63,211 bases of DNA from an uncultured Candidatus Poseidoniales archaeon (GTDB lineage: Archaea > Thermoplasmatota > Poseidoniia > Poseidoniales > CAYMED01). The stretch spans positions 1 to 63,211 of the forward strand of contig CAYMED010000015.1 in NCBI GenBank assembly GCA_964389655.1, in the 5' to 3' direction. A program made the translations under genes and the position numbers. Of the stretch, positions 1-63,211 are shown piece after piece. The stretch's first letter is position 1. Each line of letters begins with the position of its first letter. A model generated the notes under the pieces. It ran no database searches. It saw nothing but the letters and a program-made list of their open reading frames with translations, and had not been told where the DNA came from.

Positions 1-129
1 TCGTCTTCTGAATCATCTTCGTCTTCTGAATCATCCTCGTCTTCTGAATCATCTTCGTCTTCTGCATCATCCCTGTCTTCTGCATCATCCTCGTCTTCTG
101 CATCATCCTCGTCTTCTGCATCATCCTCG
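1..129. repeat. 18-bp tandem repeat (TCGTCTTCTG[A/C]ATCATC[C/T]), about 7 copies, coding for acidic hexapeptides
   Basis: Contiguous units start at 1, 19, 37, 55, 73, 91 and 109; in frame within the EF-hand CDS. Confidence 0.95.
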
Positions 130-641
130 GATGTCTCATCAGTGGCTAGGGACACACGCGGAACTCCATGTTCGTCAAAAACAGCTTCTAATTCAGTAAG
201 GTCAATTTCACCATTGCCATCAGCATCGAGTGTTTTGATTAGACGTTCAATTTGTGCTGGTGGGAGGTCTGCAAGTCGCAATTTTAGCAGTCCATCACGC
301 ATCTCTTCAGTACTAATCGCTCCAGAGTCGTCAGCATCCAGTTTCCCGAAAAGGTGACGCACGCTGAAATCATTATCCTTCATCCAGTCAGCCAGTACAG
401 CCAGCATATCATCTGCGACAAATAACACTCCGCAATTGGCACAGGATGTCGAATCTAGTGGGATAACCGCACCACATGAGCCACACTCGCCGAGGTGTTC
501 GTCGACTTCCTGGCCCCCGAATTTCACATTACATACCGGGCACTCTGCAGAATCAGCAGGAATGCGCGAACTGCATCTTCCACATTCGGCCATCGGCGTG
601 CTGTTTTCCTTTTCCTTTTCCTCAGGATTAGCGTCTGCCAT
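1..641 (-). CDS. Double zinc-ribbon + paired EF-hand protein with acidic repeat tail (3' end runs off the window; absent from ORF track)
   Basis: Manual translation from ATG at 641: MADANPEEKEKENSTPMAECGRC..CPVC..CGSC..CANC..KLDADDSGAISTEE..TLDADGNGEIDLTE..(EDDAED/EDDSED)n, open to position 1; two canonical 12-residue EF loops. Confidence 0.85.
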   Translation of the reverse strand, partial: MADANPEEKEKENSTPMAECGRCSSRIPADSAECPVCNVKFGGQEVDEHLGECGSCGAVIPLDSTSCANCGVLFVADDMLAVLADWMKDNDFSVRHLFGKLDADDSGAISTEEMRDGLLKLRLADLPPAQIERLIKTLDADGNGEIDLTELEAVFDEHGVPRVSLATDETSEDDAEDEDDAEDEDDAEDRDDAEDEDDSEDEDDSEDEDDSED

Positions 642-752
642 GTTGGTCCCCCGAATACGTGAATTACCTTGTGCGTTTAATCGTTGGGCGTCATGGCTGT
701 TATAATCTTAATTCGGCGAGGGGTTCAAGGGCCTTCGGCTATTAGAGGTGTC

Positions 753-1649
753 ATGGTACGGTTATCCGATTTGATCGGGCGCCTGCAAAGCATTCCTTTC
801 GATCGAATACGCGCTAGTGATCTAGAAGCGGTTGAAGAGGCATGTTTGGCGGATGCGATATCCCTCCGTATTGTTGCGAGAAGACCACCTGATGAGTTGC
901 TGTATCGTCTCCAGTCCGATAATGTTGTCATCCATTGGCTAACATCAATTGATCACCCATCTGCGATCGCCCCTGATGTTGAACAAATACACCGTGTGCT
1001 GACCTCTCCCCTGACTAAGCCAGAGATTGTTTGGTTTGAGGGCCTAGAAATGCTGAATGCAAGAGCTGGTTCCCAGCGCGTACTTGCATTCATCCGTCAG
1101 TTAGTTGATGATCTAGAAGGTACCCCTCGCGGTGTGATTGCCATATTTGACCCACTAGCTTTTGACCCAACTGATAATGCCCGACTTCGCAGAGAGGCAC
1201 CTTCTCTCGACCGCATTCCAAATGCACAGGTAAAGCCTGTAGAGGCAATGCCCTTGGATGGGACAGATACCCAAATTGTTGGAAATTTGGGTGAACCACA
1301 ATTGGTAGAGGGGCGTCTTAAAAGCCTGACGCGCCTTTCACATGTGAGTGGCGAAATCCTGCGCGAACGCGTTCTAGCTTGGCGGAAAATGGGGATTGAT
1401 ACCTCTGAGATTGAACCAGCCCTTCATTATCCCCCTGATGAAATGAAAGAGGCAGTCGACTTGATCGAGTCAAAAATAGATCGGGCGATTGACCTTGACC
1501 GGCGCGTCGATCTCGTCAATCGTATGGGTGAAACAAGTTTGGCCACCATCATGCGGTTCCGCCTTCGCCAGTTGACTGGCCTTGATGAAATTGAGCAGCA
1601 ACTTGACCGAATGCTTGAAGCGTCGATAGAGAGGGGCAATGAAGGTTAA
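753..1649 (+). CDS. DUF835-like (degenerate RecA/KaiC-fold) domain protein with helical C-terminal region
   Basis: IHWLT..IVWFEGLEML..LAFIRQLVD..DPLAF resembles DUF835; GAGGTG RBS-like element before ATG 753. Confidence 0.6.
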   Translation: MVRLSDLIGRLQSIPFDRIRASDLEAVEEACLADAISLRIVARRPPDELLYRLQSDNVVIHWLTSIDHPSAIAPDVEQIHRVLTSPLTKPEIVWFEGLEMLNARAGSQRVLAFIRQLVDDLEGTPRGVIAIFDPLAFDPTDNARLRREAPSLDRIPNAQVKPVEAMPLDGTDTQIVGNLGEPQLVEGRLKSLTRLSHVSGEILRERVLAWRKMGIDTSEIEPALHYPPDEMKEAVDLIESKIDRAIDLDRRVDLVNRMGETSLATIMRFRLRQLTGLDEIEQQLDRMLEASIERGNEG

Positions 1650-3232
1650 TCCCCACTCTCATTTTTGCGTACAATATCGAGGACCTCATCACCATTTAGG
1701 AGCATATTTGATAATCCTATGAGATCTTTTGACAATGGCCTATCTCCTGCAAGAGGCTCCACAATTTTGCGCACTATTCTGATTACTTCTCGCACTCCAT
1801 CACCTGCTGACTCTTCAGCAATGCGTAGTGCTTCAGAAGCAACTACGAATTCGACAGCTAGTACCTCGCTCATCCGAGTTAGGGCTGTACTGAGGCGGTA
1901 GGCAGATGTGGCGGCCATAGATACATGATCCTCCTGACCAGCTGATGTTGTCGCGTTTAGGATGGAAGCCGGTCCTGCATCAAGTTGCAATTCGGCCAGT
2001 GCAGCAGCAGCCGCATAATGTGCGATCATCAATCCAGACTCTAAGCCAGGGTTCTTGGCAAGAAATGCGGGAAGTTTACTGATGCTCTGGGTCAGCATAA
2101 CATTCGTTCTTCTCTCGCTTATTGAAGCCAGTTCTGCAAGTGAAATTCGCATTAAATCAGCTGCTTGTCCAAGTATTTCCCCATGGAAATGGCCACCTGA
2201 AATTATTCTTGATGAATCTAAGTCACCTGATTTTGGAACAAAAATAAGGGGGTTGTCGGTGGCTGAATTTAGATCAATCTCAGTAACATGCACCAACCGG
2301 TCTAGCGCTTCATGCGCAGGTCCATGGACTTGGGGAGCACAACGAAATGAGTACGGGTCCTGAACTCGGTCACAGCCGGCGTGGGATGGAATAATTGCAG
2401 AATTAGCTAGCATTTCTCGAACTCTAGAAGCAGTTTTTGCTTGACCTGGGTGGGGGCGCACTAGATGAAGGGCAGCGTCATGTGGAGATGCCGATCCCCT
2501 GAACCCCTCTATGGAGCAGGCCAAGGCAGCATCTGCTGCTCCAATTAGACGCTGAATTCCTCTCACTGCTTTAGCTAAATATGCGATTTGCTGGCTCGTC
2601 CCATTGAGGAGTGATAATCCCTCTTTTGCCCCTAATATGAGTGGTTTTATGCCTGCATTGGAAAGTGCAATATCAGCCGAGAGCCGTTTCCAGCCCGCTT
2701 CTTCATCATCTACATCGACAAGTCCTTCGCCAATCAGCGCTAGGGCAACATGGGCAAGTGGCGCTAAATCCCCTGATGCTCCTAATGAACCGATCCTAGG
2801 AGTGACTGGTGCTATGCGTGCCTTAACACAATCGAGGAGTGTTTGAACAACAATTGGTCGCACACCTGATACTCCTACTGCAAGACTATTCGCTCTAGCA
2901 AGCATCATTCCCAATACATCAGGTGGGTCCATGTCTTCACCAAGCCCACAGGCGTGTGAGCGAACTAGGTTGAGTTGCAATTGTGCGAGTTCGGCATCTC
3001 CAATCCGCTGATTTACAAGGGAACCGAATCCCGTATTTACCCCATATAATGTATCGCCGCGTTCGATCATCAATTCGACTGCTTTTCTCGATTCCTCAAG
3101 CTTTTTGCGAGCCGATTCCGATATCTTCGCAGTGCATCTTCCTTCTGATATGTCAAGCAAATCAGAAACTTTCAGGTCAGCACCGTGGATCTCAATTGTC
3201 CTGATCACAAGTCGCGGAGGAGACTCTTCCAC
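1646..3232 (-). CDS. hutH: Histidine ammonia-lyase
   Basis: YGVNTGFG, MIO-forming GSLGASGDLAPL, VQDPYSFRC, GQEDHVSM motifs. Confidence 0.97.
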   Translation of the reverse strand: MEESPPRLVIRTIEIHGADLKVSDLLDISEGRCTAKISESARKKLEESRKAVELMIERGDTLYGVNTGFGSLVNQRIGDAELAQLQLNLVRSHACGLGEDMDPPDVLGMMLARANSLAVGVSGVRPIVVQTLLDCVKARIAPVTPRIGSLGASGDLAPLAHVALALIGEGLVDVDDEEAGWKRLSADIALSNAGIKPLILGAKEGLSLLNGTSQQIAYLAKAVRGIQRLIGAADAALACSIEGFRGSASPHDAALHLVRPHPGQAKTASRVREMLANSAIIPSHAGCDRVQDPYSFRCAPQVHGPAHEALDRLVHVTEIDLNSATDNPLIFVPKSGDLDSSRIISGGHFHGEILGQAADLMRISLAELASISERRTNVMLTQSISKLPAFLAKNPGLESGLMIAHYAAAAALAELQLDAGPASILNATTSAGQEDHVSMAATSAYRLSTALTRMSEVLAVEFVVASEALRIAEESAGDGVREVIRIVRKIVEPLAGDRPLSKDLIGLSNMLLNGDEVLDIVRKNESGD

Positions 3233-3256
3233 ATCAAGCGCACCCCCCTTGGCGAA

Positions 3257-5281
3257 TTATTTGAGAGCCGATTCTACAAGTGATGCATCAGCAGGGTGCG
3301 GCAATGTAACTTTTAGTTCTGAATCTTTGAGCATTGCTTGTTGGATTGTGAATAACGCACCTTGATTTCGAGCCCACGCGCGCCGCGCAACGCCGTTGTT
3401 TACGTCCCACCCCAGCATCAACTGTATTCGCTCTTCGCATTTATCAGTCCCATCGAGCACCATGCCAAATCCTCCATTGATGGCTTCGCCCCATCCCACT
3501 CCGCCCCCATTGTGGAGACTGACCCACGTAGCTCCTCGGAAAGCATCTCCCACAAAGTTGTGAACAGACATGTCTGCAGTAAACATCGATCCATCTCGAA
3601 TATTTGCCGTTTCTCGATAAGGGCTATCCGTACCTCCTACGTCATGATGATCCCTTCCTAGAATAATTGGGGCAGATATGCGGCCATCATTGATGGCATC
3701 ATTGAATGCAAGTGCAATTTCCCTCCGTCCTTCAGCATCGGCGTAGAGAATCCTGGCCTTGCTTCCAACGACCATCTTGTGTGTTTTTGCCTCACTGATC
3801 CACAGCAGGTTGTCAAGTACTTGTTGCTTGATCTCAGGGCTGCATGTTTTTGCCATTGAAGTTAGGACACCAGTTGCAATTGCATCCGTGGTATCGAGGT
3901 CACTCTCAGATGCTGATGAGCAAATCCATCGGAATGGTCCGAATCCATGGTCAAAACACATGGGACCCATGATATCTTCAACATAAGATGGGTAGGAAAA
4001 TTTAGTCCCATCCGCATTCATCACATCAGCTCCCGCTCTGCTTGCCTCTAGCAAGAATGCATTTCCATAATCCCAGAATGCCATTCCCCGCTTGCTCATT
4101 CGTGAAATTGCATCAGCATGCCTGACTAGGCTAGCTCGTACCAACTTTGCAAATTTTTCTGGAGATGCTGCAATCATTTTTCTTGCTTCCAAAAAGCCAA
4201 CTCCAGTGGGATAATATCCCCCTTTCCAGGGATTGTGAAGGCTTGTTTGATCGCTGCCTAGATCTACGTGTATTTCCCTTTCATCTAGTCGCTCCCAAAG
4301 ATCAACGACATTTCCGACAAATCCAATGCTAGTTGCTTTTGCCTCCCGCTTTGCTTGAAGCATTCTGTCAATTGCTTCATCAACATCATGCGTTATCTGG
4401 GCAATCCATCCTTGATTGTAACGTTTTGTAGCCGCATCAGGATCGATTTCAGCAATAATACATGCGGCTCCTGCAATTACTGCAGCTTTAGCCTGTGCAC
4501 CTGACATGCCCCCAAGCCCTGAACTAACAAAGGTGGTTCCAGAAAGTCTCTGATCAGCTGACCTTTTGAGATAAATTCTTGCAGCATTGAGGAGTGTGAT
4601 TGTAGTTCCATGAACGATCCCTTGGGGGCCAATGTACATGTAAGATCCAGCAGTCATTTGCCCGTATTGAGTGATCCCCATCGCATTTCCACGTTCATAG
4701 TCGTCATTCTTGGAATAATTTGGAACCATCAATCCATTCGTGATCACAACACGTGGTGCATTTGTGTGAGATGGAAAGAGGCCTAGTGGGTGCCCAGAAT
4801 ACATCACAAGGGTTTGGCTGTCTGTCATCTCAGAGAGATATTGCATCGTCAACCGATATTGTGCCCAGTTTTGGAATACTGCCCCATTTCCCCCATATGT
4901 GATCAGTTCATGTGGATATTGAGCGACATTTGGGTCGAGATTGTTTTGTATCATCAGCATCACTGCCGCCGCCTCTCTTGAACGGCAGGGATATGCACTA
5001 ATTGGGTGAGCTTTCATGGCATATTCTGTTGGCCGAAACCGAAGCATTCGTATCCGTCCATGTTTCCGCAACTCTGTTGCAAACTCAGTGGCTAGTATTT
5101 TGTGCTGATGTGTGGGGAAATATCGCAATGCATTGGACAAGGCAAGTTGCTCCTCTAATGGATCCAGAGCGCTTGGTGAAGTTGGGGCATGTGCTACTGT
5201 GTCGTCGAATAGAGGTGGAAGTGGTAGTTCCTCAGGTATGCCTTCGCCCACGTGCCTGCGAAGTTCATCCCATTCGCCCAT
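3257..5281 (-). CDS. hutU: Urocanate hydratase (long, eukaryote-like form)
   Basis: YGQMTAGSYMYIGPQGIVHGT, GLGGMSGAQ, SDQTSLHN, GRDHHD, HNGGGVG motifs; start refined to ATG 5281 (track gives 5311). Confidence 0.97.
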   Translation of the reverse strand: MGEWDELRRHVGEGIPEELPLPPLFDDTVAHAPTSPSALDPLEEQLALSNALRYFPTHQHKILATEFATELRKHGRIRMLRFRPTEYAMKAHPISAYPCRSREAAAVMLMIQNNLDPNVAQYPHELITYGGNGAVFQNWAQYRLTMQYLSEMTDSQTLVMYSGHPLGLFPSHTNAPRVVITNGLMVPNYSKNDDYERGNAMGITQYGQMTAGSYMYIGPQGIVHGTTITLLNAARIYLKRSADQRLSGTTFVSSGLGGMSGAQAKAAVIAGAACIIAEIDPDAATKRYNQGWIAQITHDVDEAIDRMLQAKREAKATSIGFVGNVVDLWERLDEREIHVDLGSDQTSLHNPWKGGYYPTGVGFLEARKMIAASPEKFAKLVRASLVRHADAISRMSKRGMAFWDYGNAFLLEASRAGADVMNADGTKFSYPSYVEDIMGPMCFDHGFGPFRWICSSASESDLDTTDAIATGVLTSMAKTCSPEIKQQVLDNLLWISEAKTHKMVVGSKARILYADAEGRREIALAFNDAINDGRISAPIILGRDHHDVGGTDSPYRETANIRDGSMFTADMSVHNFVGDAFRGATWVSLHNGGGVGWGEAINGGFGMVLDGTDKCEERIQLMLGWDVNNGVARRAWARNQGALFTIQQAMLKDSELKVTLPHPADASLVESALK

Positions 5282-5339
5282 ATTGGCATTTCCAACGCAC
5301 AAGGCCTTCAATCCTGCCGAAGAAAAAGGTCAATATCGC

Positions 5340-5978
5340 TCATCCTGAGTCTTGCATTCTTCGTTCGACAGCGTCTAGGGCAGCAGCAGTTGCCTCCTTC
5401 CTTCCGAGTTCTACAGCCTCAACTGCTAATTGAAGGGGTTCAGAGATATTTTCTGGCAAGGATCCTATATTGATCCTAACGTTGAACAGTGCCCCCTGAC
5501 ATGCCGCATCCGCGAGTAAACAAGCCACTCCTACATCAGTAACAGCATTTCCATTTCCAGCAGATGCAAGTTTTGGCAACAGCCGAAGCAAATCAAGAGC
5601 CTTTTGGGCAGTTTCAAGCGGTACTTCTGCAGCGTATATCGTTGCAGCACGGATTTCATTCCGCCGAGTATTGAGTTCCTCTTCGGTATCTTTTGGAAGG
5701 GCGAATGCAGCCATAATTTGCTCAAATGCGGCCGAGTCGAGATCGGCGAGTTCCAACGCTCGATCCATCATGGGTTCTGCGAGGTCTCGGATCGCTTCTG
5801 CAGCCCCCCACCCACTTTTCCACTTATCTCTTCCGAGTGTGAGTTTACTGACCATCACAGATAGTGCAGAAGCATCAGCTAGTGCAACGGCGCATGCAGT
5901 GCCACCACCAGGCGTTGGCTGATCTGATGCGAGAGCACTGCTGTACGCTCCCAATGTCAGATTTAGAAAATGTGTCAT
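5340..5978 (-). CDS. Formiminotetrahydrofolate cyclodeaminase (FTCD C-terminal domain)
   Basis: ASDQPTPGGG, GNGNAVTDVGV, GALFNVRIN; ATGA overlap with upstream gene. Confidence 0.92.
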   Translation of the reverse strand: MTHFLNLTLGAYSSALASDQPTPGGGTACAVALADASALSVMVSKLTLGRDKWKSGWGAAEAIRDLAEPMMDRALELADLDSAAFEQIMAAFALPKDTEEELNTRRNEIRAATIYAAEVPLETAQKALDLLRLLPKLASAGNGNAVTDVGVACLLADAACQGALFNVRINIGSLPENISEPLQLAVEAVELGRKEATAAALDAVERRMQDSG

Positions 5979-7021
5979 GTCGATGCCTCCACTGCCCACT
6001 CAATAATCCTGCCTGATGCCTCAAATGGTCCCATTGAATCCAGCCCAAGCCCCTCTACTGCGGCCTCTACCAATTCGTCATCAGATGCATTGTCTGGATC
6101 TATGTGGTACCATTTTCCTGCCTCAAGGAAGCTGGATAGGGGTGCTAGTCCAACGAGTTCTGATCCTGCCGTTTTGATGCCGTGATCGGCCGCAAGTGAG
6201 CGAATACATTCGAAAGCATCATGGAGATCTGTAACGGAGATGTCTAGTAGATTCATTGAAACCTGGCTTATTCCGTGGGATTCCAATTGAATACCCATCC
6301 CCTGTACACAATCCAGCATGCCTGAAACCCGCATTTTCTTTCCACTTTCCTGCTTGATCAGGCGCCCAGAGCTGCGAACAATTGTACCAATTTTTCGAGA
6401 AACAGCCGCATCTTTTTCGTCTAAATTCACATTGTATGCGACAAGAATGGGCCGTGCTCCGATTGCAATCGCTCCTGATTTTGCCACATCTCCTGTCCAC
6501 GTAGTTGGGCCTAAATCAGGCAACCTTGTTTGTTCAGAATGAACCGAATCTGAATTTGAAAGGCGTCCTTTCAAACCCTCATACTGTCCCTTTCTAAGTG
6601 CGGATAGAACTTTCCGATCAGGGTGCTTTGCGGCATGTCCATAGAAATAGACGGGGATTGCGAGGTTTTGAGATACACGCTCACCAAGCCGAGTGGCAAG
6701 AGCGGCACACTCATCCATCGTACTATCTCTAAGTGGAATGAATGGACAAACGTCTACTGCCCCCATTCTTGGGTGTTCACCCTCGTGTTCTTGCATATCA
6801 ATGAGTGACTTTGCAGATGAAATGAGCTGGTATGCTGCTTCAGCAACTGGTCCCGGTAGACCCGCTAAGGTAACTACTGTTCGGTTATAATCGGCATCTG
6901 GTTCTGCAGATAGAACGAGGCACCCATCGACCCCTCTGGCTGAATTTACAATTTCGTCGATAAGATCACTATTCTGCCCCTCGCTAAAATTCGGGACACA
7001 CTCGACTAAAGGTGTTGACAT
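5975..7021 (-). CDS. ftcd: Glutamate formiminotransferase (FTCD N-terminal domains)
   Basis: LVECVPNFSEG, HEGEHPRMGAVDVCPFIP, GARPILVAYNVNL, QVSMNL. Confidence 0.95.
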   Translation of the reverse strand: MSTPLVECVPNFSEGQNSDLIDEIVNSARGVDGCLVLSAEPDADYNRTVVTLAGLPGPVAEAAYQLISSAKSLIDMQEHEGEHPRMGAVDVCPFIPLRDSTMDECAALATRLGERVSQNLAIPVYFYGHAAKHPDRKVLSALRKGQYEGLKGRLSNSDSVHSEQTRLPDLGPTTWTGDVAKSGAIAIGARPILVAYNVNLDEKDAAVSRKIGTIVRSSGRLIKQESGKKMRVSGMLDCVQGMGIQLESHGISQVSMNLLDISVTDLHDAFECIRSLAADHGIKTAGSELVGLAPLSSFLEAGKWYHIDPDNASDDELVEAAVEGLGLDSMGPFEASGRIIEWAVEAST

Positions 7022-7056
7022 GATGATGCGCTAAGCCCTTACTTCTTCAACACTTG

Positions 7057-8295
7057 TCACGCCCATAGATCATGCCTCGGGCTTCCTTTACGACGAGATT
7101 CTTCACGCTTTTTCTCAATCGTTGCCTGCGCTGCACGAATGTGCTTCATGGACACTGATTTTGCCTTCACCCTGATCGCTTCCATGCCGGCTTCGGTACA
7201 GAGTGCCTTGAGATCAGCGCCAGACCAACCCTCTGTCCGCTTGATGATCCAACTTTTGTCCACGGATCTAGTAGTGCGTATTGGTGAAAGGTGTATGTCC
7301 AGAATCGCACGACGTCCGTCCTCGTCGGGATATGGAATTTCTATAATTCGATCAAATCTACCTGGGCGCAATAACGCATCATCTAGAATATCTGGCCGAT
7401 TTGTTGCGGCGATAATTTTGACTCCTTCGAGTCTGACAAACCCATCAAGCTCCGATAGCAGTTGCATCAATGTGCGTTGCACTTCTCGGTCGCCAGATGT
7501 GGCGGAATCGAGTCTTTTGGCACCAATTGCATCAATTTCATCAAGGAAGACGATCGCAGGACTTCTTTCCCTCGCCATCTCGAATAATTCTCGAACCATT
7601 CGCCCACCCTCGCCAATGTACTTTTGCGCTAATTCTGACCCCACCATGCGTATGAATGTCGCGTCGCTAGATGCGGCAACTGCTTGGGCAAGCATTGTTT
7701 TTCCGCATCCCGGTGGTCCGACTAGAAGCACTCCCTTTGGTGGTTCAATCCCCATGTCAAGGAAATCCTTTGGGCGGCTAAGTGGCCATTCAATGGCTTC
7801 TCGTAACCGCTGTATTTGATCGTCTAAACCTCCTAGATCTGTGAATTTGTAACGTGGACGCTCGACTAGTTCGGCGCCCGATACAAGTGGGTCGCGTCCA
7901 GATTCCAAAATATCCATCACAGCTAGTGTGTCCTGATTGAGGCTAACTCGAGTACCTGGTCGAAGATCATTTATACTCAGGTGTGGATTTAAGCTGACAA
8001 CAAATATTGTGCCGTTTGATGAACGAACAACTGCCCGATCATGCTCCATTATGTCCTGAATTTGCCCCACAACAAGGGGTGGTGATTTGAGCATCCTGAC
8101 TTCATCATCTAAACGGGAGAGGCGCCTTTTCAGAGATGAAATCTCATTCTCAAGAAATACTTTGTCGCTCATCAGTGTTTGAGCCTGCTCACGTAACTTC
8201 GTAATCCTGCTCTCTAAACGCGATAATTCACGCCCTCCCCCTTCTTCAACTGGCGAAGCGGCATCCTGCCCGAACCCATCTACCTCAGTGGACAC
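7057..8295 (-). CDS. pan: Proteasome-activating nucleotidase (AAA+)
   Basis: N-terminal coiled coil + OB domain, GPPGCGKT, FLDEID, REVQRTLMQLL, LLRPGRFDR; start refined to GTG 8295. Confidence 0.95.
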   Translation of the reverse strand: MSTEVDGFGQDAASPVEEGGGRELSRLESRITKLREQAQTLMSDKVFLENEISSLKRRLSRLDDEVRMLKSPPLVVGQIQDIMEHDRAVVRSSNGTIFVVSLNPHLSINDLRPGTRVSLNQDTLAVMDILESGRDPLVSGAELVERPRYKFTDLGGLDDQIQRLREAIEWPLSRPKDFLDMGIEPPKGVLLVGPPGCGKTMLAQAVAASSDATFIRMVGSELAQKYIGEGGRMVRELFEMARERSPAIVFLDEIDAIGAKRLDSATSGDREVQRTLMQLLSELDGFVRLEGVKIIAATNRPDILDDALLRPGRFDRIIEIPYPDEDGRRAILDIHLSPIRTTRSVDKSWIIKRTEGWSGADLKALCTEAGMEAIRVKAKSVSMKHIRAAQATIEKKREESRRKGSPRHDLWA

Positions 8296-8407
8296 AAACA
8301 GAGAGGCGCTTCGGCCTCGTATAAAGCAGAACTGCTGCAAAGTGCGTTAGATAGCGATTCAGTCAACAGCACGCTGGATTGAAATGACCTTCCTCCATGC
8401 AAGGACT

Positions 8408-8950
8408 ATGAGTTCTTGCGAGGTATGTGGAGCCGAACGTGTAGCAGTTCGCCGTCTTGATATAGAATCCCGAGTAATGCAAATCTGCAAACAATGCAGT
8501 ACCCGCATGGGGCGTGAATGGCCAGAACCCTCTGCAAAGGCTTCTAGGAGTGATTCGAGGCAGTTACATAATCGGCAATCTAGGCGAAATCCTTCGAATA
8601 CTGGCCGCTTTTCGGGAGGCTATGGTGGTCGTGGAGAAGTGGGAAAAGACATCATGGCTCAAGGCGATAAAGAATTAGCAGATGATTTTGCTACAAGAAT
8701 TCGAGAAAATAGAATCAAAAAGGGTTGGGATCAGAAGAAGTTGGCGGGTCAAATTGCCGAGAAAGTCAACGTAATTCAGCGCCTTGAACAAGGTGTGCGC
8801 CCGACAGATTCAGTCATTCGAAAGCTTGAACGCGTTCTTGAAGTCAGTCTATATGTTTTGAGGAAATCAGACGCCGATACGCATCCCGGTGACCGGGCTG
8901 CGCTGAGTAGGGGCATGACTCTAGGTGATTTCATGGGACTTGATCGGTGA
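8408..8950 (+). CDS. mbf1: Archaeal multiprotein bridging factor 1 (Zn ribbon + HTH)
   Basis: CEVCG..CKQC ribbon; GWDQKKLA..EKVNVIQRLE HTH; TLGDF C-terminal motif; next to pan. Confidence 0.9.
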   Translation: MSSCEVCGAERVAVRRLDIESRVMQICKQCSTRMGREWPEPSAKASRSDSRQLHNRQSRRNPSNTGRFSGGYGGRGEVGKDIMAQGDKELADDFATRIRENRIKKGWDQKKLAGQIAEKVNVIQRLEQGVRPTDSVIRKLERVLEVSLYVLRKSDADTHPGDRAALSRGMTLGDFMGLDR

Positions 8951-9476
8951 GATCGTGTCCAGTGATAATGTGCGAATGATACACATCATCCACCTTCAGC
9001 AAGATGACCCCAAAAAGTGCACGGCTCTAGCAATGGGGAAGCGTGATTTAGCAATCATTCATAACCAATTATCCTCCCCCCGGAAAGGCATCCTGCTCGA
9101 TCCTTTGTGCGGTAAAGTCTTAGGCCCAGAAGATCGGAGCAACCTTTTGCCGATAATTGCCCTTGATTGTTCCTGGAAGTTACTCGAAGAAAGCATTGAG
9201 AAACTGCATAATCATCGTAGGCTGACGTCTAGGACATTACCTCTTTTACTGGCGGCAAGCCCTGTTTCTTGGGGAAAAGCAGGTCGCCTTTCTACAGCAG
9301 AGGCGATAGCGGCAGCACTCTATATTCTAGGCGAACCCGATCATGCATCCCGTATCCTTTCCGCAATTCGATGGGGGGATCAATTTCTAAGCCTCAACAA
9401 AAAACCACTTGACGCATATTCGGGAGCAGCAACGTCTGAAGAAATCATTCAGTTACAATACGAATTTTTCGGGTAA
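8925..9476 (+). CDS. tsr3: rRNA aminocarboxypropyltransferase Tsr3 (DUF367)
   Basis: DDPKKCT, LDCSW, RTLPLLLAA, LSTAEAIAAAL, WGDQFLSLN; true start probably near 8976. Confidence 0.92.
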   Translation: MISWDLIGEIVSSDNVRMIHIIHLQQDDPKKCTALAMGKRDLAIIHNQLSSPRKGILLDPLCGKVLGPEDRSNLLPIIALDCSWKLLEESIEKLHNHRRLTSRTLPLLLAASPVSWGKAGRLSTAEAIAAALYILGEPDHASRILSAIRWGDQFLSLNKKPLDAYSGAATSEEIIQLQYEFFG

Positions 9477-9498
9477 TTACAGCAATTAGTCTGCCGTA

Positions 9499-9894
9499 TC
9501 AGTGGTCGCGCGTAATCTTGTATCGATCAAGGGCTTCCATCCAAAGTATTTCACTGCCGGGTGTGATTGTCATTCCTTCTTCATCTGAGGGCATAGGCAA
9601 TATCAGCGTCGCATAGGATTTCATGTCCATTGCATGAACTTCATTTCCTTCAAGATGGGTTACCGTAGCCGATCCCTTTTCTAAAAGAGGGACATTAATT
9701 GAATCTGTTACGGGGGCGACATAAGATCGTTTTTGGCCAGTGAAAATGTCGGTTAGTTCAATTCGTGCTTTTGCCCCGCCATGCTTTCCGGGCTTCGATG
9801 TAGATATTCCGAGAATTTTGTAGGCATTGTCGTCGAGTGCAACATAGCGGCCCACTTTGAGAGTGCGTACTTCGGCTCGAGTAGTTCCAGGCAT
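9499..9894 (-). CDS. eif5a: Translation factor aIF5A
   Basis: Hypusination motif SKPGKHGGAK. Confidence 0.97.
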   Translation of the reverse strand: MPGTTRAEVRTLKVGRYVALDDNAYKILGISTSKPGKHGGAKARIELTDIFTGQKRSYVAPVTDSINVPLLEKGSATVTHLEGNEVHAMDMKSYATLILPMPSDEEGMTITPGSEILWMEALDRYKITRDH

Positions 9895-9957
9895 GAGTAC
9901 ACATCGCTCCGGGAGGTCTTATCACGTTTGCTCAATCTCGGCGGGATTACGAATCAC

Positions 9958-10464
9958 ATGACTGTACTCACGCCCGTGCCTGATCCCAAATTTCATTCAA
10001 TAAACATGCGTATTGCAAATTCAGCTGATTTAAGCGATGTGGAGTTGATGTGGTGGAGATTAGTTGAAGTTCAATCCGCATGGGAAAAAAGTGCTATACC
10101 ATCTTCGGCCAATCGCCGTGTTGTCCGAGATTTTCTTCGCCATCGATTAGTTTCTTCTAGAATCGTTGTATCTGAGGTAAATAGCCACAAGGTTGGTATG
10201 GCGAGTATGTCTCTTCTTGAGGGCAGGCTCGAGAATTTAACTCAGATCCACACCATCTCAGATGTATGGGTCTTCCCTAAATATCGCCGCCTCGGGATTG
10301 CTTCACAAATGATTGAATGGCTTGAGCAGCACGCATGGGGCTTAGGGGCAGATGAAGTGCGATTAGCAGTACACTTTGAAAATAATCCCGCTAGGTCCCT
10401 TTATCGGCACATGGGATATGTCCCACATACTGAACTTCACATCAAGCAACGCCCCATCGACTAA
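9958..10464 (+). CDS. GNAT family N-acetyltransferase
   Basis: VWVFPKYRRLGIA acetyl-CoA motif, NNPARSLYRHMGY. Confidence 0.85.
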   Translation: MTVLTPVPDPKFHSINMRIANSADLSDVELMWWRLVEVQSAWEKSAIPSSANRRVVRDFLRHRLVSSRIVVSEVNSHKVGMASMSLLEGRLENLTQIHTISDVWVFPKYRRLGIASQMIEWLEQHAWGLGADEVRLAVHFENNPARSLYRHMGYVPHTELHIKQRPID

Positions 10465-10512
10465 GTCTCCTAGCGGAGTAATCATCATACGTCGTTTGCC
10501 ACTCAAGGAGTT

Positions 10513-12837
10513 GTGGCGGGACCTGTAGAGCGATCGGCCTATCGCCAGCCGCCCACTGCAGGAGGCTTGGCAGCAATCGAATCAGGAAAATTAACTTGGC
10601 TCGATGATGAGATGTACAATAACATCAATACGGGCGTTCTTGAGCAGTATCTCGAGGAAAAAAATCTCGAACGCTCCTTTGAGATAAGCCATTGGGACAC
10701 ACGGAAAGTTTTGATTGGTGTAGCGATTGGTGCGGTGTTCAGTGGCGTGACTGCCTATATTGGTTTGAAAATAGGCCTTGCCATTTCAGCAGCGTGGTAC
10801 ATTGCTTACCTTCTTGGAATGGCACTGAAATGGACACCTTCTGAAGTCAATATTGCGACTTCTGCCACCACGGGTGCCACACATGCTTCTACGGGGTTTA
10901 TCTTTACATTTCCCGCGATCTTTCTTCTTGCGTATTCAGATGACTATACTATTGGAGGTGAGACCCTCATTTCAGCACCAGATATCTGGCAACTCGCCTT
11001 TGTTGGGATCATTGCTTCAATGTTTGCAGGTTTCTTGGGGATCATGTATTTCATCATATTCAGACGCGTTTGGCTTGTTGACGATCCCCTTCCAATGCCG
11101 AGCTTTGAGGCCTATCTAAAATTGCTAGATATCACTTGTGATGTGAATGCAGGCGCTGCAGCTAAGGCACAGGAATCTCTTCGCACGGTTGGTATTTGGA
11201 CAGGCATTGGCATGTTGGCAATGTTTCTAATCGAATATCCGCTTATTTGGATAGGCACTCGAAAAGTTGCCATCATGGATTTCCTCGTTGAACTATTGCA
11301 TATTGGTGATTTTGGTCTTGCTTCGATTTATAGCCATGGTGAGATACACCAACCCACGGGTACGACAGATGGAATATCTAATGGCGTGTCCTTGATTTCA
11401 CCTGAGAGTGGTGTATTTTCACGCGCCTTGGGACATACGCACGTGGGTATTGGCTTGTCGCCATCTCTTTTTGCAATTGGCTGGTTTATGCGCCTACGCG
11501 TGGCAATTTTGGTCAACCTTGGAACTGTTGTAGCATGGCTGGTTTTAGTTCCACTTGCAGTTTACTTGGATGTCGCTGTGTTTGATTATCACTATGGCGC
11601 TTATGTGACACTATCGGAATATAGTCGCGCATTTGGGGGTGCAGCGCTACAGTTTACGGCACATAAGTTAGTTGTCAAGCAAATTGCAATTGGCGCAATT
11701 GTGGGTGGAGGTCTTTTTGGTCTTCTCAAGATGACCCCTACGTTCAAATCGATATTCGGTGATATTGCGGGAGCATTCCGAGGTGAAGCAAGTCAAGATT
11801 GGGTGGAAGGACGTGGCTGGTATGAGTGGCCATTATCTCACATTCCCATCTTCATGGGGATAACATTTCTTGCCATGGTCATTATTTTCGTGATTGGTGG
11901 CTTTCCGCTCGGTGCTAGCATACTGTTCACTGTGATTCTTCTTGCAACGACATTTCTGTTGGGTGCTATTGCCGTACGTGTGATGGGAGAAACAGGAATT
12001 GAGCCTGTATCGGGAACATCCTTCATAGTCCTGATCATGTTGATGGCCATTTTCCTTACATTTGGGGACACGCTAGGATTGACACAGGAAGAAGCAGTTC
12101 TTTTGGGTCTAGTGGGAACTACTGTTTTTGGTTCTGCGATTTCTATGTCGGGGACAGTTGTTGCAGACTACAAAAATAGCCTTTACATTGGGAATCGCCC
12201 GTATCATATCTCAAAAGGCAACATCTTTGGAGTAGTTCCTGGTGCAGTTCTTGGTGCAGGGGTGGCCATATTTTTGTCTAGTCTTCTCGCAAATGGGACA
12301 ATCGACCTCTTAGCGCCTCAAGCAAACGCGTTTGCTGCTTTTACGATTATCCTTGCTGAGGGCCAAGGTGACCTTTGGCTGCTTGGTTTGGGCGCAGCAT
12401 TGGGCATATTTGCTGAATGGGCAACTGGCATGGGCACCTCTTTTGGGCTGGGAATGTACCTCCCTACGACATTCACTTCTCCCATGGTCATTGGAGGTGC
12501 TGCAAGAGATTGGTGGGAAGCCAAACACCTTGAGCCTACCGTTGCTGAGGCAGGCGGCGATGAAAAATTGCGCGCACTGATGCTTCTTTCAACGTTTATG
12601 ATTGCCGCCGGCCTTCTTACTGGCGAGGCGCTATTTGGCACGATTTCAGCGGTATTTGCCTTCATGGATACCTTTTCCTTTGCAACATCTCTAGGGGGGA
12701 CATGGATGCCCATTCGCTTAGTTGGTTTTGTTGGAACTCACATCTTGCTTGCAGCGGGTGTTTACATTTTGTTCAAACGCGCAGGTATTATTGGAGTGGA
12801 TGAAGAAGAGGTCATTGAAGCAACGCTTGAGGATTGA
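10513..12837 (+). CDS. OPT/YSL family oligopeptide transporter
   Basis: Many TM helices; AYIGLKIG, GETGIEPVSG, APQANAFA, FGLGMYLP motifs. Confidence 0.9.
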   Translation: MAGPVERSAYRQPPTAGGLAAIESGKLTWLDDEMYNNINTGVLEQYLEEKNLERSFEISHWDTRKVLIGVAIGAVFSGVTAYIGLKIGLAISAAWYIAYLLGMALKWTPSEVNIATSATTGATHASTGFIFTFPAIFLLAYSDDYTIGGETLISAPDIWQLAFVGIIASMFAGFLGIMYFIIFRRVWLVDDPLPMPSFEAYLKLLDITCDVNAGAAAKAQESLRTVGIWTGIGMLAMFLIEYPLIWIGTRKVAIMDFLVELLHIGDFGLASIYSHGEIHQPTGTTDGISNGVSLISPESGVFSRALGHTHVGIGLSPSLFAIGWFMRLRVAILVNLGTVVAWLVLVPLAVYLDVAVFDYHYGAYVTLSEYSRAFGGAALQFTAHKLVVKQIAIGAIVGGGLFGLLKMTPTFKSIFGDIAGAFRGEASQDWVEGRGWYEWPLSHIPIFMGITFLAMVIIFVIGGFPLGASILFTVILLATTFLLGAIAVRVMGETGIEPVSGTSFIVLIMLMAIFLTFGDTLGLTQEEAVLLGLVGTTVFGSAISMSGTVVADYKNSLYIGNRPYHISKGNIFGVVPGAVLGAGVAIFLSSLLANGTIDLLAPQANAFAAFTIILAEGQGDLWLLGLGAALGIFAEWATGMGTSFGLGMYLPTTFTSPMVIGGAARDWWEAKHLEPTVAEAGGDEKLRALMLLSTFMIAAGLLTGEALFGTISAVFAFMDTFSFATSLGGTWMPIRLVGFVGTHILLAAGVYILFKRAGIIGVDEEEVIEATLED

Positions 12838-12847
12838 GGTGATTAAT

Positions 12848-13813
12848 GTGGCAAATACGCCACCTCCACTTAGATCATGGGTCATATTAGGGGCGGCAGT
12901 TCTTGCTGTTTCGAGTGCAGGAGCTGTCTTTCAATTAATGAATGAGGTACCCCCTCTGCTGCGCGCCTCTTGGCGTCTTCAAGCGACTGCCCTGCTTTTG
13001 CTTCCTCCTTTTTTGTATCAATTACGGGCAACTCGAAGTGATCTGAAGATGAGAAAAAGGCTTTCTAACCCTCGTGTTTGGTTGATTGTTACGGGCTCTG
13101 GCCTCTTTCTTTGGATCCACTTTGGCGCTTGGGTTTGGTCTCTCGATCATACATCACTCACCCACAGTCTTTTGCTCGTAACTGCGCACCCACTTGTGAT
13201 TGTGATTGGATGTATCTGTTTATCTCGCCCCATCTCTGCAGGGCAAATGAGAGGTGCACTTCTCGGTTTTGCGGGCGTGGCATTGACTCTTCTTGGAGTC
13301 CACTCCGAAGGATCGGTGACCTTGATCGGTGATCTTGCAGCTTTCATAGGTGCTGTTGCCATTGTTGGTTATCTCAGTGCAGGGCGAGTGTTACGCCCTT
13401 GGATGCCTTTGTTCATTTACGCCTTTCCAGTTACGCTAATAGCATCTCTAATGCTGGCTATTTCTTCTCTTCTGCTTGAGGAAACCTCTCTTGCAACAAT
13501 ACCTCCGAGTACTGCGCTATTTGGTTGGGCTGCATTCGCTTGGTTACCTTACGTTGCATACCTTGCACTTGGCCCCGGTATCGTTGGGCACACCGGTATC
13601 AATGCCTCGCTTCGGTGGCTACCTCCTTTGGTGATCAGTGTCAGTGTCCTCTTTGAACCAATACTTGGCACCTTGCTAGGCTGGATGCTTGGTACTGTTG
13701 ATGATCCCCCGGGCCTTTGGACATGGGCAGGTGGGCTTCTTCTTTTGGCAGGTCTGCTTCTTGTTACTCTCTCGGAAGGAGATGATGTTGTGCAAATAGA
13801 TGGCGAAGCCTGA
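12848..13813 (+). CDS. DMT/EamA family transporter
   Basis: About 10 TM helices; SLDHTS, GHTGIN, LFEPILG; GAGGTGA RBS before GTG 12848. Confidence 0.88.
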   Translation: MANTPPPLRSWVILGAAVLAVSSAGAVFQLMNEVPPLLRASWRLQATALLLLPPFLYQLRATRSDLKMRKRLSNPRVWLIVTGSGLFLWIHFGAWVWSLDHTSLTHSLLLVTAHPLVIVIGCICLSRPISAGQMRGALLGFAGVALTLLGVHSEGSVTLIGDLAAFIGAVAIVGYLSAGRVLRPWMPLFIYAFPVTLIASLMLAISSLLLEETSLATIPPSTALFGWAAFAWLPYVAYLALGPGIVGHTGINASLRWLPPLVISVSVLFEPILGTLLGWMLGTVDDPPGLWTWAGGLLLLAGLLLVTLSEGDDVVQIDGEA

Positions 13814-13838
13814 TCTATAATTGCTCACTCGCAGATGT

Positions 13839-14765
13839 GTGTCTGCAAAGCCCTTGGTCCTCATAACTAATGACGACGGTCTTGAAGGGGAAGGGATGCG
13901 TAGCTTAATTGAATCCTTGGTCGTTTGTCCCATTGATGTATTAGTGGCGTGCCCAAGTGCGAACCGTAGTGCTTGTAGTATGTCTTTGACCCTCGGCAAA
14001 CGTCTAGGGGTAAAACCCGTCAAAAAGTGGAGTAAAGGGGAAGGCGATGTGTCTGGATTTGCAGTCGATGGTACTCCCTGCGATGCAGTACTGCTGGCAT
14101 TAGACCCTGCCAGCCGTGAATTAACTCAAGGCCGTCTTCCTGATCTAGTCGTCTCGGGTGTAAATCATGGGCCGAATGTGGGTGTGGATTTATTTCATAG
14201 TGGCACAGTGGCAGGTGCTCGTGAAGGGGCATTTCACGGTTTTCCGTCTCTTGCAGCGAGTCTTGCTGATTTTGGCAGTGCTGGATTACACGATGCTGTT
14301 ACTCTGACTGTTAGGATCATTCTTCGTTTACTCGACTTCATTGATGGCAATGGCACACAACATATTGCTTCTCAATTTGGGAAAAGGAGGTATGTCCATG
14401 AGTTTACTCCAGCCGATCTGGATGATGCGCAAGTTCATCTTAAGGAAGCATTTTCAAGAGGGGAATTATTTCTGAACCTCAATATTCCGCCCGTAATTAC
14501 GCAACCCCTGCAACTCACGCGACCTGGTGTCAACATTTACAAAGATCCTATTCGAAAAATCGATGAAGGTGGGTGGATGATTGGAGCCGCCTCACTAGAG
14601 CTCCCTTATTGGCCAGGCTCAGATGTGACTGCTGTGGCAGAGGGATCCCCCTCTCTCTCAGTCCTACCCACATGGCCTGTTGGACACCCTTTTCACGTGA
14701 GCGGTGAGTGGCTAGATTTCGCCCACAACCCCGATTCAGATGGATTTCCAGGTTGGTGGAGTTAG
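13839..14765 (+). CDS. surE: 5'/3'-nucleotidase SurE
   Basis: LITNDDG, DGTPCDAV, DLVVSGVNHGPN, SGTVAGARE. Confidence 0.93.
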   Translation: MSAKPLVLITNDDGLEGEGMRSLIESLVVCPIDVLVACPSANRSACSMSLTLGKRLGVKPVKKWSKGEGDVSGFAVDGTPCDAVLLALDPASRELTQGRLPDLVVSGVNHGPNVGVDLFHSGTVAGAREGAFHGFPSLAASLADFGSAGLHDAVTLTVRIILRLLDFIDGNGTQHIASQFGKRRYVHEFTPADLDDAQVHLKEAFSRGELFLNLNIPPVITQPLQLTRPGVNIYKDPIRKIDEGGWMIGAASLELPYWPGSDVTAVAEGSPSLSVLPTWPVGHPFHVSGEWLDFAHNPDSDGFPGWWS

Positions 14766-15394
14766 GTTTCCCATTCGTCTAGCAGCCATTGAATAATTGC
14801 TATTACAGAATGCCCTTGGAGCCATGTGTTACCCAAAGACCGGCGAAGGGGGACCTCTTCCATTATTTTTTCATCATCACCTGTAAATGGTCTGTCGTCT
14901 GATAGGATAAATCCGATCCTTTTTTTTGCCACATCACTTTTCTCAATTCGCGGTGCCAGCGCGTCTAATATGACAGCATCTCGTTCCTCATTCTCCCAAT
15001 CATCTAATATGTCTTTTAGCCCACCCGTCCGATCAAATAATCCAGATTCATGTCTCCTCCACCTACTTCTTGGAGCATGAGTCTCAACTATTTTTCGAAC
15101 ATGTCCTGCCATTCCTCTTTCATCAGCCGGAATGCTTCGCAATGAACCACCTGGCCACTTAATTCGGCGCGAATTCGCGCCGGGGCCCGCTAATACCATC
15201 TCAACAACAGTATCGTCCCGCATCGAATGGGAAAGGAAGAGAGCAGTTGATAGTGCGCGAAGAAGTACGTCAATACGGCCGGATCCCCCCGCCAGATCAT
15301 TGAGGTTTATTGGTCCATTTGGCGGTACGCGATGCCCAATTAATACGAAGGCTCGGGAATGAGGGTGGTTGGGTTTATTGGATGAAATCGACAT
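14762..15394 (-). CDS. trmY: tRNA (pseudouridine54-N1)-methyltransferase (SPOUT)
   Basis: LNDLAGGSGRIDVLLR, LFLSHSMR, DERG, FILSD, SLGNTWL. Confidence 0.88.
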   Translation of the reverse strand: MSISSNKPNHPHSRAFVLIGHRVPPNGPINLNDLAGGSGRIDVLLRALSTALFLSHSMRDDTVVEMVLAGPGANSRRIKWPGGSLRSIPADERGMAGHVRKIVETHAPRSRWRRHESGLFDRTGGLKDILDDWENEERDAVILDALAPRIEKSDVAKKRIGFILSDDRPFTGDDEKIMEEVPLRRSLGNTWLQGHSVIAIIQWLLDEWET

Positions 15395-16739
15395 CCTCGA
15401 AAGCCCCCTCTCGCATCATTTGATTGAGTTGCTTTTGCATTTGGCGATTACCCTTGATTCCTTTCATCATTTTTCTAGATCGATTCCACTGTGAAAGTAG
15501 GCCTTTTACCTCTTTCTCAGACGCACCAGACCCGCGCGCAATTCGGCGTAACCGGTCTGATTTAATTAGCTGGGGGCTCGATTTTTCTTTTGCAGTCATT
15601 GAATCCATAATTACTCTATAGCGATCTAGATTATTCTGCATCTCTTCTTTTTGTGCCCTATTCATCTGCCCAAGTCCTCCAAATAGTCCTGCAGGCATGT
15701 GGGATAGTATGCGGTCTAGAGTCCCAATCTTGGACATCATCTCCATTTGCTGGTACATGTCCCTCAATGTGAAACGGCCACTCATGAGTCTTCCAGCAAG
15801 TCGCATGGCCTCTTCTTCGTCTAGATCTTCAGGAGCCAACTCGATTAGGCCCTCTATATCCCCCATTCCGAGGAGTCTAGATATGAACCGGTTTCCATCG
15901 AATGATTCTAGGTCGCGTATCGTTTCTCCGACACCGATATGCAAGATTGGTGCTTCAGTTGCCGCAACTGCTGAAAGGGCACCACCACCCCTTGCCGTAC
16001 CGTCTAATTTGGTGACGATGACCCCTGTTATGTCGACGAGTCGGTGAAATGATGCCGCAACGGGCCCCGCAGCTTGGCCAACCTGTGCATCAATCACCAA
16101 TAACCGCTCATCTGCCATCGCAATTCTACTGATTTCCTCCAGTTCGGCCACCAATTCTTCATCGAGCTGATGGCGTCCTGCTGTATCGATGATAGTAACA
16201 TCTGCAGTTCGCGTATATTCGAGGCCACGCTTCACTAGGCTAACAGCATCATCTGCATCCTCTTCCCCATACACGGTAATGTCCTCGTCTGCGAGAAGTT
16301 GTTGCAATTGTGCATAAGCACCAGGCCGGTGCACGTCAGCCTCTATCACTGCGATTTTTCCGCCGTGCCGCCGTTTCCACCATGTAGCTAATTTTGCAGT
16401 TGTTGTGGTTTTCCCCTGTCCATATAACCCGACCAGAAGAATTGTGATGTCTCTAGGCTGGATTTCACGTGGAGAGCCTAGCATTCGAACAAGTTCTGTA
16501 TAGACAATATTCATTGCATGTGTTTGAACAGCAAGACCGGGACGGCGTTCTTCCTCGAGTAACCTCCGTTCAAGCCGCTCAGTGATTTCTTTTGTCTGGC
16601 GCACATTAAAATCAGCCTCAAGAAAAGCCTTGCGGAGTTGCCGTGATAACTCAGTTACGGTCTCTTCATCCAACTTGTGCTTTCCGCGCAACCGCCCTAC
16701 AGCGGCTCCGATCCGGTTCCGCAGTCCTTCTAGCACCAC
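15375..16739 (-). CDS. srp54: Signal recognition particle 54 kDa protein
   Basis: GLYGQGKTT, DTAGR, TKLDGTARGG, Met-rich M domain with RRIARGSG. Confidence 0.97.
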   Translation of the reverse strand: MVLEGLRNRIGAAVGRLRGKHKLDEETVTELSRQLRKAFLEADFNVRQTKEITERLERRLLEEERRPGLAVQTHAMNIVYTELVRMLGSPREIQPRDITILLVGLYGQGKTTTTAKLATWWKRRHGGKIAVIEADVHRPGAYAQLQQLLADEDITVYGEEDADDAVSLVKRGLEYTRTADVTIIDTAGRHQLDEELVAELEEISRIAMADERLLVIDAQVGQAAGPVAASFHRLVDITGVIVTKLDGTARGGGALSAVAATEAPILHIGVGETIRDLESFDGNRFISRLLGMGDIEGLIELAPEDLDEEEAMRLAGRLMSGRFTLRDMYQQMEMMSKIGTLDRILSHMPAGLFGGLGQMNRAQKEEMQNNLDRYRVIMDSMTAKEKSSPQLIKSDRLRRIARGSGASEKEVKGLLSQWNRSRKMMKGIKGNRQMQKQLNQMMREGAFEDVDFIQ

Positions 16740-16761
16740 AATTTTGCCTCCAAATGCTTAC

Positions 16762-18027
16762 TCATGAATTCGTCGGAGTAGAGGGGGGGAGCGTAAGCGT
16801 CAAAATTTCATCAGAAAATGTTGCCACGATCCCATCAACTTTTGCCGGGCGTCCCACGTCTATTTCCGCCTCAACCCCGTTTACCGATACGAATAACTTC
16901 GATCCTTCACCGCGTAAGCCAACCTCCTCCTTCTTGGCACTAGGTAGGTGGATCTGGACCCGAAGATCTCCTTCGTTTGATAATTTCTGAACAAGCCCTC
17001 TCCTAAGCTGTAGGGGGATTTGAGTGCCCCTCATCACGGGATCCATTGAATGAGGAGGGTCAGATGCAGGGCCATGGAGGCACGTACCTATTTTTTCTAG
17101 TGCTGCAGTTCCATGTATGTCTTCCATCTCAAGTGGAATCTGTGCCAATGCAGTCTCTCGGAAAATCCCCATGAGGCGGTGAATGTGCTTGAGTTCCATT
17201 TTTCTTCTACTTTGCAGAAAATCATGGTCTAAATCTGGTGTAATTCGATTGATAATCAACCCGCCTAAGTGGATTCCAAATTCGTCCAAGGCTTGAGCGG
17301 CCCTTTTGGATTCTTCTACAGCCATTTGTTCAGCAATTGTAACGAGCATGAAGGTGGCATGGCTCTCGGATGCAAGCACCCGCCGTACATGTGAGATCCG
17401 TCGCTTGAGGCGCTCTAGTTCATCCCGCATCTCTTCTTCCTGTTTACGGCCAAAAAGCAAACTTCGTATTCCTCCTGACATCCGCATCATGCGGAGCAAT
17501 CGATCCGTCCAACTATCAAGTATCTCTGGCAAGGCAAGGAATCTGAGCGTATGTCCTGTTGGGGCAGTGTCGAATACGACTACATCGAACCTCGGATCTT
17601 CAACATGGCGAAGAAGCTGGTCGAAAGCAAGTCCCTCATCCAATCCCGGGAACATCAGTTCCCCTGCTTTGAGCCCACTAACCTCTTGTTCAAGATCCTC
17701 AGTTCCTCCCCCCATGATCGCTGAGAGCTGATTACTGACCCCTCCTCCAAAGGCCTCTGACATTTTTGGCATTAGATCCTGCATCCTTCGTTCGGGATCA
17801 AGTTCGAGCCCCCAAAGTTGCTCAAAGCCCTTAATTTTGGTGGGTTCTCCGCCTAATTCCTGTTCGAAACTATCTCCAGTACTATGAGCAGGGTCGGAGG
17901 AGACAACTAGTGTCCGAAAACCACTTTTTGCCAACCATACTGCCGTTGCACAAGCGGTGGTGGTCTTTCCAACACCACCTTTCCCCCCAAAGAGCAGAAG
18001 CCTTGCCACGCCCGGCCGAAACCACAC
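16762..18027 (-). CDS. ArsA/Get3 (TRC40) family ATPase with C-terminal alpha-crystallin/HSP20-like domain
   Basis: GKGGVGKTT, SSDPAHS, PGLDE, DTAPTGHTLRFL; C-terminal LRVQIHLP..ATFSDEILTLTLP. Confidence 0.9.
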   Translation of the reverse strand: MWFRPGVARLLLFGGKGGVGKTTTACATAVWLAKSGFRTLVVSSDPAHSTGDSFEQELGGEPTKIKGFEQLWGLELDPERRMQDLMPKMSEAFGGGVSNQLSAIMGGGTEDLEQEVSGLKAGELMFPGLDEGLAFDQLLRHVEDPRFDVVVFDTAPTGHTLRFLALPEILDSWTDRLLRMMRMSGGIRSLLFGRKQEEEMRDELERLKRRISHVRRVLASESHATFMLVTIAEQMAVEESKRAAQALDEFGIHLGGLIINRITPDLDHDFLQSRRKMELKHIHRLMGIFRETALAQIPLEMEDIHGTAALEKIGTCLHGPASDPPHSMDPVMRGTQIPLQLRRGLVQKLSNEGDLRVQIHLPSAKKEEVGLRGEGSKLFVSVNGVEAEIDVGRPAKVDGIVATFSDEILTLTLPPSTPTNS

Positions 18028-18099
18028 TCCTCCTCAAACCTGACGCAAGATGGTTTGACGACCCGAGGGCTGAAGCACAAGTGTTTCGACGGCGTTGCA

Positions 18100-18849
18100 A
18101 TGCCCTCTATGTGGATGGTTCAACTTGCGGGTGCTTTGGGCCTCGTAGGGGTGGCTTGGGGGTGGCGAGGTGGCATGCGGAAGTTGTATGGTTTCTACGA
18201 TGGCCCTGCAGCAACGCAGCACCTCATGATAGGCCTTGTTTTAGGGGGTTTTCTTGGAGTTATGCTCTCATGGATCATCCGAGTAACTTCGGATCTTACT
18301 GTATCATTGGGGGTTTTTATCGTATCAACTCCATTAGGATTATCAGCGACTTTGGGACTTTTCTATAGCCTCGTCCTTTTCCTACTCTCACGCAGAAAAC
18401 GGGCACGAGCAGTTGGTGCTAGAAGCACTTCAGGTTGGGCATTAGGGCTGGGGATCGGTGCTTTAATCGCCTCTCGCCTAAATGTGGATGTCCTAACAAA
18501 TACTCCAAATTTGGGCGAAGGCGTATTGATGGCTGCGGCAATTGGCTTGTGTTTTCCTTGGGCGGAGGCATTGTTGATTGCGGGGCAATGGGCAGGGCGG
18601 GACCTTGGGAAACCAGTCCGCTTTTTCGCGATTTCATGGTTATTACGCACGCTGCTATGGACCTGGATTATTTTCTCATTGGTGCTCTATCTTTATCCGT
18701 TATTGATCCTGCTAGTTCTTCCTCTTTTAGCGGGAGCTCAAAGAATTGCTGACCAGCACTGGCTCCCTTCAGCTCTAGACCCAGAGGCCCTGCGCCGCTG
18801 GAAACGGATACGCTCGGAAAATGCTAGAATGGAATTGGCGGCCCAATAG
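18100..18849 (+). CDS. Hypothetical multi-pass membrane protein
   Basis: About 7 hydrophobic segments; no recognised motif. Confidence 0.7.
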   Translation: MPSMWMVQLAGALGLVGVAWGWRGGMRKLYGFYDGPAATQHLMIGLVLGGFLGVMLSWIIRVTSDLTVSLGVFIVSTPLGLSATLGLFYSLVLFLLSRRKRARAVGARSTSGWALGLGIGALIASRLNVDVLTNTPNLGEGVLMAAAIGLCFPWAEALLIAGQWAGRDLGKPVRFFAISWLLRTLLWTWIIFSLVLYLYPLLILLVLPLLAGAQRIADQHWLPSALDPEALRRWKRIRSENARMELAAQ

Positions 18850-18900
18850 GCATGAGAATCAGGGCAACGGTTATTCACCACGCAGGCGTCTAACCCTCAT

Positions 18901-20499
18901 ATGAGCCGGTGTCCGTACTGTATGGCGGGTACGGCAGCGGGCCAAACCATTTGCTATTCATGCGGCCGCGTAATTACAGGTTCCACTGGCATGGATATGC
19001 GGGCCCGCGGTATGGAAAAGGGGGAGTCTACTCGTGGTAGCAGGAAGGGTAGCCATTCAGCTTTTGGCAAACAAGCAATTCATTCGCGTGTTCGGCGAAA
19101 GAAGAAAAAGGGGAAAATGCGAAACCTTGTTCTTCTCATTGCATCTGCTGCCATACTCACGCTTACACCCGCACAAGAACTTGTGATGGGGCAATGGGCA
19201 CAACTCAATACGATCCTTACTGAAGCGAGTTCAGCTCGCCATACCTACCCCGTTGAATCATCATATACTGTGGAGAGAACCATATTGTATGGGAATGAAG
19301 GCACACAACCTGCCGAATTTTCATATCATCTCCCCATCCCTCCTCAGCTACGAACTGCGAAATCTCATGGGCAGACCGATATATTATTCAAATACGACAG
19401 CGATCGTCTTGATACAGGTGCTTCTGCTTTGCAAACGCTTAGTGAATTTATTGTTGGGGGCTATGCTATACCCCCGTATAGTCCTGGTACCCCTTTCTCA
19501 GAGCAAGATAAGGGTGATGCACTGCCCCTTAGCGATGGAACAGAGATTTGGTGGGAAGATAAGCAGAAAGTCGAAAAAATCAACACAAACTGTGTATTTG
19601 GCCCCTGTGTACACTGGCAAGGTACGATTCAGCCGGGTGAGGAGGTCCGTCTTACAGCTCAGTACAAAATTGTTGGATCCTCCTACACTTGGTGGCAATC
19701 ATCTGATGTTGAACTGAGCAATGGGAAGGAATATGGCATGAATGAGGTGAATTCGGGTACTTTTTCCGATATTCAAGACCCAAGATACATGAATTTAAAA
19801 AATCTACATGGTTATTTTGTGAAGGATAAAATGACATGGTTTAAACGAGTTGATTATTCAACAGGACAGGAGTCTCATGCAATTGATGGTGATGATTCAA
19901 CAGTTCAAGCAGTTGCACAACAAATTCATGCCAGTATTCCAGCCGACAAGGCTGACAACGCCTTCGTTTTCGCGCATACAGCCTTCATTTACGTTCGGGA
20001 TCAAGTTCAGTATCAAAAGGGGTTAATGCCACCTCGTAGCGGACCTGTTTGTTTAGCACAGGGAATTGGTGATTGTGATGAGCAGTCCAATGCTTGGATG
20101 AGTATTCTCCGTGTGAAAGGAATTCCAACTTGGTACGAGTTTGGAGCACTTACGGATACTGCCCATACGCGCTGGGAAGGTCACGGATGGGCCAATGTGG
20201 CCTTGCCCTTCTCGGAGGAATATTGTGCCGCGCAGGAGATCGATTTGCGGTTTTGCCATCTTGAAGCGTCCGTTGATGTTGTGAATAATAAATGGCTTCT
20301 CCATACCCCAACTGCTCTCTCAGAGTGGGTTGAGATACCCCCTCGTACAGCAACAGATACTTCTGGGCAGATGGTCCTTTCTTTCTATCAATCCCTAGAT
20401 CCTGGTACCCCACAATGGCTATGGGAAGAAGAATGGCATACGATAAGCGGGCCTGAAAATGACGGGACATTTTCAGTTCGACACGTCGAGGGCCTGTGA
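18901..20499 (+). CDS. Membrane-anchored transglutaminase-like protein with N-terminal Zn ribbon
   Basis: CPYC..CYSC, basic stretch + TM helix, GDCDEQS (Cys), GHGW (His), downstream Asp. Confidence 0.85.
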   Translation: MSRCPYCMAGTAAGQTICYSCGRVITGSTGMDMRARGMEKGESTRGSRKGSHSAFGKQAIHSRVRRKKKKGKMRNLVLLIASAAILTLTPAQELVMGQWAQLNTILTEASSARHTYPVESSYTVERTILYGNEGTQPAEFSYHLPIPPQLRTAKSHGQTDILFKYDSDRLDTGASALQTLSEFIVGGYAIPPYSPGTPFSEQDKGDALPLSDGTEIWWEDKQKVEKINTNCVFGPCVHWQGTIQPGEEVRLTAQYKIVGSSYTWWQSSDVELSNGKEYGMNEVNSGTFSDIQDPRYMNLKNLHGYFVKDKMTWFKRVDYSTGQESHAIDGDDSTVQAVAQQIHASIPADKADNAFVFAHTAFIYVRDQVQYQKGLMPPRSGPVCLAQGIGDCDEQSNAWMSILRVKGIPTWYEFGALTDTAHTRWEGHGWANVALPFSEEYCAAQEIDLRFCHLEASVDVVNNKWLLHTPTALSEWVEIPPRTATDTSGQMVLSFYQSLDPGTPQWLWEEEWHTISGPENDGTFSVRHVEGL

Positions 20500-21929
20500 A
20501 AAGTCCTTGGGGGGCTGACTTGAATTACATTATTGCTGGAGCCGGACATGTCGGGCGTGGGCTCGCAAGGGCCCTCAGAGCAGAACGTGGAGATGTATAC
20601 CTCATCGATACCGATCCAGATGCGATTCGGGAATCAGAAGGAATTGACTGTTTGACACTCGGGGGTAGCGCTCTTTCAAGAAGGACGATTCAAGATGCTC
20701 GTGTTGAAAACGCGGACGTTTTTATTGCTGTAACTGCTGATGACGCGGTCAACTTACTTTCCTGTGCGCTTGCGCGAGATGAGGCGAGATCAAAGGATGC
20801 ATCGCGTTCATTGCGAACAGTCGCGCGGATTATGCGTCCTGAATTACGCGCTGAACGCCGGAAAGGGAGGTTACCAAGTTGGAGTTCGGTTGATGTGGGT
20901 ATCGATGCCCATGATGAGGTGGTTGCCCGAATGCTGATTGGTCTTTCAGTACCTCATCTTGAGTCGGTAGTTCCTTTTGGGGGTGATGCAATGATCGCAG
21001 AAGTGATTCTGACAGCGGATTCGAGGGACTTAGTTCACCGAACTCTCGATGATGCTCGAAGTCGTCTTGGTGAAAGAATGCCGAATGTTATTGGAATGAG
21101 CCAAGGTAATCGCGCCCCTTCCCTTCATGATCCTGACCGGAGGCTAGCGCCGGGAGACCATCTCTTTGCAGCAGTCCATCGAAGGGAGGGCCTGAAACGC
21201 TTTGTAGAGTGTTGTGGGCATTCAATTGAGGCAGAGAAAGAAGGGCTACGTATTTTGGTTTTGGGTGGAAGCCGTTTGGGTCAATCAATCGCGGAGCGTC
21301 ACCTATCTAGTGGGGCGAGTGTGACAATCGTTGAAGACGACCTGTCCGTAGCGAATCACCTCAGTGCGCATATGGATGCTGATCAGGGCACGCTTGAAGT
21401 TGTGCACGGACAACCAAATGATCGAGTGTTGCTCGAAGATATCGAAATCTCTGTTTATGATCTGGCTTTTGCAGCCGTAGATGATGATCATGCAAATTTG
21501 GGCCTCTGCCTACTTGCAGGTGAATTAGGGGTGCGACGCACTGGGACTGTAGTCCAAGATCCGAGTTTAATGTCTGTAGCACGACGAATGGGCCTGACTC
21601 ATGTTGTTGATTCAAGGAAAGTAATAGTTGATGGGATTTTGCGTGAGATCCATCGAGATTTGAGAGGAGGATTTGGCTTATTTGGAGCAGATGGGCGCTT
21701 GGTTGCGATGTCTCATCGGCTAGCAGATGGCAGTTCTGTATCGGGGAAAAAGATCTCTGATATTGGGTTTGGAAAGGACGCGCGTATTGCATTCCTCTTG
21801 CGAAAAGAGCATGACGAGATTTTGCGACCCCATTCAGTGCATGGAGATACCCGACTTGTAGGGGGTGACCGCCTGATCATTGTTTGTGAGGCAGACCATG
21901 TTCGCACTATTGAGGGGAAAATGGAGTGA
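20496..21929 (+). CDS. trkA: Trk potassium uptake protein TrkA (two RCK pairs)
   Basis: IIAGAGHVG and VLGGSRLG Rossmann motifs, FIAVTADDAVN. Confidence 0.92.
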   Translation: MKSPWGADLNYIIAGAGHVGRGLARALRAERGDVYLIDTDPDAIRESEGIDCLTLGGSALSRRTIQDARVENADVFIAVTADDAVNLLSCALARDEARSKDASRSLRTVARIMRPELRAERRKGRLPSWSSVDVGIDAHDEVVARMLIGLSVPHLESVVPFGGDAMIAEVILTADSRDLVHRTLDDARSRLGERMPNVIGMSQGNRAPSLHDPDRRLAPGDHLFAAVHRREGLKRFVECCGHSIEAEKEGLRILVLGGSRLGQSIAERHLSSGASVTIVEDDLSVANHLSAHMDADQGTLEVVHGQPNDRVLLEDIEISVYDLAFAAVDDDHANLGLCLLAGELGVRRTGTVVQDPSLMSVARRMGLTHVVDSRKVIVDGILREIHRDLRGGFGLFGADGRLVAMSHRLADGSSVSGKKISDIGFGKDARIAFLLRKEHDEILRPHSVHGDTRLVGGDRLIIVCEADHVRTIEGKME

Positions 21930-21936
21930 TGCCAGT

Positions 21937-23556
21937 ATGCGTTTGCGCCTGATTGGCGTGACTTGTGGGCTTGCCTCCCTCATGCTTGTTCCAGTCCTTT
22001 TGACTTGTGTGCTAGTAGGCTTGATGATGGGCGATCAGGGAAGTGATGTACGGGGATTTTGGGTAGCTATTTTTCTCTCTGTGGCCATAGGCATCCCAGC
22101 ATGGCAAGCGCGTGGGACATTGGACGATGGTTCTAGGGTTCGAGACCGGGAAGCAGTGGCAGCAGTTGCCTTGGCATGGCCAGCAGTAGTCTTGATCGGC
22201 GCTATTCCTTTTTGGTTTGGTCCAACATTTGTTGGTCCTTTTGAGGAGGGGTGGGCATTAGGTGCGGTGCATGCGTGGTTCGAATCGATGTCAGGTTTTA
22301 CCACAACTGGTGCATCAGTTATTGACCCAACTACGAGTCCAATTTGTGCCTCTGCCTCTGATTGTATTTGGGCACAACCTCGCTCGATATTGCTATGGAG
22401 AAGTAGCACGCAGTGGTTAGGTGGCATGGGGATCGTGATGCTCTCACTATTCTTTCTTAGTGGGGTTTTAGGGGGGGGGATGGTCTTAGCCCGATCTGAA
22501 TTGACTGGACCTACACTAACTCGGATTGCCCCAAGGTTGTTACACACGGGACAGTACCTATGGGGGATTTATGGAGCATTGACTCTTATCGAAATGCTCT
22601 TACTGTGGTTTTTTTCACCTATGGGGCTTTTTGATGCTGTAAATCATGCCCTCACAACAATGCCTACAGGTGGTTTTGGCACTAGGGATGCTGGTATTTC
22701 GCATTTCAATTCCCCTGCTGCAGAACGAATCTTGATCCTCTTTATGTTCTTGGCAGGTGTGAATTTTGCCCTCCTTTATTGGTTGATTGTACGCCGAAAG
22801 CTCGGAGAAGTCGTGGGAAATGGGGAATTCAGGACTTATGTCGCAATTCTTACCCTTGCAGTTGGTGTGATCACTGCGGCCCTCATTGGTTTTGGTCATG
22901 AGAAGGAAGAAGCCTTTCGACATGGATTTTTTCAAGTTGTATCGATAGGGACTTCAACAGGATTTGCAAGTGCGGACTTTTCTCTTTGGCCTTCACTAGC
23001 TACGCTGATCTTGCTCATGCTCATGATCGTTGGTGCATCTGCTGGCTCAACAGGGGGTGGGCTGAAAGTTATGCGCATACGTTTGCTCGGCAAGGTGGCT
23101 TATCGTGAACTGATCCATATTGGCGAGCCGCGTAGAGTGTTGCCCGTGAAGGAGGGCGATGAAGTCATTGAGGAATCTACGCTCTTGACGATTATTGGCA
23201 TGGTTGGATGGTGGTTAGCCATATTCATTACAAGTGTAATCTTGCTGGGCTTCTTTGAATTTGACGAGTCGCTTGAAACAATCGTGTCGCTCGTTGCTTC
23301 GAGTTTGGGGAACACAGGTCCTGCTTTGGGCAATTATGGCCCCACTTCAACATGGTCCTCTCTCTCACCATTGACGCTGATTTTGACATCGTTGCTTATG
23401 TGGGGTGGCCGTCTTGAATTACTAACTGTTCTTCTTATTTTCAGGATGCGTACGTGGAAAGTTCTGAGAGCAGGGAAAATTGATGAGGCTGGCTCAAAAA
23501 TATTGGCGCGTTTTTCTCGTATTATGGGGTCATTTCGGCGTCAATCAAAGAAATGA
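21937..23556 (+). CDS. trkH: Trk potassium uptake membrane protein TrkH
   Basis: FESMSGFTTTGAS, QWLGGMG, TGGFG, GSTGGGLK, GNTGP, GRLE. Confidence 0.95.
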   Translation: MRLRLIGVTCGLASLMLVPVLLTCVLVGLMMGDQGSDVRGFWVAIFLSVAIGIPAWQARGTLDDGSRVRDREAVAAVALAWPAVVLIGAIPFWFGPTFVGPFEEGWALGAVHAWFESMSGFTTTGASVIDPTTSPICASASDCIWAQPRSILLWRSSTQWLGGMGIVMLSLFFLSGVLGGGMVLARSELTGPTLTRIAPRLLHTGQYLWGIYGALTLIEMLLLWFFSPMGLFDAVNHALTTMPTGGFGTRDAGISHFNSPAAERILILFMFLAGVNFALLYWLIVRRKLGEVVGNGEFRTYVAILTLAVGVITAALIGFGHEKEEAFRHGFFQVVSIGTSTGFASADFSLWPSLATLILLMLMIVGASAGSTGGGLKVMRIRLLGKVAYRELIHIGEPRRVLPVKEGDEVIEESTLLTIIGMVGWWLAIFITSVILLGFFEFDESLETIVSLVASSLGNTGPALGNYGPTSTWSSLSPLTLILTSLLMWGGRLELLTVLLIFRMRTWKVLRAGKIDEAGSKILARFSRIMGSFRRQSKK

Positions 23557-25071
23557 CTCAAGGCTGAGCTGTCCCGACCCACCTTTTTCTTCGCTAAATG
23601 TCTCCTGTGTGTTAGGCCCAGTGTCCCCTTGGTTATCTGTGGTAGAAGGCGGGGGGATGGGATTTGCCTCAAGTCGCTCCCATTTTTCCCTTATTTGTGT
23701 ATTTTTTCTATTTTTTAGTTCCAAACCGGACAATCGGAGATGGTCTTCACATTCAAGTCCCAGACCTATTGCTAATTCAACGTCGAGAGGGTCAGCATCA
23801 TTTTTTGAGTATGCAGCTTCAATTAATGGCCAAGTCTCAATACGCGCAGTTTCCAAACTGCATTTCAGAAAGGATGCAAGCTGCTTGCTCCCTTCATCAC
23901 GCCCAGCATCTTTCCCGATACCGCGTAAATGTGAGGGGAATTCGGTCGAAAAGCGACTCCCTGAAGTGCTAATTGAGGATGCAGCAATTGCTGATGTCTG
24001 TGCCATCCAATATGATGACCGATGTGCACTATTCCCGTAGATGGCACCCCCAATGCGTGAACCAATTGAGAGAACTGACTGCGCTCGAAGGCGCTGGGAA
24101 AAATCATCGGTCGCTCTAGGGACGTTCCAATGGACCCATTCGAGGAGGTCATCTGGTCTAAGGTCAATCTGGCGTGCCAAAGCCGCTGCTTCAGTAGCAC
24201 TATTGGACTTGAATAATCGATCTAGGCCTGGGAACGAAGAATGTGCCTCATCACGTACTGATGACACAAGATGTGATTCGACAAGATCGGTTGTGATGTG
24301 CCCATCGCTCCGAGATGCTAGTTGTTGTAAATCCCGGACCAATGCTCGAAGGTCACCTGGGTTTGCTGAAATCAGTGCATCTAAAGGGCGATGGTCACAG
24401 GAGATCTCTTCAGCAGATAGTATTTTGCGAGCAATCCTGCGCAGATCGGTGACTCCTGCACGCCTGAACATGATCTTCCTGCAGTGTCGTAGAAATCGTG
24501 CCCTTCTGGAGCGCCACCCAAACCCTCTCCCCCACAACTTCATCTCATCATTGCAGACTAGGATAATGGGCATGCTTGATTCCTTGAGGAGGCGTAACAC
24601 CTCTGCCTTCCCACCATAATCTCCACTTCCCCCAACTGACTTCCCCTCGCCTCTCTTTTCCAATTCGGTCCGAATTTGGGCAGGTGCTACCTCTCCCAAT
24701 CCACCTTGCAAGTGATCCACTTCATCGAGTAAAAGCAACGTTCGAAGATTCCCTCCATCAGGGGCAAATGAAAGGAGGGATGTCGATGCACCAGAATCGG
24801 GTAGATGCCGCCGAATTGAGGCGGCATTGCGTGAATCACTAGCATTAAGTTCTACAAGTGCCCAGTTTTGGTCATTCGCTATTGCACGTGCGATGGTGGT
24901 TTTGCCGATACCAGGTGGGCCAACTAGAATGAGGCCAGTCTTATCAGGCACTCCTTTCTCCCACTCTCGTAGCCATGCCCTAATCTGACTTCTTTGGCGA
25001 TCATTGCCTTCCAAATCAATCTCACTTGCTGGTCGATAACGCTCGGTCCAATCTGAAGGAACCTCTTGCAC
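23545..25071 (-). CDS. rfcL: Replication factor C large subunit
   Basis: WTERYRP, GPPGIGKT, ELNASDSR, LLDEVD, GDLR. Confidence 0.92.
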   Translation of the reverse strand: MQEVPSDWTERYRPASEIDLEGNDRQRSQIRAWLREWEKGVPDKTGLILVGPPGIGKTTIARAIANDQNWALVELNASDSRNAASIRRHLPDSGASTSLLSFAPDGGNLRTLLLLDEVDHLQGGLGEVAPAQIRTELEKRGEGKSVGGSGDYGGKAEVLRLLKESSMPIILVCNDEMKLWGRGFGWRSRRARFLRHCRKIMFRRAGVTDLRRIARKILSAEEISCDHRPLDALISANPGDLRALVRDLQQLASRSDGHITTDLVESHLVSSVRDEAHSSFPGLDRLFKSNSATEAAALARQIDLRPDDLLEWVHWNVPRATDDFSQRLRAQSVLSIGSRIGGAIYGNSAHRSSYWMAQTSAIAASSISTSGSRFSTEFPSHLRGIGKDAGRDEGSKQLASFLKCSLETARIETWPLIEAAYSKNDADPLDVELAIGLGLECEDHLRLSGLELKNRKNTQIREKWERLEANPIPPPSTTDNQGDTGPNTQETFSEEKGGSGQLSLESFL

Positions 25072-25122
25072 AAATGTAGGTCAATCTGACGGGGTTTGAA
25101 TATTGCGCGCAAATTTATGGTT

Positions 25123-26850
25123 TCATTGAGGGAAAATAGACGGTAATGTGGAATTGGTAAGATGCCCCTCAACCTCTGAGGGCAGTAGGCGTACTTGTAG
25201 ACCATCATCGCGACGACGAATTGTGACGGAGCCATCATTTACTGTATCGTGGTCCACTGTTATGGCCCATGGGATTCCTGCCTCATCAGCCCGTGCATAC
25301 CTCCTTCCAATTGAGCCACTTCCATCTAGGCTGATTGAATGACCGGAGATGGAACGCAATCGAATTGCTAAATCATGGGCAGTTCGTTGCATGCCATCTT
25401 TGTCAAATAAAGGGAGGACGACTATGTCAATGGGGGCGATAAGTGCGGCTAATCGTAGGCGTGAATATGGCTTCCCTTCTTTCTTTTCAGTGACAAATGC
25501 GTGCTCAAAGATGTGCCAAATGATCCTGTCAATACCAAAAGCGGGCTCGACAACATGGGGGGTGAACCATTCCCCGTGAACTACTTCTTCACCTGAGATC
25601 CACTCAACCATGTTCTCGTCTATGCTGATGGATTTTCCATCATTGAGAGACAAATCATGTGGCCATTGGATTGGTATCTGATCAAGTTTTTCTATTGCTG
25701 AGGATACTTTTCCCGCCTCAGAGCGAAAAACAGGGCCAATAGCCGAAGCAACTGGCGAGGGCCTGCTGATTTTCTGTACTTTGGGCTTGTCGAATGATCG
25801 CCAGGCCCGCAATAAATTAGATTTAGAACCCCGCTCATGAGATTCTAAATCATGGCAACCCCTATGAGCAATCCCAACGCATTCAACCCATCCATAAGAC
25901 CCCTTGATTTCCAAATCCCAGCAATCTGTTGCATAATGCGCCATCTCTGAAAATGCATGTTGTCTAAATCGAATAAGTTCGGTAATTATGCCTAAACGAG
26001 CGAGTAAATCATAGGCATGCCCCATAAATGTCGCAACTAAATCATGCCGGATGATGCCATCTTCTAGCGCCTCCAAAAGGGTGGAGTTTTTGGCCTCACC
26101 TTCGGCAGGTAATAGACACACTTGGAAACGATTTAGTTTTTCTCGATCGAGATCACAGTCTGCCTCAGGATCAAAAAACCACTCGAGTTCTGCCATTGTA
26201 AATTCCCGCAACCGGATCATGCTTTGTCGCGGACTGATCTCATTCCGATATCCTTTGCCAACTTGGACGGCTCCAAAAGGGAGGCGCTCGCGAAAATGCC
26301 GATATAATTGCGGAAATTGCGTGAACATTCCTTGAGCAGTTTCAGGCCGTAAATACGCAGGCCTGCCAGCAGATCCTGGGCCGATGGTTGTGGGGAACAT
26401 CAGGTTAAGCGGCCGGGGTGGTGCCCATTCAGATGCACTGCATGAGGGGCATTTCGGCATCTTCTCTTCAATGGCATTTTGGAGTTTATCTAAATCCAAT
26501 TGATCTGGGAAATCAACTAGGCCCTCAAGGAGATGGTCGCTACGGTGTGATGCGCCACAAGCATTGCAGGTCGAGGCGTGATCATTGAATTCTAGTACGT
26601 GCCCTGATGCTTCTAGTACGGGCTTAGGTGTTAAAGTGGGTGATTCAATTTCAACAATATGCCCTAGGGAATTCCAATAATCAATCCATGCATTCAAAAC
26701 GCGCCGGCGTAATCTCCCGCCTAATGGTCCATAATCGATTAAACCCGATACACCCCCGTAGAGATCAAACGCTGGGTGGACAAACCCCCGACGCCTGAGC
26801 ATAGCGAGCAGATCTTCCGCCGATGTCAGAGAATCAGGGCCTTTGCTCAT
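25123..26850 (-). CDS. glyS: Glycyl-tRNA synthetase (archaeal/eukaryotic dimeric type)
   Basis: YLRPETAQG, RNEISPR, RLREF, AHYATDCWD, VEPAFGIDR, GSIGRRYARADE. Confidence 0.97.
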   Translation of the reverse strand: MSKGPDSLTSAEDLLAMLRRRGFVHPAFDLYGGVSGLIDYGPLGGRLRRRVLNAWIDYWNSLGHIVEIESPTLTPKPVLEASGHVLEFNDHASTCNACGASHRSDHLLEGLVDFPDQLDLDKLQNAIEEKMPKCPSCSASEWAPPRPLNLMFPTTIGPGSAGRPAYLRPETAQGMFTQFPQLYRHFRERLPFGAVQVGKGYRNEISPRQSMIRLREFTMAELEWFFDPEADCDLDREKLNRFQVCLLPAEGEAKNSTLLEALEDGIIRHDLVATFMGHAYDLLARLGIITELIRFRQHAFSEMAHYATDCWDLEIKGSYGWVECVGIAHRGCHDLESHERGSKSNLLRAWRSFDKPKVQKISRPSPVASAIGPVFRSEAGKVSSAIEKLDQIPIQWPHDLSLNDGKSISIDENMVEWISGEEVVHGEWFTPHVVEPAFGIDRIIWHIFEHAFVTEKKEGKPYSRLRLAALIAPIDIVVLPLFDKDGMQRTAHDLAIRLRSISGHSISLDGSGSIGRRYARADEAGIPWAITVDHDTVNDGSVTIRRRDDGLQVRLLPSEVEGHLTNSTLPSIFPQ

Positions 26851-26922
26851 GAAACATGGTGGAAAGGTGGTGTTATGAGGGATGCGGTAATCATGGGTGC
26901 ATCATTCGCAGTTTCTTATCGC

Positions 26923-27456
26923 TCATTGCAGGTCATTTGCCGCAAATGCCAATGGTAATGCTGCAAACCCGATCATGAGGACCATCACGATGATCCCAGC
27001 AATTATGGTTAGTGGGATGAAAAGTGTGGTTTTGATTTCGACAGGCATTTGGCTGCGAAGTTGCTCAATGTATAATATTTCAAGAACAAGTTGTAGGAAT
27101 GCAGATCCTCCTGCAGCTAAAATCGCGATATAAACACCAACTTTTTGGCGATTCATAGTTAAGTGACCCGCTACCAAAAAAGCAACACCTGATGATAGGG
27201 ATACCAAGGCAGATCCATATCCATAGTACAAGGAAATGAACGCATCTGACGGACCACTGGCTAATTCGATCACATATAATATGCCGGTAAATAGCGATAA
27301 TGCCCCAAAAGCCATGAAGAACATGCCAAAAAAAGTGGGCGTACGACTCGGTTTTGGAGAAGTAACTCCAGTTTCACCATACAGGGGTGAAGCCGGTGAC
27401 TCCGGGAAATCCCCTTCGATGGCGGCTTCTGTGGGGGGGGTCTCGTTTGTTTCCAT
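26923..27456 (-). CDS. Hypothetical 4-TM membrane protein
   Basis: Pro/Glu-rich N-terminus followed by 4 hydrophobic segments; start refined to ATG 27456. Confidence 0.65.
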   Translation of the reverse strand: METNETPPTEAAIEGDFPESPASPLYGETGVTSPKPSRTPTFFGMFFMAFGALSLFTGILYVIELASGPSDAFISLYYGYGSALVSLSSGVAFLVAGHLTMNRQKVGVYIAILAAGGSAFLQLVLEILYIEQLRSQMPVEIKTTLFIPLTIIAGIIVMVLMIGFAALPLAFAANDLQ

Positions 27457-27554
27457 CAAATGTGGATGTGAGTCGTAACTCAATACTCTTCGCATACCAG
27501 TAGGCGAGACATTGATAAGCCGATGCGATTGGACTCGAACAGTAGGCCACAATT

Positions 27555-30500
27555 ATGCCCGAATTCCATAGGCTAGAAGTATTCCACGAGCCTGAGAAAA
27601 TTCTCAGCAGGCTCTGCACCCCTGTGCGTGAGTGGTTTGAATGGCGTTTTCCCGGTCTAACCGACCCTCAGCGAATGGCAATCCCCCACCTCCTTGATGG
27701 GGAGCACTTGCTTCTTTGCTCTCCAACAGGTAGTGGAAAAACGATGACTGCGTTCCTAGGGATCATTGATTCCTTAATTCGAAGGGCAATTGAGGGGGAG
27801 TTAGAAGAAAAAGTCCACTGCATATATATCTCTCCCATCAAGGCACTGGCCAATGATATTCAGCGAAACTTGATTCAACCATTAGAAGAAATGCGTGAGC
27901 GCTTCCTCCCTCGCAGAACTCAGCAAATACGGGTGAAATTGAGAACGGGCGATACCTCACAGGCAGACCGGCAGAAGATGCTACGGAAACCCCCCCACAT
28001 TTTGATTACGACTCCTGAAAGCCTTGGGCTAGCGATATCATCCCCTCGCTTTGTCCCTCTGCTTGAACAAGTTGAGCACTTCATCGTAGATGAATTGCAT
28101 AGTTTAGTCCCAACAAAGAGGGGATCATTACTGGCATTAACCATGGCACGACTTGATCAAATGGTCCATCGGCCTCTCCAAAGGATCGGAATCAGTGCAA
28201 CGATGGAGCCGTTGGATGAAGTTGCCAAATATCTTGTCCATTCTGATAGTAGGGAAAAAGAAGGGACTTCACAAATCGTAAATATCGCCAAAATATCTGT
28301 TTCTAGGGAATTGGATCTAGATATACTATTGCCCACCAAACAGATTGACAAGCAGCCAGTGAAGGAAGTACTTGAAACAGCAATGGACATGATCCAACAC
28401 CTTGTTGAAGCCCACACAACAACGCTAGTGTTTGCCAATACACGCCGAATGACAGAGACGATAGTGCAAAAACTTCGGTTGCTTGGTGTTGAAGGAGTTG
28501 AGGGGCACCACGGATCGATGGATAAGCGCATCCGGCTCGACGTTGAGAAACGCATGAAATATGGTGAATTGCGGGCAGTAGTTTCTTCTTCCTCACTTGA
28601 GATGGGTATTGACATTGGTAGCGTCGATTTAGTAGTTCAAGTTGGCACGCCAGGACAAGTGGGAACCGCCCTACAACGCATCGGGCGTGCTGGACATCAC
28701 GTAGGGGGCGTTCCTAGAGCTAGGCTAATACCAATTTCAGCAGATGATCTAGTTGAAATGGTGGCCTTACAAACTGCAATTTTGGGAGGTGATATGGACC
28801 GTTTGCATATGCCAGTAAATTGTCTTGATGTTTTAGCCCAGTTTCTCGTTGGCCTGACGATCCATACTGAAGTAGATCTTGATGATGCCTACGAATTGGT
28901 AACATCTACCTGGTCGTTCCGTGACCTGCCCTATGACGACTATATTGAGGTGCTTGATTTACTTGAGGATGAGAGAAGAATTTGGCTGGATTATGAGGAG
29001 AATGTATTCGGGAAACGAGGGTATACCCGCATGATCTATTACACAAATGTTGGTACAATTGCCCCGGATAATAACTACCTCGTGTTCGACAGTGATGGTA
29101 GCGTAATCGGGCAACTATCTTCATCATTCGTATCCGGCTTGAGAACAGGAGATGTGTTCTTATTGGGCGGACAAACATACCGCGTACACACCATTCTTTC
29201 AAACCGCCTTAATGTAACTCCAATTACGGGCCATCGCCCCACAGTTCCTTCATGGTCTGGGGAAGCAAGAAGTCGATCCCGAGAGTTATCTGAGCGGGTT
29301 TTAGAGGTTGAGGAGATTATCTTGGGATCGATTGCAGCTGGAGAGGATCCTCTGCCCCGTCTTAGGGGCCGTCTTGGCCTCTCTGCCCCAGTTGCAAATG
29401 CAATTATTCGCCACCTCGGATCGCACGCTGTAGAAAGCCTACACTGGCCAGGGAAGGAACGCATTATTATTGAGCAGGTTGTAGGGGGGGGAACACCTAC
29501 CTATCTCATTCTGACTGGAAGAGGGAGGTCATTTAATCTCGCATTTGGTCATTTCCTTGGGGGTTTATGCCACCGACACGAGATTGGGCTGCTTGAAATA
29601 TCAACTGATGAAAATGGTATAATGCTTCGTTTGACCGACGAATTTGAGGTCTCCTTGATCCCCGAAGTGGTATCAGGAGCAGATTGGATTGAAGTATTTG
29701 AAAATGCCATACAGAGGACGGAATTGTTCAAACGACGGTTTTCGGAAGTGTGTGGGAGAAGTCTTGTTGTCCCCCGCCGCATTGGGGCAGACGAGGTTAG
29801 TCCGCAAAAATATCAGCGTGATGTTGAATCTCTTTATGAAAAACATCGTCAAGAGCCAGAGAGTGTTCTCATTAGAGAAGCACTAAATGAAATTTTTCAG
29901 TTAAATATTGACCGCCATGGGCTCGAGGAATTCCTCGATTCATTGCGGGATGGAGACGTTGAACTCGTGCACATTCGCACTAGGGTCCCCTCCCCTCTTG
30001 CAATGGCACTCTTTTCATCTGCCTTCGAGGATTTACTCGCCATGAGGACTCGCGCCTATTTAATCAAGGATATTGACCCTGATGTTTTGCGTAGGTTACT
30101 GGGTGACCGCTCGTTATCGACAGAGTGGGACGCTGAGCAATTAGAGGAGCATTACCGTTCTAAATCCCCCGTGCCTAAAGATGCAGAAGGTCTCCTTCTT
30201 CTCATGCATCATGGGGGGGGGTTGTCTGTGGATCAATCAAATTCCTTTTATGCTAACCTTCTAGAAAATATAGACCCGTCCTTGGTCAATCGTTGGCTAG
30301 CTGAACTTGCCGAACGGGGTGAGGTTACGATGATTCAAGGAACTGGCGACGCTGCAGTAGATCACAAGTGGTATAGTTGCCCGATGGCAGAAGTTCATGG
30401 CACACTTGCACAACTATCTGATTTAGAGGGTGACGATATTCGAGAAGCAAGAATTGAGGGACTAACCTATGAAGTTGCGACAGAATTCAAGGGCCACAAA

Positions 30501-32831
30501 CCTGTGAAGTTTGTGGGCAAAGAACTTGGAGACCCGTATGAAATGCTCCGGAGAAAATTGATTGTGATCTTGGGTGGTGAGGGGCCACAAACCTTAGAGC
30601 GATTTGAAGAAAGACTGCCTTTTTCTCGGACATTACTCGAGTCAATATTGCATGAATTGGAAGTCCGCAATCGCGTTTCCATCGGTTTCTTCCGCAATAC
30701 GCAAGAAGCAGAATATATCCTTCGTATCGACGAATACAGAATTACGGGAGGTGATTCGGATGTTATAGAGGCACGTGATGTTCAAAATTTAATCATGCAC
30801 AAGTCATTTATCGAGCATAGTGACCCATATGAAGCAATTTCTGCTCACCTGTTCATCCAAAAGCCTGCAGAACTCCTTCCGCGCGTTAAGGATTTCAGTT
30901 TTGGAGAGTGGAAAGACCTCTTACTGGACAAAGAAATTGTAATGGGTCGTTTGATGCATAATCGCATTGCCTATACTCTAAAGGATCTCTTGCCGATCAT
31001 TCTCTCACTCCGTCCATCTGGTCACTTAACTGAGAGGGAGGAAGAAGTATTAGATCTCATACCTGAAGGTGAATTGCCGACACGTGTGGAGATATTGGCA
31101 CATTATCCACGCGGTGAAGAGCACAAGGCATTACTCAGAGATGTAAAATCAGCGTTGAGTGGGCTTGAAAGAGATTTGCGTGTTGTCAAACAATTTGAGG
31201 AAGTAGACGGCCGTCGTCGTCGTTTGACGATGTTCAGAAGAGTTACTGAAGCACCGCTCTCATTTGAAAATGGGCTATTGGAGTTGATCAAGCGCATCGG
31301 GCCAATCCAACTTAACACTCTTCGTCTTCACGTGGGCCATCCTCCTGAAGAATTGGGTCAAGCCCTGCGTGCTCTTGTAGATACAGGTGCTCTAGTCAAA
31401 ATACGTGCTCTCAAACCAGATCCCGTTGTATTTTATTGCGCTCCCGTCGATGAACCCTATTTGCGTCGACCTCATGTTGAAGACAGAACTCTTCGGATTC
31501 TTACTCAATCCGATCCTTTCTGTTCACGCTTCATCCATGAAGTGCGCTATGTTCTCAAGCGAGGGTGGTATCACCCTGTTCTCAAGGGTGTAGATCCTAT
31601 CGGGAAAGTATTTATGTACAAAATCAATGATTATCTAGAGGTCAAAGACATTCAGATTCCTACTGCGTATTTGGGGGAATTCTGTAAGGCATTTTCGATC
31701 TTACTTGACAATTATCGAGACCAATTAGTCGACGTAGCCGTACTTACACATCTCAATGGGCTTCCAATTCTAGAGATGGATGATTTTGTGCTAGAACAAC
31801 TCGCAGAAATCGGATTTTTACCGGCGGGAGAACGTCTGATTCGAGGAGGTGTGATGGAACCTCGCCCACGCAATGAGGTCATTAGGGCACTATTCCATGA
31901 ACACGGTCTTCACCAAAAAACACGGTGGGAGAATGAAACTCTAGCGATCAAGGATGTGGTCGAAATTCGTGATGACTTCGCATTGCGAGGCAGATGCCAC
32001 ATGTATCGAATGGATCTAAAAGCAATGTGTACTGCAAATCGTTTGCATCAGGGTGTAAATCTTCATGGACACCAAGTACGGGCACGATACCCTCACTTCC
32101 AGAAATTGCTTGCAATACGTGGAGCAGATCTTGATGATGAAACTGATGAGTTACAACTAGAGGCTCTGGAATTTTTCTCAGACAATTCCGACCCGAAAGT
32201 GTTCATGGACCGGCATGCGCTACGCCGTTCTGAATTCAGAAAAGTCATCCAGCCCCTTGTACGTGCGGGACATATGGTCCAAGATGATCGAAATGGATTT
32301 CGTACAATAGATCCCCTTGATGTCGAGCAGCGTCTTGAATTACGAAGGAGCCATCTGACCTCTATTGTTCGCCACCTTCCAGTTGTCACGTTGCGCCAGC
32401 TGAGCCGATTAGCAGGACCACTTTTCCGCCCAGAAGAACTCAAAGGAATTTTGCATGCTGGGGAAAAATCTGGCGAACTAGTGAAGGGATTCCTGATCGA
32501 TGATGTCCATGAGGTTTGCTGGGGCCGTCCCGATATGCTTGAAGATGCACCCCAAATGCCTCAAATGAGGGATTTCGTACTTCCGCCGTCGGACCCCCTT
32601 ATGCCGTATTTTGGAGACATACTTCGCCAACGTTTTGGTTTTGGATCGGCGTATTTGGTTTTCAAAAACGAGACGCCCGTTGCTGCTTTCAAAGCCAATA
32701 CGCGGAACCGCGTCATAGATATCACTGATTATGTCGGGGAAGAAAGTGGGTTGCGAGTCGTCAAGGAATTTGCTTGGGAGCACCAGTTACCAATCCATTG
32801 GTCGACAAGGATTGGTCAATCTGTTGACTGA
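27555..32831 (+). CDS. lhr: Large Lhr-family SF2 helicase (1758 aa) with extended C-terminal region
   Basis: SPTGSGKT, ISPIKALAND, ITTPESL, DELH, SAT, HHGS, QRIGRAGH, Lhr-type PSW.GE motif. Confidence 0.93.
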   Translation: MPEFHRLEVFHEPEKILSRLCTPVREWFEWRFPGLTDPQRMAIPHLLDGEHLLLCSPTGSGKTMTAFLGIIDSLIRRAIEGELEEKVHCIYISPIKALANDIQRNLIQPLEEMRERFLPRRTQQIRVKLRTGDTSQADRQKMLRKPPHILITTPESLGLAISSPRFVPLLEQVEHFIVDELHSLVPTKRGSLLALTMARLDQMVHRPLQRIGISATMEPLDEVAKYLVHSDSREKEGTSQIVNIAKISVSRELDLDILLPTKQIDKQPVKEVLETAMDMIQHLVEAHTTTLVFANTRRMTETIVQKLRLLGVEGVEGHHGSMDKRIRLDVEKRMKYGELRAVVSSSSLEMGIDIGSVDLVVQVGTPGQVGTALQRIGRAGHHVGGVPRARLIPISADDLVEMVALQTAILGGDMDRLHMPVNCLDVLAQFLVGLTIHTEVDLDDAYELVTSTWSFRDLPYDDYIEVLDLLEDERRIWLDYEENVFGKRGYTRMIYYTNVGTIAPDNNYLVFDSDGSVIGQLSSSFVSGLRTGDVFLLGGQTYRVHTILSNRLNVTPITGHRPTVPSWSGEARSRSRELSERVLEVEEIILGSIAAGEDPLPRLRGRLGLSAPVANAIIRHLGSHAVESLHWPGKERIIIEQVVGGGTPTYLILTGRGRSFNLAFGHFLGGLCHRHEIGLLEISTDENGIMLRLTDEFEVSLIPEVVSGADWIEVFENAIQRTELFKRRFSEVCGRSLVVPRRIGADEVSPQKYQRDVESLYEKHRQEPESVLIREALNEIFQLNIDRHGLEEFLDSLRDGDVELVHIRTRVPSPLAMALFSSAFEDLLAMRTRAYLIKDIDPDVLRRLLGDRSLSTEWDAEQLEEHYRSKSPVPKDAEGLLLLMHHGGGLSVDQSNSFYANLLENIDPSLVNRWLAELAERGEVTMIQGTGDAAVDHKWYSCPMAEVHGTLAQLSDLEGDDIREARIEGLTYEVATEFKGHKPVKFVGKELGDPYEMLRRKLIVILGGEGPQTLERFEERLPFSRTLLESILHELEVRNRVSIGFFRNTQEAEYILRIDEYRITGGDSDVIEARDVQNLIMHKSFIEHSDPYEAISAHLFIQKPAELLPRVKDFSFGEWKDLLLDKEIVMGRLMHNRIAYTLKDLLPIILSLRPSGHLTEREEEVLDLIPEGELPTRVEILAHYPRGEEHKALLRDVKSALSGLERDLRVVKQFEEVDGRRRRLTMFRRVTEAPLSFENGLLELIKRIGPIQLNTLRLHVGHPPEELGQALRALVDTGALVKIRALKPDPVVFYCAPVDEPYLRRPHVEDRTLRILTQSDPFCSRFIHEVRYVLKRGWYHPVLKGVDPIGKVFMYKINDYLEVKDIQIPTAYLGEFCKAFSILLDNYRDQLVDVAVLTHLNGLPILEMDDFVLEQLAEIGFLPAGERLIRGGVMEPRPRNEVIRALFHEHGLHQKTRWENETLAIKDVVEIRDDFALRGRCHMYRMDLKAMCTANRLHQGVNLHGHQVRARYPHFQKLLAIRGADLDDETDELQLEALEFFSDNSDPKVFMDRHALRRSEFRKVIQPLVRAGHMVQDDRNGFRTIDPLDVEQRLELRRSHLTSIVRHLPVVTLRQLSRLAGPLFRPEELKGILHAGEKSGELVKGFLIDDVHEVCWGRPDMLEDAPQMPQMRDFVLPPSDPLMPYFGDILRQRFGFGSAYLVFKNETPVAAFKANTRNRVIDITDYVGEESGLRVVKEFAWEHQLPIHWSTRIGQSVD

Positions 32832-33751
32832 TGCTCTGTCCAAGGGCGTTTCCCATCAATTGCATCCCGAATTGAATCGAGTATGCGCAATACATGCACA
32901 TGCATTTTTGGAATCAACTCAAATAATCCCAAAGCCATCAGGAACATAGCACCTAGCGAGAGAATTTTTGAAGCGTAATCGTGGGCAAAATCAAATGCAC
33001 CCATGCCGAAGAATTCGAAGGAACGGTGGTGGATGGATAAGTGGATTATTCCGCAATTTCGAAAAATATTCAGCACATGTATCACTGGTATCGTTGCAAG
33101 AAGTGCCCGTATCCGACGTCTCAATGGCGCATCACGTACTGCAATGATTGCTCCAACAAAGACAATCATACTTTGGAGGGCAGTACATCCTAGAATGATG
33201 TTCACGTGAACTGTTTCCCCAGTAACTGAATTAAGCATGGGGACGTGGAAACCAGCATAGCCTAGTTCCTCTTGAAGCCACCATCGGTTCCCCTCCCACT
33301 CATCCCAGCGCACTATTGGCCCACTTGCTGGATCAACCCATACTCCACCAGTTATGAGGGAATCCGTGCCCGTAATTGATGACATCCATGCCGTTTGTTC
33401 AGCGGTGAATTGGATGAGGATAACAGAAAGTATAGGTGAATTGGAAATGAGAAACCAGGGTAGGGTTGACCACAGTAACGCGCCCCTAAGCCAAGTCAGA
33501 GAGGCATCATGCTCGATACTTTTCCACTCCCAAAACATCAGGTAGGCGGCTAATGGTGCGGTTATCCATGCCATAATTAGCAAAATATAATCCTCAATTT
33601 CCAAATAGTGCTGAGTGCCTAACAAGAAGTATATGGAGGCGGGCCCCCAAGCGAGAATTGCAGAGAATCGCCGCGTTCTAAGAGGGCCATACAAGGAATT
33701 TGCAAGCAAAGCCATCGCCGCAAGGATCGCCAGATTGGAACTCGAAATCAC
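32816..33751 (-). CDS. artA: Archaeosortase (exosortase family)
   Basis: Multi-TM; catalytic Cys in ILGCTALQSM, Arg in LNIFRN, then FAHD; start refined to GTG 33751; subfamily A is tentative. Confidence 0.85.
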   Translation of the reverse strand: MISSSNLAILAAMALLANSLYGPLRTRRFSAILAWGPASIYFLLGTQHYLEIEDYILLIMAWITAPLAAYLMFWEWKSIEHDASLTWLRGALLWSTLPWFLISNSPILSVILIQFTAEQTAWMSSITGTDSLITGGVWVDPASGPIVRWDEWEGNRWWLQEELGYAGFHVPMLNSVTGETVHVNIILGCTALQSMIVFVGAIIAVRDAPLRRRIRALLATIPVIHVLNIFRNCGIIHLSIHHRSFEFFGMGAFDFAHDYASKILSLGAMFLMALGLFELIPKMHVHVLRILDSIRDAIDGKRPWTEHQSTD

Positions 33752-33812
33752 GTGATCAATGGGGTGTGGGGGGCGAACGGGTATAAAGCGCCGTGCTTGC
33801 AGCATCTTATTG

Positions 33813-34406
33813 ATGAGTGGTATCGGTGCCTTCGACGTGATGGAATTTACAGAGTCATATTTTGCTGACCTTAAACGCACGATTGACGAAGTTTCTCGTG
33901 AAAAAATCTCGGAGTTAGTGGTTGCAGTAAATGACGTGAGAAATGCAGGAGGTACGGTACATTTTATCGGAAATGGCGGCTCTGCTGGCACACCCAGTCA
34001 TTCTGCAGGTGACTGGTCGAAGGAACTTACATTGAGAACAATTTGTCACACTGACAATGTCGCTTCAGTTACTGCATGGGCTAATGATACTAATTATGAT
34101 CATGTGTTTGTAGGCCAGTTGGAAACATTTCTTCGAGAGGGCGATCTAATCATTGCCTACAGCGGTAGTGGGAATTCTGGGAATGTAATCAATGGTGTCA
34201 AATATGCTCAATCGAGGGGCTGCCTAGTCGCTGGGATCACAGGGGATTACAATGGAGGTGGTGGTGGCGAACTAGGTCGAATTGCAGACTTGCCAATTAT
34301 TTGTCCTACTACATCGATGGAAAGAATCGAGGATTTACAATTGATCATCAACCATGTCGTCAAAGAATCCATCAAGCGTGCCAACAATGTCGATGCTTCA
34401 TGCTGA
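33813..34406 (+). CDS. gmhA: SIS-domain sedoheptulose-7-phosphate isomerase-like protein
   Basis: GNGGSA, TAWAND, VFVGQL, SGSGNSGNV. Confidence 0.82.
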   Translation: MSGIGAFDVMEFTESYFADLKRTIDEVSREKISELVVAVNDVRNAGGTVHFIGNGGSAGTPSHSAGDWSKELTLRTICHTDNVASVTAWANDTNYDHVFVGQLETFLREGDLIIAYSGSGNSGNVINGVKYAQSRGCLVAGITGDYNGGGGGELGRIADLPIICPTTSMERIEDLQLIINHVVKESIKRANNVDASC

Positions 34407-34415
34407 GGTGAATGC

Positions 34416-35060
34416 GTGCGTAATGCTCCTCGTAGGCACAGATTCCCAATCGGTGCCTCCCTTGATCTTGAAGATCTCCCCGGTGGAATCCCATGGGATG
34501 GGCGTATCGCCTATCTTGATCGAGATGGGGTGATCAATGACAATCGCGGAGATTATGTGGATTCCTTGGATAAATTTTCGCTATATCCAGATGTTGCAAC
34601 CTCCATCTCCTCACTGAGGCATGCAGGGTATAGGGTTGCTATAGTTACAAACCAGTCTCCAATTGGGCGCGGGTGGTGGGCGGATGATGATCTCGCAGTG
34701 ATTCACGACCAAATGGTTGAAGATTTACTTGCATTAGATCCTCATGCAGCCGTTGACCTCATCCTCTATGCTCCACAGGCACCCTGGGATGGTTCTTGGG
34801 CACGCAAGCCGAATCCTGGAATGCTGCAAGTAGCAACCTTGCTCTTGAATAAGTGTGAGGGCCCATCTGATGAACGTGGCTTGTCTCTTGCTCAATCACA
34901 CATACATCCAGCAAGTGCAATGGTCGGAGACCGCAATACCGATATGCTAGCAGGCATGGCATTTGGGGTTCGCACATTTTTCGTCCAATCTGATGGACTT
35001 CCTAGTGTCATCACTCGCATCCTTGATGTGGGTGATCCAGGTGATGATTCAAATGGCTGA
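34416..35060 (+). CDS. gmhB: HAD-IIIA heptose-1,7-bisphosphate phosphatase-like protein
   Basis: LDRDGVIN, VTNQS, RKPNPGM, MVGDRNTD; adjacent to gmhA. Confidence 0.8.
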   Translation: MRNAPRRHRFPIGASLDLEDLPGGIPWDGRIAYLDRDGVINDNRGDYVDSLDKFSLYPDVATSISSLRHAGYRVAIVTNQSPIGRGWWADDDLAVIHDQMVEDLLALDPHAAVDLILYAPQAPWDGSWARKPNPGMLQVATLLLNKCEGPSDERGLSLAQSHIHPASAMVGDRNTDMLAGMAFGVRTFFVQSDGLPSVITRILDVGDPGDDSNG

Positions 35061-36354
35061 ACTCACCTACGCGTGGATTGGCTTGGATGATACGGATGAT
35101 GGAGACGGTGGCTGTACAACATCCACAATGGATCAACTTCTCACACAATTAGAACTTGCCTCAGTTGCGGGGGCTCCCTGGGAAATTCCTGCAGACAGTA
35201 GATTAGTTCGCTTATGGCCACGCGCACCTAGCAGAACTCGAGGTAATGCCGCTACTGCTGCTTGTATAGCTACCACAAATATTGAGGAACTTGAGGACTG
35301 TATTAAACTGCATTGCAGGCCACTTCTCTCTTCGGCAAGGGACCGGTTAGGAGGTGCTTCAACGATCCCTATGTCTGATCGAATACGGGATATACACCCC
35401 GCTGACCCCGGCCTTATTCTCGCAAAGGGGGGGCTCCCTGAATCACTGTACTGGAGGTCAGTTCGCCACCTAGTGGATTTGGATGAAGTATTGCACATAT
35501 TTAGTCAGAATGATGTTCGGATAATTGTTGGCAATATGGCCAGAGGCCTCATTGGTGCTGCAGCAGCGATTGCTTGGTCAGGGCTGCATGACCACACGTT
35601 TGAGGTGATCAGTTACCGCAGTTCAAAAAAATGTGGAAGTCTACGGATCGTCGATAAAGAGATTGTGAAGATGAATCACCGAGGAACCATTTCGTCCTGG
35701 GACCATGGCAGGAACCGCTCCCTGATTTCTCCCAAGGGCCCTGACCCGGTACTTTGGGGCCTTCGCTCTAGAAAGCAATATGGTGCACAAAATTTGCATG
35801 AAAAACTGCTCGCGTCTCAGTCGACGGAATCGCCTGAGCGAGTTCGATGCTGGCGAACAAATCAACATACAGATGATCACATTTCATACGTAGGCGAGGG
35901 TGTTGTGGTCCGACCACCACTACAGGCTGCAGGCCATGTATCTATAGAGGTTGAAGATGGCTACGGGGAAATAGTCCGCCTTGTCGCCTTTGGCCCAAGT
36001 GGGCGAGTTCGTAAGGAGGTCTCCAAACTTCGAGAATCAGACGCATTACGTTGGACAGGATTGGAAATTACCGGGGAAGGGATTCACCTTGAGGGGATAG
36101 AGGTGCTGAGTCGGGTAACTGGAGCTCCTGTTCGACCACTTTGCACATGTGGCCGTCGTATGAAATCTTCAGGAATTAATCAGGGATTGCGCTGCCGTAA
36201 TTGTGGACGCAGAGACTTTGATCGGTGGGTTGATCCATCTGTCAAAGCGTTTGAGATTGGTGAAGGGTGGATAAGGCCTCCAACCCAACACCGCCGCCAC
36301 CTAAGTCGGGCTGGGCATCCCCCTGCGGCAGGGCTAAGTGCAGACGTCGATTGA
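35053..36354 (+). CDS. tiaS: tRNA(Ile2) C34 agmatidine synthetase
   Basis: IGLDDTD, GCTT, LVRL..TRGN, GLIGA, GPDPVLWGLR, TNQHTDDH, C-terminal Zn ribbon. Confidence 0.9.
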   Translation: MAELTYAWIGLDDTDDGDGGCTTSTMDQLLTQLELASVAGAPWEIPADSRLVRLWPRAPSRTRGNAATAACIATTNIEELEDCIKLHCRPLLSSARDRLGGASTIPMSDRIRDIHPADPGLILAKGGLPESLYWRSVRHLVDLDEVLHIFSQNDVRIIVGNMARGLIGAAAAIAWSGLHDHTFEVISYRSSKKCGSLRIVDKEIVKMNHRGTISSWDHGRNRSLISPKGPDPVLWGLRSRKQYGAQNLHEKLLASQSTESPERVRCWRTNQHTDDHISYVGEGVVVRPPLQAAGHVSIEVEDGYGEIVRLVAFGPSGRVRKEVSKLRESDALRWTGLEITGEGIHLEGIEVLSRVTGAPVRPLCTCGRRMKSSGINQGLRCRNCGRRDFDRWVDPSVKAFEIGEGWIRPPTQHRRHLSRAGHPPAAGLSADVD

Positions 36355-36361
36355 AGGGGCC

Positions 36362-36613
36362 ATGGCGACCAATTCAGTCATATTTACGACCTTGGGTACG
36401 ATTATTGCAGGTGGCGTTCTCGTCTGGTTTATTGTAAACCGAATGCGCGAAAATCGAGCCCGGATGCTGTCAGAATCAGGTCCTTCCATTGCTGGACAAG
36501 ATCAACTTGAGGGTGGGGCGAAAGACCCGTCTGCTTTCGATGAACCTGACGAGGATGCGTTACAAGAAATGGCTGATTTATTGGGCGAAGAAGAAGATGA
36601 TTCGACTGCTTAA
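36362..36613 (+). CDS. Small single-pass membrane protein with acidic tail
   Basis: N-terminal TM helix, acidic C-terminus; GAAGGGG before ATG. Confidence 0.65.
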   Translation: MATNSVIFTTLGTIIAGGVLVWFIVNRMRENRARMLSESGPSIAGQDQLEGGAKDPSAFDEPDEDALQEMADLLGEEEDDSTA

Positions 36614-37209
36614 GGGATAAAACCTCGTTTATCAATGCGCAGCTCATATGATGTCCCATTTCTGTGCAATATCCGCCTACCGGACTTATTTGGGTCTTTG
36701 ACAAGCCACCAAGTTTCCATACCCGCTTCTTCTAGTGCAGATCCGCTCCTTGCACAAAGCCCCTCTATCGGCCCCGAGCGCTCACCTCCTGATGCGTCTT
36801 CATATGCAAGTGATGTCATCAGCACAGCACTGCCGGGAGCAGCATTTGATACAAGGGAAGTTATTCTAGAAAGTCGTTCAGATATAGTTACAGATTCCCC
36901 ATCGTTCCATCCATCAATAACGATGAGGCCAATGGTGGTGAATGACACGGCGAGTTTCTGGACACGCTCTATTGCCCTGCAAAGGTCAGTTACCCCGACG
37001 AGCGCATGAAAGCGCGCGGAATTTGCAGGTCCGATCTCTCCTAATACTGCACGCATTCTTTCTGGATTTGGATGTCTACACGATGCCCAAATTACACGGC
37101 CTTGATTTGCCAACACATCTCTGCTAAATTGCAGCGCCAAGGTCGTTGCACCGGCTTTAGGGGTGGTGCAAAGATGCACTGCTCCTGTTGGAAATGCTAG
37201 TGCTGACAT
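36610..37209 (-). CDS. RadB-like RecA-family protein with degenerate Walker A
   Basis: TPKAGATTLALQ, PNPERM, GLIVIDG. Confidence 0.65.
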   Translation of the reverse strand: MSALAFPTGAVHLCTTPKAGATTLALQFSRDVLANQGRVIWASCRHPNPERMRAVLGEIGPANSARFHALVGVTDLCRAIERVQKLAVSFTTIGLIVIDGWNDGESVTISERLSRITSLVSNAAPGSAVLMTSLAYEDASGGERSGPIEGLCARSGSALEEAGMETWWLVKDPNKSGRRILHRNGTSYELRIDKRGFIP

Positions 37210-37224
37210 GGTTTTTTCATCCGA

Positions 37225-37800
37225 CTACAGAGACATTGTGGCTTCGCCGAAGTCATCGTCGTCATCATCGTCCTCAAAGCCCCCTAATAGGGTGGATAAT
37301 AGATCACCATCCCCGCCACCATCATCTGAATCATCCCCGCCCTCTTTGGCATCTGCAATGCCAGAGCGGCTGCGCTCAAGTTGAGCTAGCATAACTTTGT
37401 GCGTTTCCAGCCGCCGAACTGCTTCGCGGTAGTCATCTGGGCTGAAGTATCCACAAAATTGCCCGCCTTCATCCCGAATCACAATAGCATCAGGTTGTAG
37501 ACGGCCCAATTCATCTAGCGCTTCGGAAAGGGCAAGCGAACGTGGCATTTCGATGATATTGCTCTTCATCCTATCCTTTGCCTTAACCTTGCTTGGTGCT
37601 TTATTTTCAGCACAGACTGAGAGAAGTTCTCGGATCGTGATGACTCCATCAATTTGATCCGTTTTTGGGTTGTGAATAAGAACTGCCCCATTTGGAAATT
37701 CCATCAATTTTATCGCTACGTCTTGAAATGTACTTCGATTACTGACTACGCCGTGTTCGTCCGTGATCGACATGTCTCCAACAGTTGGCTCGGTTTGCAT
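37225..37800 (-). CDS. CBS-domain pair protein with acidic tail
   Basis: IDGVITIREL, AKDRMKSNII, GQFCGYFS; poly-Asp tail. Confidence 0.75.
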   Translation of the reverse strand: MQTEPTVGDMSITDEHGVVSNRSTFQDVAIKLMEFPNGAVLIHNPKTDQIDGVITIRELLSVCAENKAPSKVKAKDRMKSNIIEMPRSLALSEALDELGRLQPDAIVIRDEGGQFCGYFSPDDYREAVRRLETHKVMLAQLERSRSGIADAKEGGDDSDDGGGDGDLLSTLLGGFEDDDDDDDFGEATMSL

Positions 37801-37874
37801 TAACCACGTGAAGCGGGTCGTCCACTTGAAAACTTCCACGTCACAAGCATCATCCGAGGAAGCCCAATCGAGTA

Positions 37875-38117
37875 ATGATGACCGGCCCCACATTACCGCC
37901 GCGGAAGGGCGAGCGAATACCTCGTCGTCCTCTCCCTGAGCTTGAAGAAACAGAGGGGGGGGTAATCCAGGGAGTCACCGCAAGGGGCTTTGCGATTTGG
38001 AAGGTCGCCCTAGATGACATCAATGGCTATGGCCCTCATGCAATGATTGCTCTTCTAGTGGTCATGGCCATTATCACGGGTTCGATTCTGCTGATTTTTT
38101 CCCTATTCGCCGCATAA
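37875..38117 (+). CDS. Small protein with a single C-terminal TM helix (tail-anchored-like)
   Basis: Hydrophilic N-terminus, then MIALLVVMAIITGSILLIFSLFAA-stop. Confidence 0.65.
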   Translation: MMTGPTLPPRKGERIPRRPLPELEETEGGVIQGVTARGFAIWKVALDDINGYGPHAMIALLVVMAIITGSILLIFSLFAA

Positions 38118-38119
38118 GT

Positions 38120-39466
38120 TCACAGGGATTTTCTAGCGAGAGCGACTGTATCATCTACAATCCTAGCTGAAACTCCAATGTGATTTGCCGGATCAAAAAG
38201 TTCGTGCAGTTCATCATCCCGGAAGAGGCTACCTATATCTTCGTTAGATTGGCACACGTCAAATAGCTCAGATTTTTCCTCGATGGCTTCGAATGAGGCT
38301 TTTCGGAGTATCTCATGCGCTCTATCTCGTGCGATTCCCCGCTCGACTAATGCGATCATGACTTTTTCCGCCATCACTAGACCTCTCTGGTCCCGTATGT
38401 TCGAGAGCATTCGCTCTCGATCAACCCACAAGTTTCTCAGAACTTTTTCCGTCTTTGCAATCACATCTTCGCACAATGAAGATGCATGGCTCAACGTAAA
38501 TCGCTCACTGCTGCTATTGGCCAAGTCTCTCTCATGCCAAAGTAGGGCATTTTCATGACTTGGTGAGATAAATGAACGGACAATCCGGGCGAGGCCACAC
38601 GCATTTTCGGAGAGAATTGGGTTCTTTTTGTGAGCCATTGTCGAAGAACCAACCTGCTTTTCCACATCGAAACCCTCCCCCGCTTCTCCGATTTCAGAGC
38701 GTTGAAGATTTCGAATTTCTTGAAGGACCTTTTCACAAGTTGTGGCGAGATTTGATAGCCATGACACATATTCAATGTAGCGGTCTCGGCCCACTACCTG
38801 TGTTGTGGCCATCGGTGATTGAAGGCCTAGGTGCTCAAGGATAATTCGTTGAAGGTCAAGAGCTTGCTCCCCTTGTGCTGCTCCCGTTCCTACTGCACCA
38901 AGAAATTTCCCAACTATGATTCGATCTGTGGCCTCATCCAATCTGATTAGATGTCGGTGCAACTCATCTACCCATACGGCAACTTTGAGACCAAATGTGA
39001 TTGGGACTGCTGCTTGGCCATGTGTTCGGCCTAGCATAACTGTATCTCTTTCCGTTTCTGCTAGGTGTGCTGCAGTCCCAATCAGCGTGCAGAGTTGCGA
39101 CCGCAGATGGATGATGGAGTCGCGTAACTGAAGGGCTGTAGCAGTATCCACAATGTCATTGGATGTGGCACCCAAGTGGATACACCACCCGGCTTCTCCG
39201 GCGACTTCCGCCATTGCACGTGTAAGTGCCATAATATCGTGCCGAGTTTCCTCCTCAATCTCGGAGACCCTTTCTTTCGTAACTATCCTTGGATTGGCAA
39301 TTTTTTCTATCGAATTATACTCTTCTTCAGATACTCGTCCCAACTCCTTGTGCGCCCATACGAGAGCCCGTTCAACCTCGAGCTGACGCTCGTGACGTCC
39401 TTCCTCAGACCAAATATGTTTGAAATCTTGGCACCCATATCGATAGTCCAATGGACATAGTCCCAT
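38120..39466 (-). CDS. purB: Adenylosuccinate lyase
   Basis: TRHDIMA, HLGATSNDI, GRTHGQ, GSSTMAHKKNP. Confidence 0.96.
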   Translation of the reverse strand: MGLCPLDYRYGCQDFKHIWSEEGRHERQLEVERALVWAHKELGRVSEEEYNSIEKIANPRIVTKERVSEIEEETRHDIMALTRAMAEVAGEAGWCIHLGATSNDIVDTATALQLRDSIIHLRSQLCTLIGTAAHLAETERDTVMLGRTHGQAAVPITFGLKVAVWVDELHRHLIRLDEATDRIIVGKFLGAVGTGAAQGEQALDLQRIILEHLGLQSPMATTQVVGRDRYIEYVSWLSNLATTCEKVLQEIRNLQRSEIGEAGEGFDVEKQVGSSTMAHKKNPILSENACGLARIVRSFISPSHENALLWHERDLANSSSERFTLSHASSLCEDVIAKTEKVLRNLWVDRERMLSNIRDQRGLVMAEKVMIALVERGIARDRAHEILRKASFEAIEEKSELFDVCQSNEDIGSLFRDDELHELFDPANHIGVSARIVDDTVALARKSL

Positions 39467-39497
39467 GACTGTACGCTGGGGCTACTGTTTTTCAGAT

Positions 39498-40229
39498 TCA
39501 CGTTTGTAGCGACACTTGGTCTACCTTCCATTCCCACCCTCCGTCATTACGGATTGTCCGTCCCCTGACGTCAAGTGGCCATCGCATGAATGGGGCATCA
39601 GTAACGCATGTTTCATACTCCCCTCCCTCCCCGTCAGGTCGAAAACGAAAGGCATCAGAGATCCCAACTAACTCGGAAATAGCATCCTGATCGAGGACAC
39701 GGCCAATCCACTCGGGGCCGAGTCCTTCAGTTGCCGAACGTGTAACTCTCGCTACAATCTTTGCTTCACAGAGATGTTGGAGATGGGATAAGGGATTGTT
39801 GTGCCATAGGGGTGCATAAGATAGAATACCTAGGCGGTCACAGAGAAGGTCGATTTTTCTTTTTTGGTAATCGCTCGCAAGTGCACCACAAACTAGAGCA
39901 TCGAAGCCAGAGACACCTTTTTTAGCGTGGGCACTGGGCTTTGGGCCACGCGTGGGTTTTATTGTTCCTTTGAAAATTTCTTTGAGAGCACGTTCTAGAT
40001 CGTCCATTTCGTTTTTTTTACGCCCATCTGTAGTAATGAGGTGCCAAGGGATTCCTGCTGAGGCTGCCTGCCACCCTGCCAGAAATACGTTAGAATGTTG
40101 GAACATCCAAGACGATGAGTTTGGTGGCTGCATGGTAATTATATCTGAAACAGTCCATCCCCGATACACGGCCCAGAGCCATGCCAAGCTGGAATCTTTT
40201 CCCCCAGATGCTAGAATCGCGACCCTCAT
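39498..40229 (-). CDS. dph6: Diphthine-ammonia ligase family PP-loop ATPase
   Basis: SGGKDS, SWMF, GALASDYQ, PLW, GEGGEYET. Confidence 0.88.
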   Translation of the reverse strand: MRVAILASGGKDSSLAWLWAVYRGWTVSDIITMQPPNSSSWMFQHSNVFLAGWQAASAGIPWHLITTDGRKKNEMDDLERALKEIFKGTIKPTRGPKPSAHAKKGVSGFDALVCGALASDYQKRKIDLLCDRLGILSYAPLWHNNPLSHLQHLCEAKIVARVTRSATEGLGPEWIGRVLDQDAISELVGISDAFRFRPDGEGGEYETCVTDAPFMRWPLDVRGRTIRNDGGWEWKVDQVSLQT

Positions 40230-40306
40230 CAGTTCACCTACAGAACTATTCTATGGTGTGCGACCTAGGGTATGGTTCAAAGAGGGCCCGCTGTTGGGCT
40301 CATGTC

Positions 40307-41029
40307 ATGCAGCCGAGTGGACGTGGCTACGATCACGGAATCACAACCTTCAGCCCAGATGGGAGATTGTTCCAAGTTGAGTATGCGCGTGAATCAGTCA
40401 AGCGTGGAACAACAACTGTTGGCCTGCGATTCCGAGATGGTGCCGTGCTTGTCGCTGACAAGCGAATCGCTAGTTCGCTTGTCTTACCCGACTCGATCGA
40501 GAAAATCTACCAAATCGATGAGCACATTGCATTTGCAACATCCGGTTTAGTTGCCGATGCCCGTGTTCTGATAGATCGTGCCAGAGTAGAGGCTCAAATC
40601 AATAGGCTGACTTACAATGAACGAATTACAACCGATGTCCTTGTCAAGCGAATTTGCGACTTTAAGCAATCCTTTACACAATATGGAGGCGTACGCCCAT
40701 TTGGCACAGCACTTTTGATTGCAGGAGTAGATGAGAACGGGACTCATCTATACGAAACAGACCCATCTGGCGCTTACCAATCTTATCGCGCAGGGGCGAT
40801 AGGCTCAGGTCGTTCTACAGCTGCAGACCATTTTGAATCATCTTGGAAGAAGAATATGACTCTAAATGCTGCGATCAAAATCGGTTTGGAGGCATTGCGT
40901 GAATCACTTGATGGTGAATTGAACAAGAGTGCAGTTGAAATTGCGTCAGTCACCTCTGCTGGTGTGAACAATCTAAGCCGTGATGACATCATCAAGCACC
41001 TTGAGAAACTCAAACCTTGGGATGCGTGA
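40307..41029 (+). CDS. psmA: Proteasome alpha subunit
   Basis: GYDHGITTFSPDGRLFQVEYARE, GGVRPFG, ETDPSG. Confidence 0.98.
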   Translation: MQPSGRGYDHGITTFSPDGRLFQVEYARESVKRGTTTVGLRFRDGAVLVADKRIASSLVLPDSIEKIYQIDEHIAFATSGLVADARVLIDRARVEAQINRLTYNERITTDVLVKRICDFKQSFTQYGGVRPFGTALLIAGVDENGTHLYETDPSGAYQSYRAGAIGSGRSTAADHFESSWKKNMTLNAAIKIGLEALRESLDGELNKSAVEIASVTSAGVNNLSRDDIIKHLEKLKPWDA

Positions 41030-41720
41030 ATTTTTGGTCAGCCTCGATGATGCAGTCGTGGCGCGACTTGATCGAATGGGGCACCGATTTGAAGTTCTAG
41101 TTGATCCCGAGGGAGTTGATGTTTGGAAACTTAACCCGGAGGCGACCGATCCAATTGATCTCCTCGCAGCAGAGGGCGTTTGGAAATCAGCACGGGATGC
41201 TGAGCGTCATTCTGATGAGATTCTTCAGAAGGCTTTTGAGACAACGGACTTATCCACAATAATTGCCAGAATTCTCCACAAGGGGGACATTCAACTCACA
41301 ACTGGACAAAGAAAGGCGAGAGTGGAGCAGAAGAGGAGGAAGGTGATCCATTACATCTCTACCGAAGCGGTAGACCCGAAAACAGGCCTTCCCCACCCAG
41401 TAACTCGTATTGAGGGCGCATTAGCGGAAGTTCGCTTTATACCGGATCCATTTACTCCAACTGAAATACTCGTTAAAGAGGCAATTTCCCTTCTAAGGCC
41501 CCTTCTCCCTCTCTCATTCGAAACGATCCGACTTGCGCTAAAAGTACCTGGAACTCAGCAATCAGCAGTCTTCCGCGTAGTCCGCACGATGATTATCGAA
41601 GAGGAATGGTTGTCGGGTGGTGAATGGGTATGTGTCGTGGAATTAGCTGCAGCGCAGAAGGGTGATTTGATGGGACGTATTGCGCGTAGTGCGCCCGACC
41701 TTGAGGTGAAAGAACTGTGA
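41022..41720 (+). CDS. Ribosome maturation factor SBDS/Sdo1
   Basis: RFEVLVDP, GDIQLT, DPKTGLPHPVTRIE; canonical position after psmA. Confidence 0.93.
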   Translation: MREFLVSLDDAVVARLDRMGHRFEVLVDPEGVDVWKLNPEATDPIDLLAAEGVWKSARDAERHSDEILQKAFETTDLSTIIARILHKGDIQLTTGQRKARVEQKRRKVIHYISTEAVDPKTGLPHPVTRIEGALAEVRFIPDPFTPTEILVKEAISLLRPLLPLSFETIRLALKVPGTQQSAVFRVVRTMIIEEEWLSGGEWVCVVELAAAQKGDLMGRIARSAPDLEVKEL

Positions 41721-41782
41721 AACGCTACTGCAACGGTTAAACGACACTCTCCGGTCGCCGGGCCGATAGAAGAGGGAATGGA

Positions 41783-42436
41783 ATGGAGATCGTCACCCCG
41801 GGTACAGTTGTTGGCACGTTGCCAATGCGCTCAGGATTTGGGACAAAGATGATTGGAGACCAAATTATTGCAACAGTTTCGGGGAGAATTCGCGAGTCCT
41901 CTAACCTAGTTGTCGTTGAATCCCTAAATAAATCCTATTTTCCCGGACTAGGGGATCTTGTTATTGCAGATGTCATTTCAGTGAGAAACAACATGTGGAT
42001 CCTTGATGTACGTGGTCCTTTTGAGGCAATTCTCCCCGCAAGTCTTGTCCCTTGGGCATCGGGATATGGACAAACCCATCATCAGATGACCCCGGGTGCT
42101 AGTGTTCTTGCCCGCATACAAGATGTTGATGAGACCATGAGGTGTGTACTTACAATGAAGGGCGCAGGACTGCGAAAACTTGTACAGGGATCAATCGTCG
42201 ATGTTCCTATTGGCAAGATAAATCGGTTGACTGGAGGGGATGTGGCACGTTTGTCCGCCCTGAAGGAAGCGGCAGATTGCCGGGCAATCGTGGGTGGAAA
42301 TGGCAGAATTTGGATCGATGGATCGTTAGATCATATTCAATGGCTTAGAGATGCGATTGTTGCAATTTCAAAGGCTAATGATGTTGGGGGTGTGTTCAGC
42401 CAATTGCTTGAATCAGCACCCTCTAGTAAACTGTGA
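41783..42436 (+). CDS. rrp4: Exosome RNA-binding subunit Rrp4
   Basis: [15 protein letters not shown] (S1), [10 protein letters not shown] (KH). Confidence 0.92.
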
Positions 42437-42446
42437 GGTGAGGGAC

Positions 42447-43178
42447 ATGGGCGGCTATGGTGATGTGGAGTTATTGAGGGAAGATGGATTGCGGCTTGAT
42501 GGACGCCGTCTAGATGAATGCCGCCCAATTTCAATTGAAGCAGGTATTCTCCCTCAGGCTGATGGTTCAGCCTCAGTCCAATGGGGGCAAAATTTGGTTA
42601 TTGCTGCAGTCTATGGTCCGCAAGAAGCCCATCCTCGCAAGATTCAAAGGCAAGATCGAGCTATCGTGGACGTTCGATATAATATGGCGCCGTTTTCAAC
42701 TACCGACCGAATGCGGCCGGGATTTAATCGCCGCTCCATTGAAATCTCAAAAGTAACTGCCGAAGCACTTGAGAGCGTAGTTGAAGTCGAACGGTGGCCA
42801 AGATCCAAAATAAGTGTGGAAATTGAAGTTCTTCAGGCCGAAGCAGGTACGAGGTGCGCAGGTATTGTTGCTGCATCTGTGGCGCTTGCAGATGCGGGAA
42901 TCCCAATGGTGGATATGCTAGTCTCCATAGCGAGTGGGAAAATTGCGGGGATGGTTGTTTGTGACCTTGATCAGGTTGAAGATAACTATGGGGAGGCTGA
43001 TTTGCCGATCGCAGTAATGCCCAATCTTGGTAACTTGGTATTTATTCAGATGGATGGTGATTTGTCACCCGCTGAACTTAATCAAGCCATGGAGTATAAT
43101 CTCAATTCTACAACTGCTATTCACGCAGAGATGGTTCGAGCACTTGAGACCGCAGCAGCAAAAAGTGGTGGTGACTAA
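42447..43178 (+). CDS. rrp41: Exosome catalytic subunit Rrp41
   Basis: [36 protein letters not shown]. Confidence 0.96.
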
Positions 43179-43970
43179 ATGGGCATACCAATTGTTTCTT
43201 CCCTGTTACGTGATCAATTGAGCCAACTTGCTCAAAAGGGCCTGAGGATTAATGGAAGAAGTCGTTGGGAAGGACGGCCAATTACGCTAGAAACAGGTGT
43301 ACTTGTTCGTGCAGAGGGGAGTGCAAGAGTACAGATGGGGGATACCATTGTTCTTTCAGGTGTCAAATTTGCTTTGCGTGAGCCATGGCCCGACCGCCCA
43401 ACTCATGGGGCTCTCATGACATCAGCAGAAATCCGGCCAATTGCTGGGCCGGAATATAGTCCTGGCCCACCGACCCCCCTCGCAATTGAGTTGGGGCGTG
43501 TTGTCGATCGAGGAATCCGCGAGAGTGGATGCATCGATATGGAGTCGCTTTGTATATTACCCGGCGAAAAAGTGTGGTCAGTCAGCCTTGATTGCCATGT
43601 ACTCTCAGACCGAGGAAACATGTTTGATGCATGTGCTCTTGCTGCAATTGCGGCCTTGAGGAATGCAATTTTGCCTGCTTCAAGGTTCGACGTTGGCGAG
43701 GATGCTCCGTTATCCGTTATGAAGACGCCAACGATGTGTACTTTCGTACGAGTTGGTGGAAGATACGTTTACGATGCAGACCACCAAGAGCGACACGGAG
43801 GAGACGAACGCGTAAGTATTACATTGGGGGATGACGGGCACGTTCATTCGATGCAAAAGGGCCTAAAAGGCTCACTGTCACCTGCTGAATTTGAGGAGAT
43901 ATTCTCTCAAGCCACTGCACGCTGTGAGGAGCTCAGGAAAATCATTCATTTAGAGGGGAATAAGGCATGA
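43179..43970 (+). CDS. rrp42: Exosome subunit Rrp42
   Basis: AEGSARV, IELGRVVDRGIRES, GNMFDA, MQKG. Confidence 0.96.
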   Translation: MGIPIVSSLLRDQLSQLAQKGLRINGRSRWEGRPITLETGVLVRAEGSARVQMGDTIVLSGVKFALREPWPDRPTHGALMTSAEIRPIAGPEYSPGPPTPLAIELGRVVDRGIRESGCIDMESLCILPGEKVWSVSLDCHVLSDRGNMFDACALAAIAALRNAILPASRFDVGEDAPLSVMKTPTMCTFVRVGGRYVYDADHQERHGGDERVSITLGDDGHVHSMQKGLKGSLSPAEFEEIFSQATARCEELRKIIHLEGNKA

Positions 43971-44323
43971 GTAAGAGAACTCGAAAAGTTGGCATAGCGG
44001 CACGCTGGGGAAGTCGCTATGGGGTGAAAGTTCGCAGGAGTGCAGCTCAATCTCTCAAAAAGTCGAAGGCGTCCTATCGTTGCCCATCTTGCCATTATGA
44101 TCGAGTACGTAGAAAGTCTGCTGGTATTTGGAGATGCCATAAATGCAGTCACACATTTGCAGGTGGCGCATGGCAGCCATATACTCGTGCTAGTGAGGCG
44201 AATGCACGGATTTTGCGGCGGGCTCAAGAAGGCTCTACAACAGCAGACATGGCTCTATTGGCTAGGGAAGCGGCTCTCGCGGCTGAGCGAAGAATCGCTG
44301 AAGATAGTGAATCGGAGGAATGA
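43967..44323 (+). CDS. rpl37ae: 50S ribosomal protein L37Ae (eL43)
   Basis: KVGIAARWGSRYG, CPSC, GIWRCHKC, FAGGAW. Confidence 0.96.
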   Translation: MSKRTRKVGIAARWGSRYGVKVRRSAAQSLKKSKASYRCPSCHYDRVRRKSAGIWRCHKCSHTFAGGAWQPYTRASEANARILRRAQEGSTTADMALLAREAALAAERRIAEDSESEE

Positions 44324-44535
44324 CCACGCCATCCGCGTGGACTATTTCCCTCTGCGTTGCTGATGAGGCTAAAAAGATCGCATTTGCCGCAGTTTCAGCA
44401 GAAGATGGCTGTGTTATTGATGGGGGAAAAATCGTTTTCCGTGAGGAAAAACCACAAGACTTACGCGCTGCGTGGAATACCATCATGCGGGGTATATGTG
44501 CGGCACATAGTGCAGTAAATAGGGGTGAAAACTGA
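44320..44535 (+). CDS. pcc1: KEOPS complex subunit Pcc1-like
   Basis: DLRAAWNTIMR motif; canonical position between L37Ae and prefoldin beta. Confidence 0.75.
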   Translation: MTTPSAWTISLCVADEAKKIAFAAVSAEDGCVIDGGKIVFREEKPQDLRAAWNTIMRGICAAHSAVNRGEN

Positions 44536-44536
44536 G

Positions 44537-44863
44537 ATGCCTGATAATGTAGACCCACGTTTGCATTTACAAGCCGTTGCAAGGGATTTACAGACATTGG
44601 TTAGTCAAACATCCTCCATTGAATCGCAAATCCGAGAAATTACAGGTACACTCGCCATCCTTGAAATCCAACCCCTTGATGATGCCGTATTCAGGCAAAA
44701 AGGACCCATTCTAGTTGAGGTCTCTGACCGTGAATCAGTCACTGAAGACCTTAAAGCGACTTTAGAAACACTCCGCAGCCATAGTGAACGCCTTGCGGAA
44801 CAAATTACAGAAATGCGTTCTGAGTACGAGCGCCTTGTAGGGGTCGTGGAGTCAATTGACTGA
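44537..44863 (+). CDS. pfdB: Prefoldin beta subunit
   Basis: Coiled coil, VFRQKGPILVE beta hairpin, coiled coil; synteny. Confidence 0.88.
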   Translation: MPDNVDPRLHLQAVARDLQTLVSQTSSIESQIREITGTLAILEIQPLDDAVFRQKGPILVEVSDRESVTEDLKATLETLRSHSERLAEQITEMRSEYERLVGVVESID

Positions 44864-45848
44864 ATTAGTGGCATCAGCCACATTTGATGATTTGACGAGA
44901 TGGCTTAGCCAGAGATTGGAGGATGGCGCACTATGCATCCTAATCCCCTCCGATGGTGATTTGGATGCCGTATCATCAGCTGTTACATTAGCCCGGTTAT
45001 TGGGTCCTAGAGCACGTGCTTGTGCCACTCATCTATCTGCGCCAAGTCGCAATATTGCTGAAAAATATGGGCTTGACATACAGGTCCTTGATCCTATGAA
45101 ACCAGTTTGGCCTCGTAGTCTTAGTGGGTTGGTAGTCGTAGATTGCGGATCTTTACCTAGAGTGGGAATGAATCTCCCTGCGGTGCCAGTATGCGTGATT
45201 GACCATCACGCATCCAATAGTTGGGAGCGCGAACAAGTAAGTTTGCTTTTTTTGGGGAACCGCAGTTCAACCTGCGAAATCATATTTGAGTGGTACAAGA
45301 ATACAGGAGGCCGAGAAATAGATTCCTTAGACGCTAAATTGCTGTTATCAGGGCTTGTGGCGGATACTGGACGATTTCGGTTTGGGGATGCCCAATCACT
45401 GCAAACTGCATTTGAACTCGCCACATTAATTGATCAACCACTCCCTGAGTTCATCGAGGGCCTCTCACCACCGATTCCTAGGGAGATGGCAATTGGAACT
45501 CTAACTGCACTCTCACGTAGCCGAATTGACCAATCAGGTAAGTGGCTGGTTGGATATGCAAGAGGGGGGAGTCACGAAGGAAGAGCATGTCATGTGATGT
45601 TGACTGCTGGGGTGGACGTGGCTATCGTTACTCGAAATACGTCAGATGGTGTTCGTGTGATTGGTCGCGCATCACATGACAGTATTGGCGAGGGGATGAA
45701 TTTAGGCGCTCTTTTCCTCGCGCTTTCAGCCTCTCACAAGGGTGATGGTGGAGGGCATGCAGGTGCAGCCGGATGGACTTCTGAATTGGATGTCACTGAA
45801 GCAGAAAGTGCGGTATTAGCTGCCATTGCGTCGTGGCCAGTGGGGTGA
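44856..45848 (+). CDS. DHH/DHHA1 family phosphoesterase
   Basis: DLDA, VVVD, IDHH, DTGRF, GGGHAGAAG. Confidence 0.9.
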   Translation: MTELVASATFDDLTRWLSQRLEDGALCILIPSDGDLDAVSSAVTLARLLGPRARACATHLSAPSRNIAEKYGLDIQVLDPMKPVWPRSLSGLVVVDCGSLPRVGMNLPAVPVCVIDHHASNSWEREQVSLLFLGNRSSTCEIIFEWYKNTGGREIDSLDAKLLLSGLVADTGRFRFGDAQSLQTAFELATLIDQPLPEFIEGLSPPIPREMAIGTLTALSRSRIDQSGKWLVGYARGGSHEGRACHVMLTAGVDVAIVTRNTSDGVRVIGRASHDSIGEGMNLGALFLALSASHKGDGGGHAGAAGWTSELDVTEAESAVLAAIASWPVG

Positions 45849-45852
45849 ATTA

Positions 45853-46695
45853 ATGGCATCTTATCTCCGTGCACTAGAACTGGTGGATAAAACAGATTTG
45901 ACGTCTTCTGTTGAGGAACTCATTGAGCGTTCAAGCCTAGAAGAAATTGATATTCGAACTTTGGCCGAAGCAGCGATTGAACTGGAAAAGTTTGATATTT
46001 TCACAGCACTAACTCCTCACCTATCTGTGGCTGAAAATTGTGTACTTGAGATTTTAGATATACGCTTGGGAAAATCAGCGAGTGATCCCATGCACATCAT
46101 CGAGAAGGGACTTAAATTTGCCCGAGATCCTGCGACTAGGGACTCGCTTGTCGAGGCACGATTGCGGATTGAGAGGGGCCTCTGTCTATATGAAAAAGGA
46201 AACGTGAGTGCTGCTAGAGCTGAATTTGAATGGGCACAACATCGATTTGCAACGATCGCAGAGGGCAGTAGGGGGCATGGCCTTGCCACCCTTAACCGAA
46301 TCGCATTTCATCTTTCGATCGGGGAAGACCTTCTTGCTTTACACCTTTGCTCGGAAGTTACTCGTGATGGCCCCCATCTCACTCTCACAAAGGGCCTTGT
46401 ACGCCTTGAAGCGGGGCGAATATTGTCGGCTTATGGGAGAAATGATGAAGCACTTCGAGTCCTATGGATATCAGCACATTTGCTCATAGAGTCTGCCGCA
46501 TTCGATGCTGCTGAAACCGCCTCGCACTTGTGGTTGAAAATTGCTCGATCCTACCAAGGCCAAGCAATGGGGCAATTGGGCTTGCTTACGGGCATTGGGC
46601 CGTGCTGCGATGAAGAGGGGGTAGTATCTTCACCAATCAGCGATTTTGACCTGGAAATAATCACAAAAATCAGCAGCATCTCCAATTCACTCTGA
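45853..46695 (+). CDS. Hypothetical alpha-helical (TPR-like) protein
   Basis: Helical-repeat character; GGGGTGA before ATG 45853. Confidence 0.65.
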   Translation: MASYLRALELVDKTDLTSSVEELIERSSLEEIDIRTLAEAAIELEKFDIFTALTPHLSVAENCVLEILDIRLGKSASDPMHIIEKGLKFARDPATRDSLVEARLRIERGLCLYEKGNVSAARAEFEWAQHRFATIAEGSRGHGLATLNRIAFHLSIGEDLLALHLCSEVTRDGPHLTLTKGLVRLEAGRILSAYGRNDEALRVLWISAHLLIESAAFDAAETASHLWLKIARSYQGQAMGQLGLLTGIGPCCDEEGVVSSPISDFDLEIITKISSISNSL

Positions 46696-47076
46696 TCTTG
46701 CAATGCGGTCTCCAACATATGTGCGCAAGACGAACTCGAGTTCATGTGAGCCCCAAGCCAAAGAATAACTCGGAATTTGATGAAATACTCGTACCTCGGA
46801 AATGTGCGGATCGTCAGATTTCCAAGAGGTAATCGTTTTTGTGAGTGGTGCGTGTAGGTGTGCGATATGCCCTTTATCGCCAATTTTGATGCGCATTGAC
46901 TGAAAATCAGCTTTCAGGCCACATTCTTCTTTAACTTCTCTTAGGATTGCCTGATTTGGCACTTCATCTGAGTTGATTTTCCCCCCAGGCAATTCCCAAC
47001 CGCGAGATATGTGCTGCACCATAATCCAAGCCAATGGCTGATGTGCTGGCGTTGTAACAAGCCCCGCTACCCACAT
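46687..47076 (-). CDS. NUDIX hydrolase
   Basis: Nudix box WELPGGKINSDEVPNQAILREVKEECGL. Confidence 0.9.
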   Translation of the reverse strand: MWVAGLVTTPAHQPLAWIMVQHISRGWELPGGKINSDEVPNQAILREVKEECGLKADFQSMRIKIGDKGHIAHLHAPLTKTITSWKSDDPHISEVRVFHQIPSYSLAWGSHELEFVLRTYVGDRIARSE

Positions 47077-48104
47077 TGCAGTTCATCCTCTCCAATCTGA
47101 ATCCGTGCTTTCTGCACCCATTCCTCGGCCCAAGAATTTCCTGCTGCAAACAATCTCCTTGCCATGAGGAATGCGTGTTCGGGACGCCCTGATGCCAATA
47201 GTGCCTCTATCTCTGCACTAGGGCGCTTTTCCTGCTTCTCAGGGTGCTTATTAGCTACTTCGATGAGTGGTTTTTCCTTGATGGAAATTGACGATGCTAA
47301 CCGCTCTAACCGCTCCAGATAAGCAATTCTTGCACTATCAGTTGGGGGTGCAGGTGTATTCTCCCCTAACCCCCGAACAAGGCGGTTTCTAAATGCAATC
47401 AGGTATTCTCTCTCTGGGCGCAATGCTGTCGCCTGATCCCAAGCGAGCCAAGCATGATCCCATGACTGCATACGTTCATGATGTCGCGCCAAATCAACCC
47501 ACAATTCGAAATTAGTGGGCCTATGTGCTAGTAGATGATTAGCTAGGCGTTCATAGAGTTCAGCCCTCCCGCTTCTTCTAACACGCTCAAGGCGACGTGC
47601 GTACAGAATGTTAGCGCGTTGATCACGTAAATCCAATAGAAGACAACGTCGCTCAAATCTTCCCAATCTCGCATCTACATCCCCTGACCTTGCCATGGCA
47701 GCCCACCACATATCTGCGTCCAATGGGTCTCGCTCGAGTGCAGCATCCACCAGTGGTGCCGATGTTGGACCTAATTGAGTCATATTTAGGGCGGCAAGTG
47801 AATCGGGGTCCCTTCCTAGAACAGTAAATAGATCTTCGAGCAATACACGCACTTTTTCAGTATCCCCCTCGCAACTAATTACGGAGAGAAGCGTTTTCCA
47901 AGCCCGCTCATTCGTGAAATCATGCAATATTGCCTGCCTTGCAGCTTGCTCAGCCCATTCTAGGGTAGTGGCTGAGCGGTCGGGATCTCGTGCAGCTAAT
48001 TGCAGGAATTTATCTGCCTGCGCGCGTTGACGCTCGCTAAGGCTTCTGCGTGGATGGTCGACTTGCTCGCGCAGGCCAGAAGAATCACCATGCCGCCCTT
48101 CCAT
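47067..48104 (-). CDS. Hypothetical TPR-like protein
   Basis: Helical repeats (PTNFELWVDLARHHE..AWDQATALRP). Confidence 0.7.
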   Translation of the reverse strand: MEGRHGDSSGLREQVDHPRRSLSERQRAQADKFLQLAARDPDRSATTLEWAEQAARQAILHDFTNERAWKTLLSVISCEGDTEKVRVLLEDLFTVLGRDPDSLAALNMTQLGPTSAPLVDAALERDPLDADMWWAAMARSGDVDARLGRFERRCLLLDLRDQRANILYARRLERVRRSGRAELYERLANHLLAHRPTNFELWVDLARHHERMQSWDHAWLAWDQATALRPEREYLIAFRNRLVRGLGENTPAPPTDSARIAYLERLERLASSISIKEKPLIEVANKHPEKQEKRPSAEIEALLASGRPEHAFLMARRLFAAGNSWAEEWVQKARIQIGEDELQCG

Positions 48105-48152
48105 ACGTGCCGGTCTATCTCCATGATTAGTAGACTATTGCTATTTTGCGTC

Positions 48153-49427
48153 CTAAATGTGTCGAATGAACTCAGACCTATCCGCATCAGGAGGGATGGT
48201 TGCATCAATTCCCACTTTTGCCGTAATCCCCTCAGCAGACCTTGAAGGGTCTAGACTTGATCCTCGTAAACCTGACATGATGTGCCAATCACGATCTGCC
48301 TGACTTCGCGTCTGAACCGCCCAATCTACCGCATCATGGTCCTTTACATCGACATCGTCATCGACAATTACGACTTGTTTCATAGAGGGATGTCCGCGGA
48401 AAGAGGCAGCGATTGCATCTTTTACCTGACTTTTGGTGGGCCTACGCAGTGAAATAACACCGGACAACCAACCACTTCCGCCACCTGAAAGGTGAAGGTC
48501 GGTGACTTCAGCGACCTTTTCCACTTCTCTGAGAATCATGGGGAGCCTTGGAAGGCCCATGAGTGTCTGATGTTCGGCACCCCCTGACACAAGAGCATGC
48601 AGAATGGGATTATTACGGTGCCATGTGTCATGGAATCTTATGAGCGGCTGTTTCCGTAATCTGTCTGCCGTGCCCGTAATGTCCACGTATGGACCCTCAT
48701 CCTCATCGTGACACGTGATTTCTGCTTCAAATGCCACTTCACAATCGGCAGGTACACGAATTCCATTAGAGAGGCGTACAAGCCGCAGAGGTTGACCCAA
48801 TAGATTGTGCATTAGATGTGCAGCAACTTCCATTTCATCTCGCCCAAATTCAAATGAAATCGCAGCGGCGAGTAAAATGATTGGATCCGGTCCGAGGAGC
48901 ACTGCAATTGGCGTCGAATCGCCCCTTTCCCTCCTTTCGTGGACGATCTTGTGCAAATGCCTTGGCACTAGCCGAGCAGTAACTTCATCCTTCCCTCGAA
49001 TGAGCATGCGATGAAAGGACGTGTTACGAATGCCATCGACTTCGACTTGAACAATTGCACCTGAGAGATAGGGCCCTGCGTCTATTTGGTAGGCGTGAGG
49101 AATGGGCAATGAGGTTAGATCAGTTTCTGACTTGTTTTCGCAAACTTTTGCCTCTGCACGATCTACTTCTACGATAGGGATTGCCTCCTTGGCCACTATG
49201 GCGGCTTGCAAATTCCGGACCAGCTCCAAGCCAGTCAACCCCGTCCGTTTCTCAAGAGCCACAATGGTTCCTCCATTCGACCCCACACGCCACCCGCTTG
49301 GACTATCAACTGCAGTAAACAAGAGGGGCTGACTCCCATATTTGCGGATTGATTGGCTCAATTCGAGGATAGGGCTAATTGGCTCATCAATGGTCACCGC
49401 TTCCGCCAGCGCATCTCGCAACCCCAT
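48153..49427 (-). CDS. UbiD-family prFMN decarboxylase, probably trans-anhydromevalonate-phosphate decarboxylase
   Basis: DAGPY, NTSFHRM, RLVPRHL, EGPYVDITGT, HPSMKQVVIVDDD, GSSLDPS, KVGIDAT; start refined to ATG 49427. Confidence 0.85.
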   Translation of the reverse strand: MGLRDALAEAVTIDEPISPILELSQSIRKYGSQPLLFTAVDSPSGWRVGSNGGTIVALEKRTGLTGLELVRNLQAAIVAKEAIPIVEVDRAEAKVCENKSETDLTSLPIPHAYQIDAGPYLSGAIVQVEVDGIRNTSFHRMLIRGKDEVTARLVPRHLHKIVHERRERGDSTPIAVLLGPDPIILLAAAISFEFGRDEMEVAAHLMHNLLGQPLRLVRLSNGIRVPADCEVAFEAEITCHDEDEGPYVDITGTADRLRKQPLIRFHDTWHRNNPILHALVSGGAEHQTLMGLPRLPMILREVEKVAEVTDLHLSGGGSGWLSGVISLRRPTKSQVKDAIAASFRGHPSMKQVVIVDDDVDVKDHDAVDWAVQTRSQADRDWHIMSGLRGSSLDPSRSAEGITAKVGIDATIPPDADRSEFIRHI

Positions 49428-49491
49428 TGGATAACGGGGTGTGCTGGGGGTCATGAACGTACAGGTATGAGGCTCCTTGCCTCCCGACATC

Positions 49492-49520
49492 ATGATATAG
49501 CCTCCCCAAGTCGCCGGCTT
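49492..49520 (+). promoter_or_regulatory. Putative rps12 promoter: TATA-like box + GTCGCCGGCTT element
   Basis: ATGATATAG (49492) CCTCCCCAA GTCGCCGGCTT (49510), ATG at 49535. Confidence 0.55.
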
Positions 49521-49534
49521 GCTCGGGAATCATC

Positions 49535-49975
49535 ATGGGTCGTGGACTATTCGCTGGAGCGAAGATGAAGCGTGATCGTCAAAAGTTTCGTTGGTCCGAT
49601 CGACGCTATAAAAAGCGAGAGGAAAAACGTAGAGCTGGCGGTGTTCTCAAGCACGACCCACTCCGTGGAAGTACCCAAGGCAAGGGCATAGTGATTGAGA
49701 AAGTGGGGATCGAGGCGAAACAGCCGAATTCTGGAATTAGAAAGGCAGTAAAAATCAGCCTCATCCGCACAGGTAACAAACTGACTGCCTTCGCACCAGG
49801 GGATGGGGCAATCAATTTCATCGATGAGCATGACGAAGTCCTCGTTGAGGGTATTGGCGGTCGCATGGGGCGATCATATGGGGATATCCCCGGAGTTCGT
49901 TACAAGGTGATTCAAGTCAATGGTGTCTCGCTTGATGAGATGGTACGGGGGCGGAAAGAGAAACCCGTACGCTGA
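49535..49975 (+). CDS. rps12: 30S ribosomal protein S12 (uS12, archaeal type)
   Basis: [33 protein letters not shown]. Confidence 0.98.
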
Positions 49976-49984
49976 GGTGAAATC

Positions 49985-50626
49985 ATGTCAGATGAAGATG
50001 ATATTGATGAGGCCGAAGTAGTCGAGGAGAGCCCTGCCGAGGAGGTAATCCCGATTGCTGGCATCGGGACTCTTGTCTTCGGCCTTTGGGATGCATCAAC
50101 CGTTGTATGCTCAGATCCAGGTCTTGCGCCTTATGTCAATCTCACGACTGTGGGCACACCACACAGTGGTGGACGCCATGCGAATGCATGGTTTGGAAAA
50201 ACGCGTTTATCCTTAATTGAGCGTTTCATCAATAGTCTGATGCGTACGGGGAAATACACCGGAAAGAAGCAAGCGGCAACTAAGTCATTCAAATCGGCTC
50301 TTGAGCGAATTCATGAAGTTCGAAAGGAAAATCCATTGCAGGTGCTTGTCGATGCCATAAGCCGTGCTGCACCAATGGAAGAAATTACACGAATAAGATT
50401 TGGTGCAGTAAGCCAGCCTAAAGCAGTTGATGCAAGCCCTTCAAGACGGTTGGATGTTGCTTTGCGAAACCTTGCCAAGGGGTCGACATCGGGAACACGC
50501 AAGTCGAAGAAGAGTTTGACCGATTGCATTGTTACCGAAATCCTTCGGGCATCTGAAGGAGATATCGCATCTTTTGCCGTTGCCAAACGAGAAGAAGTTG
50601 AGCGTGTTGCTGCTAGTGCGAGATAA
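49985..50626 (+). CDS. rps7: 30S ribosomal protein S7 (uS7)
   Basis: PHSGGRH, ENPLQVLV, PSRRLD, REEVERVAASAR; GAGGTGA RBS. Confidence 0.98.
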   Translation: MSDEDDIDEAEVVEESPAEEVIPIAGIGTLVFGLWDASTVVCSDPGLAPYVNLTTVGTPHSGGRHANAWFGKTRLSLIERFINSLMRTGKYTGKKQAATKSFKSALERIHEVRKENPLQVLVDAISRAAPMEEITRIRFGAVSQPKAVDASPSRRLDVALRNLAKGSTSGTRKSKKSLTDCIVTEILRASEGDIASFAVAKREEVERVAASAR

Positions 50627-50696
50627 GTTAGAGGGCATTTGTTGCCCAATATAGTGACCTTAACAGTTGCATTCAGATGTGATCCATCCCGAATCG

Positions 50697-50725
50697 TTCA
50701 TGAACCCTCCATCGGTCGCCGGCTT
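50697..50725 (+). promoter_or_regulatory. Putative EF-2 promoter: TATA-like box + GTCGCCGGCTT element
   Basis: TTCATGAAC (50697) CCTCCATCG GTCGCCGGCTT (50715), ATG at 50734. Confidence 0.55.
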
Positions 50726-50733
50726 TGGATTAT

Positions 50734-52935
50734 ATGGGGCGCAAAGAGGACAACATCCGGAAGGCAGCGCAAATTATGGGCGTTCAAGATAAGATACGCA
50801 ATGTTTGTATTGCCGCTCATATCGACCATGGAAAAACAACCCTTTCGGACAATCTCATTGCCGGTGCAGGAATGATGTCGGATGATTTGGCCGGAAAGGG
50901 GAGGGTTCTAGATTTCGATGAGCAAGAAAGTGCGCGCGGGATCACAATCAATGCTGCTAGTGCATCAATGGTTCACCAGTATAGCGAGGGTGATTACTTG
51001 ATCAACCTAATCGACACACCAGGCCATGTTGATTTCGGCGGGGATGTTACTCGTGCAATGCGGGCCGTTGATGGCTGCTTTATTCTCGTTTGCGCGGTTG
51101 AAGGCCCCATGCCTCAAACAGAAACAGTTGTTCGTCAGGCACTGCGTGAAAAAGTCAAGCCCGTGTTATTTATCAACAAAGTAGACCGATTAATCACAGA
51201 AATGCAGGTTGCCCCTGAAGACATGCAGGAGAGGTTCATGACCTCAATCCGCAAGGTGAACCGATTGATTGCTGATAATGCACCGCCGGAGTTTCAAAAA
51301 GAGTGGCTCGTAGATGTAGCAAAGGGGACGGTTGCTTTTGGATCAGCGTACCATAACTGGGGGATCACAGTACCGTATATGCAGCACTCTGGTATTTCAT
51401 TCAAAGACATCATCGAATATTGCAATAATGATGCGCAACGTGAGTTGTCGAAAAAGGCTCCAGTTCACGAAGTTTTGCTAGATATGGCAGTTACTAAATT
51501 GCCTGATCCGCTTCAAGCCCAAAAGTATCGTATCCCCCACATTTGGCGAGGAGATATCGATTCAGAAATTGGCAAATCAATGGTGGATTGCGATCCTGAA
51601 GGCCCCTTGGCCATGATGGTTACAAAAATTTGGATGGATCAGCATGCGGGTGAAGTGGCGGTGGGTCGCGTATACAGTGGAGCAATTGAGCAGGGCGAGT
51701 CAGTATGGGCCTTAGGTGCGGCAAAAGCCGAGAGGACTCAACAGGTGTCAATGATGGTTGGGGCTGACCGGATTGCCATCCCTCGCGTATCGGCCGGGAA
51801 TATTGCAGCCATAACTGGCGTGAGGTCTGCTGCTGCTGGAGTTACGATTGCGAGAGATTCTGATATGATCGGGTTTGAGGCCATTCGCCACTACACCGAT
51901 CCAGTTGTAACTGTGGCGGTGGAACCAAAATCCATGAAGGACTTGCCAAAGTTCCTAGACGCACTACGCTCTTTGGCAAAAGCAGATGCCAGTCTTGAAG
52001 TATCCATCAATACTGAAACCGGTGAATCCTTGCTTGCAGGCATGGGCGAATTACATCTTGAAATTACCACTTACCGCATCGAAGAAGAGCAGGGCATCAA
52101 AGTCAATGTCAGCCCACCTATTGTCGTTTATCGCGAATGTGTTAGTGGGACAAATCATGGCAAGTCATTTGAAGGCAAGTCACCGAATAGACATAATCGA
52201 TTTTACATTGAAGTTGAACCCCTCCCTGAAAATGTTGTCGAAGCGATCAGGCAGGGTGAATTTGGTTCGGGGAATATCAAGAATGGCAAGGAAATCGGTC
52301 GCCAATTCGGAGAATATGGTATGGACAAAGACCTCATGGCCAAAACCTACCATATTCTTGGAACCTCAGTCCTCGTCAATGATACAAAAGGGATACAGTA
52401 CCTTCATGAAACGAAGGAATTGATTATGGAGGCCTTCAAGGAGGTATGTGTACGCGGACCACTTGCCGAAGAACCCATGATGGGAGTTATGGTGCGCCTA
52501 GTTGATGCAAAATTGCACGAAGATGCTATCCATCGAGGCCCCGCCCAGGTCATCCCAGCTATGAGGAATGCGATCAAAGGGGCCATGGTGCGGGCAGGGA
52601 CCAATATTCTAGAACCTATTCAGCGACTTCATGTAACTGTTCCAAATGACTGGCTAGGTCAAGTATCTCGTGAAATCTCACAAAGGCGTGGTGTGATCGA
52701 TGATATGCCTTCTGAAGGGGACACTACGACCGTTATTGGCCGAGTTCCAGTCGCAGAAACGTTTGGATTTTCAAATGATATACGTGCAGCAAGTCAGGGA
52801 AGGGCTATTTGGAATACCGAAAATGAGGGGTTTCAACCACTCCCTACTCATTTACTTGAATCAACAGTAGGGTCAATTCGTGAGAGGAAGGGCCTCAAAC
52901 CCGAGGTTCCAACCCAGTCATACTACGCTGATTGA
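50734..52935 (+). CDS. fusA: Translation elongation factor EF-2
   Basis: AHIDHGKTT, RGITI, DTPGH, NKVD, GMGELHLE, diphthamide loop LHEDAIHRG. Confidence 0.98.
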   Translation: MGRKEDNIRKAAQIMGVQDKIRNVCIAAHIDHGKTTLSDNLIAGAGMMSDDLAGKGRVLDFDEQESARGITINAASASMVHQYSEGDYLINLIDTPGHVDFGGDVTRAMRAVDGCFILVCAVEGPMPQTETVVRQALREKVKPVLFINKVDRLITEMQVAPEDMQERFMTSIRKVNRLIADNAPPEFQKEWLVDVAKGTVAFGSAYHNWGITVPYMQHSGISFKDIIEYCNNDAQRELSKKAPVHEVLLDMAVTKLPDPLQAQKYRIPHIWRGDIDSEIGKSMVDCDPEGPLAMMVTKIWMDQHAGEVAVGRVYSGAIEQGESVWALGAAKAERTQQVSMMVGADRIAIPRVSAGNIAAITGVRSAAAGVTIARDSDMIGFEAIRHYTDPVVTVAVEPKSMKDLPKFLDALRSLAKADASLEVSINTETGESLLAGMGELHLEITTYRIEEEQGIKVNVSPPIVVYRECVSGTNHGKSFEGKSPNRHNRFYIEVEPLPENVVEAIRQGEFGSGNIKNGKEIGRQFGEYGMDKDLMAKTYHILGTSVLVNDTKGIQYLHETKELIMEAFKEVCVRGPLAEEPMMGVMVRLVDAKLHEDAIHRGPAQVIPAMRNAIKGAMVRAGTNILEPIQRLHVTVPNDWLGQVSREISQRRGVIDDMPSEGDTTTVIGRVPVAETFGFSNDIRAASQGRAIWNTENEGFQPLPTHLLESTVGSIRERKGLKPEVPTQSYYAD

Positions 52936-53943
52936 TCAGATAGATCGCTCAACTTGCAGATCAGTGAGGCGAATCAAAATATCAGTCCATCGGTTTTGAG
53001 GTAATACCTCAAGGCACTTTCGGGCTTCTTCATGAGCCTGCTTAGCACGCGCTCTTACTACTTCAATTGCCCCACAAGACTGCAATACTGCAATAGCACT
53101 TCTCAAGTCATCTGGGTCAACATCCTCTTTTACCCCAAATACCTTGGATAGGGCCAATGCTTCGCCTGAAGAAAGCATATTTTCTGCGTGGATGATCACA
53201 AGTGTTCGTTTCCCTTGAATTAAATCAGATCCTATTGGCTTTCCAGTTGCTTCCTCATCTCCTAAAAGATCAATCAAATCGTCGATGATTTGGAAGCATA
53301 ATCCCAATTGAATGCCCCATTCCTCCATTTTCTGGCATGAATTTTGATCTGCTTCTGAAATGAGCGCCCCCCCCCATCCAGCAATTCTGAATATTGAACC
53401 TGTTTTGGCCGCAATCATCTCAAGATAATCTGACTCATTTGCTTCCTCCGACTCAAAGGATACGTCCATTTGCTGGCCATCGGAGAGATGTCGCACCATT
53501 CCTGCGACAGCTCGCACAAGCGTTACTGCATGCTCTGCACGAATATGGGGCGAATCAGCAAGTGCTTCCATTGATACGGCAAACATGGCGTCTCCCGCAT
53601 TGATTGCAGTTGCTTCATCAAACGCTATATGGACAGTAGGGCGCCCTCTGCGCAATGAATCCTGGTCCATAATGTCATCATGCACAAGAGTAAATGTGTG
53701 AATCAGTTCAAGTGAGGCACCAAGGTCAATACCGGCTTCTTCGCCAGATCCAATAGCTGAAGTGATCAATGCCGGTATAAGTGCTCGAAAGCGCTTTCCA
53801 CCAGCATCGACTAGATGCCGTGTTGCTGCATAAAGACGGGGGTGGGATATTCGACCAAGGATTTCAATCATGCGTTCCTCGATGCAATTTCTGATTTCAG
53901 ATAGCTCATCGATCAAGGTTGAAAGTGCATCAGGTTGATCCAT
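52936..53943 (-). CDS. idsA: Geranylgeranyl/polyprenyl diphosphate synthase
   Basis: GGKRFR, FARM HTFTLVHDDIMD..RRG, GQQMD, KT, SARM FQIIDDLID. Confidence 0.95.
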   Translation of the reverse strand: MDQPDALSTLIDELSEIRNCIEERMIEILGRISHPRLYAATRHLVDAGGKRFRALIPALITSAIGSGEEAGIDLGASLELIHTFTLVHDDIMDQDSLRRGRPTVHIAFDEATAINAGDAMFAVSMEALADSPHIRAEHAVTLVRAVAGMVRHLSDGQQMDVSFESEEANESDYLEMIAAKTGSIFRIAGWGGALISEADQNSCQKMEEWGIQLGLCFQIIDDLIDLLGDEEATGKPIGSDLIQGKRTLVIIHAENMLSSGEALALSKVFGVKEDVDPDDLRSAIAVLQSCGAIEVVRARAKQAHEEARKCLEVLPQNRWTDILIRLTDLQVERSI

Positions 53944-55039
53944 ATTCCTCTCCCCTTAGGTAAGTGATCCATTCACGAAGGTCTCCAGTCACTAAAGGCC
54001 GAATATTTTGCAAATCGGAAATCGTAGTGCACCCTAGCAGGAACATCGTGCTACGTAGTTCATCAATGACACCTTCCAGTTCATCAACAACAGCATCGAC
54101 CGATGTATCCGCTGCAGGTAATAAGCGGCGAGCAAAACCTGCTGCGGTTGCACCAAGTGCGATGGCACGCGCCAAATCAAGGCCCGTTCGCATTCCGCCA
54201 GTGGAAATCAAATCTGGAGATTTTATTGGGGCTGCGGCAATACATGCTGCAGTAGGTATCCCCCAATCCCAAAACAATGCACCTAGGCGTGCTCGGTGCC
54301 CATCACCAGATTTTAGCGCGCGGTAGTGCTCAACAGCAGACCAAGATGTCCCGCTTAGCCCACCAACATCAATGCCTGAGACCCCAGCATCACGCAGTCT
54401 GACTATGTCGGAGGGGCGAATCCCTGCTCCAGTCTCTTTTGCGACAACAGGGACTTCATTAGCCACTTCTGTGATGGCCTTCAATGCACCTTTTGCATTA
54501 TGATCGCCTTCTGGCTGAACAATCTCCTGTAAATAATTGAGGTGCAGGCAAACCGCATCAGCACCGACCATGTCAATGGCAGTGCGAATCTCCTCTATGC
54601 CCCACCCTGCTCTGTCATGTTGTACTAGCAACTGCGGCACACCCACATTTGCAAGAATGAGAGGTATGTCATGATCTCTGACAAGTTCGTATGTCCAAGC
54701 CCATGAAGGGTCTTCAAGCGCAGGGCGCTGGCTCCCAACACCAAAAGCAACGCCCACTTTAGCAGCGGCTTCTGCTAAACGCCCATTGATTTCCGCTCCC
54801 GATTCACACCCTCCAGTCATCCCCGAGATGACAAGAGGTGCAGCAAGACTGACGCCCAATAGGCTGCTAGAAACATCGATATGGTCTTTAGAAATTTCAG
54901 GCAATGATGAGTGGGTGAAGCGGATTTGGTCCCACCAATTCTCACGGCTTGAAACGTCCTCATTTAGGCAAAGGTCGATATGGGCTCGTTTCCGCTCCTC
55001 AATCGCGGTGCGTGCCTCAGAGTCATCCATAGGTGGCAC
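53930..55039 (-). CDS. fni: Type 2 isopentenyl-diphosphate isomerase
   Basis: RKRAHI, SGMTGG, GVGSQR, HLNYLQE.VQPEG, KETG, WGIPT. Confidence 0.96.
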   Translation of the reverse strand: MPPMDDSEARTAIEERKRAHIDLCLNEDVSSRENWWDQIRFTHSSLPEISKDHIDVSSSLLGVSLAAPLVISGMTGGCESGAEINGRLAEAAAKVGVAFGVGSQRPALEDPSWAWTYELVRDHDIPLILANVGVPQLLVQHDRAGWGIEEIRTAIDMVGADAVCLHLNYLQEIVQPEGDHNAKGALKAITEVANEVPVVAKETGAGIRPSDIVRLRDAGVSGIDVGGLSGTSWSAVEHYRALKSGDGHRARLGALFWDWGIPTAACIAAAPIKSPDLISTGGMRTGLDLARAIALGATAAGFARRLLPAADTSVDAVVDELEGVIDELRSTMFLLGCTTISDLQNIRPLVTGDLREWITYLRGEEYGST

Positions 55040-55088
55040 AGGACCTCGGATGGGCTTCCCTGCTATGAACGACAGGGTTCAGCGTGTA

Positions 55089-55931
55089 TCATAGCCGATT
55101 GGGGGTGATCTGTGTTGCAGGGACTTCGGTAGCACCAGCCGCGATTTTCTGTATCCTGCCACTTTCTCTACCATTAACTAACCATACCTCAACTCCTGCA
55201 TTTGCAGCCCGAACTCCCTCGCCCAATTTTAACATGACTCCGCCCGTAACATCAACTGAGTCATCAAGCAAAGCATCTACTTTTAGGCCAGAATTCCAGA
55301 TCGGAATTAGCTCTGAATTTGGATCGTGGGGCGGTTTGTCCATCAAACCGTCTATGCCATTAAGAGCATGGATCAACTTTACTCCCTGCCCCCTATGTAT
55401 GGAAATCTCGGTTGCTAGATGGTCCCCCGAAATGATTCCCCATTTTTTTTGCCCGTCTTGATCAATTATATCCCCGCCAATGAGTCCAATTTTCCCCTGC
55501 TGCATCTGATTTAGCCAAGAAAAATCGGCGACAAAGTTCCCCTCTGCGGTGAATTTGGCGCAATTATGGGCGGCTTGGTGATGGGTTGCTAGGCCAACTT
55601 CCCCAAGTGCAGCAGTTATTTCCCTCGCCAAACGCTGCAAAGCCATTCTCACATGCGATACTCCTTCGATTTGAGATGATGTAGGCGCCCCCCATGGCGT
55701 AATTGGATCTGGTATCCAGTCCGACAATCTACCTTCGGAAAGACGGAGGTGCCTCGCCCATAAATGCCCAAAACTCCCGGCGCCATGTACCAAAATGATC
55801 TCTTGCCCAGTTTCACAAATTGCCTGGATTTCTCCTACTATGCAGGCTAAACCTTCCTCATCAATGGTCTCAAATTGATCTTTATGGGTGATTAATGCGC
55901 CACCCAATTTGAGTACAACACAAGGTAACAT
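55089..55931 (-). CDS. ipk: Isopentenyl phosphate kinase
   Basis: LKLGGALIT.K, VHGAGSFGH (IPK His), SGD, DVTGG; start refined to ATG 55931. Confidence 0.92.
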   Translation of the reverse strand: MLPCVVLKLGGALITHKDQFETIDEEGLACIVGEIQAICETGQEIILVHGAGSFGHLWARHLRLSEGRLSDWIPDPITPWGAPTSSQIEGVSHVRMALQRLAREITAALGEVGLATHHQAAHNCAKFTAEGNFVADFSWLNQMQQGKIGLIGGDIIDQDGQKKWGIISGDHLATEISIHRGQGVKLIHALNGIDGLMDKPPHDPNSELIPIWNSGLKVDALLDDSVDVTGGVMLKLGEGVRAANAGVEVWLVNGRESGRIQKIAAGATEVPATQITPNRL

Positions 55932-55991
55932 TGTTCCATCAGTGGTTGCCCGACGCGGTGGTTCGATAAGAGAACGGGGGTTCGGTGATGT

Positions 55992-56327
55992 GTGTCGAAG
56001 AGTGGCCCTGACCTCGAACTTTTCCGCCGATGGCTCCAAAATGAGATCACAAATGCACAGCAACTGGAGGATAGTGAAGAGAAGATCAAACGTTGCAACC
56101 GCTTAGATGCGGCATTATTACTTGCAATCGCATTTGACCGTGATTGGCACTCTCGACGCGAAGAGGGAGTCGCCCCAACACTCACTCGGAGTAATGTCCG
56201 AGTCGTGCAAAGTACAACCAATGCGACGCCAGTTCAACAAAGACCTGCCCCCTCTGGGCAATGTGGCTCATGTGATGCGCCTCTAGAAGATGACCTCGAC
56301 TTTTGCCCTGTTTGCGGGAAAAACTGA
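55992..56327 (+). CDS. Small protein with C-terminal Zn ribbon
   Basis: Helical N-terminus; CGSC..FCPVCG; GGTGA before GTG. Confidence 0.75.
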   Translation: MSKSGPDLELFRRWLQNEITNAQQLEDSEEKIKRCNRLDAALLLAIAFDRDWHSRREEGVAPTLTRSNVRVVQSTTNATPVQQRPAPSGQCGSCDAPLEDDLDFCPVCGKN

Positions 56328-56329
56328 GG

Positions 56330-57004
56330 CTATTCTTCTTCAGCGGCGATTAGGGATTGTATCCCCTCATTGTTGCCATCAATTATCGAGAGATATTCTG
56401 GAGGGACTTGTTCAACGAGCACGACACGTACGCCCGCCCTCCAAAAGGTGTATCCATCTGCGATGGCTCTGACCGAGTCAACCTCAAAAATACGGGGGAC
56501 ATCTTCACGCACTCTCCCAGCTTCCCATGACCCTTCAAGTGTTCGAGAAAGGTGCACATGGCGGCGATCACCGGGTAATATTCCATCTCGTTCAAGAATT
56601 GACACTGCATCATCATTGCAGGGGTAGTATAGGATGTCGGGAATATCATCAGTGGGCAAGTCCAATTCAATATCCACGCTGTGAGCGTATGTGGCGCGAA
56701 CCATGTCCCCCTTTGTTTCATATCTCCCCTTCTCATCAATAGTGGTGATTGCGCGCAGGTGCCGCGGTCGTAGCCAGTGCATTTGCCGGCGCTTTTTCTT
56801 CACAGACTCGCAAAATGCATTCATGTCTACCCACCCGTTGAAATCCATTTCCAATCCAAATTTTTCGGGGAAATGGCGCAATACACCCGCCATGATGCGA
56901 CCAAGCGACTCGCCCTCTCGATCAGACATCACAAAACGTCCTTCTTCATTTGTCACTGGGCAATTCTCTCCACGGAAGAATCCGTGAGAACTTTCTCTTA
57001 TCAT
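56330..57004 (-). CDS. kptA: RNA 2'-phosphotransferase Tpt1/KptA
   Basis: LRHFP, GWV, DEKGRYE, RATYAHS, RRHVHLS. Confidence 0.9.
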   Translation of the reverse strand: MIRESSHGFFRGENCPVTNEEGRFVMSDREGESLGRIMAGVLRHFPEKFGLEMDFNGWVDMNAFCESVKKKRRQMHWLRPRHLRAITTIDEKGRYETKGDMVRATYAHSVDIELDLPTDDIPDILYYPCNDDAVSILERDGILPGDRRHVHLSRTLEGSWEAGRVREDVPRIFEVDSVRAIADGYTFWRAGVRVVLVEQVPPEYLSIIDGNNEGIQSLIAAEEE

Positions 57005-57083
57005 GGACGGGCCACCAAAGAAACCAATTTGAAACGATCGGGCCAATGGATAGACTCATCACCCTGTGCCCGAGCCACCTTCC

Positions 57084-58085
57084 ATGCGACGAGGCTTACA
57101 TGAGGCGAAAGAGAATATCGGTGTGTCTGAAGAGGGCGACTGTCAGAGATGTGGGGGCGAATCACAACAATCCTCTATGACAGGATATCTTCAGTGTAGT
57201 CGGTGTGGCTATGAATGGAGTGACCCTAACCATGTTTCACGGGTTTCACGACCTGAAAGGACGAGTATTGACCAAGACATGGGCAAAGTGGACGAGTTCA
57301 AGAAAGAATTGTCTGAAGGAACTTGGTCGAATGTTATGGGCGTAGATTCCAAATTGTCCGGTGAGCAAGAAGCCGGTTTGAAACGGCTTGAGTCGAAGTG
57401 GATGGACGGGATGAAAGGCCATTTTAATGCGGCAGAGGAAGAACGCAAGCCCCTAATGATTAGTTTTGATGATTCGGGGGAGGACCTCGTTGATACAACC
57501 GTAGGCACAGTTACTTTGCTCACCAATGATTTTGATGGAGGAGAGGAGATTCGTGTGGAGTACCCCGGTATTGGCACTGAATTCTACATTTTGGATGAGG
57601 AGAGTAACACAGGATGGAGAAGAGGAAGAACGTCGCAGGATACTGCCCGTAGTATTGCCTATACGATCAACAAACACAGCAAGTTTGTGCATGCATCTTC
57701 CATTGATACTCAGATTCTTTTTGAATTGAGAGACCACCGTTTAGATGTCGATTCATTGGTTCTGTTCGTGTCAGACCCAGGAGGGCAGGACATGATTGCT
57801 GAGAAGGGAGGTGTGAATCTAGATCCACGTATGGTCCATCAATTAAGTGATTACAAAATTGCTGTTGAGCTTGTGCTTGCTGATGGTGTGATTACACCTA
57901 GTGAAGATCAATTGCTGTGGGCGATGCGTGATCAGTTGGGGATTACGGATGAAGACCATGTCCGCATTGTAGTCAGTTTATTTGGCGAAGATGTGGTCAA
58001 GGAATGTGTTCAATGTGGTGCAGATGCCAAACTCTACACCGAGCATTTAGCATGGTACTGCGATGCTTGCGAGTCTTGGAACTAA
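57084..58085 (+). CDS. Hypothetical protein: N-terminal Zn ribbon, acidic central domain, TerB-like helical motif, C-terminal Zn ribbon
   Basis: CQRC..CSRC; LADGVITPSEDQLL..LGI; CVQC..WYCDAC. Confidence 0.8.
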   Translation: MRRGLHEAKENIGVSEEGDCQRCGGESQQSSMTGYLQCSRCGYEWSDPNHVSRVSRPERTSIDQDMGKVDEFKKELSEGTWSNVMGVDSKLSGEQEAGLKRLESKWMDGMKGHFNAAEEERKPLMISFDDSGEDLVDTTVGTVTLLTNDFDGGEEIRVEYPGIGTEFYILDEESNTGWRRGRTSQDTARSIAYTINKHSKFVHASSIDTQILFELRDHRLDVDSLVLFVSDPGGQDMIAEKGGVNLDPRMVHQLSDYKIAVELVLADGVITPSEDQLLWAMRDQLGITDEDHVRIVVSLFGEDVVKECVQCGADAKLYTEHLAWYCDACESWN

Positions 58086-58115
58086 TCACGAGAACAAAAT
58101 GAATATGCGGATTCA

Positions 58116-58135
58116 TTGATAAACCGGGCCCCGGT
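58116..58135 (+). promoter_or_regulatory. Putative actin-gene promoter: TATA-like TTGATAAA overlapping palindrome ACCGGG-C-CCCGGT
   Basis: TATA-like box at 58116-58123, about 30 nt before ATG 58153; perfect inverted repeat at 58123-58135. Confidence 0.5.
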
Positions 58136-58152
58136 CCCGCTACACGAGCAAC

Positions 58153-59178
58153 ATGGGCAAGGATACATTGTACATCGGAATCGACCTTGGAACTTTCCGG
58201 TCAGTCCTCATCACTGATGAGGAACAAGAGGAAATTGTTCTTACTGTTGTTGGTACGCCTAAGGACAATATTGCGCGTAATTTCTTGCGCGCGGATAAAC
58301 TGTTTGGGGAAGAGGCCTTGAGGAACCGCTTGGCCCTCGATCTATATCGACCCCTTGAGCATGGTGTGATCAAAGACACATCTGAAGACCGGTCTCATAT
58401 TGCCTCATTTATTCAATACCTCATCTCGCTTGCAAACCCTGACGAATATGATCGAGTAATTGCAGTCATTGGGGCACCTGCGGAGGCATCACACATCGAC
58501 AAAACCGCTATTTTTGCAGCTGCATCTGGCGCAGTCAATTCTTGCATGATCATTTCCGAACCGTTTGCAGTTGCGTATGCACTTGATCGGATTGATAACA
58601 CGATCGTAATTGATATTGGCGCAGGAACAACTGACTTGTGCAGGGTATATGGTACCATTCCCACACCAGAAGATCAAATGCACAATCAATACGCAGGTGA
58701 CTATGTGGACAACCAAATAATTGAGCAAGTTTCACGCAAATATGCAGGTGCTCAAGTAACTAAGGACATGGCACGTAGGTGGAAGGAATCCAATGCATTT
58801 GTTGTTGGGCACGAACCAAAGGAACCTGTGATTGTCGACTTCAGTGTGGATGGAAAGGCCATGTCATTGGATATTACAGACTGCATCGCTCAGGCTTGTC
58901 AAAGTATTGTAGACCCCATTGTGGGGGGTGTCAAAGAACTCATTGCCGCCTCAAACCCCGAGTATCAGAAGGCTTTCCGACAGAACCTCATTATTGGGGG
59001 AGGGGGCAGTGGAATCGATGGAATAGGGGATATGCTCACAGCGCGCCTTAAAGATCTTGGCGATATTGAGGTATATACTGTTGAGGATTCTATCCGCTTA
59101 GGGGCATTGGGTGGTCTAAGACTCGGCCAAGAAGTTCCAGAAGAATATTGGAAGAATCTAACACTCCATGAAACCTGA
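58153..59178 (+). CDS. MamK-like actin-family ATPase
   Basis: GIDLGT (phosphate 1), [14 protein letters not shown] (phosphate 2), [10 protein letters not shown] (adenosine); MamK-type [16 protein letters not shown], NPEYQ and EVPEEYW.. terminus. Confidence 0.9.
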   Translation: [341 protein letters not shown]

Positions 59179-59188
59179 ATGATCTTAA

Positions 59189-59782
59189 TCATTCATCCTC
59201 GTGGCCTTCTGAAACGAGTTTTCCGGCACATACTGGGCACGGGTCACCTAGTGAGAGGTGTGCTGGGACGACCGCTAATATGGAGAAACAGTGTGGGCAC
59301 CGGGCTAGAACCTCATCCATGCTGACATTTAGCTGACTATTTGCACCCATATCCACACCATGGATCAGCCTTTCATCACTCACAATTCTCGATAGTCTCG
59401 TCATATGTATGGCGAAAATCACTGCAATAACTCCCATTAGAAAACCGCCGGGCTGCCCAGTTACAAGATTTGTTATTGCCCAAAGAGCATATGTGCTTGC
59501 TAAACCAAGAACTGCAAACGGAGCTAGGTCAAATGCCCACCTTGCCTTAGCACGATAGCCAAACCACCATATGGGTAGGCCGATAAAGCAGGCCGCAATT
59601 AGAGCATATGACAGGAGGCGCGCCCCCGAACCGTACAACTCAGTTGCCCACTGGGTGCATACTAGGGCCACTAATATGATCCCTAGAGCAGTTTGAGTGA
59701 GTATTCTACGATGGGCATCATCCAGCAGCGCCTGTGTTGGCGCATTGCTCCCTAGTTCGACCCACTCTTCGCTGCGATCCAT
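59189..59782 (-). CDS. 4-TM membrane protein with C-terminal Zn ribbon
   Basis: Four hydrophobic segments; CPHC..CPVC. Confidence 0.75.
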   Translation of the reverse strand: MDRSEEWVELGSNAPTQALLDDAHRRILTQTALGIILVALVCTQWATELYGSGARLLSYALIAACFIGLPIWWFGYRAKARWAFDLAPFAVLGLASTYALWAITNLVTGQPGGFLMGVIAVIFAIHMTRLSRIVSDERLIHGVDMGANSQLNVSMDEVLARCPHCFSILAVVPAHLSLGDPCPVCAGKLVSEGHEDE

Positions 59783-59830
59783 ACGATCCGATCACGGCAT
59801 TCTTGATGAGATGCGCGCCCATCCGCAATT

Positions 59831-61036
59831 GTGGATCGGAGCGGGGACAGGGGCGTCGCGACGAAATCGTCGACATTGAGCAACTGCCGAATCGCATTTG
59901 CAATTACAGGGGGTATTGCCGCAGTTGACTCAATTCGAATAGGGCGTGAGCTTAGAAGACACGGTGCAGCGATAATTCCAATGATGACTGAAGCCGCACA
60001 ACGAATTGTTACTTCACGCGCAGTAGAGTGGGGGCTCAATGAAATTCCAATAACCACATTTGAAAGCGGGATGGAGCAACTGGATCATTTCGACGCAGTT
60101 TTGGTTGCTCCATGTACTCGAAACACACTAGCAAAAATACGGACTGGTATCGTAGACCACCCATTACTCATGTCAATCATTTCAGCGCGTACGGTTGGCA
60201 GTCCAGTCCTTCTAGTGCCTTCAATGCACGATCATCTTGCTGAGAATGAGGAAACACTTGCCCTATGCCAAGACCTTCAGGAAACTGGCCTGAATATCTT
60301 GTGGGGCCCACATGAGGAGGGGCGGCGAAAGCAGCCATCTCCCGAGCGGATTGTTGGACAATTATGCAATTTAATTTCGGCAAAAAAGAGAGTGTCAAAA
60401 AATATTGCAATTACAGTGGGGGGGACTCGTTCAGCCATAGATGCCGTTCGATATATTGGTAATTCTTCAACCGGCAGAACAGGCTGGGACATTGCAGACT
60501 TTTTGTATCGCGAAGGACATCAGGTCAAAGTTGTTGAGGGGATGGTTGAGGCCTTGAGACCAGATATTCCTCTTGACGTGACTTCATGCCATAACCCAGA
60601 AAGTATGCTTTCGGCTATGATTGAATTAGCTCAAAGTGGAACTCCCCCGGAAGTGTGGATTCACGCTGCAGCGATTCTCGATTTTTTGCCCGAAATAGAA
60701 GTTGATGGGAAACTTGAGAGTAATGCTGGTCCCCCGGTCATCAATCTAATTTCTTCTCCAAAGCTTATCGATGAGTTGTCGCCTTTTCTCAAAGATGATG
60801 TATTGCGGATTGGATTTAAATTGGGAGCAAGAGTATCGCCTGAAGAAATCCAAAGAATTGCTAGGAAAAGAATCTCCTCGAAAACACTAGACGCAGTCAT
60901 AGCGAATAGGGTGGAGGATCTCAATTCACAGGGAGTGCGTGGTTGGTGGATTTCAGAGGAGGATGGTGTTGAAGAACTTGCAAATGCCGATGCATTGAAC
61001 TGCCGTATATTATCGTCAATCGATGAGAGGTGGTGA
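59831..61036 (+). CDS. coaBC: Bifunctional phosphopantothenoylcysteine decarboxylase/ligase (archaeal Dfp)
   Basis: ITGGIAA, VAPCTRNTLAK, PSMH, IDAVRYIGNSSTGRTG, AAAILDF, GFK. Confidence 0.93.
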   Translation: MDRSGDRGVATKSSTLSNCRIAFAITGGIAAVDSIRIGRELRRHGAAIIPMMTEAAQRIVTSRAVEWGLNEIPITTFESGMEQLDHFDAVLVAPCTRNTLAKIRTGIVDHPLLMSIISARTVGSPVLLVPSMHDHLAENEETLALCQDLQETGLNILWGPHEEGRRKQPSPERIVGQLCNLISAKKRVSKNIAITVGGTRSAIDAVRYIGNSSTGRTGWDIADFLYREGHQVKVVEGMVEALRPDIPLDVTSCHNPESMLSAMIELAQSGTPPEVWIHAAAILDFLPEIEVDGKLESNAGPPVINLISSPKLIDELSPFLKDDVLRIGFKLGARVSPEEIQRIARKRISSKTLDAVIANRVEDLNSQGVRGWWISEEDGVEELANADALNCRILSSIDERW

Positions 61037-61039
61037 ATT

Positions 61040-61279
61040 TTGGAGGCGACAATGGCAGGTGCATATTTGGGGATGACCCTGATCGTCGCGGCATTTTGGC
61101 TTGAAACGAGGGGCCGGATTTCAAGCCGATCACTGGGCTATTTAGGGGCCATGATGGCTGGACAATTACTTCTCGGAATCCGTGCTACAGTTACCGGCGA
61201 ATGGCCATTTGCAGTCCTTGCAGCGGTTTGGGCCGCCATTGCTTTAGCCGGAATCTTGCGCCCGGCAACTAGGGACTGA
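61040..61279 (+). CDS. Small 3-TM membrane protein
   Basis: Three hydrophobic segments; GAGGTGG before start. Confidence 0.65.
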   Translation: MEATMAGAYLGMTLIVAAFWLETRGRISSRSLGYLGAMMAGQLLLGIRATVTGEWPFAVLAAVWAAIALAGILRPATRD

Positions 61280-61287
61280 GCAGATAG

Positions 61288-62829
61288 GTGTGGAAGGTGG
61301 GCATCGTGAACAATCATGCAGCGGCAAAAAGGGGCATTCCTTCAAAGGACGATTTCAATTCATGGTATCCGTTTATTGTGGAGGCAGCGGAACTCGTTGA
61401 CAAGCGATATCCAATCAAAGGGATGGATGTTTGGCGCCCCTATGGCTGGAAAACAATGCGCCTTATCGATTCCCTAACACATTCTCAAATGGAAGCCACT
61501 GGGCATGAGGAATATCGTTTTCCTTTGTTAATCCCTGAAGCACTCTTGGACAAGGAAAATCGGCTTGTCGCTCGATTGAAGGCCGCTAGGGAGGCGGGCG
61601 TGGACCCCTCGGACCTTCGCATGGAAGAGGAACAAGCAGGCTTTGAGAACGAAGTCTATTGGGTCCGTCACGCTGGTGCAAGTCAAATTGATGAAGCTAT
61701 GTTTTTGCGTCCAACATCTGAAACTGCAATGTATACCATGTTTCCGTTATGGATTCGGAGTCATGCAGACCTACCCCTTAAAACATACCAGATGGTTAAC
61801 ACATTTCGCTATGAAACAAAGCAAACCAGATCCTTCATCAGAGTTCGCGAAATACATTTTTTTGAAGCACATACTGCTCACGAAGACGAGGCAAGCGCGT
61901 CCGAGCAGATTGAAGAGGACCTCGAGATTGTTCAGTCAATTGCAAAAGACATATGCCTCCCTGTCCTGTTAAGCAAACGCCCATTATGGGATACCTTCCC
62001 TGGTGCGTGGTACACCATTGGAGTAGATGTTGTCATGCCGAACGGGAGGACTCTACAGATTGCATCTTGCCACCACTATCGCGACCAATGGGCGCAGGCA
62101 TTCGATATACGATATGAAGACGAAAATGGAAAACAGCAATTTGTCCATCAGACCACTTATGGGATGTCTGAGCGGCTGGTTGGAGCTATTGTTGGGATGC
62201 ACGGAGATGATTCGGGGTTGATCATGCCACCTTCTATCGCTCCTATTCAAGTGATCATTATACCAATACTTTCCCGCGAGCGGGGTGAGGATGTCCTCAC
62301 CTCCTCCAAACAGGTCTCTGCCCTCTTGATGGGTCAAGGCTTACGCGTGCACATTGATGATAGAGAGATTCGCCCAGGACAGAAGTACTATGATTGGGAA
62401 ATCAAGGGGGTCCCTTTGCGCATTGAGATTGGCCCAAGGGATTTGGACTCGAATCAAGTGATGGTGGCTCGCCGGACGGGTGGGAAATCACCCATTCCCA
62501 TTGATGATTTGGCCATTTTGGTCAATGATGAATTGATGGCCGTTTCAGATGAGCTTTGGACACGCGCACGCCAGCAACTTGAGGAGTATGTACACCCCCT
62601 CCCTTCCATCAACCGTGCAGGCGATAAGTGGGAACTCTCAGCCCCCTTAATTGATGACAAAGTCTACTTTTTATTCTGGGAGGGGAGTGATGCTGATGCT
62701 GAGCGTCTTGAGCATCTTACCGGTTTGTCATTTTTGGGGACTGAAGTGGGCCATAATAAAGGCAAGGGCGTCTGTGCAGTAACTGGTAAACCGACAAGCA
62801 CTATCATCCACATGGCAAGAATGTATTGA
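61288..62829 (+). CDS. proS: Prolyl-tRNA synthetase (archaeal/eukaryotic type)
   Basis: YPIKG, LRPTSET, FRYETK, HQTTYGMSER, WEIKGVPLRIEIGPRD, C-terminal ARMY. Confidence 0.97.
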   Translation: MWKVGIVNNHAAAKRGIPSKDDFNSWYPFIVEAAELVDKRYPIKGMDVWRPYGWKTMRLIDSLTHSQMEATGHEEYRFPLLIPEALLDKENRLVARLKAAREAGVDPSDLRMEEEQAGFENEVYWVRHAGASQIDEAMFLRPTSETAMYTMFPLWIRSHADLPLKTYQMVNTFRYETKQTRSFIRVREIHFFEAHTAHEDEASASEQIEEDLEIVQSIAKDICLPVLLSKRPLWDTFPGAWYTIGVDVVMPNGRTLQIASCHHYRDQWAQAFDIRYEDENGKQQFVHQTTYGMSERLVGAIVGMHGDDSGLIMPPSIAPIQVIIIPILSRERGEDVLTSSKQVSALLMGQGLRVHIDDREIRPGQKYYDWEIKGVPLRIEIGPRDLDSNQVMVARRTGGKSPIPIDDLAILVNDELMAVSDELWTRARQQLEEYVHPLPSINRAGDKWELSAPLIDDKVYFLFWEGSDADAERLEHLTGLSFLGTEVGHNKGKGVCAVTGKPTSTIIHMARMY

Positions 62830-62847
62830 TCATGTGAGATTTGAGCA

Positions 62848-63211
62848 CTAGGGCGAATCACTGTTCAATTCGTTCCAAGCCTTTGCAGCAGATTCCAATT
62901 CTTGCTTTTTGAGGTAGTTATTACCGTCTAGGTCATAATCTACTGCAAATTTGAGGAAGTCATCTCGCTCACTGATTCCATGTGCTTCCATGACTCTAAG
63001 CAATACATCTTCTCTCCATTTATATCCATCACCCGGTGGTGGTTGGTCCGCACTTGAATCAGAGCTTCTGTCCTGGTCAATTTCTCGACTCTCGACGGAG
63101 AGAGGAGAGGTCTCATCATCATCAATTGCTGCGTTTTCATCCAAGGTCCCTGGAACATCAGCAGGAGGTGGTGGGATTTCAGAGGGTGGTGGTGGAACTT
63201 CCAGAGATGGT
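62848..63211 (-). CDS. C-terminal part of a protein with Pro/acidic linker and EF-hand-like end (5' end outside window)
   Basis: Frame stays open to the window end (PSLEVPPPPSEIPPPP..); loop DLDGNNYLKKQE. Confidence 0.75.
   Translation of the reverse strand, partial: PSLEVPPPPSEIPPPPADVPGTLDENAAIDDDETSPLSVESREIDQDRSSDSSADQPPPGDGYKWREDVLLRVMEAHGISERDDFLKFAVDYDLDGNNYLKKQELESAAKAWNELNSDSP

Follow-up and report, generated by a model that had tools for sequence, protein, structure and literature searches.

What does a MamK-like actin do in a marine archaeon that carries no magnetosome genes? The question is raised by a complete and intact open reading frame, beginning with ATG and encoding 341 aa (P0001), in the window, that is, the whole stretch of 63,211 nt that was analyzed (Table 1). 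Its homologues bear the names Poseidoniales, Poseidoniaceae, and Thalassarchaeaceae, which narrows the originally suggested Thermoplasmatota cell to the Poseidoniales (Marine Group II, MGII), and the flanking genes are archaeal housekeeping genes; on the contig, these include EF-2, proteasome, exosome, and isoprenoid genes. Window positions 48153-49493 and 52936-56063 hold a UbiD-like gene and a cluster of GGPP synthase, type 2 IPP isomerase, and isopentenyl phosphate kinase; the isoprenoid genes represent the archaeal pathway, the kinase family being assigned by Pfam and the rest by reading. A mobile origin of the actin locus was rejected because of this housekeeping context and because no plasmid match was found. 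A scan for promoters and terminators gave a result at chance level.

As had been stated from the sequence, the long open reading frames of the window, judged by reading rather than by HMM, include no mam genes and no mreC, mreD, or rodA, and the latter three were also absent from the neighborhoods of 30 actin loci. In the genome, which is 93% complete and 5.7% contaminated, tblastn searches with MamM, MamB, MamO, MamF-like, MamN, and FeoB sequences returned generic weak matches or none, and no canonical MreB, chemotaxis genes, or gas-vesicle motif were found. The genome encodes FtsZ-family genes, ParA-type ATPases, SMC, and archaellins. Beside two FtsZ genes, there is a third, divergent gene of the tubulin superfamily (about 310 aa; L192, G000:C9:6624-6881), which was also present in all five actin-negative genomes searched.

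Table 1. Features of the actin locus; positions are those of the window
Feature	Position	Strand	Basis or remark
MamK-family actin paralogue 1	58153..59178	+	Profile, PDB, AlphaFold, Foldseek, tree
Phosphate-1 motif GIDLGT, residues 8-14, D11	58174..58194	+	Sequence; invariant in 120 homologues
SEPF, connect-1, catalytic Glu E136 = MamK E143	58555..58566	+	Alignments
Phosphate-2 motif DIGAGTT, D154-T160	58612..58632	+	Sequence and 120-homologue alignment
Subdomain IIA longitudinal-contact segment N268-N278; K273 = MamK A278	58954..58986	+	Alignments
Adenosine motif GGGGSG, residues 282-287	58996..59013	+	Sequence and 120-homologue alignment
Candidate partner Up339, 333 aa from ATG at 57084 (longest ORF from 57066)	57084..58085	+	Linkage, co-deletion
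Up339 central beta/alpha domain	57501..57818	+	Fold comparison
Convergent membrane/zinc-ribbon gene	59189..59782	-	Outside module

The original prediction of an actin fold with intact phosphate-1, phosphate-2, and adenosine motifs was borne out by the sequence, by an alignment of 120 homologues, in which D11, E136, D154, and the adenosine glycines are invariant or nearly so, and by the AlphaFold model (pLDDT 91.5), the top structure match of which is the MamK filament subunit 5ljv (TM 0.89, rmsd 2.1). Every segment that had been listed as MamK-specific was found in the alignment with MamK (5jyg/5ljv), in which about 120 of 335 residues are identical, that is, about 36% by count (34-35% in Foldseek). 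The MamK profile NF040964 ranked first in NCBIfam (357.9 bits, E 5e-107), and it missed the cut-off of 400 bits, as did the MGII orthologues with at most 384 bits. The scores of the BeeR profile NF053558 (216 bits versus a cut-off of 530), of the MreB profiles (61-72 bits versus cut-offs of 293-366), and of the salactin profile NF053533 (53.8 bits versus 400) were lower, and the link to salactin is thus weak. In the PDB sequence search, MamK (E 1e-67) was followed by BeeR (2e-45) and MreB (2e-6), so that the MamK match is far beyond chance. Together with a phylogenetic placement apart from MreB, these results confirm that the protein belongs to the broad MamK family and is neither an MreB nor a kinase. 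The family had been named correctly from the sequence; what had been missed were a second paralogue, a fixed upstream partner, and the known non-magnetosome relatives of MamK. Relative to the sister species, the gene differs at 107 of 134 four-fold sites (80%) and the protein at 20% of its residues, which indicates strong purifying selection, and 209 of the 341 alignment columns are at least 95% identical in the 120 homologues, surface segments included.

In the final trees (LG+G4 and LG+C20), built without 33 rows that were long or divergent, the single salactin-like row among them, the window protein lies among MamK, BeeR-like, and planctomycete saltatorellin-like proteins, and MreB is found on a long branch. 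The clade of MamKs linked to MamM and MamO (L130) is separate from the MGII proteins in both best trees, and a tree that joins the two is not rejected (AU p 0.084). Actins from other magnetosome-type clusters (L119, L129, L143, and L139; the cluster context was checked for L119, L139, and L143) are placed elsewhere in the tree, and a tree with all magnetosome-type MamKs in one clade is rejected (AU p 4e-6). Because the magnetosome-type MamKs are scattered in this way, and because other relatives lie beside amidase, GGDEF, or chemotaxis genes, MamK has to be regarded as a broad family. The nearest groups outside MGII are bacterial proteins of KSB1 and the MamK-like proteins of other Thermoplasmatota and of ANME-2/Methanoperedens. 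The archaea-rich group has a support of 95/97 (LG+G4) and 85 (C20); the data neither establish nor reject monophyly of the archaeal sequences (p 0.31), and therefore no donor can be named. Eight sampled MGIII-type genomes from the same class yielded no match.

Several of these relatives have characteristic neighbors or extensions. In two Thermoplasmatota of family f19, the actin gene is located within a chemotaxis operon with cheA, cheC, and cheD (L068:7250-13966 and L069:5428-10660) and is followed directly 3′ by a gene for 318-341 aa; this arrangement is a candidate system for positioning chemoreceptor arrays. In a bacterial clade from Desulfobulbaceae, Nitrospira, Gammaproteobacteria, and Acidobacteria, a gene for a membrane-anchored N-acetylmuramoyl-L-alanine amidase lies directly upstream (16 loci, one cluster; L099, L113, L122, L125, L132, L135, L148, L154, L158, L161, and L163), possibly representing an actin-guided wall hydrolase. 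A double GGDEF-like gene is found upstream of the planctomycete saltatorellin-like relatives in about 20 loci (L088, L090-L098, and L100-L112). The KSB1 actins (P0122-P0139; L083:8001-10565), which of all sequences outside MGII come closest (42-48% identity), have N-terminal extensions of 190-880 aa, composed of a short coiled coil and a long proline-rich/acidic low-complexity linker. An ANME-2 gene (L087:9115-14373) is followed by a gene for a 1752-aa protein without Pfam match, near MinD/ParA and a type IV pilus/archaellum ATPase cluster.

With few exceptions, relatives that have paralogue 1 also have a second actin, MamK2, with about 45% identity, which in the present genome is encoded on another contig. 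The two paralogues form sister clades (support 100/99 with LG+G4 and 99 with LG+C20). All three families are represented in both clades, and the duplication therefore predates the radiation of the Poseidoniales. The present genome carries the paralogue-2 locus twice (G000:C4:13608-23056, L031; G000:C24:6833-14490, L032); three actin copies were nevertheless rejected, since the copy on C24 clusters with family f3 and is probably a contamination. In one single-contig genome (G003:C1:1175444-1176453), an apparent frameshift near residue 153 interrupts the orthologue, either through an assembly error or in a recent pseudogene.

Each paralogue has a gene partner of its own. The Up339 gene is located directly upstream of actin 1 in the same orientation in 30 of 30 loci, and its end is separated from the actin start by 67 nt in the window. 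The encoded protein is soluble and acidic (64 D/E, 34 K/R) and consists of a zinc ribbon, a helical region with an acidic linker, a beta/alpha domain, a TerB/ENT-like helical domain, and a second zinc ribbon, both ribbons being of the C4 type. The beta/alpha domain is folded like the protruding domain found in phage tail sheaths and in flagellin/FliD (Z 10.6, rmsd 1.6, 81 residues), a likeness of fold only. Up339 contains no recognized DNA-binding domain, and a membrane anchor is evident neither in Up339 nor in the actin. Atlas clusters for Up339 are archaeal only, and no relatives were found among the neighbors of non-MGII MamK-like genes. A complex prediction for the actin and Up339 gave a score of 0.00, which is uninformative either way. 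A small helical domain with the motif DGxxTxxE is shared by Up339 and a 158-aa gene product heading the archaellum cluster (L076:15489-15965, G000:C12), and the genome encodes at least six proteins with this domain. The convergent membrane gene downstream of the actin was rejected as a partner, since it is retained where the actin was lost and is missing beside the actin in many loci. At the second locus, a large subtilase gene precedes MamK2 in every case, and a coiled-coil gene of 380-445 aa follows it in all 13 loci that reach that far; the coiled coil weakly resembles crescentin rod domains.

The distribution of these genes is informative about their relationship. Across 201 genomes of the order, the genus profiles of actin 1 and Up339 are identical, both genes being present in 16 of 24 genera. 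The eight genera without them (73 genomes, 1.3-1.6 Mb where sizes are given) belong to one family and are of the streamlined Thalassarchaeaceae type. In two related positive genera the gene order is Tpt1-thiolase-Up339-actin-membrane gene-CoaBC, and in four negative genera it is Tpt1-thiolase-(membrane gene)-CoaBC, so that exactly Up339 and the actin were cleanly deleted. In those negative genera in which the second locus was checked, the subtilase and actin 2 were absent as well, and the coiled-coil gene was an intact open reading frame of only 132-162 aa, lacking the half that contains the most conserved stretch (residues 241-300). Neighboring hypothetical genes are retained in these genera and serve as a local control. 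The EF-2 tree shows two losses, and a single loss is not rejected (p 0.22). With one or two such events, and in genomes that went from about 1.9 Mb down to 1.4 Mb and so lost about a quarter of their length, the two loci could have disappeared together by chance, and the link between them is suggestive. One further genome (G028) was rejected as an independent loss: EF-2 and Tpt1 are also absent, and a contig ends inside the subtilase gene.

Homologues of FtsZ/tubulin, ParA, and SMC are retained where the actins were lost, and the actins are thus unlikely to be essential for division or segregation; being dispensable in streamlined lineages, the actins are not part of the core machinery for these processes. 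The same observations bear on a dynamically unstable filament of the salactin or ParM type that aids chromosome segregation, with the zinc-ribbon protein as a DNA adaptor. Salactin, the archaeal actin reported to be closest to MamK, has been linked to the segregation of DNA when ploidy is low (PMC10746226), and the two zinc ribbons of Up339 would fit an adaptor. However, the salactin match is weak, Up339 is acidic and without recognized DNA-binding domain, all 25 genomes searched have ParA-type ATPases, SMC occurs in the actin-positive as well as in the actin-negative group, and the actin and Up339 genes lie in a chromosomal housekeeping context and were lost outright in eight genera. We thus regard a segregation filament as improbable.

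Whether paralogue 1 polymerizes is a separate issue. MamK of AMB-1 forms filaments, as do diverse MamKs expressed in E. coli (PMC10653835), saltatorellin, likewise in E. coli (10.1101/817700), and BeeR (PMC11929497). With filament-forming relatives on several sides of the tree, the MGII actin very probably polymerizes, alone or together with paralogue 2. One position calls for discussion. At the position equivalent to MamK A278, 104 of 120 MGII orthologues carry Asp, the window protein and its sister Lys (K273), and paralogue 2 mostly Pro or Gln. The change of A278 to Asp yields the non-polymerizing MamK mutant of 5ljw; the interface residues were assigned from PDB titles and alignments and from the contacts known for actins. 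The prevalence of Asp, and the strict co-retention of two paralogues as divergent as 45% identity, could mean that paralogue 1 alone forms no filaments and is a monomeric ATP switch, or a cap or nucleator for MamK2, in an actin/Arp-like division of labor. Yet the window protein and its sister have Lys, Asp or Glu is common at this position throughout the family, including MamKs from magnetosome clusters, the protofilament interface is conserved at both ends in the 120 homologues, and K204, R208, and R209, which are invariant and basic in the facing subdomain, might compensate for an Asp at 273. Asp thus lowers the case for polymerization and does not remove it, and a switch or cap is quite unlikely.

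We favor a scaffold of two actins with an adaptor and a coiled-coil partner that would serve cell shape or long-axis organization, a reading drawn by analogy and reached partly by elimination, to which we give a little less than an even chance. Paralogue 1 would bind and hydrolyze ATP, as its motifs suggest, and would assemble head to tail into an actin-like filament like its filament-forming relatives, acting in one system with MamK2. Up339 would bind paralogue 1 as an adaptor or regulator, and MamK2 would have the long coiled-coil protein as its partner; gene linkage and co-loss were observed. The resulting internal scaffold would give shape or long-axis organization to cells without the MreB/peptidoglycan machinery.

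The original prediction was instead that a filament positions some cargo. In its current form, a treadmilling filament would position or partition a non-DNA cargo, for example an inclusion, a membrane patch, or a site of secreted protease, with Up339 as an acidic, MamJ-like adaptor. Positioning is the role of MamK itself, magnetotactic bacteria have adaptor genes immediately before mamK (PMC10653835), Up339 is indeed acidic, a large subtilase gene precedes MamK2, two other Thermoplasmatota have a relative inside a chemotaxis operon, and the helical domain of Up339 recurs in the gene heading the archaellum cluster. However, six or more proteins of the genome contain that domain, the genome lacks genes for magnetosomes, gas vesicles, and chemoreceptor arrays, and ParA and SMC are present either way. 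A link to archaella was rejected because archaellins are absent in three genera that keep the actin and present in one that lacks it, and the distribution of rhodopsin does not co-vary with the actin. We consider the cargo proposal unlikely. The shape-giving scaffold can also be extended into a four-part Poseidoniales cytoskeleton, in which two MamK actins co-polymerize or divide the labor, a zinc-ribbon adaptor contributes its sheath/flagellin-type domain, and an intermediate-filament-like coiled coil completes a structure that shapes or polarizes cells without MreB, its loss marking the switch to another cell plan in the streamlined genera. This extension is speculative and somewhat unlikely to hold in full.

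MamK-like actins outside magnetotactic bacteria are already known, namely saltatorellin, BeeR, and salactin, and the MGII actin differs from each of them. With MamK (5jyg, 5ljv, 5ljw) it shares the fold, the nucleotide motifs, the family segments, and an acidic gene directly upstream, whereas its profile score is below the cut-off, it falls outside the MamM/MamO-linked clade in both best trees (an exclusion not significant by AU, p 0.084), and it occurs in an archaeal chromosomal context with a fixed second paralogue. Saltatorellin, for which a role in shape has been proposed (10.1101/817700), is likewise a MamK-like actin without magnetosomes, from the non-magnetotactic Saltatorellus, and planctomycete proteins that share its C-terminal end show 39-45% identity with the window protein; saltatorellin belongs, however, to a separate clade, its bacterial host has MreB and peptidoglycan, and a GGDEF-type rather than a zinc-ribbon gene lies upstream. 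BeeR (8r2n; TM 0.82) is a MamK relative in non-magnetotactic cells, but the MGII actin lacks its disordered N-terminal extension (the first motif starts at residue 8) and the insertion after the SEPF helix, and the three-stranded tube of BeeR is not predictable for it. Salactin of Haloarchaea, also an archaeal chromosomal actin, forms a dynamic filament, as the MGII actin may do; it is much farther from the MGII actin than bacterial MamK-like proteins are, and its acidic N-terminal tail is missing in MGII. Deep-branching magnetotactic bacteria possess a network of actins and coiled coils, the 'magnetoskeleton' (PMC12748827), in which MamK, Mad28, and coiled-coil Mad proteins combine two actins with coiled-coil partners in one system. 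This is an analogy of design: no sequence link between Mad proteins and the MGII partners was found, and MGII has no magnetosomes. Mad28 is 15-17% identical to MamK, versus about 36% for the window protein, in which the EP is intact, and both MGII actins retain the phosphate-2 Asp (D154), which is replaced by Ser in Mad28.

Literature searches, the coverage of which was incomplete, revealed no relevant paper on MamK in Thermoplasmatota or MGII, on the MGII pair, or on its partners, and no actin is mentioned in the two main surveys of MGII genomes. In the surface ocean, Marine Group II archaea, which are uncultured, rank among the most abundant heterotrophs; to our knowledge, nothing is known about their cell biology. 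Taken together, the results characterize MamK as a broad family composed largely of non-magnetosome actins, one branch of which is rich in archaea, and in which magnetosome use either had more than one origin or was mixed by transfer. Most MGII have two slowly evolving relatives of MamK, each with its own partner gene, and members with small genomes lost both. The split between genera with and without these genes yields a prediction on cell shape, and a conserved actin pair with named partners provides a testable entry into the cell biology of MGII.
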